A stretch of DNA of 64,000 nucleotides from positions 768,001-832,000 of the forward strand of contig OZ242010.1 in the NCBI GenBank assembly GCA_965204745.1, in the 5' to 3' direction. A program made the translations under genes and the position numbers. Every line of letters starts with the position of its first letter. Within the stretch, counting starts at the first letter, position 1. The notes under the pieces are model-generated. The model was not told the DNA's origin and did no database searches. It saw only the letters and a list, made by a program, of their open reading frames with translations. This DNA is from Candidatus Latescibacterota bacterium (lineage in GTDB: Bacteria; Latescibacterota; UBA2968). Shown in pieces: positions 1 to 64,000 of this stretch.

Positions 1-6
1 AAAAAT

Positions 7-879
7 ATGACGCCAAAAACGATGGATTTTTTGAGTTGCGTTGTCGGCGTGCCAACTGTGCGTTTGTTCGGCACTTTGGCCGTTGTGTTGACGGTGGCAT
101 GTGGCAAGGCGGTGGAGCCTGAATTTGTGATTGAGGAGTCCATCGTCACCACGCCTGCGGGCACAGAGCATGTGCAGGTGTTTGTTCCGGCGAGCGCGTT
201 CACGATGGGGTCGAGCGATGGCCCGGCCAATGCGCGCCCGGCGCACGAGGTGATGCTCGACGCTTTTTACATCGACAAGTACGAAGTGACCAACGCACAG
301 TACTTGGCGTATGCCGAGGCCACGGGCAGCGAACGCCCGCAGTTTATTCGGGATGAGGGTTTTAATGATCCGAACCAACCTGTGGTGGGAATCTTGTGGT
401 ACCAAGCGCGGGATTATTGCCAGTGGGCGGGGTTGCAGTTGCCGAGTGAGGCGCAGTGGGAATTGGCCGCTGCGGGTACGGATGGGCGCGTGTTTCCTTG
501 GGGCGACGAGCCTGCGGATGCGTCCCTGTGCAATTTCAATTTTAGTGCTGGGCCAACGCCCGTGGGCGAGTATCCAGAGGGGGCGAGTCCGTTTGGCGCG
601 CTGGATATGGCGGGCAATGTGTGGGAGTGGACGCGGGATGAATACCAGCATACGTTTTACGCAACCAGCCCGGTTCACAATCCGGTCAATTTGAAAAACG
701 CAGGTATGGAAGATGGCCCGGACCGCACACTGCGCGGCGGGAGTTGGTTCTCGACTCAGTACAATGTCCGCGTGTTTGTGCGGAGTTCGGTGCTCATTAT
801 GGAAGAACAAGCCGAGTCACGCGACGATGGCCTTCAGATATATGCTTATATCGGGTTTCGATGTGCGCGGGAGAAGTGA
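7..879 (+). CDS. FGE-sulfatase (SUMF1/EgtB/PvdO-fold) domain lipoprotein
   Basis: Motifs FTMGS, FYIDKYEVTN, LPSEAQWE, DMAGNVWEW, RGGSW, IGFRC; lipobox-like VACG; FGE catalytic cysteines not evident. Confidence 0.85.
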   Translation: MTPKTMDFLSCVVGVPTVRLFGTLAVVLTVACGKAVEPEFVIEESIVTTPAGTEHVQVFVPASAFTMGSSDGPANARPAHEVMLDAFYIDKYEVTNAQYLAYAEATGSERPQFIRDEGFNDPNQPVVGILWYQARDYCQWAGLQLPSEAQWELAAAGTDGRVFPWGDEPADASLCNFNFSAGPTPVGEYPEGASPFGALDMAGNVWEWTRDEYQHTFYATSPVHNPVNLKNAGMEDGPDRTLRGGSWFSTQYNVRVFVRSSVLIMEEQAESRDDGLQIYAYIGFRCAREK

Positions 880-888
880 GGTTGAGAT

Positions 889-3180
889 TTGATGGTGTTG
901 ACAAAAAAATATATTGCCGTCGCTATTGCGCTGGGGGTTATCGCGTTTGTCGGGGTGATGGTGTACCTGCTTTCGCGGGTCGAGCGGGTCGAGCAGACGG
1001 GTGGGCCGGAGGATCGGGCGTTGTTTGCCGAGGGCTATGTGGGCGCAGAGCGTTGCGGCCCGTGCCACGGGGAGGCGTTTGAGACGTGGTCGCATTCCGC
1101 GCACGCAGAGGCGATGGCCGTGGCGACGCCGGAAACGGTGAAGGGCGATTTTGTGGGGCAGACGACGCACGAGTTTGACGGGCAGACGTATCGGATGTTT
1201 GTGAAAGATGGTCGCTATTTTATCGAGGCGCCCAACCGCGATGGGCTGATGCAGACGTATCCGGTGGTGTACACGCTGGGCGCGCGTCAGCACGAGAATT
1301 ATTTGACGCGGTTTCCGGACGGGCGGCTACAGGTGTTGCCGGTGTATTACGATTTGAATCAAAAACGCTGGTTTGACGCGGCAGAAGGCACGTTGGAGAT
1401 CGGGCACGCACTTCGGGGAGATGCGTTTTATTTTTGGGCGAATCACGGACGGACGTGGAACACGCGGTGCTTTGATTGCCATGCGTCGCAGATGCGGAAA
1501 AATTACGATTTGACGACCGATACGTACAGGAGCGTGGTGGGCGATTTGAGCATCAACTGCGAGGCGTGCCACGGGCCTGGCGCGGCGCATGTCGCGTTTT
1601 GGCGCGCCGCGGCCGAGGATCCGCAGTTGGCGATGCAACCGGATCGGTCATTGCCGGATTTGAGCAGTTTGAGTCCGCAACAACAGGTGGAGGCATGCGC
1701 GCAGTGCCACGCCTTGAAAATCCCCTTGCGGTCGGGGTACGTCCCCGGGGATGATTATTGGGATTATTACGAGTTGCGCTTGATCGATACCGACGATGCG
1801 TTTTGGCCTGACGGGTTGGCGAAAAAGTTGGCGTATCCGTATTTGCAATTCGGCAGCAGTGCTTGTTTTCTCAAGGCGGGGTTGACGTGTACCGGATGCC
1901 ACGCGACGCACGGCAGTTCGAGGCGGTCGGAATTGATCGCGGACCCGCGCGGGGTGGGGCTTTGCGCGCGCTGTCACCCGGATATCGCCGCGGATGTGAA
2001 TGGGCACACGCATCACAAGGCCACCGGGCCGGGCGGAGATTGTCAGGCGTGCCATTTGCCGCAACAATTTCGCAACCAACTCGTGATGACCGATCACCGC
2101 ATTGCCGTGCCCGTGCCGGAGAATACCGCGCGCTTGGGCATTCCGAATGCGTGTGGGCAAAGCGGTTGCCACGCGGATCGATCCGCTGAATGGGCGTCGG
2201 AAAAAGCGCGGGCGTGGTATGGCGATTATCAAGATGTGCGCGTGGCACACGCCGATGCGATTCACCGCGGGCGAGAAGGCGATACCGAGGCCGTGGGCGC
2301 GTTGCAGGCCATGCTATCTTCTGAGTTGCCGCCGCTGACGCGCGCGGGCGTGATTGCGATTTTGGGCACGTTGAGCGATGCGCGGGTCGTGGGAGGGTTG
2401 ACGCACGCGCTCGTAGATTCGCATTCCGCAGTGCGGGCGCAGGCCGCTGTCGCGCTGGGGCGAATCGGGCATCCGAGGGCATTGCCCTATTTGGTGGCCG
2501 CGCTCGGTGACAGCGTGTTTTCCGTGCAAATTCGGGCCGCGTATTCGCTGGCGCGGATGGATTACGTGCCGGAAAATGGCGAGGATGAAGCGCGGTACAC
2601 GCGGGCATTGGACGCATTTCGGGCCATCGTGAGCGGCGATGGGCTTTTGGCGGATGATGCGTTTATGCACCTCAATGTGGGGCAGATTCACGAGTTTGAT
2701 CGGGCGTTTGATCAAGCGCGCAACCACTACGCTCACGCCTTGCGTTTCGCGCCCGGCCTGGCCGATGCACAGGATCGCATGCAGCGGTTGTTGGAAGACG
2801 AGGCGCGGTACAAAAAACTGGTCGAGATGTTGACCCCTGCGGTGGAGAAAGACATGCGCGCGCGCATCGCGCTGGGACTGGCGCGTATCCACCGGGGCGA
2901 GGTGCGCGAGGGCATCGCGCTGTTGAATGTGGATGCGCGGTCCGAACTCGTGCAAACCGGACTGGGCGACGCGTATCGCGCATTGGGCAATTTTGAACGG
3001 GCAAAGCAGCATTACAAGACGGCGTTAGAGATGGCGCGAGAATTTCCCGGCGCGCACCGCGGGCTGGCATTGATCGCGTATTCACAGGGCGATAGCACGG
3101 CTGGCAAAGCGCATTGGGATAGGTTTGTGCAAGGGCGAGATGGGGCTTCGGATGGGGTGAAGCGGTTGATGGGGAGGTAG
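889..3180 (+). CDS. Multiheme c-type cytochrome with HEAT and TPR repeats
   Basis: Seven CxxCH (CGPCH, CFDCH, CEACH, CAQCH, CTGCH, CARCH, CQACH) plus CGQSGCH; N-terminal TM; HEAT-like VRAQAAVALG; TPR-like C-terminus. Confidence 0.85.
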   Translation: MMVLTKKYIAVAIALGVIAFVGVMVYLLSRVERVEQTGGPEDRALFAEGYVGAERCGPCHGEAFETWSHSAHAEAMAVATPETVKGDFVGQTTHEFDGQTYRMFVKDGRYFIEAPNRDGLMQTYPVVYTLGARQHENYLTRFPDGRLQVLPVYYDLNQKRWFDAAEGTLEIGHALRGDAFYFWANHGRTWNTRCFDCHASQMRKNYDLTTDTYRSVVGDLSINCEACHGPGAAHVAFWRAAAEDPQLAMQPDRSLPDLSSLSPQQQVEACAQCHALKIPLRSGYVPGDDYWDYYELRLIDTDDAFWPDGLAKKLAYPYLQFGSSACFLKAGLTCTGCHATHGSSRRSELIADPRGVGLCARCHPDIAADVNGHTHHKATGPGGDCQACHLPQQFRNQLVMTDHRIAVPVPENTARLGIPNACGQSGCHADRSAEWASEKARAWYGDYQDVRVAHADAIHRGREGDTEAVGALQAMLSSELPPLTRAGVIAILGTLSDARVVGGLTHALVDSHSAVRAQAAVALGRIGHPRALPYLVAALGDSVFSVQIRAAYSLARMDYVPENGEDEARYTRALDAFRAIVSGDGLLADDAFMHLNVGQIHEFDRAFDQARNHYAHALRFAPGLADAQDRMQRLLEDEARYKKLVEMLTPAVEKDMRARIALGLARIHRGEVREGIALLNVDARSELVQTGLGDAYRALGNFERAKQHYKTALEMAREFPGAHRGLALIAYSQGDSTAGKAHWDRFVQGRDGASDGVKRLMGR

Positions 3181-3211
3181 CGGTCAGTTGTCAGTTCCCC
3201 TCTCGCGCCTC

Positions 3212-5326
3212 CTAAAAGCTGACCGCAGAGGGCTGATGGCTCAGCGTAAAATGTGCCCAGCCTTTCCAGCGATCCACGCCTGTTAGGCGCAGGGCGATTT
3301 CGTCGCCGACCTCGACGGGGTGCGCCGGGTAGATGACGGTCTTGAAGGGATGGTCGAGGAGTTCTACGAGCACGCCGCGCATCTTGAGGTGGAGAACAAC
3401 CGCGCGAAATTCCCGGCCGAGTTGGCGTTCCCAAGATTGGAGTAGCAGGTCGCGGGTGTGGCGATACACCAGTCCATCGATCAGGCCCTGAGTTTCCCAC
3501 AAGCGATAGCGCAGGGTATTGAAATCGTCAACCGAGTAGAGCACTTGCTCGGTCTGAAGATAATGCGCGATCTGGCGTTGCATCGCCAAATCCGCGTAGC
3601 GCACGAGCGGATGCGCGATGGGGCAACAGTGCGAAACGCCGTGCCCGTGATGGAACCCCGGCGCGGTGTTGAGATCCGTGCGCGGGGTGTGCCGGTGCAA
3701 TTCATGGCGGCGGACAACAGGGTGTGGAATCTGCCGAATGGCCGCGGCGTTCTCGACCGGGTCTCGCGTCTCGTAAATCGCGGGAATCCCCTTGTTGTCG
3801 CACCACCGGCCCGCGGCCATAGCCGCGAGCAAGCGCGCTTCTCGCGCAATGCAGATGCGTTTTGCAGGGCCGTCCGATTGTCGCGCTTGGCAGAGGCGCG
3901 TCGCCAACTGAGAAAAAAATTGAAGGGCGCGGTGCTGCGGGTGAGTCGAATCCGCGAGAGCCTGCTCGACATTCTCCGGCGTCAGGTCCGCTTTGTTCAC
4001 GGCGGTCGTCTGCGCGATGCAAAAATCCTCGATACGCCCTTCCCGGTTCACGCGCCAGAAAATGCTCAGCGCGGGCCGCGCCTGTTGGAACTTGCCCAAG
4101 TCAGAAACAATGCGCGGGGGCAACATGGGGATGGGGTGATCCGCAAAGGGAATGCGTGCTACCCGCTCCGCTGCTTCTCGGTCGACAGCCGAATCCTTTG
4201 GGATGAGGGCCGCGACGTCCGGAATGTGGACGCCAAATTCCGGGCCGCGAAACACTCTGCGGCGGAACGAAAGCGCGAGGGCTTGCTGGCCGGGCAGGTG
4301 GATCACAAAGACCTTTTGCTTTTTGCGATGACCGAGCGCGGGGGCGAGGGTCAAGGCTTGGCGCAGGGCGTCTTCCGAAAATGCAATGGGCACTTCGGCG
4401 CGGAGCAGATCGAGGTTTTCATCGCGACCCCACACCTGTTTTTGAACGAGCAACTCAACCGCTGATTTTTGGCGGTTTTTTTTGTTCGGGCAGATTTCAG
4501 CGAGCAATGCCTGCGCTTGGGTGGCGCGTTGCGATTCCCTGCCCCAAAGGGCGTATTGCCGAATCTGGTCCAAATAGGTCTGCTGGCGCGGGGTCATGGT
4601 GTGGGCGGCGATGGATTCGGCTTGGTTCTGCATGGCGTGGATAAATTCCTCGCGCTCTTCATCCCGATCTCGTTGCCGGCTCTCCCGCTGCCGGCGGAAC
4701 CCCACTTGATCGAGTGTGTACGGCGAATACACATTGGAAGCGCGGGGCCGAAAATACACACAGGCCTGGTGCAAGTGCAAGTACAGGGCCATCCACTGCG
4801 TGGCGTCGGCATCGCCATCAAAAAAGAGATCGGCGATTTCGGACAGGGAAAGGGCCGTATCGGATTCGACCGCGAGTTCCCACACGGCTTCGAGGTCGAG
4901 TTCCCGGCTCAACGTGCGCACGGCAGTCGCGTACGCCTTGAGCGGCACGTCCTGCATGCCGCTGAGGTACACGAGATTTGTGCGATGAAAGCGGAGGCGG
5001 CGATCATCCTCGGCCAAAACCGCGATCTCGGAAATATTGCGGGACAAAACCCCTTGGCAAGTGCCGAGCAACAAACGCTTGCGAAACCGAAACAGGACGA
5101 TCTCATCGCGAACAGGCATGCCGGGCAACCGGGCCGCCACATCCTTTGGCGGGATCATCCCCTCGGGCAGGGGACTCAGCACCGGGTCTTCGTCCAACTT
5201 GCCCGTGTAGCGTTCGTCCCTTCCGTGCTCCTTGCGGATGATGAACCCGTAAACGCGCTTGAGCAGGCTGGCATAGTAGTAGAGATAGCGATTGGAAATG
5301 GCGATTTCGCGTTTGGATTTTTGCAT
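3212..5326 (-). CDS. RNase II/R (RNB-domain)-like protein, probably catalytically degenerate
   Basis: VHIPDVA, IPMLP, RPALS, HPLVRYADLAMQRQI and a C-terminal S1-like domain; the acidic DxxxxxDxDD motif is absent. Confidence 0.7.
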   Translation of the reverse strand: MQKSKREIAISNRYLYYYASLLKRVYGFIIRKEHGRDERYTGKLDEDPVLSPLPEGMIPPKDVAARLPGMPVRDEIVLFRFRKRLLLGTCQGVLSRNISEIAVLAEDDRRLRFHRTNLVYLSGMQDVPLKAYATAVRTLSRELDLEAVWELAVESDTALSLSEIADLFFDGDADATQWMALYLHLHQACVYFRPRASNVYSPYTLDQVGFRRQRESRQRDRDEEREEFIHAMQNQAESIAAHTMTPRQQTYLDQIRQYALWGRESQRATQAQALLAEICPNKKNRQKSAVELLVQKQVWGRDENLDLLRAEVPIAFSEDALRQALTLAPALGHRKKQKVFVIHLPGQQALALSFRRRVFRGPEFGVHIPDVAALIPKDSAVDREAAERVARIPFADHPIPMLPPRIVSDLGKFQQARPALSIFWRVNREGRIEDFCIAQTTAVNKADLTPENVEQALADSTHPQHRALQFFSQLATRLCQARQSDGPAKRICIAREARLLAAMAAGRWCDNKGIPAIYETRDPVENAAAIRQIPHPVVRRHELHRHTPRTDLNTAPGFHHGHGVSHCCPIAHPLVRYADLAMQRQIAHYLQTEQVLYSVDDFNTLRYRLWETQGLIDGLVYRHTRDLLLQSWERQLGREFRAVVLHLKMRGVLVELLDHPFKTVIYPAHPVEVGDEIALRLTGVDRWKGWAHFTLSHQPSAVSF

Positions 5327-5344
5327 GGTTTTGCCCCCTATTGA

Positions 5345-5373
5345 AAAAGCCCCGGCGCGTGACCAGGGCTTTT
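5345..5373. terminator. Probable rho-independent terminator
   Basis: aaaagccc...gggctttt inverted repeat downstream of the DUF1501 gene. Confidence 0.5.
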
Positions 5374-5397
5374 GTGGTTCGAGGCGATGCTGCGCCT

Positions 5398-6813
5398 TTA
5401 GCGGTTTCGGTACGCCTCGACAAATTGCAGAAAATCGCCAAACCCGACATTGCCATCGCCATCCAAATCGTACTGGGCTTCTGTGCCGCCGTAGGCTTGG
5501 GCAAATTGGAGAAAGTCATTAAAATCGACTTTGCCATCGGCATTGAAATCGGCCTTGGCGAATTGAGAGGTCGAACTGAGAAGGGGAATGAGCGCGGGAC
5601 TGGACGAAAAAATATTGGCGAGCACATTTTCCGACACGGCAAACCACTGGTTGAGCACCGAGGCATAGACTTGGCGGAAGTCGTAGTCGTAGAAAAAGTC
5701 CCCGCGGTTGTCAACCCGGTCGAAATTGGGATCTGCGCCGACGACGCCCGCGTTGATGGAAGGGCCAAAAAAGAACATGGGCGCGGACGTGCCGTGGTCC
5801 GTACCCGCGCTGCCGTTTTCCTTCACGCGCCGCCCGAACTCCGAAATGCTCATGCCCAAGACCCGGTCTTGCAACTGGTGTTCCCGCAGGTCTTGCACAA
5901 ACGCCGCGACCGAGGCATCGAGGTCGCGCATCAAAACGTCGTGTCGGTTGATCTGATTGGCGTGCGTGTCGTAGCCGCCTTGGGAAACGAGGTACACTTT
6001 GGCCTTCAAGCCCCCTGCGATCAAGCGCGTAACCAAACTGAGTTTATCCGCGAGCGAGTTATCGGGATATGCCACGCGGTTCGCGCTTTGGCTCGCGGCA
6101 TCTTGAACTTGCGCGGAGTAGCGCAGGGATTCAAAATTGATGCGGCGGACAAAATCGAGCTCATACCCGGCCGGCGTGGGGATCTGGTTGTCTTCGATGA
6201 TTTTGTTGCCCCGCTCCACGAGATAGACAAATTGCCTGGGGTTGCGAAGCGCGATGCCCATCGCGCCGTTTTTGCCCAACAGCGCGAGCGAAAGCACGGG
6301 GCCGATATCGACAGCTAGGGGATGTTCGGGCAGGGTATCTGGTCCCGAAAGTTGGGTTTCGAGATAGCGACCCAGCCAGCCGTGCGTCAAAAATTCATCG
6401 GCGTCCGATGCGGTCATCCAGATATCGGTGGAGCGAAAATGCGAGCGGTTGGGGTTGGGATAGCCCACGCCTTGCACGACCATCAACTGGCCTTCGTCAT
6501 AGAGTTCCTTGAACCCGGTCAGTTGCGGATGCAAGCCCTGCAGATCCGTGAGTTTGAGGGCGTCTTCCTTTTTGATGTGGACGCCCGGCCGCGCCTGATA
6601 ATAGGCATCGTTTTCAAAATTGATCACGGTGTTGAGGCCGTCATTGCCGCCGTTGAGGCGAATGATAACGAGCACGCGGTCGGTCTGGCTGAGTGCGGCG
6701 GCGGCCATGGGGCCAACGGCTTCGGCGCGGCCATAAGCGCGCGTCATAAAACCGCCCAGCGCAAACCCGGCACCGCCTCGGCTTGCGTTTTTGAGAAAGT
6801 CGCGTCTGTTCAT
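5398..6813 (-). CDS. DUF1501 family Tat-exported protein with C-terminal EF-hand/dockerin-like domain
   Basis: MNRRDFLK Tat signal after AGGAG RBS; GGNDGLN, NRSHF, GGYDTH, SEFGRR, GTDHG; C-terminal DFNADGKVDFNDF and DLDGDGNVGFGDF. Confidence 0.85.
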   Translation of the reverse strand: MNRRDFLKNASRGGAGFALGGFMTRAYGRAEAVGPMAAAALSQTDRVLVIIRLNGGNDGLNTVINFENDAYYQARPGVHIKKEDALKLTDLQGLHPQLTGFKELYDEGQLMVVQGVGYPNPNRSHFRSTDIWMTASDADEFLTHGWLGRYLETQLSGPDTLPEHPLAVDIGPVLSLALLGKNGAMGIALRNPRQFVYLVERGNKIIEDNQIPTPAGYELDFVRRINFESLRYSAQVQDAASQSANRVAYPDNSLADKLSLVTRLIAGGLKAKVYLVSQGGYDTHANQINRHDVLMRDLDASVAAFVQDLREHQLQDRVLGMSISEFGRRVKENGSAGTDHGTSAPMFFFGPSINAGVVGADPNFDRVDNRGDFFYDYDFRQVYASVLNQWFAVSENVLANIFSSSPALIPLLSSTSQFAKADFNADGKVDFNDFLQFAQAYGGTEAQYDLDGDGNVGFGDFLQFVEAYRNR

Positions 6814-6847
6814 AACGAACTCCTGTGGCGAAAGGCGGATGCCATTT

Positions 6848-8320
6848 CTAATTGAGTTGGTAGTCGGGCAACTCAAAGATGAGTTTGAGAATATTCTTGA
6901 TGCGGCGAGGAGCCGCCAAGTGGTCGGGATCCCAATCATAGACATCGGCGCCCTCGAGCAGGGTGTCCAAAAACATTTCGCGGCGCTGTTCGTCGACCGG
7001 GAACGGCGTCAGGCACTCGCCCAGTGCGTTCACGAGTTTTTCCGCATCGTAGGGGGCGGGAAATGCTTTGACGAATCCCACGACATCCGGGTTGACGATG
7101 GTATAGCGGTTGGGATTGCGCGGCTTGGCATCGACCATTTCGTCGGTCATCTTGTGGCGGTCGGGCAAGGTCGAGGTGCTGATCCACAGCCGATACCCGG
7201 GCCAACCGGCCACATTGGGCGGGTCGAGCAGTTTTTGACCGAGCACGTTCGCGATGTACACGAGGTACTCCGCGCTGATGTCCTGGCGAGAGCCCGCGCG
7301 AAAACCCAAGCTGCGCGCCGTGCCGGCGACGAGCTCGACCGGGCTTTTGATCTTCGCGCCGATGAGGGCGGGATCGAAAAAATGCGCGCTGAGGAGCAAT
7401 GCTTTGAGCACGGGTTTGATCTCGTAATCGTTGTCGCGCATGAGTTGCGCGAGTTCCGCGACCACGTCTGGATCCGGGTATTCATAGACAAATTCTCGGT
7501 AGAGTTTGCCGCAGATAAATTCCGCAGTGACGGGTTGCTCAAAAATAATGTCGATAATGTCCCGATCGTTGAAATTGCCGCGTTGCCCCAAAAATGTCTT
7601 CGCGGCCTTGTCGAACCGATTTGCTCGAAAAACGGGTTGCTTGCCCACCACGATCCAACCCGTGAGCGCGCGCGCGGCTTCCCCAATGTCGCGTTCCGTG
7701 TACGCGTTGCCCTCGCCCATGGTGAACAATTCCATCAGTTCTCGGGCGTAGTTTTCATTGGGTTTGCCCACTTTGTTGGTATTGCTGTCGAGGTAGTAGA
7801 TCATGGCCGGATCGCGCGTGACTTCCTGCACGAGGGTTTTGAAATTTCCCACGGCGCGTTTGCGGAACAGGAAATTTTGGAGGTACATCCACTGCGGGCG
7901 TCTGACGTCTTTGGCCTGCGTGGCAAAGTGATCGTGCCAGAAGAGCACCATGCGCTCTTGAATGGAAAACCCCTGATTGACGATGAGCGACATCCACCAC
8001 GCACGGGTTTGATCGACGCGCTCGCGCTCGATTTTGCGCTGCGCTGGATTGGGTTTTTTGAAGGGATCTTCGCGGACCCAAGCAGCGGGGGGGTTGGGGG
8101 GCAAAAAGGGCATTGCCAAAAGGCGATCCACGACGGCTTCCGGCGTGCTTTGCACGGCTTCTGCGATTTCATCTGGCGTTGGACCGATCAGGGTGCGCCG
8201 CAAGAGGTGGGCCGCGCGTTGCTCGTTCCAGGGCTGTTCTGCCGAGGGGATGTACGGTTCGAGCCCCGTGGAGGCATACGCGAGTTTGGGCGCGACGGGG
8301 AAATGTTGGCGATTGGACAC
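6848..8320 (-). CDS. DUF1800 family protein
   Basis: AAHLLRR, ERMVLFWHDHFAT, PNENYARELMELFTMG, PPNVAGWPG; canonical DUF1501 partner. Confidence 0.9.
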   Translation of the reverse strand: MSNRQHFPVAPKLAYASTGLEPYIPSAEQPWNEQRAAHLLRRTLIGPTPDEIAEAVQSTPEAVVDRLLAMPFLPPNPPAAWVREDPFKKPNPAQRKIERERVDQTRAWWMSLIVNQGFSIQERMVLFWHDHFATQAKDVRRPQWMYLQNFLFRKRAVGNFKTLVQEVTRDPAMIYYLDSNTNKVGKPNENYARELMELFTMGEGNAYTERDIGEAARALTGWIVVGKQPVFRANRFDKAAKTFLGQRGNFNDRDIIDIIFEQPVTAEFICGKLYREFVYEYPDPDVVAELAQLMRDNDYEIKPVLKALLLSAHFFDPALIGAKIKSPVELVAGTARSLGFRAGSRQDISAEYLVYIANVLGQKLLDPPNVAGWPGYRLWISTSTLPDRHKMTDEMVDAKPRNPNRYTIVNPDVVGFVKAFPAPYDAEKLVNALGECLTPFPVDEQRREMFLDTLLEGADVYDWDPDHLAAPRRIKNILKLIFELPDYQLN

Positions 8321-8415
8321 GGATGATCCTCCTCTTGGTTGTGCGATGGGATCGAAATGGTTCTAATGAAGAATATAACAAATTGACGGGATTGGGAAAG
8401 TTGAATTTTACGGGA

Positions 8416-8733
8416 TTAGGGAAGGTATTTTGCCAGCGAATCGCGCAATGCGCGCTGTGCCGCCAAGTTCTTCTCTGACGCCGCGACGAGGGTTTCCTGA
8501 ACTTTGATGCGCGCGCGTTCAATGCTCTCGGCGCGTTCTTTCGGGATGCCCAACGCGATGTTGCGATTGATTTCACTGGTCAGGCTGTCGCGCATGGTCT
8601 GCAAACGCCCGCGCTCTTCTCGCAACGCGTTCTCGGCCTGCGCGACCTTTGCTTTTTGACGCGTCAGTTCGGGACTTGTTCCCCCCGAACACGCGACGAA
8701 CAAGACGATGGCAAAAAGGAAAAGACGAGGCAT
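8416..8733 (-). CDS. Hypothetical coiled-coil lipoprotein
   Basis: MPRLFLFAIVLFVAC lipoprotein signal followed by a heptad-rich helix. Confidence 0.6.
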   Translation of the reverse strand: MPRLFLFAIVLFVACSGGTSPELTRQKAKVAQAENALREERGRLQTMRDSLTSEINRNIALGIPKERAESIERARIKVQETLVAASEKNLAAQRALRDSLAKYLP

Positions 8734-9166
8734 GAGATATTCCAAAGCCGATTGTAAATGCAAGGGTTCTCCCTCCTACTGCCGGGCGCGAGGACAGTCA
8801 CAGGCGTAGCCTACAATGAGCGAAGCGAATAACGGGGCCGGGGGATAGGTTCCTTCGGTCAACGCCATCAGAGCAACTAGAGCGAGAAGCCATCAAAGGA
8901 AACGCATTAAATGAGCAAACAACACATTTGCTAATCTGTGTGTAACGTCAAAAAAAAATAAAATATCAACACGACCTAACAGCGCGTCAGCCCATGCGCC
9001 AGCGCAGGCCCGTGCCTGTCCTTGACCCCAACCGAAAGCAGTGGTCAGCGGCTTTGGGAACATCGCCCGCCATCGTCCTATGTACGCACAAGCCCTCGCA
9101 ACGCTTGGCCCCGAACAATCCGTTCAAGGTCAGCCTGCGAGGGCTTGTGTCGTTAAGGGACGTGCG

Positions 9167-9529
9167 TTAGGCCTCCGCATCCAACATGTGCTGAAAGGCC
9201 TCCAGATCATCCACTTGCACCGCTGCACGATGCAACCGCTTGAGCCTCGGCAAATCGTCGATAGCCGCAATGTGAGCGGCGAACTGACCGGCAACGGCCG
9301 GATTAAAGCGAATCTCCAACACGTCGAGGATGTCTTCAACCGCTCGTTCTCTGACTCCGCGCTCGATTCCCTGCTCGATTCCCTGCTCGATTCCCTGCTC
9401 GATTCCCTGCTCGATTCCCTGCTCGATTCCCTGCTCGATTCCCTGCTCGATTCCCTGCTCAAGAAACTGTTCCTTGAAATGTTCCTCGAGGTACTGGGCA
9501 AACGATGACTCACGCATAATCGCGTCCAT
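9167..9529 (-). CDS. Predicted nested in-frame small protein (RpnS-like antitoxin), 120 aa
   Basis: Internal AGGAGG-GTTTT-ATG in frame (MDAIMRESS...), conserved in copy 2. Confidence 0.6.
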   Translation of the reverse strand: MDAIMRESSFAQYLEEHFKEQFLEQGIEQGIEQGIEQGIEQGIEQGIEQGIEQGIERGVRERAVEDILDVLEIRFNPAVAGQFAAHIAAIDDLPRLKRLHRAAVQVDDLEAFQHMLDAEA

Positions 9530-10168
9530 AAAACCCTCCTGTGAAAGAATCCGCATGATAGTGGCAGGCTCATAAGCCAACCCACTCAAGACCGCCAAGC
9601 TACCCAAATAATTAGCCTTGTCTGCTTGAGCCAACGAAACCGAATCGCTCCTGCGAACACACTCGCGCAACCAGTCCTCGGAACCCATTCCCACAGGCGG
9701 CTTCATCAAGGGCGCGAAAGGAAGCAAGCCTGCCTGACCGCCTTCAAGAATGCCTCGCCCATCCATCTCGCTCAACCGAAGCACCTTGTATTGCACAAGG
9801 ACGAGATGACCGGCGAGTTCTTGAATGTAGTAGCCCTCATCGCGGCGCCCGGCATTGGGACGCAGATAGATGACAAAGGAATAGACCGGCAAGCCATACT
9901 GCTCGATGAGTCGGATGATATAGGAAGCCATGCGAATAGCCATATCCGCGCTGTCGGTGGTTTGAAATTCGATGTGTACCAAGGCTTCCTCGCCATCGAT
10001 CCGCACGCGAATCACGCTATCGGCCAGGCGCGTTTCAACCCTGGGGAGTTCGGAGTCGAGGATTTCTTCAACTTCAATTTCGACATCCTCGCGTCCGAGA
10101 GCCAAGCGGATGAGGTCTTGCGGGTAGAGGTGAATCAACTGCTTGGGAATCGTATCGTATTCTGCCAT
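9167..10168 (-). CDS. Rpn/YhgA-like PD-(D/E)XK nuclease (copy 1)
   Basis: ADSVI...HIEFQT motif, LLPFAPLM, (IEQG)n tract, DUF4351-like C-terminus; AGGAGG RBS. Confidence 0.85.
   Translation of the reverse strand: MAEYDTIPKQLIHLYPQDLIRLALGREDVEIEVEEILDSELPRVETRLADSVIRVRIDGEEALVHIEFQTTDSADMAIRMASYIIRLIEQYGLPVYSFVIYLRPNAGRRDEGYYIQELAGHLVLVQYKVLRLSEMDGRGILEGGQAGLLPFAPLMKPPVGMGSEDWLRECVRRSDSVSLAQADKANYLGSLAVLSGLAYEPATIMRILSQEGFMDAIMRESSFAQYLEEHFKEQFLEQGIEQGIEQGIEQGIEQGIEQGIEQGIEQGIERGVRERAVEDILDVLEIRFNPAVAGQFAAHIAAIDDLPRLKRLHRAAVQVDDLEAFQHMLDAEA
9365..9460 (-). repeat. Coding tandem repeat, 8 x 12 bp (GAGCAGGGAATC, EQGI)
   Basis: Perfect repeat read directly. Confidence 0.95.
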
Positions 10169-10469
10169 GGGGCGCCTCCTGATGTGGCATGGTTTGAACG
10201 ATTTGCGGAAAAAAATAAATAATCTCCAATCCCGCTCGCGATGTCAAGTGATTTCCCTGCCGCGCCCACCATCCACCCGTGCGGCCTCGCCGATCCACCC
10301 CGCCACCCGTGCGTGCCCGTCCTCTCCGCCCTGCCGCCGTGTGCGTTAACCCCGTCTTTCCCTCTCCTCTTGTATCTTCGGGCGAGCACGGGGGCATCGC
10401 CCAAAAAGGTGAGAGGTGAGAGGCAAGACGTGAGAAGGCCACCCCTCTCCCCTCTTGTATCTTGGAAGT

Positions 10470-10700
10470 AAGGGTTAATTAGGAGTTGCGCCCTCGTATC
10501 GAGATAAGCCATCTTGATGCCCGGCTCGGGGAAGGCCGGCCCCTCTTGAAGGCGATGACCTTGTAGGTAAGATAGGCCCCCCGACCGCCGGGTCTATGCC
10601 GAAGAGTATCTAAGCCCCTTGAGGCTGCATATACAAGACCGGTAGACTTGGCGTCAATGGTCGGGACGCGACCCCGAGCGCGCACCAGATCCCTTACAAC
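10470..10700 (+). ncRNA. Predicted IS110 bridge RNA (copy 1)
   Basis: Two stem-loops whose internal loops carry CCCCTCTTG (10540-48), AGGTAAGA (10565-72), AGAGTATCT (10603-11) and ATACAAGA (10631-38), matching target and donor junctions; RNA ends approximate. Confidence 0.75.
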
Positions 10701-10722
10701 CCCCTCATCACAGGAGGCCCCC

Positions 10723-11730
10723 ATGTCGAAATCTCACCCCGCTTTTGCCGGCATTGATGTCAGTGCCCGCACGTTGTCCGTTGCCCTGTCCAGACCCGGA
10801 CAAGCTGTCATGCAAGCGACCTTTGCCAATGATCCCCAAGCGCATAAGCGGTTGCTGAAGTGGCTCACGAAGGGCGGGCACATGGTCTCTGTGTGCCTCG
10901 AAGCGACCGGGCTTTACAGTTTGGGGGTGGCCTTGGCCTTGCATCGGCATCGCCACACAAAGGTCATGGTCGTCAATCCCAAAGCGATGAGCAAGTACGC
11001 CCAAGCCTGCATGCAACGGGCGAAGACGGATGCGAAGGATGCGTTGTTGATCCTCGACTATGCCGAGCGCATGCCTTTTGTGCCTTGGCAAGCGCCGAGC
11101 GAGCAACGGCTTCAACTGCAAGCCCTCACCAGACGCATTGACCAACTCAAGCAGGAGATCATCCGCGAACAGAGCCGCAACCACGCGCAGAGCTACCACA
11201 TCCGCAGCACACGTCTCATCGCACGCGATATTCAGGTGAATATTCGACACTTCAAACGCCGGATTGCATACTTGGAAAGCCAAGCCCTCGATCTCGTTTT
11301 GCACGATGAGCCCCTCAAGCGTGCCTACCAACGCCTCTGCTCGACGCCTGGCATCGCGCAAACGAGTGCCTTGCGGCTCTTGGCCGAGTTGACCCTTTTG
11401 CCAGAGGAGATGCAACCGCCCCAGTGGGTCGCACATGCAGGCCTGGATCCCAAACCCAAACAATCCGGAACCGCCAATCCACAAAGACGCATCTCGAAAA
11501 CCGGGAATAAGTACCTCCGCCATGCCCTCTATATGCCTGCCTGGGTGGCCAGCAGACACGAAGTCCATGTCAAAGCCTTCTATGACCAACTCATCGCCCG
11601 CGGCAAGAAACCTTTGCAGGCTATCGTTGCGGTGATGCGAAAGTTGCTCCATTCGATCTGGGGCATGTTGCGCCATGACCAAGATTTTGAGGGCGAGAAA
11701 TTCTATCGAATCGCCCCGCAATCCCCTTGA
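10723..11730 (+). CDS. IS110 family recombinase/transposase
   Basis: RuvC-like DEDD (GIDVS, CLEATG, KTDAKDA), C-terminal Tnp domain with KQSG serine, GNKYLR, AVMRKLL; AGGAGG RBS. Confidence 0.95.
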   Translation: MSKSHPAFAGIDVSARTLSVALSRPGQAVMQATFANDPQAHKRLLKWLTKGGHMVSVCLEATGLYSLGVALALHRHRHTKVMVVNPKAMSKYAQACMQRAKTDAKDALLILDYAERMPFVPWQAPSEQRLQLQALTRRIDQLKQEIIREQSRNHAQSYHIRSTRLIARDIQVNIRHFKRRIAYLESQALDLVLHDEPLKRAYQRLCSTPGIAQTSALRLLAELTLLPEEMQPPQWVAHAGLDPKPKQSGTANPQRRISKTGNKYLRHALYMPAWVASRHEVHVKAFYDQLIARGKKPLQAIVAVMRKLLHSIWGMLRHDQDFEGEKFYRIAPQSP

Positions 11731-11753
11731 CCTTTTAAGAGAGTATCTTGCCC

Positions 11754-11802
11754 TGCCTCTTGCCTCTTGCCTCTTGCCTCTTGCCTCTTGCCTCTTACCT
11801 CT
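11754..11802 (+). repeat. Heptamer tandem repeat (TGCCTCT)6-TACCTCT
   Basis: Read directly; abuts the IS110 right end. Confidence 0.95.
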
Positions 11803-11808
11803 TCCCTT

Positions 11809-13227
11809 TTACTGACTATTGAGATAATGCTGAATGAGCCTGCGCGCGCGATAGGTTTTTACGCGGCGGACCCAGCTCTTTTTTGGATATTGGGCAGGGT
11901 CCGTGTCGATCTCGACCGTATCGCCCCAAGCCAGTTTGGAAAACGGATACGCGCGCGCGCCATTGATGCGCCCGCCTCTGCACTGCATCCCCAGATCCGT
12001 GTGAACCGCAAACGCAAAATCGACCACTGTCGCATCCTCTGGCAAAATAAAGGGATCGCCCATTGGGGTGAACGCGACGATTTCCCGGGTAAAGAGAATG
12101 CGCTTGAGTTCGGACATCGAGTGGCGCGTGTGGGCGGTTTGGTCGTGCCAGTCCGCAAAGTCGTGGAGCCAGCGCGTGCGGCGTTTTTCGTGTTGCTCGT
12201 CGCCGCGCAGGGCCGCGATGCCAAATTCGCCCAAGCGGTGCATGGCCGGGGTTTGAATGTGGAGTTCGTAGCGGTGGTCTTTGTGGTGGATGCAGGTGTG
12301 GAGGGCCTGATACCCATTGCGCTTGGGCAGGGCGATAAATTCCTTGAACCGCGCCATCACCGGCAAGAAGTGTTCGTGCAAAATGCCCAACGCCAAATAG
12401 CACACTGGGCGACGCGAGACGATGATCTCGATGGCGTAGCGGTCGCGGATTTGACCGAGTGGCCGATGCTGCATTTTGCGATAGATGCTACTCAAACTTT
12501 TCGGCTGCACGCGCACGCTCGTCCGCACGCCATTTTTGAGTAGCAAGTCGCGAATGGTGTCCCGAAATCGCCGGAGGTGCGCGGGGGGTTCGGCGTTAAA
12601 CTCGGCCTGGATCAGATGGGCGATCTGCGGGTTGAGACAACAAAGACTGCGGTCTTCGAGTTCGCGGCGGATGCGCGCCATGCCCAAGAGATGCGACAGG
12701 GGCGCGTATATATCCACGGTTTCTCGCGCAATGCGTTCCCGCCTGCTCTGTTCTGCAATGCCGTGCAGACTCCGCATGTTGTACATGCGATCCGCCAACT
12801 TGAGAACGAGCACGCGCGGGTCGCGTCTGGCGTACGTGAACAAGTGTTGCAATGTGGCGATGCGCCGCGCCGCGCGACTGGCCTTCGAGTGGGAGACCTT
12901 TGTGACCCCGCTGACCAAGGTGGCGATGGTCCCGCCAAAGTTGGGTTCGATATCGTCGAGGCCCAAAGCCGAATCTTCGACCGCGTCGTGCAGCAGGGCC
13001 GCGGCCATCATTTCCGCGTCGTGTGCAAAGCCCAGTTCAGATGCCAAGATGAGGGCCACGCCAATGGGATGCGTGATATACGGCTGCCCGGCGTCGCGGT
13101 TCTGGCCCTCATGACTGGCATTGGCAAAGTGATAGGCTTGCCCCACGAGCGGGCGATTGTGCGGGGCGATTTGCACCATCAGTTTCCGCAGGGGTTCGCG
13201 GATGGCAATTTGGCGTTCCGCATTCAT
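11809..13227 (-). CDS. Short RelA/SpoT homologue: HD hydrolase + degenerate synthetase + TGS
   Basis: PYITHP, LLHDAVED, KLADRMYNMR; PKRNGYQALHT; TGS VDFAFAVHTDLG; no ZFD/ACT domains. Confidence 0.85.
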   Translation of the reverse strand: MNAERQIAIREPLRKLMVQIAPHNRPLVGQAYHFANASHEGQNRDAGQPYITHPIGVALILASELGFAHDAEMMAAALLHDAVEDSALGLDDIEPNFGGTIATLVSGVTKVSHSKASRAARRIATLQHLFTYARRDPRVLVLKLADRMYNMRSLHGIAEQSRRERIARETVDIYAPLSHLLGMARIRRELEDRSLCCLNPQIAHLIQAEFNAEPPAHLRRFRDTIRDLLLKNGVRTSVRVQPKSLSSIYRKMQHRPLGQIRDRYAIEIIVSRRPVCYLALGILHEHFLPVMARFKEFIALPKRNGYQALHTCIHHKDHRYELHIQTPAMHRLGEFGIAALRGDEQHEKRRTRWLHDFADWHDQTAHTRHSMSELKRILFTREIVAFTPMGDPFILPEDATVVDFAFAVHTDLGMQCRGGRINGARAYPFSKLAWGDTVEIDTDPAQYPKKSWVRRVKTYRARRLIQHYLNSQ

Positions 13228-16064
13228 GAACCGCTTCTCTCCTCGACTTCGTCGAACCAGCGTTTGATGGTTTGCAACAACTCCGCAGGCGCGCGAAACC
13301 CCCGGTATTGCACGGGCAGGGCTTCGAGAAAGGCCCGCCCATAGCTCGTGGACAACACCCGGTTGTCAAAGACAATGACCACCCCTCGGTCGGATTTGTT
13401 GCGGATCAGGCGGCCAAATCCCTGCCGAAACTTGAGGATGGCCTCGGGCACTGAATAGTGCAAAAACGGGTTTTTGCCCTGTTTTTCGAGTTCTTCCAAA
13501 TGCGCTGCGACGAGGGGTTCAGAGGGCACGGCAAAGGGCAGGCGCACAATGCCCAAAATCTCCAAGGCTTCGCCTGGGATATCCACGCCCTCCCAAAAGC
13601 TGCTCGTGCCCAAGAGCACCGCGGGGCGATGGGTCTTAAAGCGGTCAGTAATGCTGCCGCGCGCGCCGTCTATCCCCTGCCCCAAGAGCGCGATGCCATC
13701 GGAGGCGAGATCGGATTTGAGCGCGCGATGCGACTGGTTGAGCATGCTGTATGACGTGAACAAGGCCAGCGTTCCCCGGCCGACCTCGCGCGCGAGATCG
13801 CGCAACAAATCATCCACTGCGCGTTGAAAATCCGGCGACTTGGGCGAGGGCATGAATTGCGGCACGCAGACCATGGCTTGCAAATCGTAGTCAAAGGGCG
13901 ACCCCAAACAGCGCGTTTGCACCCGGCCCTCGGGCAGGGCGTCGAGGCCCATGCGCCGCAGGAAATAGATGAGTTTGCCGCGAATGCCGAGCGTGGCAGA
14001 GGTGAAGACGATGGTCCGCATCTCGTCGTACAGGGCGTTTTGCAAGACCTCGGCCACGTACAGGGGCGCGGAAAACAAGCGCGTGTCACTGCTGTTCTCC
14101 CGGGTCGGCAATTCAAACCAGTACACGTACTTCTCGTCTTCCGCTTTCGTCAAGTGCTCCAGGGTTTTGATGATGTCCTTGCCGGTCTGCACGCGCCCGT
14201 CGAGTTCGTTGACGAGTTCGTCTTGGTTGGGAAACGCGTCGTCCGGCACGTTCTTGAATGAGTTGCACAAACTTTCGAGGCTGGCGTACAGGTCGTCCAC
14301 AGCACGGACGAAATCCGCCAGACTGTCGCCGACGCTTGCAAACGCATTTTCCCCCGGGCCATACCGCACTTTTTGCGCGTACGAAAATTTGCGATTCCCC
14401 TGCTTGCCGCGCTGTACATCCGTGAGATTTTGGAAAAACGCCTGCGCTTTGAGATACGCGTCTTCAGCGGCGTTTGTGGCCCGCCCAATGCCCGTGTCAA
14501 AGGCCGCATAACTGTGGTCTTTGAGATCGGCCACGCCGATCCAATGGCGCAGTGCGGGCAGGGTGCCGGTGCTGTTGAAGCCCGGGCTACACAGTTGGTC
14601 CGTAAAATTTTTGATGTGCCAGATATTGAGGTCGTAACCCAAGTACTGCGCGGCGACTTTTTCGATGTTGTGGGCCTCGTCCAAAATGAGGTCTTCGTAC
14701 TCCCCGAGCACGGCGTTTTCCGAGACGATGTCGGCAAAGAGCAAGGCGTGATTGACCACCACGACATGGGACTTTTGGGCCGCGCGGCGCACCCTGTTGG
14801 CAAAACACCGCCCATTGGTGCGGCAGCGTTGCGACCGGCAATACCCGGAATCGGAACACACCTTTGCCCACAGCCCGGCGTAGCGGCGCATGTCAAAACC
14901 GTTGTTTTCCGAAATGTCCCCGGTTTGCGTCTGCTCGGCCCATACCGCGAGGGCCAACGCGCCAACGCGCTCGTCTTCGCTGAAGAACGCATCGACATTG
15001 GCGAGGGCCGCCTGCCAGCGGTTGAGGCAAATGTAATTCCCGCGGCCTTTGAGCAACACGTAGCTAAAGGGGATGTCGAGGACGCGCTCGAGGTGGGGCA
15101 GGTCTTTGAAAAACAACTGCTCCTGAAGATTTTTCGTATTGGTGGAAACGATGACGCGGCGGCCATTTTGCGCCGCGTGGTGAATGGCAGGGGTCAGATA
15201 GGCCATGGATTTGCCCACGCCGGTTCCGGCTTCGGCAACGAGCAACTCGTCGTCATTGAAGGCCCCGGCAACGGCGCGCATCATTTCGATTTGCTCGGCG
15301 CGGACTTCATACCCCCGGGTCTGCTGTTCAAACGCGCCACCCGCTTCAAACAGGGCGCCGAGCATGTCGATGTCCAACGGCTCAAATTCCTCTGCCTCTG
15401 CGCGCGGTTCGTCGCCGCCCACATTGGACAAGGGCAAGTCGTCCGCGCCGCCCCCGCGCATGCGCGTCATAAATTCGCGCTTGATCGCTTCGTTGCCCAA
15501 ATCGACAAAAATGGGACGCAAGGTGTCCGCGCTGCCTTGCAAGAGGCGGAGAATGCTCTGTTTGGTGCTCAATGACGTATCGCGCAACGCGTCGAGCACG
15601 CCCGCGTAAATGCCCGCGAGTCGCTCTGCAACGCAATCCGATTCAACGCCCAAATACGCCGCTATCGCGTCTGCCCGATGATCGGACAACCGGGGCAGGG
15701 CAATCCTCGCCAAGTCGCGTACGCTGTGCATGTCGTTGCCAAAGGGCAGACGGGATGCCTCGGCCAAAAACCGCGCTTCAAACCGGCCGCTGTGCGCGAT
15801 GATCGGCATGTCGCCGGCAAAGGCCATGAAGTTTTCGAGGGCCGCGCCGATGCGGGGCGCGTTGCGTACGTCTTTGAACGCGATGCCGGTCAGGCGCGTG
15901 GTTTCTTCGGGCACGCCCATGCGCGGGCGCACATGGGTATGGAACCGGTCGATCACTTCGCCCTCTTTGACTTTGACGCAGTCGATCCCGATGATTTCCG
16001 CTTCTTTGGGATCCAGCCCCGTGGTTTTCAGGGCGAGGGTTATGAACGTATGGAGAATGGACAT
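13224..16064 (-). CDS. dinG: DinG-family helicase with N-terminal (degenerate) DEDDh exonuclease domain
   Basis: AGTGVGKS, KGRGNYIC, Fe-S cysteines, LDEAH, SFWEGVD, QGFGRLIR; ATGA overlap with the downstream RSH gene. Confidence 0.9.
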   Translation of the reverse strand: MSILHTFITLALKTTGLDPKEAEIIGIDCVKVKEGEVIDRFHTHVRPRMGVPEETTRLTGIAFKDVRNAPRIGAALENFMAFAGDMPIIAHSGRFEARFLAEASRLPFGNDMHSVRDLARIALPRLSDHRADAIAAYLGVESDCVAERLAGIYAGVLDALRDTSLSTKQSILRLLQGSADTLRPIFVDLGNEAIKREFMTRMRGGGADDLPLSNVGGDEPRAEAEEFEPLDIDMLGALFEAGGAFEQQTRGYEVRAEQIEMMRAVAGAFNDDELLVAEAGTGVGKSMAYLTPAIHHAAQNGRRVIVSTNTKNLQEQLFFKDLPHLERVLDIPFSYVLLKGRGNYICLNRWQAALANVDAFFSEDERVGALALAVWAEQTQTGDISENNGFDMRRYAGLWAKVCSDSGYCRSQRCRTNGRCFANRVRRAAQKSHVVVVNHALLFADIVSENAVLGEYEDLILDEAHNIEKVAAQYLGYDLNIWHIKNFTDQLCSPGFNSTGTLPALRHWIGVADLKDHSYAAFDTGIGRATNAAEDAYLKAQAFFQNLTDVQRGKQGNRKFSYAQKVRYGPGENAFASVGDSLADFVRAVDDLYASLESLCNSFKNVPDDAFPNQDELVNELDGRVQTGKDIIKTLEHLTKAEDEKYVYWFELPTRENSSDTRLFSAPLYVAEVLQNALYDEMRTIVFTSATLGIRGKLIYFLRRMGLDALPEGRVQTRCLGSPFDYDLQAMVCVPQFMPSPKSPDFQRAVDDLLRDLAREVGRGTLALFTSYSMLNQSHRALKSDLASDGIALLGQGIDGARGSITDRFKTHRPAVLLGTSSFWEGVDIPGEALEILGIVRLPFAVPSEPLVAAHLEELEKQGKNPFLHYSVPEAILKFRQGFGRLIRNKSDRGVVIVFDNRVLSTSYGRAFLEALPVQYRGFRAPAELLQTIKRWFDEVEERSGS

Positions 16065-16232
16065 GGCGGCTTTGGGTTGACGCTTTGGGTTTTGTCGGGT
16101 ATCATAACGGCGTTGACGCGCCAGGCGGCACGCGCATTTTGATTATACAGCATAACTCGCGGAAAGCCAAGCCTTAAGTATCCTATTGATTTGAATGACC
16201 ACTGGCGAACATTAAAACACTTTGGAGGCGTG

Positions 16233-17249
16233 ATGAAAGCATCGGTTTATTTGGGACCCGAGCGCGTTGAATTGCGCGACATCGACGTGCCGCGGCCCTC
16301 GGCTGGCGAGGTGCTCATCAAAGTGGCGCGGGCGGGCTTGTGCGGCACGGATCTGCACATTTATCAGGGCCACATGGATCAGCGCGTGCAAATTCCGCTG
16401 GTGATGGGGCACGAGATGTGCGGCGAAATTGTGGAGACTGGAAAAGATGCCGCGTTCACCGTGGGCGACCGCGTGGTGGTTGAACCCACGGTGGCTTGCG
16501 GCGCGTGTGCGGCCTGCCGGCGGGGGCATCGGCACGTCTGTCAAAATCTGAATTTTTTGGGGATCGATTCCGCGGGCGCGTTTCAGGCGTTTTGGAATGC
16601 GCCGATCCATCGCTTGCACCGCGTGCCCGACGCCTTGGATGACGACGCGGGCGCGTTGATCGAACCCTTGGCCGTGGCGGTACACGATGTTCGGCGCGCA
16701 AAAGTGGAATTGGGCGACCGTGCGGTTGTCATTGGCGGCGGGCCGATTGGGATGCTCGTCGCCATGGCCGCCCGATTGGATGGCGCCGAGGTGGTGATCG
16801 CCGAAGTGAATCCCTTCCGGCTGGCAAAAGCCGAGGCATTGGGCTTTGCGGTTGTGAACCCCTTGGCAACCGATCTCATCGCGTACACAGAGGATTGGAC
16901 CGAGGGCGCGGGCGCAGATCTGGTGTTTGAAGTCAGCGGTAGCGCACCAGGTGCAGAGGTTATGACCGCGTTGGCCCGGGTGCGTGGAACCATTGTGCTG
17001 GTGGGCGTACACGCCGAGCCGCCGCCTGTGGATTTGCAGCGTTTTTTTTGGCGAGAATTGCATCTAATAGCCTGCCGCGTCTATGAACCCATCGATTTTG
17101 AACGCGCCATTCGCTTGGCATCGTCCGGCGCGATTGATGTCAAAGCACTGGTGACAAACACGCTACCGCTAGACGACGCGGCAAAGGGATTTGAACAAAT
17201 GGCCGCAGGCGGCGAGGTGGTGAAGGTGCTGTTGGATTGTCAAGCGTAA
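16233..17249 (+). CDS. Zn-dependent alcohol/sugar-alcohol dehydrogenase
   Basis: CGTDLH, GHE, CGACAAC...C, GGGPIG. Confidence 0.9.
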   Translation: MKASVYLGPERVELRDIDVPRPSAGEVLIKVARAGLCGTDLHIYQGHMDQRVQIPLVMGHEMCGEIVETGKDAAFTVGDRVVVEPTVACGACAACRRGHRHVCQNLNFLGIDSAGAFQAFWNAPIHRLHRVPDALDDDAGALIEPLAVAVHDVRRAKVELGDRAVVIGGGPIGMLVAMAARLDGAEVVIAEVNPFRLAKAEALGFAVVNPLATDLIAYTEDWTEGAGADLVFEVSGSAPGAEVMTALARVRGTIVLVGVHAEPPPVDLQRFFWRELHLIACRVYEPIDFERAIRLASSGAIDVKALVTNTLPLDDAAKGFEQMAAGGEVVKVLLDCQA

Positions 17250-17308
17250 GAGGTGAGACGGGAGACGGGAGAGGCAAGACGGGAGAGGCAAGATACTCTC
17301 TTAAAAGG

Positions 17309-18316
17309 TCAAGGGGTTTTCGGGGTGATTCGATAGAATTTTTCGCCCTCAAAATCTTGGTCATGGCGCAACATGCCCCAGATCGAATGGAGCAACTTTC
17401 GCATCACCGCAACGATAGCCTGCAAAGGTTTCTTGCCGCGGGCGATGAGTTGGTCATAGAAGGCTTTGACATGGCCTTCGTGTCTGATGGCCACCCAGGC
17501 AGGCATATAGAGGGCATGGCGGAGGTACTTATTCCCGGTTTTCGAGATGCGTCTTTGTGGATTGGCGGTTCCGGATTGTTTGGGTTTGGGATCCAGGCCT
17601 GCATGTGCGACCCACTGGGGCGGTTGCATCTCCTCTGGCAAAAGGGTCAACTCGGCCAAGAGCCGCAAGGCACTCGTTTGCGCGATGCCAGGCGTCGAGC
17701 AGAGGCGTTGGTAGGCACGCTTGAGGGGCTCATCGTGCAAAACGAGATCGAGGGCTTGGCTTTCCAAGTATGCAATCCGGCGTTTGAAGTGTCGAATATT
17801 CACCTGAATATCGCGTGCGATGAGACGTGTGCTGCGGATGTGGTAGCTCTGCGCGTGGTTGCGGCTCTGTTCGCGGATGATCTCCTGCTTGAGTTGGTCA
17901 ATGCGTCTGGTGAGGGCTTGCAGTTGAAGCCGTTGCTCGCTCGGCGCTTGCCAAGGCACAAAAGGCATGCGCTCGGCATAGTCGAGGATCAACAACGCAT
18001 CCTTCGCATCCGTCTTCGCCCGTTGCATGCAGGCTTGGGCGTACTTGCTCATCGCTTTGGGATTGACGACCATGACCTTTGTGTGGCGATGCCGATGCAA
18101 GGCCAAGGCCACCCCCAAACTGTAAAGCCCGGTCGCTTCGAGGCACACAGAGACCATGTGCCCGCCCTTCGTGAGCCACTTCAGCAACCGCTTATGCGCT
18201 TGGGGATCATTGGCAAAGGTCGCTTGCATGACAGCTTGTCCGGGTCTGGACAGGGCAACGGACAACGTGCGGGCACTGACATCAATGCCGGCAAAAGCGG
18301 GGTGAGATTTCGACAT
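17309..18316 (-). CDS. IS110 family recombinase/transposase
   Basis: Identical to copy 1 except about 5 C-terminal substitutions. Confidence 0.95.
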   Translation of the reverse strand: MSKSHPAFAGIDVSARTLSVALSRPGQAVMQATFANDPQAHKRLLKWLTKGGHMVSVCLEATGLYSLGVALALHRHRHTKVMVVNPKAMSKYAQACMQRAKTDAKDALLILDYAERMPFVPWQAPSEQRLQLQALTRRIDQLKQEIIREQSRNHAQSYHIRSTRLIARDIQVNIRHFKRRIAYLESQALDLVLHDEPLKRAYQRLCSTPGIAQTSALRLLAELTLLPEEMQPPQWVAHAGLDPKPKQSGTANPQRRISKTGNKYLRHALYMPAWVAIRHEGHVKAFYDQLIARGKKPLQAIVAVMRKLLHSIWGMLRHDQDFEGEKFYRITPKTP

Positions 18317-18338
18317 GGGGGCCTCCTGTGATGAGGGG

Positions 18339-18569
18339 GTTGTAAGGGATCTGGTGCGCGCTCGGGGTCGCGTCCCGACCATTGACGCCAAGTCTACCGG
18401 TCTTGTATATGCAGCCTCAAGGGGCTTAGATACTCTTCGGCATAGACCCGGCGGTCGGGGGGCCTATCTTACCTACAAGGTCATCGCCTTCAAGAGGGGC
18501 CGGCCTTCCCCGAGCCGGGCATCAAGATGGCTTATCTCGATACGAGGGCGCAACTCCTAATTAACCCTT
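18339..18569 (-). ncRNA. Predicted IS110 bridge RNA (copy 2)
   Basis: Same non-coding end as copy 1. Confidence 0.75.
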
Positions 18570-18701
18570 ACTTCCAAGATACAAGAGGGGAGAAGTGAAA
18601 GGCGAGAGGCCGGGGAATATGAGCCGGAACAACGCACACGGCGGAGCGGCGGCGGGGATGGGCACGCACGGGCGGCGGAGCGGAAGCGGGGGACTGATTC
18701 C

Positions 18702-19361
18702 ATGATCAAAATCGCGCCATCATTTCTCTCTGCGGATTTTCGAGCGCTGGAACAGCAGGTGCGCTCGGTTGAAGACGCGGGGGCAGAGTATATCCATCTG
18801 GACATTATGGACGGGCATTTTGTGCCCAATTTGACATTTGGCCCACTGGTGGTTGAGGCCATTCGCAAGACCGCGGATTTGGTGCTAGATGTCCATCTCA
18901 TGATCGCCGAACCGGGGAAATATCTGAAGGATTTTGTCCAGGCGGGCGCGGATATTTTGACGGTGCATGTGGAGGTGGAAGAAGATGTGCCCGCGCTGTT
19001 GTATCGCATCCACGAGGCCGATGTGAAAGCCGGGGCCACGTTGCGGCCGAGCACGCCGGTCGAGGCGTTGTTCCCGTTGCTACCCGAGTTGGATCTCGCG
19101 CTGATTATGTCGGTCGAGCCGGGGTTTGGGGGGCAGGCGTTTATGCCGAAATCGCTGGATCGGGTGCGGGCATTAAAAGCCGAGATCGCGCGCCGAGGGT
19201 TGGATGTCGAGATCGAGATCGACGGGGGCATTGACGTGGATAATGCCCGCGAGGTCGCCAAAGCCGGGGCGCGAGTGCTCGTCGCGGGGTCCGCGATATT
19301 TCGCAATGGGGCGATAGCAGAAAACGTGCGGGCGATTCGCAGCACCGCGATGGGGGGATGA
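18702..19361 (+). CDS. rpe: Ribulose-phosphate 3-epimerase
   Basis: IAPSFLSADF, HLDIMDGHFVPNLTFG, DVHLM, MSVEPGFGGQ, IDGGI. Confidence 0.97.
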   Translation: MIKIAPSFLSADFRALEQQVRSVEDAGAEYIHLDIMDGHFVPNLTFGPLVVEAIRKTADLVLDVHLMIAEPGKYLKDFVQAGADILTVHVEVEEDVPALLYRIHEADVKAGATLRPSTPVEALFPLLPELDLALIMSVEPGFGGQAFMPKSLDRVRALKAEIARRGLDVEIEIDGGIDVDNAREVAKAGARVLVAGSAIFRNGAIAENVRAIRSTAMGG

Positions 19362-19439
19362 ACAGATGAATTGCTTGCGTGAATGAGGCGAATCCTCTAT
19401 ATTGTGCAATCTTTACCCGCGATTTTGAAGGGTTTTTTT

Positions 19440-20759
19440 ATGTTTGAAATGCTGACAGATCGCCTCAATGGCGTTTTTAAGAAACTCCGCAACCGCGGCC
19501 GGTTGCGCGAGTCGAACATCGACGAGGCCATGCGCGAGGTGCGCCGCGCATTGCTCGAAGCCGATGTCAACTACAAGGTTGCCCGCTCGTTCATCGCGCG
19601 TGTCAAAGAACGCGCGCTCGGACGAGCGGTGATCAAGAGCATTGCGCCCGGGCAACAGGTCGTGAAAATCGTCCATGACGAATTGATCGCGCTGATGGGC
19701 GAGCGCAATGCCGGGTTGCAATTTGCAGAAACCCCGCCCTCGGCAGTGATGATGGTCGGGCTTCAGGGATCGGGCAAAACCACATCCGCGGCAAAATTGG
19801 CCCGGTTGTTGGCATCGCAAAACAAAAAGCCCCTGCTCGTGGCAGCCGATATTTATCGCCCGGCGGCCATCGATCAACTCTGCGTGCTCGGCGAGCAAAT
19901 CGGCGTGCCCGTGCATCGGTCCCCGCAAGGGACGGATCCGGTCGATATCGCGCTTCGAGGGATGGATCGGGCGCGGCGGGAAAACCGCGATGTGGTCATT
20001 CTCGATACCGCGGGCAGGTTGCATGTGGATGACGAGCGCATGGATGAGGTGTCTCGCATCCGCGAAGCCGTATCGCCCTCTGAAATTCTGTTCGCGTGCG
20101 ACGCGATGACCGGGCAAGATGCGGTATCGTCTGCGTCTGCGTTTTACAAAACCCTCGCGTTTTCGGGCGTGATCCTCACGCGCATGGACAGCGATACCCG
20201 AGGCGGCGCAGCCTTGTCCATCCGCGAAGTGACGGGCGTTCCGATCAAGTACATCGGCGTCAGCGAAAAGGTCGATGGCCTCGAGGTGTTTCACCCAGAC
20301 CGCATGGCCTCGCGCATCTTGGGCATGGGCGACGTGGTGACGCTGGTGGAAAAAGCACAGGCGACCATTGACGAAGCGCAGGCCAAAAAGGTCGAGCAAA
20401 AATTTCGGTCCGCGTCGTTCACATTCGACGATTTCCTCGAGCAACTGGGGCAAATCAAGCAGATGGGGCCGCTGGATCAGTTGATGCCAATGATCCCCGG
20501 CATGGGCAAGTCCATGCCGCAGGTGGATGAAAAAACCTTCTCGCACGTCGAGGCGATTATCTATTCGATGACGCCTATCGAACGCGCCAAGCCGCACATC
20601 ATCAACGGCAGCAGGCGCAAACGCATTGCAAAAGGCAGCGGACGCACGGTTCAGGACGTCAACAAGTTGCTCAAGCAATTCAACGCGATGCAAAAAATGA
20701 TGAAGCGCGCGGCCCGAATGGAAAAACAGGGCAAAATGGCATTTCCCATGTTCAGATAA
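19440..20759 (+). CDS. ffh: Signal recognition particle protein
   Basis: ALLEADV, GLQGSGKTT, DTAGR, PDRMASRILGMGD, M domain. Confidence 0.97.
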   Translation: MFEMLTDRLNGVFKKLRNRGRLRESNIDEAMREVRRALLEADVNYKVARSFIARVKERALGRAVIKSIAPGQQVVKIVHDELIALMGERNAGLQFAETPPSAVMMVGLQGSGKTTSAAKLARLLASQNKKPLLVAADIYRPAAIDQLCVLGEQIGVPVHRSPQGTDPVDIALRGMDRARRENRDVVILDTAGRLHVDDERMDEVSRIREAVSPSEILFACDAMTGQDAVSSASAFYKTLAFSGVILTRMDSDTRGGAALSIREVTGVPIKYIGVSEKVDGLEVFHPDRMASRILGMGDVVTLVEKAQATIDEAQAKKVEQKFRSASFTFDDFLEQLGQIKQMGPLDQLMPMIPGMGKSMPQVDEKTFSHVEAIIYSMTPIERAKPHIINGSRRKRIAKGSGRTVQDVNKLLKQFNAMQKMMKRAARMEKQGKMAFPMFR

Positions 20760-20774
20760 GCAAAGGAGTGAGCT

Positions 20775-21086
20775 TTGGTTCGACTTCGCTTGCGCCGTAT
20801 GGGCGCGAAAAAAGCACCGTTTTACCGCGTGGTGGCAGCCGATGCCTCGTCGCCGCGCGACGGTCGGTTCATCGAGGTTTTGGGGCATTACAATCCCACG
20901 AAGAACCCTCAAATCATCGAGTTGAAAGAAGACCGCGTGATGTACTGGTTGGGCGTGGGCGCGCAACCCTCCGAGACGGTACGCAGTTTGTTCCGCAAAA
21001 AGGGCTTGTTGCAAAAGGCGCACAAAGCGCGTTTGGCCGCTCGAGAACCCGCAGAGGCCGAAGCGCAACCCCCGTCTGAGGAGTGA
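20775..21086 (+). CDS. rpsP: 30S ribosomal protein S16
   Basis: [35 protein letters not shown]. Confidence 0.97.
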
Positions 21087-21089
21087 GCC

Positions 21090-21590
21090 TTGCAGCCGGA
21101 TTTTGTCGCCATTGGCAAAATTATGAAGCCCCGAGGCATTCGCGGCGAGGCGTTTTTGCTCCCGCTGACCGATTTTCCCGAGCGGTTTGAAGATTTGGAT
21201 GCCGTGCGCGTGGAATCACCTGATGGCGCGTTTTCCTCATTGGATGTGGCGTATGTCCGCGCTTATGGGCCGCGCACGGCAATCAAGTTTCAGGGCATCG
21301 ACACGCCCGAAGATGTGGGGCGTTTGCGCGGGCATTTTGTTTTCGTGACGCACGATGCCGTGCATCCCTTGCCCGAGGATGCGTTTTATGTGTTTCAGAT
21401 CGAAGGGTTGCCGGTTGAAACCGCGTCGGGACAGAGGGTGGGACAAGTGGTGGAGGTCTTGTCGTATCCGGCCAATGATGTGTACGTGGTGGATCGCAAT
21501 GGCGAAGATGTGTTGATCCCTGCGGTGCGCGAGTTCGTCCGCGTGGATAAGGACAAAATTGTGGTGCAAGAGATCGAAGGGCTTTTGTAG
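21090..21590 (+). CDS. rimM: 16S rRNA processing protein RimM
   Basis: IGKIMKPRGIRGE, ANDVYVV, LIPAV; conserved operon position. Confidence 0.95.
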   Translation: MQPDFVAIGKIMKPRGIRGEAFLLPLTDFPERFEDLDAVRVESPDGAFSSLDVAYVRAYGPRTAIKFQGIDTPEDVGRLRGHFVFVTHDAVHPLPEDAFYVFQIEGLPVETASGQRVGQVVEVLSYPANDVYVVDRNGEDVLIPAVREFVRVDKDKIVVQEIEGLL

Positions 21591-21593
21591 GCG

Positions 21594-22262
21594 ATGATGC
21601 GAATTGACGTCCTCACGATTTTTCCGGATTTGATTCGGGATGTGCTGAAATACAGCATTCCGCGCCGCGCAATGGCCTCGGGATTGGTCGATGTCGTCGC
21701 GCACGACCTTCGGGATTACGCGGATGACAAGCACAAAACGATTGATGCCGCGCCCTACGGTGGGGGCGCGGGAATGATCTTTAAGCCCGAACCCATCGCA
21801 CGCGCCCTGAAAGCCCTCCCATCGGGGGGGCGCGTCGTTTTTCTCACGCCGCAAGGCCGGCCATTTACGCAATCCGTCGCCAACGCGCTGTCGCTGGTTG
21901 ACCACCTCATTTTGCTGTGCGGGCACTATCGCGGCATTGATGAGCGCGTCCGCGAGCACTATGTCGACGACGAGATTTCCATAGGCGATTACGTGCTCAG
22001 CGGCGGCGAATTGCCCGCCCTGGTTGTGATCGACGCGCTGATTCGCCTGATTCCCGGTGCCCTTGGCAATGCCGAGTCCGCGCTCGAAGATTCGTTTCAA
22101 AATGGCTTGTTGGATTGCGCGTGGTACACGCGACCACGAGAATTTGAAGGCGCGACCGTGCCACAGGCCCTGTTGAGCGGGGATCACGAAAAAGTCGCCC
22201 AATGGCGACGCGACAATGCAAGACAGCGCACGCGGGCACGCCGGCCCGATCTTAAGGCGTGA
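21594..22262 (+). CDS. trmD: tRNA (guanine37-N1)-methyltransferase
   Basis: PYGGGAGM, LTPQG, CGHYRGIDER, SIGDYVLSGGE. Confidence 0.97.
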   Translation: MMRIDVLTIFPDLIRDVLKYSIPRRAMASGLVDVVAHDLRDYADDKHKTIDAAPYGGGAGMIFKPEPIARALKALPSGGRVVFLTPQGRPFTQSVANALSLVDHLILLCGHYRGIDERVREHYVDDEISIGDYVLSGGELPALVVIDALIRLIPGALGNAESALEDSFQNGLLDCAWYTRPREFEGATVPQALLSGDHEKVAQWRRDNARQRTRARRPDLKA

Positions 22263-22411
22263 GAGGTAAGAGGCGAGAGGTGAGAAGGCCGCTCACCCCC
22301 AACCCCAAGCGGTTAGCAAAACCAGTAGTCCTTTACCCTGTCCTGGTCTCATCAACCGTAGAGGCAAGGCCCCGTGCCTGTCCTCGCACCCTAAAAAAGA
22401 AAGGAATGAAC

Positions 22412-22792
22412 ATGGCAACAACAGTTGAAGAACTCGCAAAAGAGCAAGCGATACTCGACGCCAAATTGCAACGGGTTGAGCGAGAGCAACAAGCCCTAAG
22501 TCGATCCCAAGCGGATATTCGAGAGCGTCAAACGCGAGCAGAAGAAACGGATAAACGGATATTAGACCAGTTGACGTTTATCCATGCCGATATGAACAGG
22601 CGATTCGAAAGCGTGGAGAGGCAATTTGACAATGTGGAGAGGCAATTTGACAATGTGGAGAGGCGATTTGCCGAACTCAAAGCGGATATTGACGCGCTCA
22701 AAAACAACAGGCGTTGGATGATTACGACCTTCATTGCATGCGTCATTGCCATATCGGCTTTGGTTTCTCTCGGCGTGAAATTGTGGGAATAG
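22412..22792 (+). CDS. Small coiled-coil protein with C-terminal TM helix (XhlA/DUF1640/BDR-like), paralogue A
   Basis: AAGGA RBS, heptads FESVERQ-FDNVERQ-FDNVERR, RWMITTFIACVIA TM. Confidence 0.7.
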   Translation: MATTVEELAKEQAILDAKLQRVEREQQALSRSQADIRERQTRAEETDKRILDQLTFIHADMNRRFESVERQFDNVERQFDNVERRFAELKADIDALKNNRRWMITTFIACVIAISALVSLGVKLWE

Positions 22793-23013
22793 CCCAAGCG
22801 GTCAGCGGTTAGCAAAACCAGTAGTCAGTAGTCAGTCCACCCAGGCCAACCCCAAAAGGCGTGAGAGGTAAGAGGCGAAAGGGGAGAAGGCCGCTCACCT
22901 CCAACCCCGAGCGGTTAGCAAAACAAGTAGTCCTTTACCCCGTCCTGGTCTCATCAACCGTAGAGGCAAGGCCCCGTGCCTGTCCTCGCGCCAAAAAAAA
23001 GAAAGGAATGAAC

Positions 23014-23331
23014 ATGGCAGTAACAGTTGAAGAACTCGCAACAGAGCAAGCGATACTCGACGCCAAATTGCAACGGGTTGAGCAAGACCAGCAAAATCTT
23101 GGGCAATCGCAGGCCGATCTGCAAGGACGCCTAACGCGAGCAGAGGAAACGGATAAGCGGATATTAGACCAGTTGACGTTTATCCATGCCGATATGAACA
23201 GGCGATTTGCCGAACTCAAAGCGGATATTGATGCGCTGAAAGATAGTAGGCGTTGGATGATTACGACCTTCATTGCATGCGTCATCGCCATATCGGCTTC
23301 GGTTTCTCTCGCCGTGAAATTGTGGGAATAG
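23014..23331 (+). CDS. Small coiled-coil protein with C-terminal TM helix, paralogue B
   Basis: Close paralogue of 22412-22792 lacking the three extra heptads. Confidence 0.7.
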   Translation: MAVTVEELATEQAILDAKLQRVEQDQQNLGQSQADLQGRLTRAEETDKRILDQLTFIHADMNRRFAELKADIDALKDSRRWMITTFIACVIAISASVSLAVKLWE

Positions 23332-23579
23332 CCCCAAGTGGTCAGTGGTTAGCAAAACCAGTAGTCAGTGGTCAGTAGTCAGTAGCCAGTCCACCCAGTC
23401 CGACCCCAAAAGGCGTGAGAGGTAAGAGGCGAAAAGTGAGAAGGCCGCTCACCCCTAACCCCAAGCGGTCAGTGGTCAGTCCATCCCACCCCATCAACCG
23501 TAGGGACAGGCCCCCGTGCCTGTCCTTGCACCTAGCCATAAAGACAAGCATTTACTTTTCACTTTTTCAAGGAGTAATC

Positions 23580-23930
23580 ATGGATGCCATTTTGGAATCT
23601 GTTGCTCACGCGCAACTACGAGGCGATGTGCCCCCGTTTGGCACGGGCGATACCGTGCGCGTGCATGTGCGCGTGGTGGAAGGCGAGAAGGAACGCATTC
23701 AGCTTTTTGAGGGTGTGGTGATTCAGCGCAAAGGCACGGGCATTCACGCGACATTTACGGTTCGCAAAATCAGCACGGGCGGCGTGGGGGTCGAGCGCAT
23801 CTTTCCCCTGCACACGCCGCGCATTGCCCAAATTGACGTGTTGCGCCGCGGCAAAGTGCGGCGGTCGAAAATTTACTACATGCGCGATTTGCGCGGTCGC
23901 GCTGCCCGCATTGCAGAACGGAGGACCTAA
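23580..23930 (+). CDS. rplS: 50S ribosomal protein L19
   Basis: [43 protein letters not shown]. Confidence 0.97.
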
Positions 23931-24193
23931 TGCCTTCGCGCCGCTACCAACGCCGAACGCCCAAACGCGATCCAAAACGCGCCTTGCCCTATTCAGAGCG
24001 CAACTGGCGGCTTTTTGGACTGGGGCTTGGCGTCATCGCACTGGGCTATGTGTTTTTGTCGCGCCCGCCCGTGGATGGCTTTTTGTCGCTCACGCTGGCG
24101 CCCCTGTTGCTCGTGCTCGGCTATTGCGTCTTGATCCCCATGGCTTTGCTCAAGGGCGAGAAGAAGGAGGAATCGGCAACCGATTCGCAATAG
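23930..24193 (+). CDS. Small two-TM membrane protein (DUF3098-like)
   Basis: LPYSERNW-TM...SLTLAPLLLVLGY pattern. Confidence 0.6.
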   Translation: MPSRRYQRRTPKRDPKRALPYSERNWRLFGLGLGVIALGYVFLSRPPVDGFLSLTLAPLLLVLGYCVLIPMALLKGEKKEESATDSQ

Positions 24194-24203
24194 AAATCTC
24201 CAG

Positions 24204-24277
24204 GGGCGGTTAGCTCAGATGGTTAGAGCGCCTGCCTTACAAGCAGGAGGTCACTGGTTCGAATCCAGTATCGCCCA
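24204..24277 (+). tRNA. tRNA-Val (anticodon TAC)
   Basis: Acceptor GGGCGGT/ATCGCCC, D arm TAGCTCAGATGGTTAGAGC, anticodon arm CCTGC-CTTACAA-GCAGG, GGTTCGAATCC; CCA not encoded. Confidence 0.97.
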
Positions 24278-24301
24278 CCCCATAAACGAATATCGAAAAT
24301 G

Positions 24302-24337
24302 AAAACGGCTTGTGTGAATCCATAGCACAAGCCGTTT
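24302..24337. terminator. Bidirectional terminator hairpin
   Basis: AAACGGCTTGTG...CACAAGCCGTTT between convergent tRNA and hicB. Confidence 0.75.
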
Positions 24338-24353
24338 CTACGAGGTGGGATAC

Positions 24354-24686
24354 TCAAGGCATCCCCAATTTTGTGTTGGCAAGCCGGTTTAGGCTGATGC
24401 CCGCCTCGGCTGCTTCGAGTGCCAACTGCCGGTGCAATGCGGGGGGGACGCGCACCATGAATTTTCCACTATGAGATTTGGCAGCAATCGGTTTCGGAAT
24501 GGATTCGCCATTTGCCGCCAAATCGACCACCACATCGGCCACGACTTTGCGAATGCCTTTGAGCGCGGCTTCAGGCGTGGATGCCAACCAACTCAGGCTG
24601 GAAAATTCCGCGCACAATCCCACGTATTCCGAGTCGGTTTCGGACCAAGTGACCCGGTACGTATATCGGTCGTTTTTCAATGCCAT
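24354..24686 (-). CDS. hicB: HicB-family antitoxin
   Basis: YTYRVTWSE..EYVGLCAEF, SGKFMVRVPPALHRQLALEAAE RHH-type domain. Confidence 0.9.
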   Translation of the reverse strand: MALKNDRYTYRVTWSETDSEYVGLCAEFSSLSWLASTPEAALKGIRKVVADVVVDLAANGESIPKPIAAKSHSGKFMVRVPPALHRQLALEAAEAGISLNRLANTKLGMP

Positions 24687-24687
24687 G

Positions 24688-24933
24688 TCATTTCCCCTTC
24701 AAGCGCGCGATGGCTTTTAGGACTTGCGTGATTTGATAGACTTTTGCCATGCCTTTGTCGTTCTGGATGTTCACCCTCGGGTCCCCGGCCCAAGGGGTTT
24801 TGTAAATGCGATGACTGCTACCGCGTTGCCGGGGCATGCCAAAGTAGGCATCGCACACCTTGCACAGATCGCGGAAACGAATCCCTTTTGGATTCCGTTG
24901 CATCGCCGCGAGGATTGCTTCAATATCGGACAT
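24688..24933 (-). CDS. hicA: HicA-family toxin
   Basis: GSSHRIYKTPW.GDPRVNIQ, AKVYQ; directly upstream of hicB. Confidence 0.85.
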   Translation of the reverse strand: MSDIEAILAAMQRNPKGIRFRDLCKVCDAYFGMPRQRGSSHRIYKTPWAGDPRVNIQNDKGMAKVYQITQVLKAIARLKGK

Positions 24934-24936
24934 ACC

Positions 24937-24968
24937 ATAACAGTATCAATATTGATACCATTTGTCAA
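24937..24968 (-). promoter_or_regulatory. hicAB sigma70-type promoter with palindromic operator
   Basis: TTGACA-N17-TACTGT ending 6 nt before ATG; perfect palindrome GTATCAATATTGATAC at 24943-24958. Confidence 0.65.
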
Positions 24969-25062
24969 TCCGTTGATAGGTATTCGTTTTGGTGGACAGG
25001 TGGGGTGATTGGCGTTATACTCCAAATTGATTTTTTCACGCGATGATCGAAAGGAGTTTGTT

Positions 25063-26265
25063 TTGAATAGCGATCCGGGTATTCCCACGGTTGCGCCAGA
25101 AGATGTGGGGTTGTCGGCTGTGCGGTTGCGCCGCATCAATGCCGTGATGCAACGCTATGTTGACGAGGGCAACTTGGTCAGCATTGTGACGATGGTCTGT
25201 CGGCAGGGCAAGGTGGCGCATTTTCAGTGTTTTGGCACGCAAGACCAAAAAGTGCCCACGCAACGCGATACGATTTTTCGGATTTATTCGATGACCAAGC
25301 CGATTACGACTGTGGCGGCGATGATGCTCTACGAAGAGGGGTTGTTTCAACTCGACGATCCGGTGGCGGATTTTATTCCGGAATTGAAAGATGTGAAGGT
25401 CTTTGCCGGCGCGGGCGTGCCACCTGTGGAGTTGGCGCGTCCCATCGCGATTCGGCATTTGATGACCCACACCTCTGGGCTGACATACGGGTTTTTGGGC
25501 GCGTCGCCGGTCAGTGCGATGTACAATCAGGCGAAAATTTTACGCCCGGACCATTCGACAAAACAGATGGTGCAAACGCTATCGACCCTGCCGCTGGCGA
25601 ATCAACCGGGCGAGGCGTGGCGGTACAGCGTTTCGACAGATGTGCTCGGGCACTTTGTCGAAGTGGTGTCCGGCATGTCGCTCGACGCGTTTTTCAAAAC
25701 GCGCATTTTTGAGCCGCTGGGCATGGTGGATACCGGGTTTTGGGTGCGCGAGGGCCAAGGGCATCGGTTTGCGACGAATTACGGCCCGGCACAAGGCGGT
25801 GGGATTCGGGTGATCGACGACCCGGCGACGAGCAAGTTTTCCAGTCCGCAAAAATTCTTCTCCGGTGGTGGCGGCTTGGTCTCCACGGCGGCTGATTACT
25901 GCCGCTTTTGCCACCTCTTGCTCAACGAGGGCGCGTTTCGCAACGTGCGCTTGCTCGGCCGCAAGACCGTTGAATTGATGACGATGAACCACTTGCCCGC
26001 CGCGATTATGCCGATTTCTCTGGGCCTGTCCAAGTTGCCGGGCGAGGGATTTGGATTGGGCGGCGCGGTTTTGCTCGACATTCCCGCGTCTAACAGCCCG
26101 GGTAGCGTGGGCACATTTCGCTGGGGCGGCGCGGCTACGACCGCGTTCTGGGTCGATTACCGCGAGGAACTCGTCGGGTTGTTGCTCACGCAGTTCATGC
26201 CCGCAAATCACTATCGTATCCGCTCTGAATTTAAGACGCTGGTGTATCAAGCGGTGGTGGAATAG
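25063..26265 (+). CDS. Serine hydrolase (beta-lactamase class C-like family)
   Basis: FRIYSMTK (SxxK), HLMTHTSG, PGEAWRYS, GGGGLVST; start uncertain. Confidence 0.9.
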   Translation: MNSDPGIPTVAPEDVGLSAVRLRRINAVMQRYVDEGNLVSIVTMVCRQGKVAHFQCFGTQDQKVPTQRDTIFRIYSMTKPITTVAAMMLYEEGLFQLDDPVADFIPELKDVKVFAGAGVPPVELARPIAIRHLMTHTSGLTYGFLGASPVSAMYNQAKILRPDHSTKQMVQTLSTLPLANQPGEAWRYSVSTDVLGHFVEVVSGMSLDAFFKTRIFEPLGMVDTGFWVREGQGHRFATNYGPAQGGGIRVIDDPATSKFSSPQKFFSGGGGLVSTAADYCRFCHLLLNEGAFRNVRLLGRKTVELMTMNHLPAAIMPISLGLSKLPGEGFGLGGAVLLDIPASNSPGSVGTFRWGGAATTAFWVDYREELVGLLLTQFMPANHYRIRSEFKTLVYQAVVE

Positions 26266-26281
26266 CACGGAGGAGGTTATC

Positions 26282-27133
26282 GTGAAAACCCCCAAATCCC
26301 CAAATCCCGAACGCAGATTCGGCTACAACATGGACAAGACCGTGCCGCTGGAAGAGGGCATTGCTTGGGGCGCGGCACACGGGTTTTACTACATCGACTT
26401 TCAGGCCGATATGCCGCCCAATGATTTGGCCTCGTTTGACCGGGTGCGCGTCAACCGCATTCGCAATTTGTGCGAACAACACGCGGTGCAAATCGGGGTG
26501 CATCCGTCTTCTGCGATTAACAATGCCGAGTACGTGCCGATTCTGTCCGAAGCGGTTGAGGACTATGTGAACGCCAATTTCGATCTGGCGGTTCGATTGG
26601 GTTGCGGTTGGTTCGTCGGGCACGGGGGCTATCACTTCGGGGATATTGGCTTGCGCCGCGATGTTGCGATAGACCGCATGAAGCGGCTGGTGCATCGGGC
26701 CGAACAAACCGACGTGGCGATCTATTTTGAGAATCACAATTTGGAACCCGAACACGCCGAGATGCACTACTTGCCGCACGATGTCGAGGAGACGCAGTGG
26801 TTTTTCGACGCGATTCAGTCCGATCATTTCAAGTGGGCGTTCAACGTGGCGCACGGCCACCTCGTGCCCGAAGGCTGGTCTGGCTTTCTCGATGCGTTTG
26901 GGGTGGAGAACATCGGTCAAGTGCGCGTGAACGACAACAACGGGGATTACGAAGTCCACTTGGTGCCGGGAGAAGGCACACTCGATTTTGACGCCCTGTT
27001 CAAACGCCTGAACGCGATGGGCTATGCGGGGTGGTTCAGTTTGGGCTTTGGCAATGCCGCGGATAAAATTCGCGTGAAGAAGGAGTTTGAAAGGAAGTGG
27101 TCAGTTTCCACCCCGCTCAACCCCCTTCGGTGA
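26282..27133 (+). CDS. Sugar phosphate isomerase/epimerase (AP endonuclease 2 TIM barrel)
   Basis: FENH, NVAHGH, NDNNGDYEVHLVPGEGTLDF; AGGAGG RBS. Confidence 0.8.
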   Translation: MKTPKSPNPERRFGYNMDKTVPLEEGIAWGAAHGFYYIDFQADMPPNDLASFDRVRVNRIRNLCEQHAVQIGVHPSSAINNAEYVPILSEAVEDYVNANFDLAVRLGCGWFVGHGGYHFGDIGLRRDVAIDRMKRLVHRAEQTDVAIYFENHNLEPEHAEMHYLPHDVEETQWFFDAIQSDHFKWAFNVAHGHLVPEGWSGFLDAFGVENIGQVRVNDNNGDYEVHLVPGEGTLDFDALFKRLNAMGYAGWFSLGFGNAADKIRVKKEFERKWSVSTPLNPLR

Positions 27134-27277
27134 GACGTAAGACGGGAGAGGCGAGACCGCCCCGCCACCGCCCAAGCGGTCAGTGGTCAGTGGTCAGTTC
27201 TCACCCCGCCCAACCCCCTTCGGTGAGACGTAAGACGGGAGAGGTGAGACCGCCCCGCCACCGCCCAAACGGTCAGC
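27097..27277 (+). repeat. Direct duplication of a ~90-bp composite repeat module
   Basis: GTGGTCAGTT..CACCCCGC.CAACCCCCTTCGGTGAGACGTAAGACGGGAGAGG.GAGACCGCCCCGCCACCGCCCAA twice; related copies at 31262-31360 (minus) and ~57990-58075. Confidence 0.85.
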
Positions 27278-27354
27278 CAGTCGATCCGTAGTTTCGCCGA
27301 TTATTCGCTTCGCTCATTTGTGTAGATTCGTCGATTCCCAAAGGAGATTGAACT

Positions 27355-28077
27355 TTGTCGTTGATTACAGTTATCGGACGCGGGCATTCGGGTACGCGGT
27401 TGATTTCGCATACGCTCTATGCCAGCGGGGTGTATATGGGGCGATTGATCAATGCGTCTGGGGATAAGATGCCGCCCGACGCGATGTACGATGCGTGTCG
27501 GGTGATGGCGAAATACGTGTGGTGGAATGGCGGGTTGTCGTGGGATTTTGAGGCGTTGCACACCATGGATATCGATCCCGAGTTTACGCGCTTGGTCGAG
27601 ACGTATCTGCACGATGTGCTACCCCCGCGCAATCGGATGGCGCACTACGGTTGGAAGTTGCCCGAGACCACGTTGGTCTATCCGTGGATCGTGCGGATGT
27701 TTCCAGATGCGAAATACATTCACTGGGTACGCGATCCGCGCGATTGCATTTTGCGCCGGCACAAAACCGATGATTTGCGCGATTTTGACATTCCGTATCC
27801 GCAAACCGAGGACGAGCGCGAGCGCCGGGCGATTTCGTGGCTGTACCAATACGAAATCATGAAATCCACGCCCGCGCCCGAGCATTGTATCACCGTGCGC
27901 TTTGAGGATGCGATTCGCCATCAGAAGGAGACGCGGGCGAAGCTGGAGGAGTTTCTCGGCTTCCCGCTGGGCAAGGTCATCGTGCGTCCCGATTCCGTGG
28001 GCAGGTGGAAGACCGATGATGGCGTCCATGATTTCGCGTTCCTGCACCCCGCGATGAAAGCGTATCAATACATTTAG
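27355..28077 (+). CDS. Sulfotransferase family protein
   Basis: GRGHSGTR (5'-PSB loop), GWKLP, VRDPRD, VRFED. Confidence 0.85.
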   Translation: MSLITVIGRGHSGTRLISHTLYASGVYMGRLINASGDKMPPDAMYDACRVMAKYVWWNGGLSWDFEALHTMDIDPEFTRLVETYLHDVLPPRNRMAHYGWKLPETTLVYPWIVRMFPDAKYIHWVRDPRDCILRRHKTDDLRDFDIPYPQTEDERERRAISWLYQYEIMKSTPAPEHCITVRFEDAIRHQKETRAKLEEFLGFPLGKVIVRPDSVGRWKTDDGVHDFAFLHPAMKAYQYI

Positions 28078-28229
28078 ACGTATTTAGCACAGTGCCGTGA
28101 ACGCGGGATGGCGTATCTCCTGCTTGACTCATGATGCAAAAGCTGGTATTGTTGTGTTTCCAAACGAACTCTGAGTTCGCATTGAAAGCCAATAGCTGAC
28201 AATCCCGCCCTTTTTCAGGATCGCGTATC

Positions 28230-29111
28230 GTGAATGCCGAATTGGTACCTGCGAGAACGCTCGTGAGCGATGTCTTGACTTTGATTAAATTTCGGATCGC
28301 GCTGATGGTCGCGTTCAGCGCGTTTGTGGGTTATGTGCTGGGCATGGGGCAGGCAATAGATCCGATGCATGTGTTCCACGTCCTGTTCGCCACCTTTTTG
28401 ACCGCTTCTGGCACGGGCGTTTTGAACCAGTTTATGGAGCGCGAGCGCGATAGACGAATGGGCCGCACCGCGGATCGCCCCCTGCCCGCGGGCCGCGTCT
28501 CCCCGGAAACCGCCTGTTGGTTCGGCCTGATTTTAGCCGGGATGGGCATTGTCTATCTCGGCGTGCTGGTCAATGCTTTGACCGGGTTGGTCGGCGCATT
28601 AACCGTGGGAATCTACCTGCTCCTGTACACGCCCTTAAAGCCCAAGACCGCGCACAACACCGCTATCGGTGCGATTGCAGGCGCGTTGCCCCCGGTCGGT
28701 GGATGGACCGCCGCAACAGGCGCGTTGAGCGGCGAGGCACTGGCGTTGTTCGGCATTTTGTTTTTGTGGCAATTTCCCCATTTCTTGTCCATTGCTTGGC
28801 TCTATCGAGAAGACTACGCCCGAGGTGGCTTTCGCATGCTGCCAGTCGAAGACCCGCAAGGCCATCGCACCGCGCATCAGGTGGTGCTCTACACCTTGGT
28901 CTTGCTCTCGTGTAGCCTGATGCCCGCACTGCTGGGCATGGCTGGCGTGGCGTATTTCGGGGTCGCCATCTCCCTCGGCTTGGGCCTGCTATACGCCAGT
29001 TTGACCTTTGCGCGGTATCGCACCGATTTGCACGCCCGCAGGCTGATGCGCGCAACGCTCGTTTATCTGCCCGTGTTGTGGCTGGTGATGATGCTGGATA
29101 AACTTGGGTAG
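28230..29111 (+). CDS. cyoE: Protoheme IX farnesyltransferase (heme O synthase)
   Basis: NQFMERERDRRMGRTADRPLP, YTPLK, GALPP, WQFPHF, DYARGG. Confidence 0.95.
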   Translation: MNAELVPARTLVSDVLTLIKFRIALMVAFSAFVGYVLGMGQAIDPMHVFHVLFATFLTASGTGVLNQFMERERDRRMGRTADRPLPAGRVSPETACWFGLILAGMGIVYLGVLVNALTGLVGALTVGIYLLLYTPLKPKTAHNTAIGAIAGALPPVGGWTAATGALSGEALALFGILFLWQFPHFLSIAWLYREDYARGGFRMLPVEDPQGHRTAHQVVLYTLVLLSCSLMPALLGMAGVAYFGVAISLGLGLLYASLTFARYRTDLHARRLMRATLVYLPVLWLVMMLDKLG

Positions 29112-29131
29112 GCAAGAATAGGTAGGTTTTT

Positions 29132-29350
29132 ATGTCGATGAAATCAGAAGCAGGATTTGACGAGCTCCAGGCTGAAGCAGTGGTGACAACTGTCGGCAAT
29201 GCGTTTGACGATACTGTTGCAACCAAAGCGGATATCGCGGAGTTACACGCCCAGATTCGAGAGCTCGAACAGCGCATGACGATCAAGATGGGGGGATTCG
29301 CCGCGGCTATCGTCGGCCCGATCACCGCCCTCGGCAAATTGCTCGGGTGA
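29132..29350 (+). CDS. Short DUF1640/CCDC90-like protein, possibly N-terminally truncated
   Basis: EAGFDELQAEAVV, ATKADI, LEQRMTIKMG. Confidence 0.6.
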   Translation: MSMKSEAGFDELQAEAVVTTVGNAFDDTVATKADIAELHAQIRELEQRMTIKMGGFAAAIVGPITALGKLLG

Positions 29351-29511
29351 GCATGGGCAACAGCGGTTGGGGCATTGATGTCGATTGCCGACGCAGGGGC
29401 GATGCCATATAAGCCGAGAAAGGGAATGGGTTGCCCGCTGAACAACTCGCGCCCCCACAGAGGTGATAGGAAAACCTATCACCTTTCTTTTTATGAACGC
29501 TGGAGAATAAA

Positions 29512-30442
29512 TGTGCAAGTGGCAATAGAGGTTGAAAATGTGAGCCATTGGTTTGGCGAGCGCGTGGCCTTAGACCGCATCGCGTTGCGCGTGAAGACCG
29601 GGGAAATGTACGGGCTTTTGGGGCCTAATGGCGGGGGTAAGACCACCCTGTTTCGCATGTTGTGTACCGCGTTGCGCCCCGATCAGGGCACGGTGCGCGT
29701 GTTGGGCAAAAACGCAGTTGCCGAAGCCCATGCGGTGCGTGCGCGAATTGGCGTGGTTTTTCAGCAGCCCAGCTTGGATGCGCGGTTGACCGTGTTGGAA
29801 AACTTGCGCCATCAAGGCCATCTCTACGGGTTGAAAGGCCACTTGCTCGCCCAACGCATTGCAGAGGCATTGGACATGATGGCCCTTGCAGATCGCGTAG
29901 CGGATCGCGTGGAGATTCTATCCGGCGGATTGCAGCGGCGCGTGGAGTTGTGCAAGAGTTTGTTGCATCGCCCGCAAGTGTTGATTTTTGACGAACCGTG
30001 CGCTGGGCTCGACCCCGGCGCGAGACGCGGGTTTTGGAATGACTTGGACGTGTTGCGCCGCGCCTGGGGCACGACCCTATTGCTGACCACGCATTTTATG
30101 GAAGAGGCCGAGCGGTGCGATAGAATTGGCATCTTGGACAGCGGACGCCTGATCGCCGAAGGCACGCCCGCTGCGTTGAAGCGCGAGGTGGGCCGCGAGG
30201 TGATCACCCTTGAAGCGCGCGACCCGGAGGCATTGCGATTGCACATCGAACCGGTTGTGGGACACGACGCGCAAGTGATCGACGGGCAGGTGCGGATTGC
30301 GTGTTGCGAAGGGCAGCGGCTCTTGGCCGAGTTGTATCCCCTCCTGCGCGAGGAGGTGCGCGCCATGACCTTGAGCGTGCCCACCCTTGAGGATGTGTTC
30401 GTCCAGCGAACAGGGCATGGATTTCACAGGGAGGAAGCGTAG
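29512..30442 (+). CDS. ABC transporter ATP-binding protein
   Basis: GPNGGGKTT, LSGG, IFDEP, TTH; start uncertain. Confidence 0.9.
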
Positions 30443-31203
30443 TGCGGTTTTGGTTGCCTGTGGTGTCGCTTTGGCGGCGGGAGTTGACGCGCTTTGCCCG
30501 AGATCGCAACCGCTTGTTCGGCGCGATTGGGCAACCCCTTGTTTTCTGGCTGATCTTGGGGTCCGGCTTTGAAAAGTCCTTCGCGCCCATGGGGATTTCC
30601 GGGGGGTATTTGGAATATATTTATCCGGGAACCCTGTTGTTGATCGCGTTGTTCACCGCGATTTTTTCCACCATCTCCGTCATCGAAGATCGGCGCGAGG
30701 GCTTTATGCAGGCCGTGCTGGTCGCGCCCGTGTCCCGAATTGGCTTGGTGATGGGCAAGGTCTTGGGCGGGGGCACCTTGGCGTTTTTGGAAAGTGCGAT
30801 CTTTCTCATATTCTTGGCGTTTTTGGACATTCCCATCAGCGTAGCATCACTGGGTCTGACCCTCATGTTTCTGGCCATCTTGGGCATCGCCCTGACCGCG
30901 CTCGGGTTTGCCATAGCTTGGCGCAGCACATCCACGGCCGGGTTTCACGCGGTGATGAGTTTGTTGCTGCTGCCGATGTGGGTGCTCTCCGGCGCGGTCT
31001 TCCCCCCGGATGGCGCGTCCCGCTGGCTCACTTGGATAATGGCCGTCAATCCCCTGACGTATGGCATGGCCGGATTGCGCCACGCGCTTTATTTTTCCAC
31101 CTCTGACGCCCATGCCCAATTATGGCTCTACGGCCTCATCACCATCGCCTTCGCCTGCACGACCATCAGCGCGGCCGTGTGGCAGGTAAAAACAAAGAAA
31201 TGA
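30442..31203 (+). CDS. ABC-2 type permease
   Basis: Six TM segments, EDRREGF, LSGAVFP, NPLTY. Confidence 0.9.
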   Translation: MRFWLPVVSLWRRELTRFARDRNRLFGAIGQPLVFWLILGSGFEKSFAPMGISGGYLEYIYPGTLLLIALFTAIFSTISVIEDRREGFMQAVLVAPVSRIGLVMGKVLGGGTLAFLESAIFLIFLAFLDIPISVASLGLTLMFLAILGIALTALGFAIAWRSTSTAGFHAVMSLLLLPMWVLSGAVFPPDGASRWLTWIMAVNPLTYGMAGLRHALYFSTSDAHAQLWLYGLITIAFACTTISAAVWQVKTKK

Positions 31204-31431
31204 GTGGAAAGTGCAATCCCATTAGCCGTAAGAACAGGCCCCCGTGCCTCCCAGCGGGCGGCCTGACAACTGACAACTTGGGCGGTGGCGGGGTTGCCTC
31301 ACCTCTCCCGTCTCCCGTCTCACCGCAGGGGGTTGGGCGGGGTGAGAACTGACAACTGATTTTTTCGGAACATTGATATGACTAAATTGTTGGAACAATA
31401 TTGGAAAAAAGAACACACTTTCGGTCTCGCC

Positions 31432-32151
31432 ATGCAAAAATTGACGCGCCTCTCAATCATCGCCTGTATCTGCCTGTTCTGCGGTTGCTCCGTGCTCGAC
31501 CGGCAACAAAGCCCCAAATTGCTGGACTTGCGGACAGACCGCGGCTCGGAACCGTCGGTGGGACGCGGGCAGGAAGTGCATATCACCATAGTGACGGATG
31601 ACCCGGACAACGACGAGTTGGACTTTCGTTGGATTGCGTCCGGGGGCGTATTCGCGGCCACTCGGCAAGACACGTTGATCGACCTGTTTCAAGATTCCGT
31701 AACTGTGGTGTGGCAAGCACCGCTCGAACCCGGTATCTATGAGTTGTTTTTGGAATTGGGCGACGGCCAATCCGAGACCCTGGTGACTTCGGGCGTGCGG
31801 ATTGCCGTAACGCAGGCGCCGCCCGTCGCGGCTGTGGGGCCGGATAGGGTGATAAATTTTCACGACACCTTGCGCGTGGTCTTGGATGGCACGGGCAGTT
31901 CGGATCCGGATCAGGACGCGCTGATGTACTTTTGGACGCAGATCGGCGGCCCGCGCGTGGGATTGCAAAACAGCAACAGCCCATCGCCCGAATTTCAGGC
32001 TATCGCCCCTGCGGATTACATTTTTGAATTGCGCGTGGCGGATTTGGTGGAAGGCATAGGCGATACGAGCGACGTGGTGGTCGTGCGCGTGCGCGTGCGA
32101 GATAGAAATGACCGCGATGCGGGGCTGCGACACTGGACGCGCTGGCAATGA
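31432..32151 (+). CDS. Lipoprotein with PKD/Ig-like domains
   Basis: Lipobox FCGC; DPDNDELDFRW; LDGTGSSDPDQDALMYFWTQ. Confidence 0.7.
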   Translation: MQKLTRLSIIACICLFCGCSVLDRQQSPKLLDLRTDRGSEPSVGRGQEVHITIVTDDPDNDELDFRWIASGGVFAATRQDTLIDLFQDSVTVVWQAPLEPGIYELFLELGDGQSETLVTSGVRIAVTQAPPVAAVGPDRVINFHDTLRVVLDGTGSSDPDQDALMYFWTQIGGPRVGLQNSNSPSPEFQAIAPADYIFELRVADLVEGIGDTSDVVVVRVRVRDRNDRDAGLRHWTRWQ

Positions 32152-32302
32152 TGGGCGGTCCATTCGCGCTGTCGCACGGCCCTTGTGGGATCGACTCATC
32201 TGGCGGATAATGTGAAATTTCGGAACACTGCCCGAAGACGTGTTGCACAACACAAAGCGGGCGCGTTGTTTGGAACATCACCCCAAACCAAAGGAGTACA
32301 TT

Positions 32303-33091
32303 GTGAAACCCAACATCATTCGAGAAAAACTGGACGCGGGCGAGCCGACCATCGGCACGCGCATTCACTCGAGTTGGCCGGCGATTGTGGAAGCGATTGG
32401 ACATACGGGGCTGTACGACTATGTCGAATACGTCGGCGAATACGGCACGTTTGACCTCTACGATCTCGACAATCTGTGCCGCGCAGCCGAGTTGTACGAC
32501 ATGGGCATGATGTTTAAGATTGACCGCAGCCATCAGCACTTCTTGGCGCAACGGGCGATTGGGTCCGGGTTCGGTAGCATTTTGTTCACCGATTGCCGCA
32601 CGGAAGAAGACGCCAAAACCTGTGTGCGCGTGACCCTGCCCGATACGCCAGAAGACGGCGGTCTTTACAGCGTGTACACGCGGCGCAATACGTATATGGG
32701 CTATGGCGGTGGCGCCGAGTACGTGAAGGCCATGCGGGATACAGTGGTCGTGCTGATGATCGAAAAAAAGGAGGCGGTGGAAAATCTGGAGGCGATTCTC
32801 TCGGTTCCGGGCGTGGATATGGTGCAGTGGGGCCCTTCGGATTATTCGATGAGCGTTGGCAAGGCCGGGCAGCGCAATGACCCGGGCGTGTTGGACGCGC
32901 ACAATGAAGTGTTCAAGACTGCGCTGAGCATGGGCATTCCCCCCCGCGCAGAGATCATGTCGTCCGACGAGGCAAAGGCGTATCTCGACATGGGCGTGCG
33001 CCACTTCAACATCGGGGTCGATATTTCAATCCTGCATTCCTGGTGGCGCAACAATGGCGACGCGCTGAGAAAAGCCGTCGAAGGCGCGTGA
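32303..33091 (+). CDS. HpcH/HpaI aldolase family protein
   Basis: MIEKKEAVENLEAILSVPGVD, GPSDYSMS. Confidence 0.85.
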   Translation: MKPNIIREKLDAGEPTIGTRIHSSWPAIVEAIGHTGLYDYVEYVGEYGTFDLYDLDNLCRAAELYDMGMMFKIDRSHQHFLAQRAIGSGFGSILFTDCRTEEDAKTCVRVTLPDTPEDGGLYSVYTRRNTYMGYGGGAEYVKAMRDTVVVLMIEKKEAVENLEAILSVPGVDMVQWGPSDYSMSVGKAGQRNDPGVLDAHNEVFKTALSMGIPPRAEIMSSDEAKAYLDMGVRHFNIGVDISILHSWWRNNGDALRKAVEGA

Positions 33092-33107
33092 CCCGCATGA
33101 AAAAAAC

Positions 33108-33135
33108 AACCGCCGAGGTTCAAGCCTCGGCGGTT
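33108..33135. terminator. Terminator hairpin
   Basis: AACCGCCGAGG-TTCAAG-CCTCGGCGGTT with flanking A/T runs. Confidence 0.75.
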
Positions 33136-33225
33136 ACTTTTTGTTCGGTCAGTTACGGGGACATCGCCCACATGGGAGCGGAGGAGAGGATGGGAACGCA
33201 CAGGTGGGCGGCCTGACCACCGCCC

Positions 33226-34233
33226 CTAACCACCAGCCAGCAACTCATCGCCATACGCGAACAATGCAGGCGTGCCGCCCGTATGCACGAACACCACGGT
33301 TTGATCTTCGGCATACCACCCCGCGCGGATGTGATCGATCAGCGCGCCAAATGTTTTGCCCGCATAAACCGGATCGAGCAACAGCCCTTCGGTTTGCGCG
33401 GCGAGCAAAACCGCTTCTCGCGCCTCGGGCGTCAGCACCCCGTAAGCCGGGCCTGCGTACTTGCCGTAGCTCTCAAAATCGCACGCTGTAAAATGCAAAT
33501 CCAACTTCAGAATGTTGCACACTTCATTTGCCACATCCGCGAGTTGCACATTCTTCGCCGCATCGTCCTGTGGGCTTGGGCTGATGCCGATAATCCGCAC
33601 ATCCACGCCCAATGCTTTCGCGCCGACCACGAGCCCGGTATGCGTATGCACGCCCGCACAGACATAGATCGCATCGGGCCGGATACCCAACGCCTGCACC
33701 TGCTCCCACAATTCCAAAAACCCATCCACATACGAGACGCTGCGGTGGTAATAACCGTCCGAACTCGTGTTATACACCTTGTGCCCATCGGCATTCAGGG
33801 CCGCGATGATGGCTGCCTTTTCCTCCTCGCTTTCGATCAAATGCACGCTCGCGCCGAACAGATGCGTGAGCAATAAGTTGCCATTCACGGGGGTTGCATG
33901 CTCGTCCTTGCGCCCGACCATCACCGCCTTCATGCCCAACTTGGCCGCAACCGCTGCGGTCAGCCGCGATTGATTCGACTGCGATGCTGCGCCGTGCAAT
34001 AACACGTCATACCCCTCATCCACAGCAGGCGCGACCGAATACTCAAACTCGCGCACCTTGTTGCCCCCAAATGCCAAGCCCGTCTGATCCTCGCGCTTGA
34101 CCAACAGACGCGGCCCGCCCAAGGTCTTTGCCAACCGCGCACACTCGGTCAATGGCGTGGGCAAATCCGCCAGCGACAATCGGCTACACGTTCCCAATGC
34201 CGCTTTGATTTGTTGCATCGAATAGTCCATCAC
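33226..34233 (-). CDS. D-cysteine desulfhydrase / ACC deaminase family PLP enzyme
   Basis: KREDQTGLAFGGNKVR, QSN, LDPVYAGK, FVHTGG. Confidence 0.9.
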   Translation of the reverse strand: MMDYSMQQIKAALGTCSRLSLADLPTPLTECARLAKTLGGPRLLVKREDQTGLAFGGNKVREFEYSVAPAVDEGYDVLLHGAASQSNQSRLTAAVAAKLGMKAVMVGRKDEHATPVNGNLLLTHLFGASVHLIESEEEKAAIIAALNADGHKVYNTSSDGYYHRSVSYVDGFLELWEQVQALGIRPDAIYVCAGVHTHTGLVVGAKALGVDVRIIGISPSPQDDAAKNVQLADVANEVCNILKLDLHFTACDFESYGKYAGPAYGVLTPEAREAVLLAAQTEGLLLDPVYAGKTFGALIDHIRAGWYAEDQTVVFVHTGGTPALFAYGDELLAGG

Positions 34234-34403
34234 CTCGATAACCTACCGTTCGGAGAAGTGTTTATCCTGTTGGGAAATGTGGTCAGCGTGCATGCGTTGA
34301 AAAACAAAAATGCCTGGATCTTAAAGACTCGAGCATTTGGTGTTAAAAACGGAGTGTACCGGTTCTTCAAACATCAGATCGCAACATCTTACCACGCCGT
34401 GAA

Positions 34404-36965
34404 TTAGGCAGGAATAATTCTTCTTAGCGACTTGGCGAGTAAGTCCTCTACTTTTGATAATTCCTGTTGTAACCGATTCTTTTTTGCAGTCAAATCTGAA
34501 ATTTCCTCCATGAAGCCATCAATTGACGATAGGTCGTTTTTATTAGGGACAGGGACCATAATCGTTTCTAACTTGCTTTCTCTCAGATCGGGAGAGCCAG
34601 CCCCTTTACAGGCGAGAATCATCTGATCGCGGACAAAGTCCGTGTTGAGTATCTCGAGCAAATAGTGTGCGCTGACCATTGGCATCAGCGGGGTAAATCT
34701 GTTGGTGAGAATGTATCCAGCAGTCTCTTCGCCAACCAAAATGACCTCGCGTTTCGATTCTAGTGAATTGCGAGCATTTGGAAGCAAAAGCAACTCTTCA
34801 CCGCTTAATTCATACGTAGCTCGAGATGGGAGTTCCCCAATTGTGCGAATTTTAATTTTATCGGATTCTATTTTTCCCGTGTTTGGATCGAACGCACTGA
34901 CTTCCAAATACTTCAACATTCTATTTGGCGTTTCTCGCAATAACTTTCTGGAAATGCGACTTCTGTATATTGTGACGAGATCTGTTAAGGGAACTGTGTT
35001 TGAGCCGTTTGAATTTAGGCTATCCCTGATTTTCTGAGCGTCGGGATGATAAAACCATGGGTTGATATTATCTTCTTCTCGTAATTTTTTGACCGAGATC
35101 AAGTGATTTGAATCTCTTTTTTCATATTTATCGAGTAAGTCGGGGAAATCATTTTTGGAAATATTATGACCGAGCGTATTATACCCCACTTCGTTTGCCC
35201 AGCCGACAAACACTTTGTAATCAGTTCTTGGCTTTTTTCGTTTTTGAAAAAAAAGCAAGTCGCCGAGAATCCCGCAATCCGTGTGGTGAAATGCGGTCTT
35301 GGGAAGACCGATAACGGCCAAAATTTCCGTCCTATCAAAAATAACTTCTCTCAATTTTTTGAATGAATGCGATTCATTCTCAAAAATGCTTCTGGGAAGG
35401 ACTAAGCCCGCCCTGCCCCCTTCATCGAGAAGATCGATGATTTCTTCGACAAATACCAAAGCGCGATTTACACCTCTGATGTCTCCGGATTCATTTTTTC
35501 CCACCTTGTATTTTTTCAAAATTTCTCTGTCATTTTCATACCCTGCAAACGGTGGATTCGACAAAATGAGGGTAAATTTACCCGCCGTATTTTTGTGTTT
35601 GGCCTGCGTATCTAGTTTTAGGCCATGGTGCCTTACAATGCCCGCCCAGCCATCCCCGTGCATGATCATGTTCATCCGCGCTGCTCTTACCATCCGAGGG
35701 CTGAGGTCAACGCCGAAAACATTGTCGTTGGCAAAGTCCTTGATCAGCGTTTCAATTCTGTGTTGAGGAAGGTTTTGTTGATCTCGCCTGATGCCACAAG
35801 CGACTTTTCTCAACGCATAAATTAAGAAGCCGCCGCTACCACACGACGGATCCAGCACGATGTCATTGCGGTTCGGTTGGAGTAAATCCAGCATGAACTC
35901 GACCATCTTTCTCGGTGTGAAATATTGACCGAGCTCGCCTCTGAAAGTAGAACCGACTATGCTTTCATAAACAGTGCCTTTTGCGTCAATACCGATAAGG
36001 GAATTTCCCGTAAAGCTAAAACCTTGAAACGTTTCGATAACTTTTCTGATCGATTTATTGCTTATGGAAAACTCATCATCCCCTGGTTCTGAAAACAATT
36101 GCTTAAACTTGCTTTCATTTGCAGCCTTTTTTAGTAACTGCCTGATATGGTTGCCCGTATCGTCTGCGGTTTCACCCGATAAAACAGAAAATTCATAGAC
36201 AGAAGGCAATTCCTGTTCATCGTAAACTTTGACAAAGAACAGTTTGACCAGTTCATCAAATGCCTTTGCAGGATCAATTCCTTCAGCGTGAATCTGATCA
36301 TGGCTCGCCTTCACGAGACCCCGAAGCTGTTGTTCATCCGTAAGCGGTGGGAGTATGTGTTTTTTCGATAATCTTTCTCGCAGGGGTTTGGAACCTACCC
36401 ACTTGGGAATATCGCCAATTGGCGTTCCATCTAGGGGATGAGGCTGAGTCTCATAAGCATCGAATTGCTCGCTGTCAGTAATCAGATGGTATCTCGCACC
36501 CAATGCCCGAGCATAACTAGCAGCCTGTGCAGGTGCCCTACGATCCTGGCGACCGAGTGCCTTTCCTTCAATGACGATAAGTGCGGCATCTGGTCGCCTA
36601 TCTTTGTGCGTATAAACAACGAGGTCGGCATAGCTATCCCGTTGTTGGTTCGATGCCTTGTGCCCAATCCCACCGCAAGGAACCTCCAAATCTAGTTGTT
36701 CTGACGGGTACTGATACTCAAAGAGTAACTTGCACAAAATCCAATAGTGAACAATCGCCTCGTTTTCCTTTTTCATCCAACTTGAGAATAATTTGTTTAG
36801 GAGACGCTTGCCAATTTTCTTGGGATTCTCAGGATAATAATTTTTTAGAATTTTACTCATCTCAGCCGCTATTGTATCGTAGGCAGATTCCTTGTACTCC
36901 CTCAGCAGTTTTTTGATCTCGCCTTTGTGTTTTGTTGATATTTTTACCATAACGCAATCACTCAC
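34404..36965 (-). CDS. Single-chain restriction-modification enzyme (HsdR_N-like nuclease + N6-adenine MTase + partial TRD)
   Basis: ADLVV...IEGK, GQYFTPR, LDPSCGSGGFL, NPPF; visibly more AT-rich than flanks. Confidence 0.85.
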   Translation of the reverse strand: MSDCVMVKISTKHKGEIKKLLREYKESAYDTIAAEMSKILKNYYPENPKKIGKRLLNKLFSSWMKKENEAIVHYWILCKLLFEYQYPSEQLDLEVPCGGIGHKASNQQRDSYADLVVYTHKDRRPDAALIVIEGKALGRQDRRAPAQAASYARALGARYHLITDSEQFDAYETQPHPLDGTPIGDIPKWVGSKPLRERLSKKHILPPLTDEQQLRGLVKASHDQIHAEGIDPAKAFDELVKLFFVKVYDEQELPSVYEFSVLSGETADDTGNHIRQLLKKAANESKFKQLFSEPGDDEFSISNKSIRKVIETFQGFSFTGNSLIGIDAKGTVYESIVGSTFRGELGQYFTPRKMVEFMLDLLQPNRNDIVLDPSCGSGGFLIYALRKVACGIRRDQQNLPQHRIETLIKDFANDNVFGVDLSPRMVRAARMNMIMHGDGWAGIVRHHGLKLDTQAKHKNTAGKFTLILSNPPFAGYENDREILKKYKVGKNESGDIRGVNRALVFVEEIIDLLDEGGRAGLVLPRSIFENESHSFKKLREVIFDRTEILAVIGLPKTAFHHTDCGILGDLLFFQKRKKPRTDYKVFVGWANEVGYNTLGHNISKNDFPDLLDKYEKRDSNHLISVKKLREEDNINPWFYHPDAQKIRDSLNSNGSNTVPLTDLVTIYRSRISRKLLRETPNRMLKYLEVSAFDPNTGKIESDKIKIRTIGELPSRATYELSGEELLLLPNARNSLESKREVILVGEETAGYILTNRFTPLMPMVSAHYLLEILNTDFVRDQMILACKGAGSPDLRESKLETIMVPVPNKNDLSSIDGFMEEISDLTAKKNRLQQELSKVEDLLAKSLRRIIPA

Positions 36966-37033
36966 GAGAAAGATGGGATTTTAGCCACAAACGGGGTACA
37001 ACTAGCGATAACCCGTTCAAAGGCGAGCAGTGT

Positions 37034-37060
37034 GTAGGGGCGATGCCCCCGTGCTCGCCC
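37034..37060 (+). repeat. GTAG-type REP palindrome (family also at ~9005, 10380, 22358, 22960, 23500, 31228, 58096, 59435)
   Basis: GTAG followed by imperfect hairpin GGGCGATG-CCCCCG-TGCTCGCCC; other members GTAGGGACAGGCCCCCGTGCCTGTCC. Confidence 0.75.
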
Positions 37061-37168
37061 AAAGATACAAGAGGGGGTACTATTTGGATCAGTTCCCCCT
37101 CCCATTATGATAGACAGCGAGTTGTATTCGGTCAAGAATTTAATTTTTTTCTGCGAATCGCCCGCGGG

Positions 37169-38224
37169 TCACCGCCGCTCATTCTCGACCTCAACCGCTT
37201 GAAGCAGGGCTTTGATGAAGCCGAATTGAAAGGCGAATGCCTGTTCAAAATGCCCAGGCGCATCGTGCCCGGGCGCGTGGTCGGGGATGACCATGTGCGG
37301 GTAGCCCACTTCTTTGAGGGCGTGCATGAGGACAAACATGTTCATATCGCCTTCGTCCGGATACACTTCTTGAAACTCGTTGCGCCCCCCCGTGATGTTG
37401 CGAAAGTGGATGAGGTGAATTTTCTTGCGCTCGCCAAAATAGCGAATGATGTCCGCGACTTCGTTTCGCGGATCCAGAACGCTTTCGGCCATGCAACCGA
37501 GGCACAGATTGAGGCCGTGGTACGGGCTTGGGCAAATGTCGATAAAATGCTTGAACCCATCGTATCCGCCGAGCACGCGATCAACGCGCTTGTACCCGGG
37601 CGGCAACCACGGGTCGCACGGGTGGCAGGCCATTCGCACCTTGCATTCGGTGGCAACCGGAATGACGCGCTCTAAAAAAAAGGTGATGCGTTCCCAATTT
37701 TGTTCGGCGGTGACGGGTTCGTCGTAGCGCGGGGTGTCGGCGTCCGCTTTGGACAAGTCCCAGGTGGAATAGCGCACATTGCCGCGCCCGAGCGGGACGC
37801 TCTCCGTGCGTTGGTTCTCCATTTCGCAGAGAAAATACTTCAGCGCGGGGATGCCCGCATCTGCGGCGGCGCGCACCATGTCGCAGGCGATTTCGATTTC
37901 TTTTTCGCCGGCTTTCATGTTGCCGCACATAAACTCGGGCACAAAGTCGCCATTGAGATTGAGGTGTTGCACGGGCAAGGCGACCATCTCCACCTCGATG
38001 CCGTGTTTTGCGGCTTTTTCCTTTTTTGCCACGAGTTCTTCCACTGTCCAGCCACTGCTCGGATCCGGCGTGATTTCCCGAGCGTCGTTGATCGCCATGT
38101 TTGTGACGCCACACCGCGCGAGAAATTCGAGGTGTTCGTCAGACGTGGAAAAACGTTGCGTGCCAATGTGCATGCGCGGATTTTCCGCGTCCCAAACTGC
38201 ACCTGCATGCGTTTCTGCTGCCAT
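37169..38224 (-). CDS. Mannonate dehydratase (UxuA) family protein
   Basis: FFLERVIPVA, MACHPCDP, NLCLGC, IHFRN, DEGDMNM, IPDHAP. Confidence 0.85.
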   Translation of the reverse strand: MAAETHAGAVWDAENPRMHIGTQRFSTSDEHLEFLARCGVTNMAINDAREITPDPSSGWTVEELVAKKEKAAKHGIEVEMVALPVQHLNLNGDFVPEFMCGNMKAGEKEIEIACDMVRAAADAGIPALKYFLCEMENQRTESVPLGRGNVRYSTWDLSKADADTPRYDEPVTAEQNWERITFFLERVIPVATECKVRMACHPCDPWLPPGYKRVDRVLGGYDGFKHFIDICPSPYHGLNLCLGCMAESVLDPRNEVADIIRYFGERKKIHLIHFRNITGGRNEFQEVYPDEGDMNMFVLMHALKEVGYPHMVIPDHAPGHDAPGHFEQAFAFQFGFIKALLQAVEVENERR

Positions 38225-38236
38225 GGTGATTCTCCT

Positions 38237-38410
38237 GTGAGACGTGAGACGTGAGACGGAAGGCGTGAGACGTGAGACGTGAGACGTGAGACGGAAGGCG
38301 TGAGACGTGAGACGTGAGACGTGAGACGTGAGACGTGAGACGTGAGACGTGAGACGTGAGACGTGAGACGTGAGACGTGAGACGTGAGACGTGAGACGTG
38401 AGACGTGAGA
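38237..38410 (+). repeat. Heptamer tandem array (GTGAGAC)3-GGAAGGC-(GTGAGAC)4-GGAAGGC-(GTGAGAC)15-GTGAGA
   Basis: Read directly; about 25 units. Confidence 0.97.
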
Positions 38411-38546
38411 AGATAGCGCGATTATTTTTTTTTGCAACAATGATTATTGTTAGCGATGCGAAACTTTGCTATCTTCAAAAGCAATGACCCACTGACAACT
38501 GACAACAGATGGCTTGGGCGACGTGCCCGCCCGATAGGAGCCTGCC

Positions 38547-39797
38547 ATGAACGTTGAAATCAACAAGCACGCCCTTGACCGCGTGCCATTGTCGATTATT
38601 TTTGACGATTCAACCGTGCTGGTCAATTTGAATTACTTTTGGATGCGCGACCGTCAGGCCGTGGAAGGCACGGCGTATCGCTGGGAAGATGTGCCTGTGG
38701 TGCATCCCGAATCGTTCACGCGCGAATTTGCAGAGTTTTGTCTGGAGAATGACGTCAAGGGCAAGTTCAGCGTGGTGCCGTGCCCGGCCGCGCTTGGGCG
38801 CATTGACCACGGCTTGCCGATGTTTTCGCAAGCGCAACAAGCGCAGTGGTTGGCAATGTGCAGAGAACTGATCATGCCGAATTACGACATCACGCCGGAG
38901 ATGATCACGCACACTTTTGTGGTAGATCTGGAAACCCTGCGACCCATCGATCCGAATTTGTGGGAGCAACACGGGTGGAATAATCTGCCGACCGACGAAG
39001 AAGAGCGCGTGATGGATTACATCGCGCTGGCGTGCGAGATTTTGCACAATGTGGGGTTGACCCCTGCCGGCGTGACGAGTCCGGGCGGGTTTGGTAATCC
39101 CATCGACTTTTACGCCAAGTGCGCGGAAAATGCCGTGCGCCGGGTGACGGGCAACCCAACGCCCTATTTGTTCAAGCGGGTATCGTCCAAGGGGCCGGTG
39201 GATTGCCCGGTGTGGTATCCCAAACCCGAGCGCGGCGAGGCCATGGGCGAGGTCATCGCAGCCACGGGCGACAAAACCGGGTCGTGGACCGGCTACGGCG
39301 AGGTGGATGTGGATTATTACATCGCGTCAGACCTTCGACGCGGGCGGTTGCCCGAGGTGATCGACGCGGGCGATCCGGGCGTGATGATCAGCCACTGGCA
39401 GGGGTTTTACGGCTTGCACGATGGGGATCGGCGTGGGTTTCGGGCGTTTCAGACCATCGTGCGCCGGCTCAAAGAACGCGATCCAAATGGCGAGCGGTCA
39501 CAGTGGCGCAAGTGCAGCGAGATCACCAATTACGCAATCGCGTGCGAGATGGCCGATGTTTCGGTGGCTGGACAGCGCATCGCACTCGATTTGCCCGTGC
39601 AAGTGCCGGCGTTCACCTTGCGATTGCGCGATGTGGTGGTCGCAGGCGTAACGGTAAATGGCAAACCCCTGACGCGGGCACAGACGCGCTCCGCATTTGA
39701 AGATGGCACCTTTTACCGAGAGGGCGATGTGACCTTTGTCGCCTTCACGCCAGAAGCCCGAGCGGTGCGGGTTGAGGTGGAAAAAGGGGAGAGGTGA
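38547..39797 (+). CDS. Hypothetical protein (possible deacetylase/glycoside-hydrolase-like barrel)
   Basis: Long ORF with AGGAG RBS; SIIFDDS, KGKFSVVP, GVTSPGGFG, SHWQG. Confidence 0.6.
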   Translation: MNVEINKHALDRVPLSIIFDDSTVLVNLNYFWMRDRQAVEGTAYRWEDVPVVHPESFTREFAEFCLENDVKGKFSVVPCPAALGRIDHGLPMFSQAQQAQWLAMCRELIMPNYDITPEMITHTFVVDLETLRPIDPNLWEQHGWNNLPTDEEERVMDYIALACEILHNVGLTPAGVTSPGGFGNPIDFYAKCAENAVRRVTGNPTPYLFKRVSSKGPVDCPVWYPKPERGEAMGEVIAATGDKTGSWTGYGEVDVDYYIASDLRRGRLPEVIDAGDPGVMISHWQGFYGLHDGDRRGFRAFQTIVRRLKERDPNGERSQWRKCSEITNYAIACEMADVSVAGQRIALDLPVQVPAFTLRLRDVVVAGVTVNGKPLTRAQTRSAFEDGTFYREGDVTFVAFTPEARAVRVEVEKGER

Positions 39798-39891
39798 TAA
39801 TCGGGATGATAGCAAAATCCCTTGGGATCCAAGCGCGTGTTCGGGTGGTGGTTGAACGAATTGGCGAAATAACGGAAACAACGCGAGGAGA

Positions 39892-40560
39892 TTGGCTATG
39901 GCACAATTGAGCGAAAGCGCGGTTATTACAATTGAGGATGGCGTTTTTCGCAGTGGCGATGCGGGGATGTGCTCCGGCCCCTTTTTCGAGGGAACGGATG
40001 TACCGATTCAAAAGTTGTTTGACTGTCAAAAAAAGGGCGGTAGCCTGCACCTTTTTCTTCATCACTTCCCATCCGTGAGTCTTGATCAAGCACTGAACGC
40101 ACTTCAAAAACATGTGCATCAAAAAACGAGTGGCGTTATTCACTTCGACGCGGAGATAGCGAGCGATACGGCCGTTTTTGTTGGGACCCGCGTGCCGGTG
40201 AAGAACTTATTTACCTACCTGATCGAGGGCTATAACCTGAAGGATTTTCATTATGATTTTCCGACTGTGTTGCGAGAGCAGACGGGTGCCGTGCTCGAAA
40301 TGGCCAGGGATGTTCTGGAGCAGAACGCCTATAAGGCTCCGAACAGCGTTTTTCACAGCGACCACAACATTATGGGGGGAACACCAGTATTTATGGGTAC
40401 CCGGTTGCCGGTTAAAAATCTGTTTGACTGCTTGACCGCCGCATATAGCCTGAAAGATTTTTATTACGAATTTCCATCCGCGAGTCCGGAACAGTTGGTG
40501 GCAATCCTCAAAATGGCTCAGAAAGTCTTGGAGAAAGAGGTCCATGCGGCTACTGCTTGA
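39892..40560 (+). CDS. DUF433 antitoxin-like protein with three tandem DUF433 units
   Basis: Three repeats of F.GT.(V/L)P(I/V)..LF......L..F...FP. Confidence 0.75.
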   Translation: MAMAQLSESAVITIEDGVFRSGDAGMCSGPFFEGTDVPIQKLFDCQKKGGSLHLFLHHFPSVSLDQALNALQKHVHQKTSGVIHFDAEIASDTAVFVGTRVPVKNLFTYLIEGYNLKDFHYDFPTVLREQTGAVLEMARDVLEQNAYKAPNSVFHSDHNIMGGTPVFMGTRLPVKNLFDCLTAAYSLKDFYYEFPSASPEQLVAILKMAQKVLEKEVHAATA

Positions 40561-40873
40561 CGAATCAGTTACTTGGGACCTGCGACCTCTTCTGATGGGC
40601 GCACATGAAGTCACGACTGCCAGATATCTGGGGTGGGATGGCAAACGCAATGGCGAACTTTTGACGCTGGCCCGAAACGAGTTTGACGTTATCATTACCA
40701 CAGACCAAAACATCCCATACCAGCAACACATCACGGAAGCCGATGTCGCTGTGGTCGTTCTCGCCGCAAAAACGAATGGCATCAATGACTTGAGGCCGTT
40801 GTTGCCCGATCTGCTGAAAAGTCTAGATGTTCTGAAACGCGGTGAAATCGTCCGAATTGAGGCACAGCCATGA
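40544..40873 (+). CDS. DUF5615 PIN-like toxin (VapC45-like)
   Basis: MRLLLDESV, GWDGKRNGELL, IITTDQNI; overlaps the DUF433 gene. Confidence 0.85.
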   Translation: MRLLLDESVTWDLRPLLMGAHEVTTARYLGWDGKRNGELLTLARNEFDVIITTDQNIPYQQHITEADVAVVVLAAKTNGINDLRPLLPDLLKSLDVLKRGEIVRIEAQP

Positions 40874-41002
40874 CACACCCGACCAAAAGCGGTGAGATGC
40901 GACAGGCATATCCTCGCCCGCGGTGTGATGAACCGCGCACCGCGTTTTTTTTTGTCCAAAGAAAAGGATTTTTTCAACCGACTTTATCTCGGGTAGGTGG
41001 CG

Positions 41003-41957
41003 ATGAAAAGAAACCGAACCCGTAGGGATACCTCGCTGAATGTATGGCCATCTTTTACGGATCTGATTACGTCTATTTTTATTTTTGCGATGTTTTTGCT
41101 CATTTTGATGGTCGTGCAAAACTATATCAGTTTGGTGCAGTTGAGCCACCTGCATCGCATTGTCGGCAGTATCTTCAACGATTTGGATGATTTGAAGCGG
41201 GTTATGGAAGGGGAAGAAGTCGAAGTGGAGAAAGGGACAATCGTCATCAAAAGCGATGTCCTTTTTCCTTTTAATAGGTGGGAGATACGAGATATACCTT
41301 CTCGGGCATTGGAAGATTTGCGGCGTATTGGACAAAAGTTGAAGACGTATTTGGACAGCCGCCGGAGTCAAAAGTTCAGGATTGTCATCGAGGGGCACAC
41401 AGATACGATGGGGCCTTCAGAAAATAACGACCGGCTTTCGTATCAACGCGCCCAATCGCTCGCGTTGCTCTGGAGAAGAAATATCGGATTTACGCCAGAG
41501 CATTACGAACTCATTCCGGCGGGTTTGGGAGCGTCCAACCCCAAAATCGAAGTCAAAAGAGATACGATCACCATTTACAGCGATGTGTTTTCACCTTCGG
41601 GGATGTGGGATGGCGAGCGCATTCTCCCTTCTGCACGAGAGGACTTGGAAAGTATTGGGCGGATACTGAAGGAAGCACGGCAACGAGATGGAAAATTCGC
41701 CATAGCCATCAAAGCGCGAACAGACACCTCGATGGTTTCCGATCTTTCCGACAAGCGCGTCTCGTCGCTCGTGTTGCTCTGGCAAAATATTGGCCTCACG
41801 CAGGAATATTATGAACTGGTATCGCTGGGGGGCGGGAAATTTCAGATCGCAGCGATTGACAGCAAGTTGAGGAAAGCCGTTGAAAACGCGAATCGACGGG
41901 TCGAGGTCAAGATCATTCCCAAGTTCAGCGAGTTAGAACCTTTTTACCGCAACAAAC
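41003..41957 (+). CDS. MotB/ZorB-like OmpA-family membrane protein, last codons displaced by IS5 (native end 43152-43162)
   Basis: WPSFTDL + TM, SDVLF, IEGHTD, LSYQRA, NRRVEV; removing the IS and one TSD restores ...FYRNKLKK*. Confidence 0.8.
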
Positions 41958-43142
41958 GGCGTTGTTGCATAAATGTTGTCGTGGCTAAGTTCGTCCCTTT
42001 CCCGCGAAATTTAAGCCCTTCTTTCTATGGGATAGGACACGGGTTTCGCGATCCTCATCATGCGATTGAGCACCGCACATCCCAACCGTGCTTCCGTTTC
42101 TTGGTTCTTCTTTTTTCGTGCGCGCAACTGCCGCCCAATGAGTTGTTTGTAGCGGCCTATGTGGGTTTCAACGACCGAGCGACGATGATAGCCACTGGTG
42201 CGTTTCCACTGTCGGCGGCCTTGACGCCGGATGGCTCGGATGATTTCATCGCGGGCGAGGGGGGGTGCCTTCCTGTTTCCGTGTTGTTCAATTTTGGCAT
42301 CATGGCGCGGGGGAATCAGAGGTCGGATGGGGGCTCCTTGTTTGGGGGCGGCGCATGTGTTGAAGACCTTGCGTTTGTCATAGCCGCCATCGGCGCCCAG
42401 CGTATGGACAGGGGCCGGGACTTGATCGAGCAAGGGGTTGACCTGCGAAGCGTCATCAACGCTTGCCGAGGTCAGGGTCTGTGCGACAATCTCCCCGGTG
42501 GCCTCATCGACGCCGATGTGCAATTTGCGCCAAGTCCGGCGCTTGCAAAAGCCGTGTTGACGCACCTTCCATTCGCCTTCGCCATACACTTTCAGGCCGG
42601 TAGAATCCACCACCAAGTGGATCGGCTCGTGACGGGATTGGACAGGTAAATCCACGTTCAAATCGCCCTGTCGCCGGCAGAGGGTCGTGTGATCGGGCAC
42701 ACGCAAATCCACCCCCATCAATGCCAGGATGGACTTGAGAAACCCCTCGGTTTGACGCAGGGGCAAGGCATAGACCAAGCGCACCATCAATGCCGTTTGA
42801 ATAGCCAAATCTGAAAAGGTGTTTTGCCGCCCCCGTTGCGTTGGCCCTTGATGGTACCAGTTCCGAAGGGCTTGCGGCGTGATCCAAAACGTCAGACTGC
42901 CCCGCTGCTTGAGACCGGCCTCGTAGGCCGCCCAGTTCCTAACCCGATAGACAGGCGCACAGCGCGGGCGACGCGGGCGACGCGGGGACTTGACGGCGGG
43001 TTTGGAAGCGGTTATCTTGGGCATGACAGGTTCCTGGTGAGAAAGGGTGAGTTGTTTTGGTGATCTATATGCCCAATCTACGAAGGAGCCTGTCTTTTTG
43101 CAATCCCAACTTGCAGGAAATTGCTATTTATGCAACAACGCC
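41958..43142 (-). mobile_element. IS5 family (IS903 group) element with 17-bp TIRs and 9-bp TSD
   Basis: TIR GGCGTTGTTGCATAAAT at 41958 and its reverse complement at 43126-43142; TSD GCAACAAAC at 41949-41957 and 43143-43151. Confidence 0.95.
42011..43024 (-). CDS. IS5/IS903-group DDE transposase
   Basis: NWAAYEAGLKQRGSLTFW, VDSTGLKVYGEGEW, WRKLH, ADGGYD, GYHRRSVVET. Confidence 0.95.
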   Translation of the reverse strand: MPKITASKPAVKSPRRPRRPRCAPVYRVRNWAAYEAGLKQRGSLTFWITPQALRNWYHQGPTQRGRQNTFSDLAIQTALMVRLVYALPLRQTEGFLKSILALMGVDLRVPDHTTLCRRQGDLNVDLPVQSRHEPIHLVVDSTGLKVYGEGEWKVRQHGFCKRRTWRKLHIGVDEATGEIVAQTLTSASVDDASQVNPLLDQVPAPVHTLGADGGYDKRKVFNTCAAPKQGAPIRPLIPPRHDAKIEQHGNRKAPPLARDEIIRAIRRQGRRQWKRTSGYHRRSVVETHIGRYKQLIGRQLRARKKKNQETEARLGCAVLNRMMRIAKPVSYPIERRA

Positions 43143-43181
43143 GCAACAAACTCAAAAAATGACGGATTTCTGAACGCGCTT

Positions 43182-44438
43182 TCACTCATCGTATAGCAAA
43201 TACTTTTGGCGGGCGGCGGAGAAGTTGGCGAGTTGTTCCGTCCATTGTGACCAGATGTGCTGTGGGGCATCGCCTCTTAACAGGGCTTCGCGTATGGTGC
43301 TCGTGCCCATGGCTTTGTCGAATCGGTCATACCGGTCTCGTGGGATTTTGAACTCGGGATATTGCGCGATAAAGTGCGCGAGCATTTCGACTTCCGTGCG
43401 CGTGGGGTGAAATGCGATGGGGTCTTCCACGTCCAAAAATACGGCTTGCACCTCCTCGTTGCGAAACAGCCCTTTGTCGGGCACAAATGTCATGGCGCGA
43501 AAGCGCGCGCCCGGCAGTTGTCGCGCGTTTAGGGCGCGGGCCGTTTTCTCTGCGTTGACCCAGGGCGCGCCCACGAGTTGAAAGGGCGTTTCGGTTCCGA
43601 TGCCGATGTGCAAGGTGCCCAGGGTGCCGATTGTTCCGGTTGCGGCGAAACACACCGCGGATTCGGGCGAGGGGATGTTGGGCGAGGGGGCGACCCAATC
43701 GCGCTCGACATCTTGCCAGCGCGTGGTGCGTTGGTAGCCGGCCATCGGTATGACGGTAAGGGAACACGCGAGGGCGTGCTCTCGGTTGAGATAGCGCGCG
43801 AGTTCGCCAACGGTCAGGCCATAGACGCGGGGCACGGGATACAGGCCGATAAATGACAGCCATTTTTCCTCGGTCACCGGGCCATCCACTGTCAAGCCGC
43901 CCAGGGGATTGGGGCGGTCGAAGACGATGACGCGCTTATCGCGTTCGGCGGCTGCGGCCATGACCTCGGCCAAACTCCAGATGTAGGTGTAGGCCCTGCT
44001 GCCCACGTCTTGAATATCGTAGATCAGGACATCGACCTGGGCCAAGGCCGCTGGCTTGGGTCTTTTGCTACCTCCTCCGTAGAGCGAAAACACGGGCAGG
44101 TCGTTCAGTTGCGTATCGCCGATGCGTTTGCCCGCTTCTTCCCGCGCTTTGATCCCGTGCTCGGGGGCGAACAGCGCGACCAAATTCACCTCTGGATGTT
44201 GCCGCAGGGCATCGATCGTCGTCTCGGCCGTTTTCGTGCGACCCGTGGGATTGGTGATCAAGCCCACCCGCGCGCCCGCTACGAGCTGGGTATGATGGTT
44301 CAAAAACACATCTACCCCCATCTGCACTTGCGTCGCCAGGAAGGCCGGGATGAGGCAAGCGATGAGCAAACAGGAAGGCGCGACAAAAATAACCCACAGC
44401 AAGAAGTCGTCATTCCACTTAATCGTTCTCATTTTCAT
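43182..44438 (-). CDS. DUF1343 / NamZ-like exo-beta-N-acetylmuramidase
   Basis: GLITNPTG, FAPEHG, YDIQDVGSRAYTY, DRPNPLG, PSPNIP. Confidence 0.9.
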   Translation of the reverse strand: MKMRTIKWNDDFLLWVIFVAPSCLLIACLIPAFLATQVQMGVDVFLNHHTQLVAGARVGLITNPTGRTKTAETTIDALRQHPEVNLVALFAPEHGIKAREEAGKRIGDTQLNDLPVFSLYGGGSKRPKPAALAQVDVLIYDIQDVGSRAYTYIWSLAEVMAAAAERDKRVIVFDRPNPLGGLTVDGPVTEEKWLSFIGLYPVPRVYGLTVGELARYLNREHALACSLTVIPMAGYQRTTRWQDVERDWVAPSPNIPSPESAVCFAATGTIGTLGTLHIGIGTETPFQLVGAPWVNAEKTARALNARQLPGARFRAMTFVPDKGLFRNEEVQAVFLDVEDPIAFHPTRTEVEMLAHFIAQYPEFKIPRDRYDRFDKAMGTSTIREALLRGDAPQHIWSQWTEQLANFSAARQKYLLYDE

Positions 44439-44509
44439 TTTCCCAAATTAAAAACGGGCAGTTGCACATGCGACTGCCCTTTGTGTTGTGTGAACCCGAT
44501 GTGATCGCG

Positions 44510-44722
44510 CTATTGCGCGGCTTTTCGCGCCTGCTTTTTCCAGTTGCCATAAGCCTTCCAGTCGATGGTTTCGCGCTCGCCATTGCAATTCAAAATCCCG
44601 GCGTTCAGATATTCCTCGATTCGCGCTTTGACCTGTTGGGGAGACAGATTCAGTTGTGAGGCGGCGACGTCTTCGCCAATGCCGGCCACCAGCAGTTTCA
44701 ACAACGCCTTGTCGTCCATCAC
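44510..44722 (-). CDS. Small hypothetical protein (possible HTH)
   Basis: AAGGAG RBS; VAASQLNLSPQQVKARI helix pattern. Confidence 0.45.
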   Translation of the reverse strand: MMDDKALLKLLVAGIGEDVAASQLNLSPQQVKARIEEYLNAGILNCNGERETIDWKAYGNWKKQARKAAQ

Positions 44723-44931
44723 GGGACTCCTTCACAGAATCGCGCAATGCCCTCTCAAATCAGAGCACTGGACGCGAATGGGTGGGGGATTGCGGAAGGA
44801 AAGCTAGGCGAGGAAGAAGCATTGCAAGCGCCCGCCAAAAAGCAGACATAGCGATTCCCGCCCGCGAAAATACAATATAGTGATTCTCGACCTGCTCGCA
44901 AGACAAATTGCGCTGTGTTGGGTGGGGGCGA

Positions 44932-46362
44932 TCAGGCCACGGGCAAGGGCGCGTGATCGCCCGTTTCGTGTTGCCAGAGGCGAATGCGGGCCGCCATTTC
45001 CCGGACGCGATCTCGGTGGATGGGGTCATCGAACAAATTGGTTTGTTCAAAGGGATCGCGGTTCAGATCGAATAATTCGCACTGGTCGCCCGCGCACAAA
45101 TTGAGTTTCCAATGGTCGCCCGTCACCACGCAACGCCAAGGTAGGGTTGCCATCAAATTGATCTGTGCATTGCCCAAGTTGCGGTCGCCAATGCCGTTCC
45201 ATTCCATGAATGCCGCGTGATCGCGCAGATGGGCCTCGCCGCGCAACACATCGGCGCACGCCCTGCCCGGAAGCGATTTTGGGATGGGCTGATCGGCCAG
45301 TTCCAAGAGCGTGGCGATCAAGTCCGCGTGCCCAAAAACGCCGCCGACGCGCCGTTGCGACTGCGCGAGCCAGGGCGCGCTTAAGATCATGGGCACGCGC
45401 GCGGATTCCTCGTAAAATGCGCGTTTTTCCAGCATGGCGTGATCGCCTGCCATTTCGCCGTGGTCGCTGGTGAGTGCGAAGATCGTGTTTTCCATTTGCC
45501 CCGTGTCTTCCAAGACTTTCACCATGCGGCCCACGGCGTCGTCGATGATTTTTACGTTGCCGTAGTACTGGGCGCGCAATTTTCGCCAGGAGTGTTCTCG
45601 GCGCAAGTCTTCGCCCTCGACCGTGTGGTCGAGGTAGTGATCGGCGCGGGCGCGGTTGAACAGGGCGTGCCCTTCGGGCTTTTTGAGAAATGCCGGGCCG
45701 ACCGGCAATTGGTCGGGGTCGTACATGCCGTCATAAGGCCCGGTCATGGGCGGGTGCGGCTCGAACGTGCTGAACACGAGCAGCCACGGGCGGTCTGCGT
45801 TTTCTCGAATGAATCGCTCGGCGTGATTGGCGACGAATGCGGCCATCTGGTATTCGGGCGGCAGTTGGGAACGCTGGCGCGGAGAGAAGATGATTTCCCC
45901 GGTCGCGCTGTTGTTTTGGGGCGCGATGCCCTGCGCTTTCATCCAGTCGTAATAGCTGCTAAAGGGCAGGCCCGGCCGGGAATATTTGTTGCGGTGGTCG
46001 TCTTCGGTGCTGATCCATTCGTCAAACCCGTGTTGTCGCACGGAGTCGTCTCCCAAATGCCACTTGCCAAACATGGCTTTGCGGTACGCGTTGGGCAACA
46101 TTTCTGCGATAGATGGAATTTCATCGCGCAACTGCTCGCGGTTGACCACGCACCCGTGGGAATGCGGATACAGGCCGGTCATCAGGGATCCGCGCGCGGG
46201 CGTGCATACGGGCTGCGTCACATAAGTGTTGTCAAAGACAAAGCTGCGCTCGGCCAGCGCGTCTTGATGCGGGGATTGAATCCAGTCGTTGCCGTAACAC
46301 TTCATGGTATCCGTGCGTTGCTGATCGCTGATGAACAGCAGAATATTCGGTTGCTTTGGCAT
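44932..46362 (-). CDS. Cys-type sulfatase
   Basis: PNILLFISDQQR, CTPARGSLMTG, GKWHLG, TSDHG. Confidence 0.93.
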   Translation of the reverse strand: MPKQPNILLFISDQQRTDTMKCYGNDWIQSPHQDALAERSFVFDNTYVTQPVCTPARGSLMTGLYPHSHGCVVNREQLRDEIPSIAEMLPNAYRKAMFGKWHLGDDSVRQHGFDEWISTEDDHRNKYSRPGLPFSSYYDWMKAQGIAPQNNSATGEIIFSPRQRSQLPPEYQMAAFVANHAERFIRENADRPWLLVFSTFEPHPPMTGPYDGMYDPDQLPVGPAFLKKPEGHALFNRARADHYLDHTVEGEDLRREHSWRKLRAQYYGNVKIIDDAVGRMVKVLEDTGQMENTIFALTSDHGEMAGDHAMLEKRAFYEESARVPMILSAPWLAQSQRRVGGVFGHADLIATLLELADQPIPKSLPGRACADVLRGEAHLRDHAAFMEWNGIGDRNLGNAQINLMATLPWRCVVTGDHWKLNLCAGDQCELFDLNRDPFEQTNLFDDPIHRDRVREMAARIRLWQHETGDHAPLPVA

Positions 46363-46522
46363 GCGGTTACTCCTCTTGAAGTTACACGAGAAATGCGATA
46401 CGCATGATCAACGTACGCGGTCTCTGGGGTCATGTCAAGGTGGATTTGAGGGCACTTTTTTTCGTAGCGCGCGCTGAATTTTGGTATGTTATGGAGGTGG
46501 CGTATTTTTTGAGGAGGGTACT

Positions 46523-47047
46523 TTGCGCGTGTTGAGAGCATATATTCGATTTGCCGATGGGTTGAACGAGTGCGTCGGCCGGGGGATTGCGTGGTTGACC
46601 ACGGCGTTGGTCGCGGTGGTGTGTTACGATGTGTTCACGCGCTACTTGCTCAAAAACAGCCTGGTCGCGGTGCAGGAACTCCAATGGCACTTGTTCGCGC
46701 TGATCTTTCTCATCGGCGCGGCGTATTCGCTCAAATACGACAAGCACGTGCGCGTGGATGTGTTTTACAGCCGGTTTTCGCCGCGCAAACGCGCCTGGGT
46801 GAATTTTGTCGGCAGCCTCTTGTTTCTCATTCCCTTTTGCATCATCGTCATCATCAGTTCGCAGACTTTCGTGGTCAGTGCGTTCCACATCGGTGAAACG
46901 TCGCCGGATCCGGGCGGGTTGCCCGGCCGATGGGTGCTCAAAGCCGCCATTCCCGTGGGCTTTGTGTTGCTTTTGCTGCAAGGGCTTGCCCTGGCGTGCC
47001 GGTCGTTGCTCGGCATCCTCGGACGAGGCGAGGAGGTGGATGTATGA
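46523..47047 (+). CDS. TRAP transporter small permease (DctQ)
   Basis: ELQWHLFA, HVRVDVFY, SPDPGGL. Confidence 0.9.
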   Translation: MRVLRAYIRFADGLNECVGRGIAWLTTALVAVVCYDVFTRYLLKNSLVAVQELQWHLFALIFLIGAAYSLKYDKHVRVDVFYSRFSPRKRAWVNFVGSLLFLIPFCIIVIISSQTFVVSAFHIGETSPDPGGLPGRWVLKAAIPVGFVLLLLQGLALACRSLLGILGRGEEVDV

Positions 47048-48363
47048 TCGAAGCCATGCCCTTGATTCTCTTTGGCGTCTTGTTTCTCCTGTTGTTGCTC
47101 GGATTTCCCGTGGCGTTTACGCTGGGCGGCGTCTCGTTCATTCTCGGGTATATCGCGTTTGGCCCCGAGTTCTTCAAGCTCTTGCCCCTGCGTATTTGGG
47201 GGGTGATGACCAATTACGTGTTGATCGCCGTGCCCCTGTTCGTGTATATGGGGGTGATGCTCGAGAAGTCCGGGTTGGCGGAAGATTTGCTCGAGACGAT
47301 GGCACTGCTCTTTGGTCATCTGCGCGGGGGACTCGCGCTTTCTGTGGTGGCCGTGGGCGCGATGTTCGGCGCGTCAACCGGGATTGTGGGGGCGACTGTG
47401 GTGACGATGGGCTTGTTGAGTTTGCCGACGATGCTCAAACGCGGCTATCGGGCCGAGGTCGCCACGGGCGCGATCTCGGCGTCGGGCACGCTCGGGCAGA
47501 TTATCCCGCCGAGTATTGTTTTGGTGCTGTTGGGCAGCGTGCTCAATATTTCTATCGGCGATATGTTTGTCGGCGCGGTGTTGCCCGGGTTGATCTTGGT
47601 GGGCCTGTACGCGGCGTATCTCATTCTCGTCGCGGTTTTCAAGTCCGAGTGGGCACCTGCGATGCCCGAGGAGGAACTCGCGCAGTTTCGCGGCAAGGCG
47701 ATGGTACAGCGCGTTTTGAAGGCGTTTGTGTTGCCGTCTCTGCTCGTGGTCGCGGTGCTCGGTTCGATCTTTGCGGGCATTGCGTCTCCGACCGAGGCCG
47801 CGGCCGTGGGCGCGTTTGGCGCGACCCTGTTGACGGTGCTGCAGAGGAAGTTTTCGTATGCCACCCTGAAATCCGTGATGGCGGATACCACGCATCTCAC
47901 TTGTATGGTATTTGTTATTTTGGTGGGGGCGACGGCTTTTGGCTTGGTGTTTCGCGGCATGCGCGGCGACGTTTATTTGACCGATCTCATTCTTGCGGCC
48001 AACATGGGGCCCGGCGGGTTTCTCGCGTTGGTGATGGCGATGATCTTCGTCGCGGGATTTTTTATCGACTTTATCGAAATCACGTTTATTATCGTGCCGG
48101 TTGTCGCGCCTATTTTCGTGGCACTCGGGGTCGATCTGCTGTGGGTGGGGATTCTCATCGCGATGAATCTCCAAACCTCGTTTTTGACGCCGCCGTTTGG
48201 CTTTTCGCTGTTTTATCTCAAGGGCGTGGCGCCGCCCGAAGTCCGCACGGGCCATATTTACCGCGGGATTATTCCCTTTATCGCCATCCAACTGATCGGC
48301 CTCGCCCTGGTCATCACCTTCCCCGAAGTGGCGACCGAGTTGCCGCGGTATTTGGGGCGATAA
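47044..48363 (+). CDS. TRAP transporter large permease (DctM)
   Basis: GFPVAFTL, GTLGQIIPPS, TEAAAVG, SFLTPPFG. Confidence 0.93.
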   Translation: MIEAMPLILFGVLFLLLLLGFPVAFTLGGVSFILGYIAFGPEFFKLLPLRIWGVMTNYVLIAVPLFVYMGVMLEKSGLAEDLLETMALLFGHLRGGLALSVVAVGAMFGASTGIVGATVVTMGLLSLPTMLKRGYRAEVATGAISASGTLGQIIPPSIVLVLLGSVLNISIGDMFVGAVLPGLILVGLYAAYLILVAVFKSEWAPAMPEEELAQFRGKAMVQRVLKAFVLPSLLVVAVLGSIFAGIASPTEAAAVGAFGATLLTVLQRKFSYATLKSVMADTTHLTCMVFVILVGATAFGLVFRGMRGDVYLTDLILAANMGPGGFLALVMAMIFVAGFFIDFIEITFIIVPVVAPIFVALGVDLLWVGILIAMNLQTSFLTPPFGFSLFYLKGVAPPEVRTGHIYRGIIPFIAIQLIGLALVITFPEVATELPRYLGR

Positions 48364-48400
48364 AACGAGAGACACTTCCGCGTTTTTGCCCGAGACGGAC

Positions 48401-48432
48401 AAAGCCCTCCTGATTTAACAGGAGGGCTTTTT
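48401..48432. terminator. Terminator hairpin between convergent TRAP genes
   Basis: AAAGCCCTCCTG...CAGGAGGGCTTT followed by a T run. Confidence 0.8.
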
Positions 48433-48447
48433 TGGTGATTGGCCCGT

Positions 48448-49557
48448 TTAGGTGCTCAAGTTCAGATAGTAGATCTTCTCGGAAACTTCCGCCCAGCCGT
48501 TCACTTTTTGGCGAAACGCATCGAATGAGGCGAATGCTTTTTTCGACATTGCATCGGATGCGGCGACCTCATCGACGACTTCTTCTGCGTATTGCCGAAG
48601 CGTTTTGAGCACTTCGCCCGGGAATCGCTTCAATGCGACATGGTGATCTTTTGTCAGCGTTTGCAGATACGCATTGTTCTTTGCCTCGAATTCCGAGAGC
48701 ACCCACGCATTGGCGCGGACAGATGCGGCGCGCACGATCTCTCGCAGGTGGTTGGGCAGGCCCTCGTACGCGGCTTTGTTGATGAGCAGTTCCAACACAG
48801 TGCCCGGTTCGTGCCAGCCGGGATAATAATAGTATTTCGCGGCTTTGTAAAAACCCATCGTAAAATCGTGAAATGGGCCGATCCACTCGGTGGCGTCGAT
48901 CACGCCGCGTTCGAGATTGGTGAAGATCTCCGCGCCGGCCGAAAGCACGGCTGCCCCACCCGCTTTGGCGATCACTTTGCCCCCTAGGCCCGGCATTCGC
49001 ATCTTGAGCCCGTGAAAATCGCTCATCGCGTTGATCTCGCGGTTGAACCACCCGCCCATCTGCACGCCGGTGTTGCCAGCGGGCATCGGGATCAGATTGA
49101 ACGGCGCGTAGAGTTCTTCCCACAAGGCCAAGCCCCCGCCGCTGGTGATCCACGCATTCATCTGTTGCGCGTTCATGCCAAAGGGCACAGAGGCGAAAAA
49201 CTGCGTTGCCCGCGCTTTGCCGGCCCAGTAATACGCGGCGCCGTGGCACATTTCTGCGGTGCCCGCGCTGACCGCGTCAAATCCCTCTAACGGTGGGATC
49301 AACTCGCCGCCGCCATAGACCTGTATTTTGAGTTGGTCGCCGGACATTTCTTCCGTCCATTTGGCGATGTGATTGGCCGCTTCGCCCAGAATGGGGTAAT
49401 TCGGGGGCCAGGTCGTCACCATTTTCCACGCATGTTGTTTGCGCGTTTGCACAGCAGGGGCGCGCGTCTCTTGGGGAGATGCACATCCTGCCAACAATGC
49501 CGCGCCGCCGGCAAGCCCGGCTTTTTTGATGAACTCACGACGTTTCACTCGTTCCAC
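48448..49557 (-). CDS. TRAP substrate-binding protein (TakP/DctP-like, Tat lipoprotein)
   Basis: KRREFI Tat motif, WKMVTTWP, GNTGVQMGGWF, YYYPGWHEPG. Confidence 0.9.
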   Translation of the reverse strand: MERVKRREFIKKAGLAGGAALLAGCASPQETRAPAVQTRKQHAWKMVTTWPPNYPILGEAANHIAKWTEEMSGDQLKIQVYGGGELIPPLEGFDAVSAGTAEMCHGAAYYWAGKARATQFFASVPFGMNAQQMNAWITSGGGLALWEELYAPFNLIPMPAGNTGVQMGGWFNREINAMSDFHGLKMRMPGLGGKVIAKAGGAAVLSAGAEIFTNLERGVIDATEWIGPFHDFTMGFYKAAKYYYYPGWHEPGTVLELLINKAAYEGLPNHLREIVRAASVRANAWVLSEFEAKNNAYLQTLTKDHHVALKRFPGEVLKTLRQYAEEVVDEVAASDAMSKKAFASFDAFRQKVNGWAEVSEKIYYLNLST

Positions 49558-49812
49558 AAAGACCTCCAAATTGAAAACAGTGCGATAGACGAAACGGGGT
49601 ACACGGGTCGCTTCGCCGTTAGGTGCAAGGAATGGTAGTCAGTGGTCAGTCCCCGCCCGCTCCCCACCGCTATGTTCGTTAGAATTAGTCAACTGACAAC
49701 TGACTATGGTGTTCTAAAACAAACAAAGTCAAAAAAAATTGAACCTTTGGACAGTGGCGGGTGTATGCAATAGGTGAAAACGCACGGCAAATTACATGAC
49801 AGTTGGCTTTTT

Positions 49813-50397
49813 ATGCGCCTTAACTACCACACGCTCAGCGATGAAAAACTCATGGCCCGCATCCAGCGGGGCGATACCGCGGCATTTGACGAACTCTATG
49901 CCCGCTACGGCAAGCGGTTGCTCTACTATTTTCATCGCATGCTCGGCGGCGACGAGGAGAAAGCGCAGGATTTTCTTCAGGATTTGTTCCTCAAAATTGT
50001 CGAGAAGCCCGCTCGGTTTAAGCGGGGCCATGCCTTTGTCAGTTGGCTTTACACGGTTGCCCACAATATGTGCAAAAACGAGTACCGCAAACAGAGCGTT
50101 CGCCAAGTCGTGTACAACGACCCGGATATCGACATGCATTGCGCCCGGTTTGATGGGGTTCATCCCATTGAAAAGGCATGCGATGAACGGGCATTTTTGC
50201 ACGCGCTGATGGACGAGTTGGACGAGCTCAGCGTGGATCAGCGCACCACCTTTTTGTTGCGGCATCAGGAAAATTGCAGCATTCGAGAGATCGGTCAGAT
50301 TCTCAACTGCTCTGAAGGCACGATCAAATCGAGGCTTCACCACATTACGCGAAAACTCGCAAGTAGGCTTCGGGCGAGAAACCCCCTGTGCGGATGA
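49813..50397 (+). CDS. ECF sigma factor
   Basis: AFDELYARY, AQDFLQDLF, SWLYTVAHN, EIGQILNCSEGTIKSRLH. Confidence 0.92.
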   Translation: MRLNYHTLSDEKLMARIQRGDTAAFDELYARYGKRLLYYFHRMLGGDEEKAQDFLQDLFLKIVEKPARFKRGHAFVSWLYTVAHNMCKNEYRKQSVRQVVYNDPDIDMHCARFDGVHPIEKACDERAFLHALMDELDELSVDQRTTFLLRHQENCSIREIGQILNCSEGTIKSRLHHITRKLASRLRARNPLCG

Positions 50398-50406
50398 GAG
50401 GTCATC

Positions 50407-50835
50407 ATGAAAAAAATTGTGACAACGCCATTTAAGGCAGAACAACAGGTCGATGAACGGGTTTTGCGCCACGCGCTCGCGGTTCCCGAGGTCGGCGGTC
50501 TCGAACCGGATCCGGCGATTCGCAATGGCATTGTCGCCCGCATGGCCAGGAGAAAACGCCGCGGATTCAACGCATGGATTGCCCAGTTGTTTCCCGTGCG
50601 CCGCTTGTCCGTGTATCGAGCCGCATTTGCGATGGGCATCGCGTTGCTCGCGGTGTTGAGCATCCACAAGACACAGCCCAATACGGCGCCTGATCGATCT
50701 CCCGAATCCCCAATCGCCGCTGTCGATACGAGCCAAACCCAACGCGATACCCCCCGCGCTTCATCTACGGATACGCTCGCGCAATACCCGGTCAGCAATA
50801 TCTTCCGCGCTGTCAGTCCGGTGGATAGCCTTTGA
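50407..50835 (+). CDS. Putative anti-sigma single-TM protein
   Basis: Directly follows the ECF sigma gene; one TM segment. Confidence 0.55.
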   Translation: MKKIVTTPFKAEQQVDERVLRHALAVPEVGGLEPDPAIRNGIVARMARRKRRGFNAWIAQLFPVRRLSVYRAAFAMGIALLAVLSIHKTQPNTAPDRSPESPIAAVDTSQTQRDTPRASSTDTLAQYPVSNIFRAVSPVDSL

Positions 50836-50882
50836 TTTCGCTGACCTCCCTTGACAAGTATAACCCGATATGGTTAGATTAA

Positions 50883-51077
50883 ATGGGCAGAATCAGACGG
50901 GGAAATTTCATTTTTTTATTTTGGGTGGGCGATCATCCCCCGCGACATGTTCATGTTTATCGGTCGGGGAAGTTGGTCGTCAAATGGGATCTGGAAAACA
51001 ATAGGGCGATGCAGGGGAAATCGACACGTCAAATTTTGAAATACATACGAGAATTACAAGACGAGGGGGCACTGTGA
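50883..51077 (+). CDS. DUF4160-like small toxin
   Basis: GDHPPRHVHV motif. Confidence 0.75.
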   Translation: MGRIRRGNFIFLFWVGDHPPRHVHVYRSGKLVVKWDLENNRAMQGKSTRQILKYIRELQDEGAL

Positions 51078-51541
51078 AAATTCAAAAGGTCATGCCGAAT
51101 AACCGAGAACGGGTATTTGAAGTTCGCACGCCCCAAAATACCTATTCGTTCCCTTATGCGGTTGTGCGACCAACACCGTGCAAAGGGTGTCGGGTCGTCG
51201 AGGTTTATGTGGATCGCGAGTTGGACAACGAAGGTTTTGTCTATGTTCTCGAATCCGGAGATGAGGGCACGGTTCACATCGATCATGTGCTTGAATACAA
51301 TTGCGACCCCCGGTACATGGCAGATATATTTTTGTATAAGTTGACCTGCCAAGTTCGGGAAGCGGTCGAGCGGTCGCCATTGAGCACCCGCGAGATCATC
51401 CGGCAACTTGGCATATCGCGGGCGCAATACGACCGGTTGCTCGACCAGACCAATTATCGCAAATCCGTGCGGCAGTTGCTCATTTTGCTTCACATTGTCA
51501 AATGCGAAGTCGAATTTGTCACCAAAGAATCCCTCGTGTGA
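51074..51541 (+). CDS. Putative antitoxin with C-terminal HTH
   Basis: GTGA overlap with the toxin gene; STREIIRQLGISRAQYDRLL HTH. Confidence 0.7.
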   Translation: MKIQKVMPNNRERVFEVRTPQNTYSFPYAVVRPTPCKGCRVVEVYVDRELDNEGFVYVLESGDEGTVHIDHVLEYNCDPRYMADIFLYKLTCQVREAVERSPLSTREIIRQLGISRAQYDRLLDQTNYRKSVRQLLILLHIVKCEVEFVTKESLV

Positions 51542-51873
51542 TCGTCTCTTTTGGCGCGTCCTTGTAGCCAACTCTCTAATTCCTGACATACGATTCGCAC
51601 ATGAAAAGGCTTGTGGCCTTTGTTCGCTATGTTACACAATTTTCGCTTGAGTACAAAACAATCCCCGCCATCGTTATCTCTCAAGATAACAAAGTGCGGG
51701 TTTCCGTAGTGCCATCCCCTCATTTTCTTAGGGATTGACTTTTCCAGATCGCTTTTGCCCTGAAACGATAAAACCATCCAATCTACTCCCTCCACAGAAT
51801 TGGGCCACAACTTTGGAATGATGACCTTTAAGCATTCCCTCATGGACTCTTCTTCGGTGAGAAGCACGATCAT
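51490..51873 (-). pseudogene. DUF4276-like protein, apparently 3'-truncated
   Basis: LTEEESM, FQGKSDL, LRDND, RIVCQELESW, then an abrupt loss of family-like sequence and read-through into the opposite gene. Confidence 0.6.
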
Positions 51874-53075
51874 CTCTTTGCTCTTTCTCTGAATCCTGCG
51901 AGCATGCCCTGTTCCCACAAATAGCCCGCCTTGTCCCCCGCCTCGAGCTGACCGCTAACGAGCGGATCCGCAGAAAAGGGCATAATTTCCGACACGCCTT
52001 CGGCTTTTTCAATCAAGAACAAACTCTCTAGCGGTATGGCATTTAGAAATTGCGGCGAGTGCGTGGAGGCGAAAACCTGCCCGCCTCGGTGGGCGTATTC
52101 CATAAATTCTTCCGCGAGGATAGTCATGAGCTCTGGATACAACTGATTTTCAGGTTCCTCAACACAGAGAATTTTGTGCGGTTTGGGGTCGTGCAACAAC
52201 AGCAAATAGGCAAACATTTTTATCGTGCCATCGGAAACGTTGAAATCCAAAAAGGGGTCTTTGAAAGTGCTGTCGGCGTAGCGAATGAGCAAACTTCCGT
52301 CTTCGCTGGTTTTGGCTTCGACGTTGGATACACCGGGCACTCTTTCGCTCATTTTGTTTAACACCGCGGCAAAAATATCGGGATGTTCTTCTTTGAGATG
52401 AAAGGCGACCGAAGGCAGATTGTCGCCCGAACTGGAAAGATGAGAGCTCGGCTCGGGATTTTTCTTTCCGCGGGCGTCGTCGATGTGGAAGTCCGAAATA
52501 TGCCAATTTTCTATCAATTCTCGAAAAGCGTTCGCGGCCTTGAAGCGCTGTAGTTGCCCCAAACTGCTAATAGCCAATACGTCAGGCATAACCGCCTGTT
52601 CTTCTCTGGTGAGTTCGATATCTGGTTTATTGAAATCTTCTTCGTTGCTGACAGCGTTGCCTCTGCCGCGAGAAAAATCAATAAAGTGAAAGGGGGCACC
52701 ATAGCTAGAACGCTTGTAGCGCAGTATTTCTCGACGCACCAGCGGTTTCCCGTTTTCCAAGCCTATTTCTAGCCGATAGGTCACTAGGCGTTCTCTTTCC
52801 GCTATGGTCAAGCGAAATTTGAGTTCTATGACGATGCTTTCAGACAGACCGACGCCACGGGTGATCACTTCCTTAAATCCGTTGAAACCACCTTCGTTTT
52901 GCAAGGCGATTCGGACGTTCTGTGATAAACAGGTCTTCAAAAATGAAAAGACGCGAAACAAGGTGGTTTTGCCGACCCCGTTCTTGCCGACAAACACCGC
53001 CACTGGAGGCAGTCCCTTCAGGCTAATGTTCTTGAATGCCTTAAAATTTTGGATGTGGATTTCTCTTATGACCAT
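51870..53075 (-). CDS. AAA_21/AbiEii-like ABC ATPase
   Basis: IQNFKAF, GKNGVGKTT, VSDGT, VEEPEN, STHSP. Confidence 0.88.
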   Translation of the reverse strand: MVIREIHIQNFKAFKNISLKGLPPVAVFVGKNGVGKTTLFRVFSFLKTCLSQNVRIALQNEGGFNGFKEVITRGVGLSESIVIELKFRLTIAERERLVTYRLEIGLENGKPLVRREILRYKRSSYGAPFHFIDFSRGRGNAVSNEEDFNKPDIELTREEQAVMPDVLAISSLGQLQRFKAANAFRELIENWHISDFHIDDARGKKNPEPSSHLSSSGDNLPSVAFHLKEEHPDIFAAVLNKMSERVPGVSNVEAKTSEDGSLLIRYADSTFKDPFLDFNVSDGTIKMFAYLLLLHDPKPHKILCVEEPENQLYPELMTILAEEFMEYAHRGGQVFASTHSPQFLNAIPLESLFLIEKAEGVSEIMPFSADPLVSGQLEAGDKAGYLWEQGMLAGFRERAKR

Positions 53076-53287
53076 AGCCGAATACTCCTGCGGAAACCAG
53101 AGAGAACGCTGTTTAGATAAGAGGGGTAGGTGATCTTGTCAAGCGCGATAGATGACTTGCAATGTAGCGAGTGTATAAACAGAATATTGGGTTGATTACC
53201 CACGCAAACCTTCCTTGTCGTGGGTTTTATTTTGCTTTATTTTGCGCGCTCATGGTAAGGAATTTGTCGCGCAGTTGAAACGTCTTT

Positions 53288-53779
53288 TTGGTTATGGATA
53301 TCCATCCCCTCATCGCCCATTTTCCCATTGTGTTGCTGATTGTCGGCGTTGTGTGTGATGTCGTCGGCATGGTCACGCGGCGCGATTTTTTTTCGCAGAT
53401 GGGCTATTTGCTCTTTTCACTCGGGGCGTTGAGTGCGATTCCGGTCGCGCTTACAGGAGAGCAGGCGGGTGAAGTCGCGCAGCATATCGACTCTATTGCC
53501 GCGGATTTGGATGACCACGATAGGTTTGGGACAGGGGCCACGTTTCTCGCGGTTGTGCTGGCGCTGGTACGCACGCATTTTACGGTAAAAAAACGATTTG
53601 TCGGCATGATTCGCTATGTGTATCTCGCGGTTGCCCTAATCGCGGCGGGCCTCATCGCGGCGGCCGGATACACGGGGGGACATCTGGTTTATCACTACGG
53701 CGCGGGTACGCGCCCGGTGAAGTCGCAGATCGAGGTGGAAAAGCGCGTTCCGCCAAGCGATACATCTGAAGGTCAATAA
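53288..53779 (+). CDS. DUF2231 membrane protein
   Basis: HPLIAHFPI, TG, GYTGGHLVY. Confidence 0.8.
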   Translation: MVMDIHPLIAHFPIVLLIVGVVCDVVGMVTRRDFFSQMGYLLFSLGALSAIPVALTGEQAGEVAQHIDSIAADLDDHDRFGTGATFLAVVLALVRTHFTVKKRFVGMIRYVYLAVALIAAGLIAAAGYTGGHLVYHYGAGTRPVKSQIEVEKRVPPSDTSEGQ

Positions 53780-53782
53780 GAT

Positions 53783-54502
53783 ATGCCCATTTACCTTAAA
53801 AATCCGCATAGCATTCTCGCGGTGCTACAGAAGCGACCGGGGGATGTGATCGAGATTCGGTTGCCATCCACACGCGCCGGGGATGCGTGGAGAGCCGTGC
53901 GGGAACGGGCAGAAGCTATCGGGGCGCGGTTGCGGTACGGCCAAGGGGCCTCGCGGCACAATCGGTCGCACAGCGGACGCCTGGGAGAGGCCGCGGTCAA
54001 AGCGCGCCCCGGTTGCACCCTCGGCGAGTTGTTCGCCCATGGCACAGGCGTGTATGTGGCCCTGGACACGGTTCGAGATCCGCAAAACCTGGGCGCGGTT
54101 TTTCGCACGGCGGCCTTTTTTGGGGTTCGCGGCATTTTGCTCACCCGAAACCGGTCCGCGCCGCTGACGCCCGCGGCTTATGACGTGGCTTCGGGGGGAA
54201 TGGAATACGTCCCGTTTTCGATTCAGACCAATCTCGGTCGCGCCTTGGATGTTGCCAAAGACGCGGGGCTTTGGATACTCGGCACTGCGGAGGACGCGCC
54301 AGACGATTTGACCACCATTTCGGCGGACCGCGCGTGGGTACTCGTGTTCGGCAATGAGGAGACCGGCATGCGCCGCCTCACTCGGGACAAATGCGACGCG
54401 GTTTGCCGCATCGCGCCGCGCGGGGCCATCGCGTCTTTGAACGTGTCGGCTGCGGCTGCGATTTGCATTCACCATCTCACACGAGGAGTTTTCAATGGCT
54501 GA
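53783..54502 (+). CDS. TrmH/SpoU-family RNA methyltransferase (RlmB-like)
   Basis: DPQNLGAVFRTA, FGNEETG, SLNVS. Confidence 0.9.
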   Translation: MPIYLKNPHSILAVLQKRPGDVIEIRLPSTRAGDAWRAVRERAEAIGARLRYGQGASRHNRSHSGRLGEAAVKARPGCTLGELFAHGTGVYVALDTVRDPQNLGAVFRTAAFFGVRGILLTRNRSAPLTPAAYDVASGGMEYVPFSIQTNLGRALDVAKDAGLWILGTAEDAPDDLTTISADRAWVLVFGNEETGMRRLTRDKCDAVCRIAPRGAIASLNVSAAAAICIHHLTRGVFNG

Positions 54503-55913
54503 TAACAGGCCGAATATTTTGCTCGTTATGACCGACCAGCAACGCGGGGATTGCTTGGGCATCGAGGATCATCCCGTGTTGCAAACGCCCAATCTCGATT
54601 ACATGGCCGCGTCTGGCGTGCGCTTTCGCCATGCGTATTCGGCGTGCCCGGTGTGTGTGCCCGCACGGCGCACGGTGATCACGGGGCGCAAACCGAGCAA
54701 CCACGGCGCGCTTCAAAATGCGTCGGCGCCGCTTCCGTGGCCGACTTTGCCGGGGGTGTTGCGCGACGCGGGGTATCGCACGCATCTCGCGGGCAAGGCG
54801 CACTGGGGGCCGGCGGCGACCGAACTCGGGTTTGACACCGCGGAATGGGCGGACAGCCCGATCTCGGGCGTCGATAATGATTATCAAAGGTACGTGCGGG
54901 AAAACGGCGCGCCGTGGCACCGCGCTTCCGATGCCCACGGCATGCCCAGCAATGGATTTCCAGGACGGCCGTGGCACTTGGACGAACATCTGCATTTTAC
55001 CAACTGGTGCGTGCAAAAAGGGCTCGAGTTTATCGACGCGCAACCCAGGGACCAACCGTGGTTTCTCGCGGTGAATTTTATCCACCCGCACCAACCCGTC
55101 ACCCCGCCAGCGCATTACTTCGACAAGTATATGGCGATGGATTTGCCCGAGCCTTATGTGGGCGATTGGGCGCGCGTTTTCTATGGCCCCGTGCGCGGGT
55201 TGCAACCCGAGTGCTGGCGGTTGTGCCTGGATCCGCCGGTGATGAAAGCCACGCGCGCGGGGTATTACGGCTGCATTGAACACATCGACCACCAGATCGC
55301 TCGGTTGGTGAGCAATCGCGTGTTGCCCCAAAATACGATTGTGGTTTTCGCGTCTGACCACGGGGAGATGCTCGGCGACCACCAGTGGCTTCGCAAGCGC
55401 AATCCCTTCGAGCCATCTGCCCGCGTGCCCCTGCTGATGAAGTTTCCCAATCACTTGGGCCTGCCCCAAGCGCGGGTGATCGACCGCCCCGTTGAACTGA
55501 TGGACATTATGCCCACCTTGCTCGACGCGGTCGGCGTTCCGATTCCCGATACAGTGGATGGGCAGAGCGCGTTGCCCATTATCCGCGACCCGCAAGCCGA
55601 ATGGCGCGAGTATGTCCACGGCGAATGCGCCAATGTGCCCACGTCGGACAGCGGCATGCAATACCTGACGGATGGCAACCGCAAATACATCTGGTTGCCG
55701 GGGCAGGGGCGCGAACTCTTTTTCGACGTCGAAAATGATCCCCGAGAAATGACGAATCTAGCTGGCGATCCCAAGTGGGCCGAGGAGATCGCACGGTGGC
55801 GATCCCGACTCATCTCTGAACTCGAGGGCCGGGCCGAGGGCTTTACGGACGGGGAACGCCTCATCACACAACCCGGCCCGACTGCGGCGACCCTGCCGGT
55901 TTGGGAGGAGTGA
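54495..55913 (+). CDS. Cys-type sulfatase
   Basis: PNILLVMTDQQR, CVPARR, GKAH, SDHGEMLGDH. Confidence 0.93.
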   Translation: MADNRPNILLVMTDQQRGDCLGIEDHPVLQTPNLDYMAASGVRFRHAYSACPVCVPARRTVITGRKPSNHGALQNASAPLPWPTLPGVLRDAGYRTHLAGKAHWGPAATELGFDTAEWADSPISGVDNDYQRYVRENGAPWHRASDAHGMPSNGFPGRPWHLDEHLHFTNWCVQKGLEFIDAQPRDQPWFLAVNFIHPHQPVTPPAHYFDKYMAMDLPEPYVGDWARVFYGPVRGLQPECWRLCLDPPVMKATRAGYYGCIEHIDHQIARLVSNRVLPQNTIVVFASDHGEMLGDHQWLRKRNPFEPSARVPLLMKFPNHLGLPQARVIDRPVELMDIMPTLLDAVGVPIPDTVDGQSALPIIRDPQAEWREYVHGECANVPTSDSGMQYLTDGNRKYIWLPGQGRELFFDVENDPREMTNLAGDPKWAEEIARWRSRLISELEGRAEGFTDGERLITQPGPTAATLPVWEE

Positions 55914-55959
55914 AGCGCGGGGATTGTATCGGGACCTACTCCCCTGGCTCCGTTATGTT

Positions 55960-56397
55960 ATACCAATTTGATTTTATATTATCCCTACATCACATCGGGG
56001 ATAAATTATGCGTTGCTTGCCTAAAGCGTTTGGTCCTAAAGCCTCGTTGGTTGCCTTTGATGCCTTCGGCGACTTACTTTTTTTCAACAGCAAAAAAAAG
56101 TAAGCGAGCGGGGTACAACTGCCCCAGCAGTTCAAAAATGCCGCTCTCAAACGCCGAGGGGCTTGCACAGCGCAAATCGCTTTTGTAATCGCACGACATA
56201 AGACAGCCTGCAAAGTGGGTTGCAAGAGGGTTGTTGGTTGCCAATGGACTTGCGCGCTGTGCGTGATGGCTTTAGCTGATGGGCTTTTGCGATGGCAGGG
56301 TCGCAATGACTTTTCTGAATGACTGTGCAACCACAAGGGGATTGATTGCTCTCAGCATACCGCATCACATTAGGACAACAGCAATTCAATTTGGTAT
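55960..56397. mobile_element. MITE-like non-coding element (copy A)
   Basis: Imperfect TIRs ATACCAATTTGA / TCAATTTGGTAT; homologous to 60633-61051. Confidence 0.75.
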
Positions 56398-57965
56398 CAC
56401 GCCATGACTCGCAGATCGTTGCCGGTCATGTCAGCGGGTTTGGGGAGGTTGAGGAGGGCGAGGAGGGTGGGGGCGACATCGCGCAAGGTGCCGCCTGCGC
56501 GCAACGTGCCCTTAAAGGTGGGATCGAATAGCACAAAGGGGACGGGGTTGGTGGTATGTGCGGTGTGGGGTTCGCCCGTGTGGTAGTGGATCATTTGTTC
56601 GGCATTGCCGTGATCGGCGGTGACAATGGCCGCGCCGTTTGCGTTTTCAATGGCTTTGAGCACGCGCCCAAGGCAGGTGTCAACCGCGGCGACGGCTTGT
56701 ACTGCGGCGTCGAGGATGCCGGTGTGCCCGACCATGTCGGGGTTGGCAAAGTTGCAGATCGCCGCGTGGAATCGGTTGGATGCGATGGCGTCTGTGAATC
56801 GGCGGGCGATTTCGGGCGCGCTCATTTCGGGTTTGTGATCGTACGTGGGCACGTCTTTGGGCGATGGGACGAGGATGCGTTCTTCGCCATCGAGGGGCGT
56901 TTCGTTTTGGCCGTTGAAGAAGAAGGTGACATGCGCGTATTTTTCGGTTTCTGCGATGCGAAGTTGCCGCATGGTTGCCCGTGCGATGACCTCGCCACAC
57001 AAATTGGGCATGTTTTGCGAGAGGGCTTCGGGCGGGTATGCAATGCCCGTGACGGGTACGCCGGCTTCGTATCGGGTCAGGGTGCGAAAATCGACTTTGG
57101 GTAGGACGCCGCGTTCAAAGCCATCGAAGTCTTGGAGGACAAATGCGCGGGTGATTTGCCGGGGCCTGTCCCCGCGAAAGTTGAAGCAGAGGACGCTGTC
57201 CCCGTCTTTGATGGTCGAGACGGGGTTGCCATTGTTGTCGGCGATGGCAATGGGTTTGATAAATTCGTCTGTTTCGCCCCGGTGGTAGGCGTTTTGGATG
57301 GCTGCGATAGGGTCGGTTTCGCGGATGCCTTTGCCCTGTGTGAGCAAGTCGTAGGCCAACTGGGTGCGTTCCCAGCGATGGTCGCGGTCCATGGCGTAAT
57401 ACCGGCCGCAGAGAGAGGCCACGCGACCGATGCCGTGGGTTTTGAACATGGCGAGCAATTCGCGCAAGCGGTGGATGCCGCTTTGGGGAGGCGTGTCGCG
57501 GCCATCTGTGAAAGCGTGGACGAAGACGCGATTGGCAGGGAGACCGCGGTCCCCTGCCATTTTGATTAGGCCCTCGTAGTGCCCAGGCCATGAATGCACG
57601 CCGCCATCGGAGACGAGGCCGATGAGGTGGAGGGCGCGCCCGCTGTTTTTGATGCGGTCCATCGCGGCGATGAGGGTTTCGTTTTTGAACAAACTGCCGT
57701 CGCGCACCCGGTCGTCTATTTGGGTCATGGCTTGCATGACCGTGCGCCCCGCCCCCAAGTTGAGATGCCCGACTTCGGAGTTGCCCATAAGGCCATCGGG
57801 CAAGCCCACATCGCGCCCGGAGGTGGTGAGGGTGGTGTGGGCGTAATTGGCCCACAAGCGGTCCATAGTTGGGGTTTTCGCAAGGGCCACGGCATTGTGG
57901 TCTTTGCGCGGGTTTAGGCCCCAGCCATCGAGGATGATGAGGGCGATAAAGCGTTGGTTGGACAT
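56397..57965 (-). CDS. gpmI: 2,3-bisphosphoglycerate-independent phosphoglycerate mutase
   Basis: ILDGWG, MGNSEVGH, DGRD, YYAMDRD, AETEKYAHVTFF, NPDMVGHTG, ADHGN. Confidence 0.97.
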   Translation of the reverse strand: MSNQRFIALIILDGWGLNPRKDHNAVALAKTPTMDRLWANYAHTTLTTSGRDVGLPDGLMGNSEVGHLNLGAGRTVMQAMTQIDDRVRDGSLFKNETLIAAMDRIKNSGRALHLIGLVSDGGVHSWPGHYEGLIKMAGDRGLPANRVFVHAFTDGRDTPPQSGIHRLRELLAMFKTHGIGRVASLCGRYYAMDRDHRWERTQLAYDLLTQGKGIRETDPIAAIQNAYHRGETDEFIKPIAIADNNGNPVSTIKDGDSVLCFNFRGDRPRQITRAFVLQDFDGFERGVLPKVDFRTLTRYEAGVPVTGIAYPPEALSQNMPNLCGEVIARATMRQLRIAETEKYAHVTFFFNGQNETPLDGEERILVPSPKDVPTYDHKPEMSAPEIARRFTDAIASNRFHAAICNFANPDMVGHTGILDAAVQAVAAVDTCLGRVLKAIENANGAAIVTADHGNAEQMIHYHTGEPHTAHTTNPVPFVLFDPTFKGTLRAGGTLRDVAPTLLALLNLPKPADMTGNDLRVMA

Positions 57966-58145
57966 GGTCAGTGGTCAGTGGTCAGTGGTCAGTGGTCAGT
58001 TCCCACCCCGCCTAACCCCCTGCGGTGAGACGTAAAACGGGAGAGGTGAGGTAGCACTGCCCAAGTAGTCAGTGGTCAGTCCGTCCCCATCACCCGTAGG
58101 GACAGGCCCCTGTGCCTGTCCTCAGTCAGTGGTCAGTGGTTATTG
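57965..58145 (+). repeat. Composite repeat cluster: (GTGGTCA)n, GAGAC heptamers and a GTAG REP
   Basis: Read directly. Confidence 0.8.
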
Positions 58146-58208
58146 CCATAGCAGTCGATGAAGACTGAAATACACAATGTCCCGCGTGTCATTCATCGGG
58201 GAATCGCG

Positions 58209-58535
58209 TTAGGCCTCCGCATCCAACACGCGCTGAAAGGCCTCGAGATCATCCCCCTGCACCGCCGAGCGAAGCAACTGCTTGAGCCGTTGCAAATCGT
58301 CGATGGCCGCAATGCGAGCGGCGAACTGACCGGCAACGGCCGGATCAAAGCGAATCTCCAACACGTCGAGGAGGTCTTCAACCGCTCGTTCTCTGACTCC
58401 TCGCTCAATGCCCTGCTCAATGCCCTGCTCAATGCCCTGCTCAATGCCCTGCTCAATGCCCTGCTCAATGAACTGTTCCTTGAACTGTTCCTTGAGGTAT
58501 TGGGCAAACGATGACTCACGCATAATCGCGTCCAT
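58209..58535 (-). CDS. Predicted nested in-frame small protein (RpnS-like), 108 aa
   Basis: Internal AGGAGG-GTCTT-ATG. Confidence 0.6.
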   Translation of the reverse strand: MDAIMRESSFAQYLKEQFKEQFIEQGIEQGIEQGIEQGIEQGIERGVRERAVEDLLDVLEIRFDPAVAGQFAARIAAIDDLQRLKQLLRSAVQGDDLEAFQRVLDAEA

Positions 58536-59174
58536 AAGACCCTCCTGTGAAAGAATTCGGTTGATGGTGGTCGGCTCATACGCCAACCCACTCAAGACCG
58601 CCAAACTGCCCAAAAAGTCAACCTTGTCTGCTGCATCCAACGAAACCGCATCGCTCTTGCGAACACATTCACGCAACCAGTCCTCGGAAGCCATCCCCAC
58701 AGGAGGCTGCATCAACGGCGCGAAAGGAAGCAAGCCTGCCTGACCGCCTTCAAGAATGCCTTGCCCGTCTATCTCGTTCAACCGAATCACCTTGTATTCT
58801 ACAAGGACGCGATAGCCGGGAAGTTCTTGCGTGTAGTATCCTTCATCGCGTCGCCCGGCATTGGGACGCAAGTAAATCACATGGGCATAGACCGGCAGGC
58901 CATAGCGTTCGATGAGGCGGAGGATATAGATCGCCATGCGAATAGCCATATTCGCACTGTCGGTGGTTTGAAATTCCGTGTGAACCAAGACCTGCTTGCC
59001 GTCGATCCGCACGCGAATGAGGCTATCGACCAGGCGCGTGTCAACCATCGGGAGTTCGTTGTCGAGAACTTCTTCAACTTCAATTTCGACATCCTCGCGT
59101 CCGAGTGCCAAGCGGACGATGGCTTGCGGGAAGATGCGAATCAACAGTTTGGAAATCGTATCGTATTCTGCCAT
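58209..59174 (-). CDS. Rpn/YhgA-like PD-(D/E)XK nuclease (copy 2)
   Basis: Paralogue of 9167-10168; HTEFQT; five EQGI repeats. Confidence 0.85.
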   Translation of the reverse strand: MAEYDTISKLLIRIFPQAIVRLALGREDVEIEVEEVLDNELPMVDTRLVDSLIRVRIDGKQVLVHTEFQTTDSANMAIRMAIYILRLIERYGLPVYAHVIYLRPNAGRRDEGYYTQELPGYRVLVEYKVIRLNEIDGQGILEGGQAGLLPFAPLMQPPVGMASEDWLRECVRKSDAVSLDAADKVDFLGSLAVLSGLAYEPTTINRILSQEGLMDAIMRESSFAQYLKEQFKEQFIEQGIEQGIEQGIEQGIEQGIERGVRERAVEDLLDVLEIRFDPAVAGQFAARIAAIDDLQRLKQLLRSAVQGDDLEAFQRVLDAEA

Positions 59175-59593
59175 GAGGCTCCTCCTGACGTGTCATTGTT
59201 TGAACGACTTGGAGAAAAAATAAATAATCTCCAATCCCTCTCGCGCTGTCAAGTGATTTTCCCATTCGCGCCCTCCAACCACCCATCCGCCCGTGCGTTC
59301 CCTTCCTCTCCGCCCATCCGTGTCTGAATCGCGGATTAAACGGATTAGGGGATTTCGCGGATTATCCCCCACATCCCTACCGCAGCTTCATCGTTCCCCC
59401 GCTATGTCCTTCGCATCCTCCGTCGCCATCAACCGTAGGGACAGGCTCCTGTGCCTGCCCTCAGTCAGTGGTCAATGCGAATTAAGAGTAGAAAGCGAGC
59501 AAGAAGCAAGCGCGGTCAATCGTCCAAAGACATGAACGAGTGAGTTGTCATCTGATCGTACCCGATGAGAAACCAGTCGCAGAGATGATAGCC

Positions 59594-60574
59594 CTATTCC
59601 ATCGGATATTTCAATCCCCATTGGGCGCGCACGGCATCCAGCGTTTGCATATTCGCAAGCGTGTCGCTGTGGGACATGAGATCGCTTTCCAACTTGCCCG
59701 CCCGCACGCATCGCGCCACTTCGGCCGCTTCGCACTCGTACCCATTGCCCGCACATTCGAGCGTCACCACTTCCTCTTTGCCGCCGGCAGATAGGGTTGC
59801 CGTGCGCCCATCCCAAAATTGCGCGATGCTGATCATGCCATCCGTGCCCAAAATTTTGGCCTCGTGCGGGGTCTTGATTCTCACACCGCAGGAAATCAGC
59901 GCGAGTTGCCCGTCATCGTACCCAAATACCATCGCGGCCTGTTCATCCACCCCGGTCGCGCCGATATGGGCTCGACTCGAAATGGTGGTGGGTTGCGCGT
60001 CAAAAATCAGGGACGCATAAGAAATCGGGTAAATCCCCACGTCGAGCAACCCGCCGCCGCCGAGCGCGAGATCGAACAACCGGCCCTTGGGATTGACCTT
60101 GGCGCGAAACCCAAAATCCGCGTACAACATCCGCACCTCGCCTATCGCGCCCCCTGTCACCCACGCCTTCACCTGTCGGGTAATGGGCAAAAACCGCGTC
60201 CACATCGCCTCCATTAAAAACACGCCCTCTCGCCGCGCGACTTCGATCACGTCTCGCGTTTCGCGTTGGTTGATCGCAAACGGCTTTTCGCACAACACGG
60301 GCTTGCCCGCCTCCAAACACAAAATGCTGTGTTCTTTGTGAAAGGGATGGGGCGTCGCCACGTAAATCGCATCGACCTCTGGATCGCGTGCCAATGCCTC
60401 ATAAGAAGCGTACCTGCGGGGCACATCAAACGCATCGGCAAACGCATCGGCGCGCTCCTGACTGCGCGCCCCCACGGCGACGACTTGAGCATCGTCAAGT
60501 GCGCGCAATCCCGTTGCAAACTTTTTTGCAATACCGCCAGGGCCGAGAATGCCCCATCGAAAAACATCGCCCAT
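59594..60574 (-). CDS. Gfo/Idh/MocA oxidoreductase
   Basis: WGILGPGGIA, YVATPH, CEKP, MEAMWTRF, GGGLLDVGIY. Confidence 0.93.
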   Translation of the reverse strand: MGDVFRWGILGPGGIAKKFATGLRALDDAQVVAVGARSQERADAFADAFDVPRRYASYEALARDPEVDAIYVATPHPFHKEHSILCLEAGKPVLCEKPFAINQRETRDVIEVARREGVFLMEAMWTRFLPITRQVKAWVTGGAIGEVRMLYADFGFRAKVNPKGRLFDLALGGGGLLDVGIYPISYASLIFDAQPTTISSRAHIGATGVDEQAAMVFGYDDGQLALISCGVRIKTPHEAKILGTDGMISIAQFWDGRTATLSAGGKEEVVTLECAGNGYECEAAEVARCVRAGKLESDLMSHSDTLANMQTLDAVRAQWGLKYPME

Positions 60575-60632
60575 TGTCAATCCTTTCTTTTGATGATAAG
60601 ATGAAATGTCTTCCCCGATGCTGGAGTACATA

Positions 60633-61051
60633 ATACCAATTTGATTTTATATTTTCCGCATCCCGCTTCACATCAGAGATGAATGAGGAACAGACATTGC
60701 TTGCCTCAAGCGTTTGGCCCTACAGCCTCGTTGGTTGCCTTCGATGCCTTCGGCGACCTACTTTTTTTCTACAGCAAAAAAAAGTAGGCGAGCGGGGTAC
60801 AACTGCCCCAGCAGTTCAAAAATGCCGCTCTCAAACGCCGAGGGGCTTGCACAGCGCAAAGCGCTTTTGTAACAGAACGATACGCGCCAGCCTGCAAAGT
60901 AGGTTGCATAATGGATGTTGGTTGCGAGACGGCCTTGCGCGCTGTGCGTGATGGCTTGATCGGATGGTGTTTGCGATAGCAGGAGTGCCATGGCTTCGCT
61001 CGTTGTCCGCATACCGCATCACATTAGGACAACAGAAATTCAATTTGGTAT
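60633..61051. mobile_element. MITE-like non-coding element (copy B) flanked by a 24-bp direct repeat
   Basis: Same TIRs as copy A; AATGTCTTCCCCGATGCTGGAGTA at 60605-60628 and 61052-61075. Confidence 0.75.
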
Positions 61052-61075
61052 AATGTCTTCCCCGATGCTGGAGTA

Positions 61076-61978
61076 TCAAATGCGATCATCAACCGACTTT
61101 GCGCCAGCTTCGGCAGTACCCCGATCCAAGGTTTGTGAACTGACAAACTCGATAATCTGCGGGAGTGTCATTGTGCCAATGGGTCGCGCCTCGCGCAACA
61201 AGAGCAGTGCGGCGACGGTCGCATGGGTGCTCGCCGCAACCCGTTGCAAGTTTTCACGTATGATTTGCGGCAGGGCGTCGCCGATGGCTTGTAGAAGATC
61301 GGCTTCAATTCGCTGTTCGAGGACGCGCTCGCGTTCGTTTTCGTCGGCTTGGGCCAGCGCGCTACGCCATTTCTCAAGGTGCCTCGAGCGGATCGCCAGC
61401 AGATCGAGCCCCGGATTGCCCAACCGAGCGGCACACTTTTCAACTATAGGATCAAAGCGATGCGCCTCCCAACCGAGATCGATGCGGTCCTTGAGGTCGG
61501 CAACGAGCCTTGGCCCATCCTCTGGATCATCGAGCAGGTCGCATGCTTCAATCGCGCCATTGAGCACTTCTCGAAGCCGACCGACGAGGCGATCACAACA
61601 AGCGGCGTAATGGGCGGCATTGTCTGGTGTTCCGCGGCCGCATGCCTCCTTGAACCAACGATGGACAAAGGCATAAGTTTTCTGATCTCGCTTTTTGCTC
61701 AGGTCTAAATTGTGAGCCACATAGGTTCGCAAAGTAGAAATTTCGTTGCGGAGTGAATTGTTGGCCCTTAGCGGCGGCAAATTCGTGAGAAATGTGAGCG
61801 GAATTTTTGCCGCTTCATTGACGAGCGCGTATCCCCAGATGACCAACCGATAAAATGCCAACTCATCGCCAAAGTCAGAGGGCAATGGCAACGAGATTTC
61901 GGCGCAACTGTTCGGGCAGTGGATGGAAACGCGCCTGCGAAGTGATTGGTACAGGTTGCTCAATTCAATCGGCGTCAT
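61076..61978 (-). CDS. Hypothetical protein, possible HEPN-like motif
   Basis: 300-aa ORF with ATGA overlap to the upstream gene; LRTYVAH matches Rx4H. Confidence 0.6.
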   Translation of the reverse strand: MTPIELSNLYQSLRRRVSIHCPNSCAEISLPLPSDFGDELAFYRLVIWGYALVNEAAKIPLTFLTNLPPLRANNSLRNEISTLRTYVAHNLDLSKKRDQKTYAFVHRWFKEACGRGTPDNAAHYAACCDRLVGRLREVLNGAIEACDLLDDPEDGPRLVADLKDRIDLGWEAHRFDPIVEKCAARLGNPGLDLLAIRSRHLEKWRSALAQADENERERVLEQRIEADLLQAIGDALPQIIRENLQRVAASTHATVAALLLLREARPIGTMTLPQIIEFVSSQTLDRGTAEAGAKSVDDRI

Positions 61979-64000
61979 CGTCTGCGCCTCGGGCGTAGCG
62001 GATCGGCAATGGGGCCAATATAGTTGAAGGCGATGCCAAACCCTCGCAGTTCTCGACCATGGGCGAGATCGTCATTTGGGAAATCGTGCATTCGCACCAA
62101 AATTGGTCTGCCAATACCCTCTACGCGAACCCGCCAGTTGTTCTCTCTCCTCGCTTCGACGCGCCCTCGAAATTGACGCGGGGAACCGTTCTCGTCCGTC
62201 TCCATGAGCCACCGCACTACCCGCGCTGGATCCTCGTATTCTGTATCGCGCGACAGCGACTGCCATATCTCAATGGCGGCGTTCGTGTCCTTGAGTAACC
62301 AGCATAACACCGCTTCGAGAAACCGCTCCCGGTTGCGTGCGTCTGCACCGGCTTGTTCGTTGAGAGCACTCACGATCTCGCGTAGCTCAAAAATCAGGTC
62401 CGGGTCCACGGGGGTGCGCCCGCGCTGATTGAACATCAGACGCTCGCCCGTCGACTGTGCCCACCGCAACCTGAGCAAGAGCCGTTGGCAACGGTCATCC
62501 AGCACAATTCCCTTCTTGACGCGATTGGATATGTAGTCCGCCGTTCGCGCTGCGATTTTGCGAGTCTTGTCGTCGAAAGGCGGCTCGCTCCTATCGACAG
62601 GCTCCGTCCACCGCTTTGCCATGAGGAAGGTCGCTGCCGCGGGTGCGACGCTTTCCAACTCGATAAGCGTCTCATCGCTCAACTTCGCGTCGCCCATAAT
62701 GTCTGCAACACTGCTACGACGCTCGAGATACCTCGTTTTTTGTTCTGAGGCACCTCCCCCCTCGTCTGGATCAGCGTATTCTTGAAAATCATTCGGGATT
62801 CCATCCTTCTTTTCCTTCACCCTGAAGACTTCATCTCCAACATCAATAGTTGCGTGCAGGTCGGCTAAAATTTCCGCACGTTGTGCATCGGACATTTCGT
62901 CCTTTTTTGCTTTGAGCACATCGCTCGCTGTCCAAAGGGAGATGTCAATGGGATGGGTGTTCCTGCCAAGTCCAATGGCTTTCTCGCTTGCCATCCTTGC
63001 GGCGAGATAGTCTGACCAAAATTCCTCTCCTGTGCTGTACTGCGCACGCTCGATGGCGAGGTATCCGTATATCGCCGAGCGTTCTGCAACAAGGCTTTGT
63101 TTTGTCTTGCTGGATACTGCAATTTTCTCGTCGTCAATTTGACGGAGCGTCTTTTCGATAGTATCTCGAGCATCATCCAAGATGGTCAATCGTTCGTCGT
63201 CAGTTCTATCATCATAATCGCTTTGTGACCGGGAGACCGCCCTTCGCCGAAATACGCATTCGGGCAAAACGAGGTCTGGATCGGATATTCGGTAGTGCTC
63301 CCGCAACTTCTTGAGCGCGTCGGCAAACTGCAGGTACCCAGAGCGGTACGCCTCTTTGCGCGGTCCATTCCGAATCGTGAACAGCAGGTTGAACAAGAAC
63401 GAACGCTCGGCACTTTGATCCAATCCAAATCTGACGTTGCCGATTAGATCGAGCAGTCGCTCGATTTCCTGCTCGGGAGTAAGTCTGCGCCTACATATAA
63501 GTTCTGCCTCGAGCTGTATGCGTGGCGAAATCAGGAAATCCGCTCCTTCTTCGTCCTCCTTCCAGCGGAACAGATCGAGATCGGCGAAGAGATAGGTGAT
63601 TTGATCCAGATGCAGACCACCTGCCTGACCGAGCAGGCGAAAAATGACATTGGTCGGCACTGCACAATCCAACCGACCAGCGACCATCACATAATCAACC
63701 AGTCGTCCCGCTTCGTCCAGACCCAAAGCCGCGAGCTTTTCATTCTCCTTGAACAACGGCGAAGTTGAACTGGCGATACCCAAATCAATCAACTGTTGCG
63801 CTAAGGGAGATAGCCCAGTAGATGGCCGTGGCACATACCTTGCCCGCTCCCGCACAACACTTTCGGTAGCTCTCGCTTCCGTTGACACGCCTGCGGCGAG
63901 GCGTTCGCGTGAGGCGGGCAACCTGCGGTATAGCATGGCAAAGATCGAGTCAGTAGTGCGTTGAGTATAGTAGCCTGTCGCAGGATGACCGAATTTGTTC
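61975..64000 (-). CDS. Large hypothetical protein, 5' end outside the window (helical repeats + C-terminal OB-like fold)
   Basis: Frame open to the window edge; C-terminus FRGRV...FGIAFNYIGPIA. Confidence 0.65.
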   Translation of the reverse strand, partial: NKFGHPATGYYTQRTTDSIFAMLYRRLPASRERLAAGVSTEARATESVVRERARYVPRPSTGLSPLAQQLIDLGIASSTSPLFKENEKLAALGLDEAGRLVDYVMVAGRLDCAVPTNVIFRLLGQAGGLHLDQITYLFADLDLFRWKEDEEGADFLISPRIQLEAELICRRRLTPEQEIERLLDLIGNVRFGLDQSAERSFLFNLLFTIRNGPRKEAYRSGYLQFADALKKLREHYRISDPDLVLPECVFRRRAVSRSQSDYDDRTDDERLTILDDARDTIEKTLRQIDDEKIAVSSKTKQSLVAERSAIYGYLAIERAQYSTGEEFWSDYLAARMASEKAIGLGRNTHPIDISLWTASDVLKAKKDEMSDAQRAEILADLHATIDVGDEVFRVKEKKDGIPNDFQEYADPDEGGGASEQKTRYLERRSSVADIMGDAKLSDETLIELESVAPAAATFLMAKRWTEPVDRSEPPFDDKTRKIAARTADYISNRVKKGIVLDDRCQRLLLRLRWAQSTGERLMFNQRGRTPVDPDLIFELREIVSALNEQAGADARNRERFLEAVLCWLLKDTNAAIEIWQSLSRDTEYEDPARVVRWLMETDENGSPRQFRGRVEARRENNWRVRVEGIGRPILVRMHDFPNDDLAHGRELRGFGIAFNYIGPIADPLRPRRRR

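Follow-up and report, generated by a model that had tools for sequence, protein, structure and literature searches.

An IS110-group insertion sequence with its own bridge RNA

The window analyzed here, the whole stretch of 64,000 nucleotides from the closed genome of an uncultured Latescibacterota bacterium, very probably carries an active-looking insertion sequence of the IS110 group (IS621-like) that has its own bridge RNA. A sequence-only reading of this DNA had proposed an IS110 bridge RNA with readable guides, and protein profiles, a covariance model, and guide-target covariation agree with it. By computation, we showed the anatomy of the element, the conserved secondary structure of the RNA, and the complementarity and co-variation of its guides with target and donor.

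The element spans positions 10456-11748 of the plus strand (1293 bp). Its recombinase gene (10723-11730, +) encodes a 335-aa protein combining a DEDD RuvC-like and a Tnp domain, and a ribosome-binding site, AGGAGG (10712-10717, +), conserved in relatives, lies 5 nt upstream of the ATG. The protein matched Pfam families PF01548 (1.2e-24) and PF02371 (1.2e-19), and scored 211.6 bits against NCBIfam model NF033542 (cut-off, 140), whose name, "IS110 family RNA-guided transposase," shows that the protein class is already known. Searches against PDB returned ISCro4 (E 1.5e-39) and IS621 (E 2.5e-36). Residues D12, E60, D103, D106, and S248-G249 were invariant in a 6-sequence alignment and align with ISCro4.

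The noncoding left end (10456-10722) measures 267 bp and the right end (11731-11748) 18 bp. This combination of a long left end and a short right end, without long subterminal inverted repeats, is the layout given for the IS110 group by Durrant et al. Elements of the IS1111 group are described in that work (PMC11208160) as combining a long right end with a short left end and as carrying subterminal inverted repeats of 7-17 bp. Unlike them, the window element has its RNA-model match upstream of the gene, in the longer left end.

The same genome contains 52 full-length copies, of which 51 retain an intact recombinase open reading frame (ORF) and 34 share identical left ends. The left CT core of copy 1 (10454-10455, +), placed by the 52-copy junction alignment, follows the host left target (LT) ..CTCCCCT, and the host right target (RT) adjoining its right core reads TGCCC. 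The second copy in the window (17291-18583, -; wider match, 17289-18586) is 99.5% identical to the first, with a covariance-model match to the bridge RNA at 18365-18531 (-) and CT cores at 18584-85 and 17291-92 (-). It occupies the target CTCCCCT-CT-TGCCT, inside a heptamer array flanked by two ORFs, and the flanks TCTCCCC and CCTCT previously assigned to it were found as described on the minus strand. The accompanying proposal of intergenic sites was followed through the ORF context of these two copies only.

The bridge RNA fold is supported by covariation

A covariance model trained on 9 left ends gave 40 matches in 39 of 55 sources and placed an RNA upstream of every full-length homologue tried; in the 16 sources without an RNA match, the protein matches were partial or only 25-58% identical. 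In copy 1, the conserved body of the bridge RNA was matched at 10508-10674 (+) with 184.4 bits, and its transcript probably starts near 10470. The left end encodes two internal loops with conserved stems on either side, as in other IS110-group RNAs.

The target loop is closed by an outer stem whose 5′ strand (10526-10537, +) pairs with 10575-10584 (helix 1; 10 pairs, 4 changed on both sides, 91.6% of cells paired), and it surrounds an inner stem-loop at 10549-10562 (+), made of AAGG (10549-52), a 6-nt loop, and CCTT (10559-62) (helix 2; 4 pairs, 3 changed on both sides). The 5′ strand of the donor-loop outer stems (10587-10601, +) pairs with about 10640-10653, the coordinates of helix 3 being approximate (helices 3 and 4; 13 pairs, 10 changed on both sides). 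Within the donor loop, an inner stem-loop at 10613-10626 (+) consists of AGCC (10613-16), a loop, and GGCT (10623-26) (helix 5; 4 pairs, 2 changed on both sides). Both inner stems, AAGG/CCTT and AGCC/GGCT, had been recognized by the sequence-only reading and were 100% paired in homologues.

Across 36 distinct sequences from several phyla, 93.8% of cells pair, and sliding the partners by 1-3 columns lowered this to 26-47%. Changes on both sides were seen in 19 of the 31 pairs, with a covariation score that 0 of 500 shuffles reached. All five helices are thus supported by covariation.

These results bear on whether the four guide matches and the fold could be a coincidence in low-complexity sequence, with no functional RNA being made. 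Such an account could draw on the unremarkable single-sequence fold (z = -1.5; 16 of 200 shuffles folded equally well), on the lack of a matching family in Rfam 15 over 9500-12500 at E values up to 1, and on the lack of a promoter match in the integrated copy. We regard it as close to impossible, given a structure that covaries across phyla, RNA-model matches upstream of every full-length homologue tried, and guide-target agreement reached in 0 of 100,000 permutations. An artefact of shared ancestry is also unlikely, since no other part of the RNA varies as much as the loops and the stems still pair. A 5′ hairpin at 10500-10516 appeared in the single-sequence fold only.

The target loop reads the heptamer arrays of the host

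The four strings earlier read as guides are in place, namely CCCCTCTTG (10540-48), AGGTAAGA (10565-72), AGAGTATCT (10603-11), and ATACAAGA (10631-38). They stand for the left target guide (LTG), right target guide (RTG), left donor guide (LDG), and right donor guide (RDG), and this order and the strand rules match IS621 as described by Durrant et al. 2024 (PMC11208160).

The 5′ strand of the target loop, the LTG strand (10538-10548, +; GGCCCCTCTTG), agrees in sense with the consensus target. Its CCCCT equals LT positions 3-7, CT (10545-46) equals the core, and TG corresponds to positions 10-11 of the target, read on its bottom strand; the first two loop bases, GG (10538-39), mismatch the target. 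The core lies one position earlier in this strand than in most relatives, a register shift that gives an LT pairing of 5+2(+2) instead of 7+2. The 3′ strand (10563-10574, +) contains the RTG, AGGTA+AG (10565-71; reverse complement of CT+TACCT), followed by AT. The RTG had been drawn through 10572; the guide stands up to 10571, but the 3′ A at 10572 more probably opens a conserved AU handshake dinucleotide, a concept introduced by Hiraizumi et al. 2024 (PMC11208158). AT at 10572-73 is a putative handshake guide for donor positions 6-7, and AT follows the RTG in 32 of 40 aligned homologues (AA in 7).

The loop as a whole reads CCCCT-CT-T[A/G]CCT, the A form of the target being CCCCTCTTACCT and the G form its variant. 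Aligning the flanks of all genomic copies, a check proposed beforehand, gave the 52-site consensus ..TCTCCCCT-CT-T[A 32/G 18]CCTCTT, which equals both strands of the target loop; one copy in this alignment (5198947 of genome G000), with a 1-nt insertion at its left terminus, was mis-parsed. The guides had been said to point at the host's heptamer repeats, and 49 of the 52 insertions indeed lie inside CT-rich heptamer arrays. The element would have reached 52 copies because its target is the junction of three units in these arrays.

Of the 44 main-guide copies, 20 are in CCCCT-CT-TACCT, 16 in ..TGCCT, 4 in TACCT-CT-TACCT, 2 in ..CCCGT, and 2 in other sites. In the genome, 5 perfect A-form sites and 65 perfect G-form sites are unfilled, so that 20 of 25 A-form sites (80%) are occupied versus 16 of 81 G-form sites (20%; Fisher p = 7e-8). 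This bias toward the A form is what would be predicted for a guide U that pairs best with A. Position 11 of the target is specified as A by the guide, and G there is the U-G wobble variant.

Guides and insertion sites change together

Within the genome, subfamilies of the element carry C-to-G, C-to-T, and T-to-C changes in the guide together with the corresponding flanks. The subfamily that is 89% identical has an LTG of CGCCT and an RTG reading TACTT; on the left, 3 of its 4 copies are flanked by CGCCT and the remaining one by CACCT, a G-T wobble, and on the right TACTT flanks 3 of the 4. Copy 1297033, with LTG TCCCTCTCG and an RTG reading CACCT, is flanked by TCCCT-CT-CACCT. The target of copy 602779 fits the guide of another subfamily and not its own.

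Across genomes, 98 insertions fell into 25 guide classes. The test of covariation in homologues, also proposed beforehand, was conducted with one class per group in 17 groups, leaving out L095, L096, L102, and L111, for which the automatic rule gave no junction, L097, whose target loop was unaligned, and G000 copy 5198947. Guides matched their own LT at 4.97 of 7 positions versus 3.24 for those of other groups, and their own RT at 3.73 of 5 versus 1.76; none of 100,000 permutations reached the observed LT, RT, or joint match. The own target ranked first in 13 of the 17 groups. Two of the other four (L101 and L103) reflect wrong automatic junction calls, and the own-target fit of L101, judged by eye, was 6 of 7. 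The two strands of the target loop thus behave as those of the IS110 group do, the 5′ strand being complementary to the bottom strand of LT and core, the 3′ strand to the top strand of core and RT, and both covarying with the target.

We considered whether the protein or the DNA structure of CT-rich arrays mainly sets site choice, with the loop matches arising as a by-product, for example from former targets. The sites of the main family all lie in a highly repetitive context in which any conserved flank could mimic a target, 4 main-guide copies sit in TACCT-CT with mismatches at two LT positions, and for ISPpu10 a preprint abstract reports an added layer of structural specificity. However, guides and flanks co-change among the subfamilies of one genome, and they do so as well in relatives that target sequences other than heptamers (among them G016, G042, L089, and the Methylococcales elements). 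One orientation and strand rule holds for all four guides, and site occupancy tracks Watson-Crick versus wobble pairing. Site choice by protein or DNA structure is scarcely credible in light of these findings.

The donor loop matches both ends, and the core is short

The left terminus (10456-10463, +), which begins with the right donor (RD) TGTAT at 10456-60, is kept in relatives as TGTATCTT or TGTATATT. The right terminus (11740-11748, +) consists of the left donor AGAGTAT (11740-46) and the right CT core (11747-48). Both are represented in the donor loop. In its 5′ strand (10602-10612, +), the LDG AGAGTAT+CT (10603-11) equals the right end at 11740-48, and in L095, L107, and L097 a changed LDG goes with a changed right end. 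In its 3′ strand (10627-10639, +), the RDG ACAAG (10633-37) is the reverse complement of CT+TGT, and the complementarity extends to CT+TGT(AT) at 10454-60. The AT of the RDG may pair with the two remaining RD bases either contiguously (10631-32) or past a 2-nt bulge (10629-30). The bulged arrangement is suggested by position 10632, which varies among relatives and would sit in the bulge, in line with the discontiguous 9-on-7 RDG pairing described for IS621 by Durrant et al. (PMC11208160).

CT was found at both junctions in all 51 parsed copies, and each of the four guide strands contains either CT or its complement AG. In four copies (1927366, 5150714, 1297033, and 602779), the right junction has C directly after CT while the left keeps T, which limits the shared core to (T)CT. 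From these alignments, we take the exchanged core to be CT (10454-55 and 11747-48).

The earlier reading had placed TCTTG at each junction as the core. TCTTG is present at 10453-57 and 11746-50, but it does not appear to be what is exchanged. We weighed a real IS110 bridge RNA with TCTTG as a 5-nt exchanged core and guides pairing over a 5-nt overlap, since TCTTG stands at both junctions in the two window copies and in 18 of the 52 copies overall, and the 5′ loop strand still matches the target two bases beyond CT. Several observations make this very unlikely. In 32 of 52 copies, the fifth position is A instead of G at the right junction only, and the four copies with C after CT likewise differ between their junctions. 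The LDG agrees with the right end only as far as CT, and the A that follows in the loop mismatches the donor T. Moreover, CT is the only core stretch common to relatives, and the IS621 core is given as CT (PMC11208160; PMC11208158). We therefore keep CT as the probable core.

In the donor loop, AC at 10638-39 is a putative handshake guide. Its A (10638) is able to pair with the cognate donor T7, and pairing of the handshake bases with the own donor is described as having reduced activity in IS621 (Hiraizumi et al. 2024, PMC11208158).

A putative promoter at the circle junction

We infer transcription, circle formation, and catalysis from homology to IS621 and related elements. A putative -35 box, TTGACC (11727-11732, +), overlaps the stop codon in the right part of the element, and a putative -10 box, TATCTT (10458-10463, +), was recognized in the left terminus by eye and by spacing comparison. 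Circularization would bring TTGACC 18 nt upstream of TATCTT, and 20 of 21 related elements have a TTG hexamer at the corresponding distance from their core. The concept of a circle-junction promoter is that of Durrant et al. 2024 (PMC11208160). A generic sigma-70 and terminator scan of 10300-11900 gave one promoter-like site within the ORF, no terminator, and nothing in the left end. We dropped the idea that the heptamer array supplies the -35 box, given that TTG stands at the right distance in the flanks of 5 of 52 integrated copies only. This scarcity of flanking TTGs fits expression from the circle.

In the mechanism that we propose, the element would leave as a circle whose joined ends create a promoter from the right-end TTGACC and the left-end TATCTT. 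This promoter would drive the left end, yielding an RNA of about 200 nt, and then the recombinase gene. The donor-binding loop would pair with both strands of the joined ends, AGAGTAT-CT-TGTAT, and a recombinase tetramer, with its DEDD site and serine nucleophile, would swap strands at the CT core.

The circle junction was not seen in assembled contigs from 4 DNA runs of 4 studies, a negative that is uninformative here. Some contigs skip about 1298-1364 nt, and these are poorly anchored in repeats and have other letters between.

Comparison with described RNA-guided elements

The window element is a natural example of an already described RNA-guided recombinase, and no new type of system. Like IS621, it has a recombinase with two domains and conserved DEDD and Ser-Gly residues, and a left-end RNA with two internal loops, each with an outer stem and an inner stem-loop. 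In both elements, the 5′ loop strands have the same sense as LT or LD (left donor) plus core, and the 3′ strands are complementary to core plus RT or RD. They share a CT core and an AU dinucleotide after the RTG (A81/U82 in IS621). A right-end -35 box and a left-end -10 box are joined when IS621 circularizes, and the putative boxes of the window element would be joined likewise. Both elements naturally target a repeat of their host, with a wobble position in the most frequent sites; for IS621, 129 of 173 mapped sites are reported to deviate from the guide at position 4 (PMC11208160; PMC11208158). The likeness of the RNAs is taken from the published description of IS621 and not from a sequence alignment, and the protein resembles the IS621 PDB chain only moderately (E 2.5e-36, 128.8 bits, about 320 residues).

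On the other hand, the host of the window element is an uncultured Latescibacterota and that of IS621 is E. coli, and the target is a tandem heptamer array in place of a REP hairpin. The window element also differs in its LT register, shifted by one base (5 LT bases, the core, and 2 beyond), in its RTG of 5 bases plus core, in its copy number of 52, and in a donor-loop handshake base that can pair with its own donor.

The best match among solved structures is ISCro4/IS622 (PDB 9t56; bioRxiv 10.1101/2025.05.14.653916), over residues 7-332. GIDVS, EAT, KTDxxDA, and SG motifs occur in both recombinases, in a protein-level comparison in which the similarity is moderate. With the IS1111-group elements and their seekRNA, as described by Siddiquee et al. 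2024 (PMC11187229), the window element shares a DEDD transposase and RNA-guided site choice. ISPpu9 and ISPpu10 (PMC12288879; bioRxiv 10.64898/2026.03.19.712850) are REP-targeting members of the family and likewise multicopy IS110 elements on an abundant intergenic host repeat, which is a palindromic unit, whereas that of the window element is a tandem 7-mer array. A relative of the window element in genome G016 adjoins a REP-like hairpin.

Heptamer or tandem-repeat targets were not mentioned in the titles and abstract openings listed for the bridge RNA, IS110, and IS621 literature. No paper on IS110 insertion sequences of Latescibacter was among the literature matches listed; the supplementary lists of Durrant et al. 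may include the element or its relatives.

Descriptions of IS110 bridge RNAs, of the code in their loops, and of the CT core date back to 2024, and nothing about the locus is categorically new. Its value is that of a clean natural experiment, a closed genome with 52 copies in which the loops of subfamilies drift together with their landing sites, and in which occupancy of Watson-Crick versus wobble sites (80% versus 20%) can be measured within one genome. It can inform guide design with respect to wobble tolerance, register flexibility, and handshake bases, and it contributes a 335-aa orthologue, compact and from an uncultured phylum. The use as a programmable tool envisaged earlier is a plausible prospect.

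Host repeats in genomes that carry the element

Each of the 21 genomes of the genus had a low background of CT-rich heptamer arrays. They were expanded more than tenfold in exactly two, the two whose elements carry target loops that read heptamers (2632 and 2727 array matches versus 23-227 in the others).

Based on the co-occurrence of array expansion and hairpin units with the insertion sequence, we considered whether the bridge recombinase builds or expands host repeats besides using them. Events between target sites arranged in tandem, or one-sided ("half-match") recombination, might generate and amplify such repeats, which would then act as landing pads, decoys, or rearrangement partners. 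We hold this reading to be doubtful. The element, the expanded arrays, and the hairpins resembling its left end together make a lead on genome shaping by such elements.

The second observation behind this reading is that about 100-200 REP-like hairpin units start with the core of the element and the first 8 bases of its left end (a 10-mer). These hairpin units are confined to the three genomes bearing this family of insertion sequences, with 92, 106, and 205 copies, versus 0-3 in 18 others. The idea that solo TGTATCTT-hairpin units are miniature elements or products of the target loop found no support, as the flanks in G016 ignore the resident guide and the units have no matching right end.

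Identity of the element

The element proper spans window positions 10456-11748 (1293 bp) and encodes a 335-aa recombinase (10723-11730), and a second copy lies on the minus strand at 17291-18583. We found the recombinase to match the Pfam domains DEDD_Tnp_IS110 (1.2e-24) and Transposase_20 (1.2e-19) and to score 211.6 bits against NCBIfam NF033542, "IS110 family RNA-guided transposase" (cut-off, 140). The nearest solved structures were the transposases of ISCro4 (E = 1.5e-39) and IS621 (E = 2.5e-36), and residues D12, E60, D103, D106, and S248-G249, invariant in an alignment with five relatives, are the counterparts of the IS621 catalytic set, the residue roles being those of Hiraizumi et al. 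(PMC11208158). All computationally testable defining features of an IS110-group bridge-RNA element were present, and the layout was not that of IS1111. The strings and coordinates of the earlier sequence-only reading were all confirmed in the window sequence. This kind of element is already known, its protein family is already named for RNA guidance, and thousands of IS110 bridge RNAs have been predicted (Durrant et al., PMC11208160). Particular here are the uncultured host, the tandem-heptamer target, the retargeting within one genome, the contrast in occupancy between Watson-Crick and wobble sites, and a shift in register.

Copies, junctions, and core

The genome containing the window is closed (5.48 Mb), and its nearest relatives in a public collection bear the label of Latescibacterota MAGs. 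A BLAST search of this genome gave 77 matches to the element, 52 of them full length, with identities to the window copy (copy 1) of about 99% or more (37 copies), 96.5% (8 copies), about 95% (2 copies), and about 89% (5 copies). The 335-aa ORF was intact in 51 of the 52, and 34 had an identical left end. Alignment of the 52 junctions, one row of which was mis-parsed, recovered a shared consensus across the own-genome copies (host ..TCTCCCCT-CT / TGTATCTTGG ... AGAGTAT-CT / T[A/G]CCTCTT..), as the sequence-only reading had expected of collected flanks. At the right junction, CT-T was followed by A in 32 of the copies and by G in 18.

The exchanged core is CT (10454-55 and 11747-48), not the TCTTG proposed earlier, because the junctions diverge past CT and the match of the left donor guide to the right end of the element ends there. 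Four copies, named by position (1927366, 5150714, 1297033, and 602779), have C straight after CT at the right junction and T at the left, and in 32 copies the fifth junction base is A at the right versus G at the left. IS621 likewise has a CT core (PMC11208160, PMC11208158). At G000:C1:1121589-1124183 (G000 being the own genome), a copy with 96.5% and one with 99.5% identity to the window copy, members of different subfamilies, are arranged head to tail, the target of the second being made up in part by the right junction of the first.

A conserved bridge RNA

Nine left ends from the own genome and relatives were aligned and folded with RNAalifold, and a covariance model was built after two short helices drawn inside the loops had been taken out. 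It gave one match upstream of each full-length homologue offered, at protein identities down to 37%, in sources labelled Latescibacterota, Gammaproteobacteria (Methylococcales, Legionellales), Gemmatimonadota, Thermoanaerobaculia, and Terriglobia. In total, 39 of 55 sources gave 40 matches; the 16 sources without a match had partial or very distant protein matches. Among 36 distinct sequences, 93.8% of the cells were paired, versus 26-47% with partners slid by 1-3 columns, both sides had changed in 19 of 31 pairs, and none of 500 shuffles equalled the covariation score. Each of five plus-strand helices was individually supported in this alignment (10526-37 with 10575-84, 10549-52 with 10559-62, about 10587-94 with 10645-53, 10597-601 with 10640-44, and 10613-16 with 10623-26). 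Variability was highest in the loops lying between the helices. In a Legionellales MAG (L097), the donor-binding loop and matching right end were kept, and the target-binding loop, the region of which could not be aligned, may have been deleted or replaced.

Guides and their register

All guide strands lie on the plus strand. In loop 1, which binds the target, the 5′ strand (10538-48) holds CCCCT, CT, and TG in the target sense, and the 3′ strand contains AGGTA-AG (10565-71), which is the reverse complement of CT-TACCT. In loop 2, which binds the donor, the 5′ strand contains AGAGTAT-CT (10603-11), which is identical to the right end, and the 3′ strand contains ACAAG (10633-37), which is the reverse complement of CT-TGT. 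The pairing of this right donor guide can extend by two more bases to the AT that follows, without interruption or over a two-base bulge that includes base 10632, which varies among relatives; the bulged pairing fits the discontiguous nine-on-seven donor pairing of IS621 (Durrant et al., PMC11208160).

Among 40 aligned homologues, the dinucleotide 3′ of the right target guide was AT in 32 and AA in 7. Pairing of this AT with the AT at donor positions 6-7 is possible and corresponds to the "handshake" arrangement of wild-type IS621 with A81/U82 (Hiraizumi et al., PMC11208158). The right target guide had been read correctly in string and position except for its last base, A at 10572, which is probably a handshake base since AT is kept in homologues and pairs with donor positions 6-7 as in IS621. 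Only five left-target bases are paired, because the two leading G residues mismatch the target. Two loop bases beyond the core match the target, one of them covarying in copy 1297033. Within the 11-nt 5′ loop strand, the CT core takes up positions 8-9 in the own genome and the related genome G016, and 9-10 in the other relatives.

Guides and targets co-vary

In the 89% subfamily, the left target guide has G for C (CGCCT) and the right has A for G (reads TACTT); among the four copies with that guide, the flanks were CGCCT in three and CACCT (a G-T wobble) in one, and TACTT in three. Copy 1297033 has three changed guide bases, all matched by its flanks TCCCT-CT-CACCT. For copy 602779, the target agrees with the guide of 1297033 and not with its own, perhaps as a result of action in trans or of a later mutation.

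For the comparison across genomes, automatic junction calls relied on the donor guides, which are independent of the target loop; they gave 98 insertions in 25 guide classes, and one class per group was used (17 groups). The left target matched its own guide at 4.97 of 7 positions, versus 3.24 for targets of other groups, and the right target at 3.73 of 5, versus 1.76. Guide-target covariation, the expectation for homologues, held, with none of 100,000 permutations reaching the observed sums. The own target ranked first in 13 groups; two others (L101 and L103) came from wrong automatic junction calls, L101 matching at 6/7 by eye. Target loops in related genomes read TCCxC-CT-TTTCT adjoining a REP-like hairpin (G016), CTCGCCT-CT-CCC within heptamer arrays (G018), and ..GCGC-xT-AACGT (G042 and G057). 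In the 54%-identical relative in G042 (L086-L088), AT stands in place of the expected core in the left target guide and at two left junctions out of three, CT being retained at the right junction and in the right target guide; the cores of target and donor may be unequal.

The main guide encodes A at target position 11; of the 44 copies that carry it, 20 occupy A-form sites and 16 occupy G-form sites. The genome retains 5 unfilled 12-mers of the A form and 65 of the G form, an occupancy of 20/25 versus 16/81 (Fisher p = 7e-8). The G-form wobble sites resemble the mismatch that IS621 tolerates in most natural sites (PMC11208160, PMC11208158).

Putative circle-junction promoter

Circularisation would place TTGACC (11727-32) 18 nt upstream of TATCTT (10458-63) as a putative promoter, an arrangement matching the promoter formed at the circle junction of IS110 elements (Durrant et al., PMC11208160). 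A TTG hexamer was found at the matching place in 20 of 21 relatives, and TTG at the equivalent flank position in only 5 of 52 integrated copies. The recombinase may be expressed from this promoter. No circle junction was seen in the assembled contigs of four DNA runs, a search that is uninformative. Recent preprints argue for copy-out instead of cut-out, which would fit the 52 copies.

Heptamer arrays, hairpin units, and other repeats

The proposal that the element is aimed at heptamer repeats was upheld, since at least three of nine in-register CT-rich heptamer units surround 49 of the 52 insertion sites, and at least five surround 37. The genome has 488 period-7 segments totalling 27 kb, with 96 in the first megabase versus 1 after shuffling. 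Such arrays occur at a low level in all 21 genus genomes (23-227 matches of a three-unit pattern). They are expanded more than tenfold in G000 and G018 (2632 and 2727 matches), the two in which the target loops of the IS110 elements read heptamers. G016, with an element aimed elsewhere, has few.

The own genome also has 105 units, one of them at window 10368-10400, that start with TGTATCTT[C/T]GG, continue with a conserved REP-like hairpin (stem GGGCGA/TCGCCC), and then have CTAC. Their left boundary is sharp and exactly at the counterpart of the IS boundary, with CT immediately before 92 of them, and their start equals the core plus 8 bases of the IS left end. No IS-like matching right end was found for them in the own genome, and in G016 their flanks did not agree with the resident guide. 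Among the genus genomes, the 13-mer CTTGTATCTTYGG numbers 92, 106, and 205 copies in the three with the IS family and 0-3 in each of the other 18. Kinship may explain the patterns of both hairpin units and array expansion.

In the window, both copies occupy intergenic positions: copy 1 has an Rpn-like ORF on one side and a RelA/SpoT gene on the other, and copy 2 lies directly behind a stop codon. Intergenic regions of the genome seem to be built of recurring composite repeat modules. At a distance of 60-100 nt upstream of each window copy, and of several solo hairpin units, stands one shared module, ccgccgtgtgcgtt... (10330-10350 and, on the minus strand, 18620-18640), which is also found upstream of other copies. 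An 87%-identical repeat (9157-9688 and 58199-58694) overlaps part of a minus-strand ORF (9167-10168) that contains a GIEQ-repeat tract and weakly matches the Rpn-family nuclease/transposase, and more direct repeats lie at 22254/22856 and 56013/60697.
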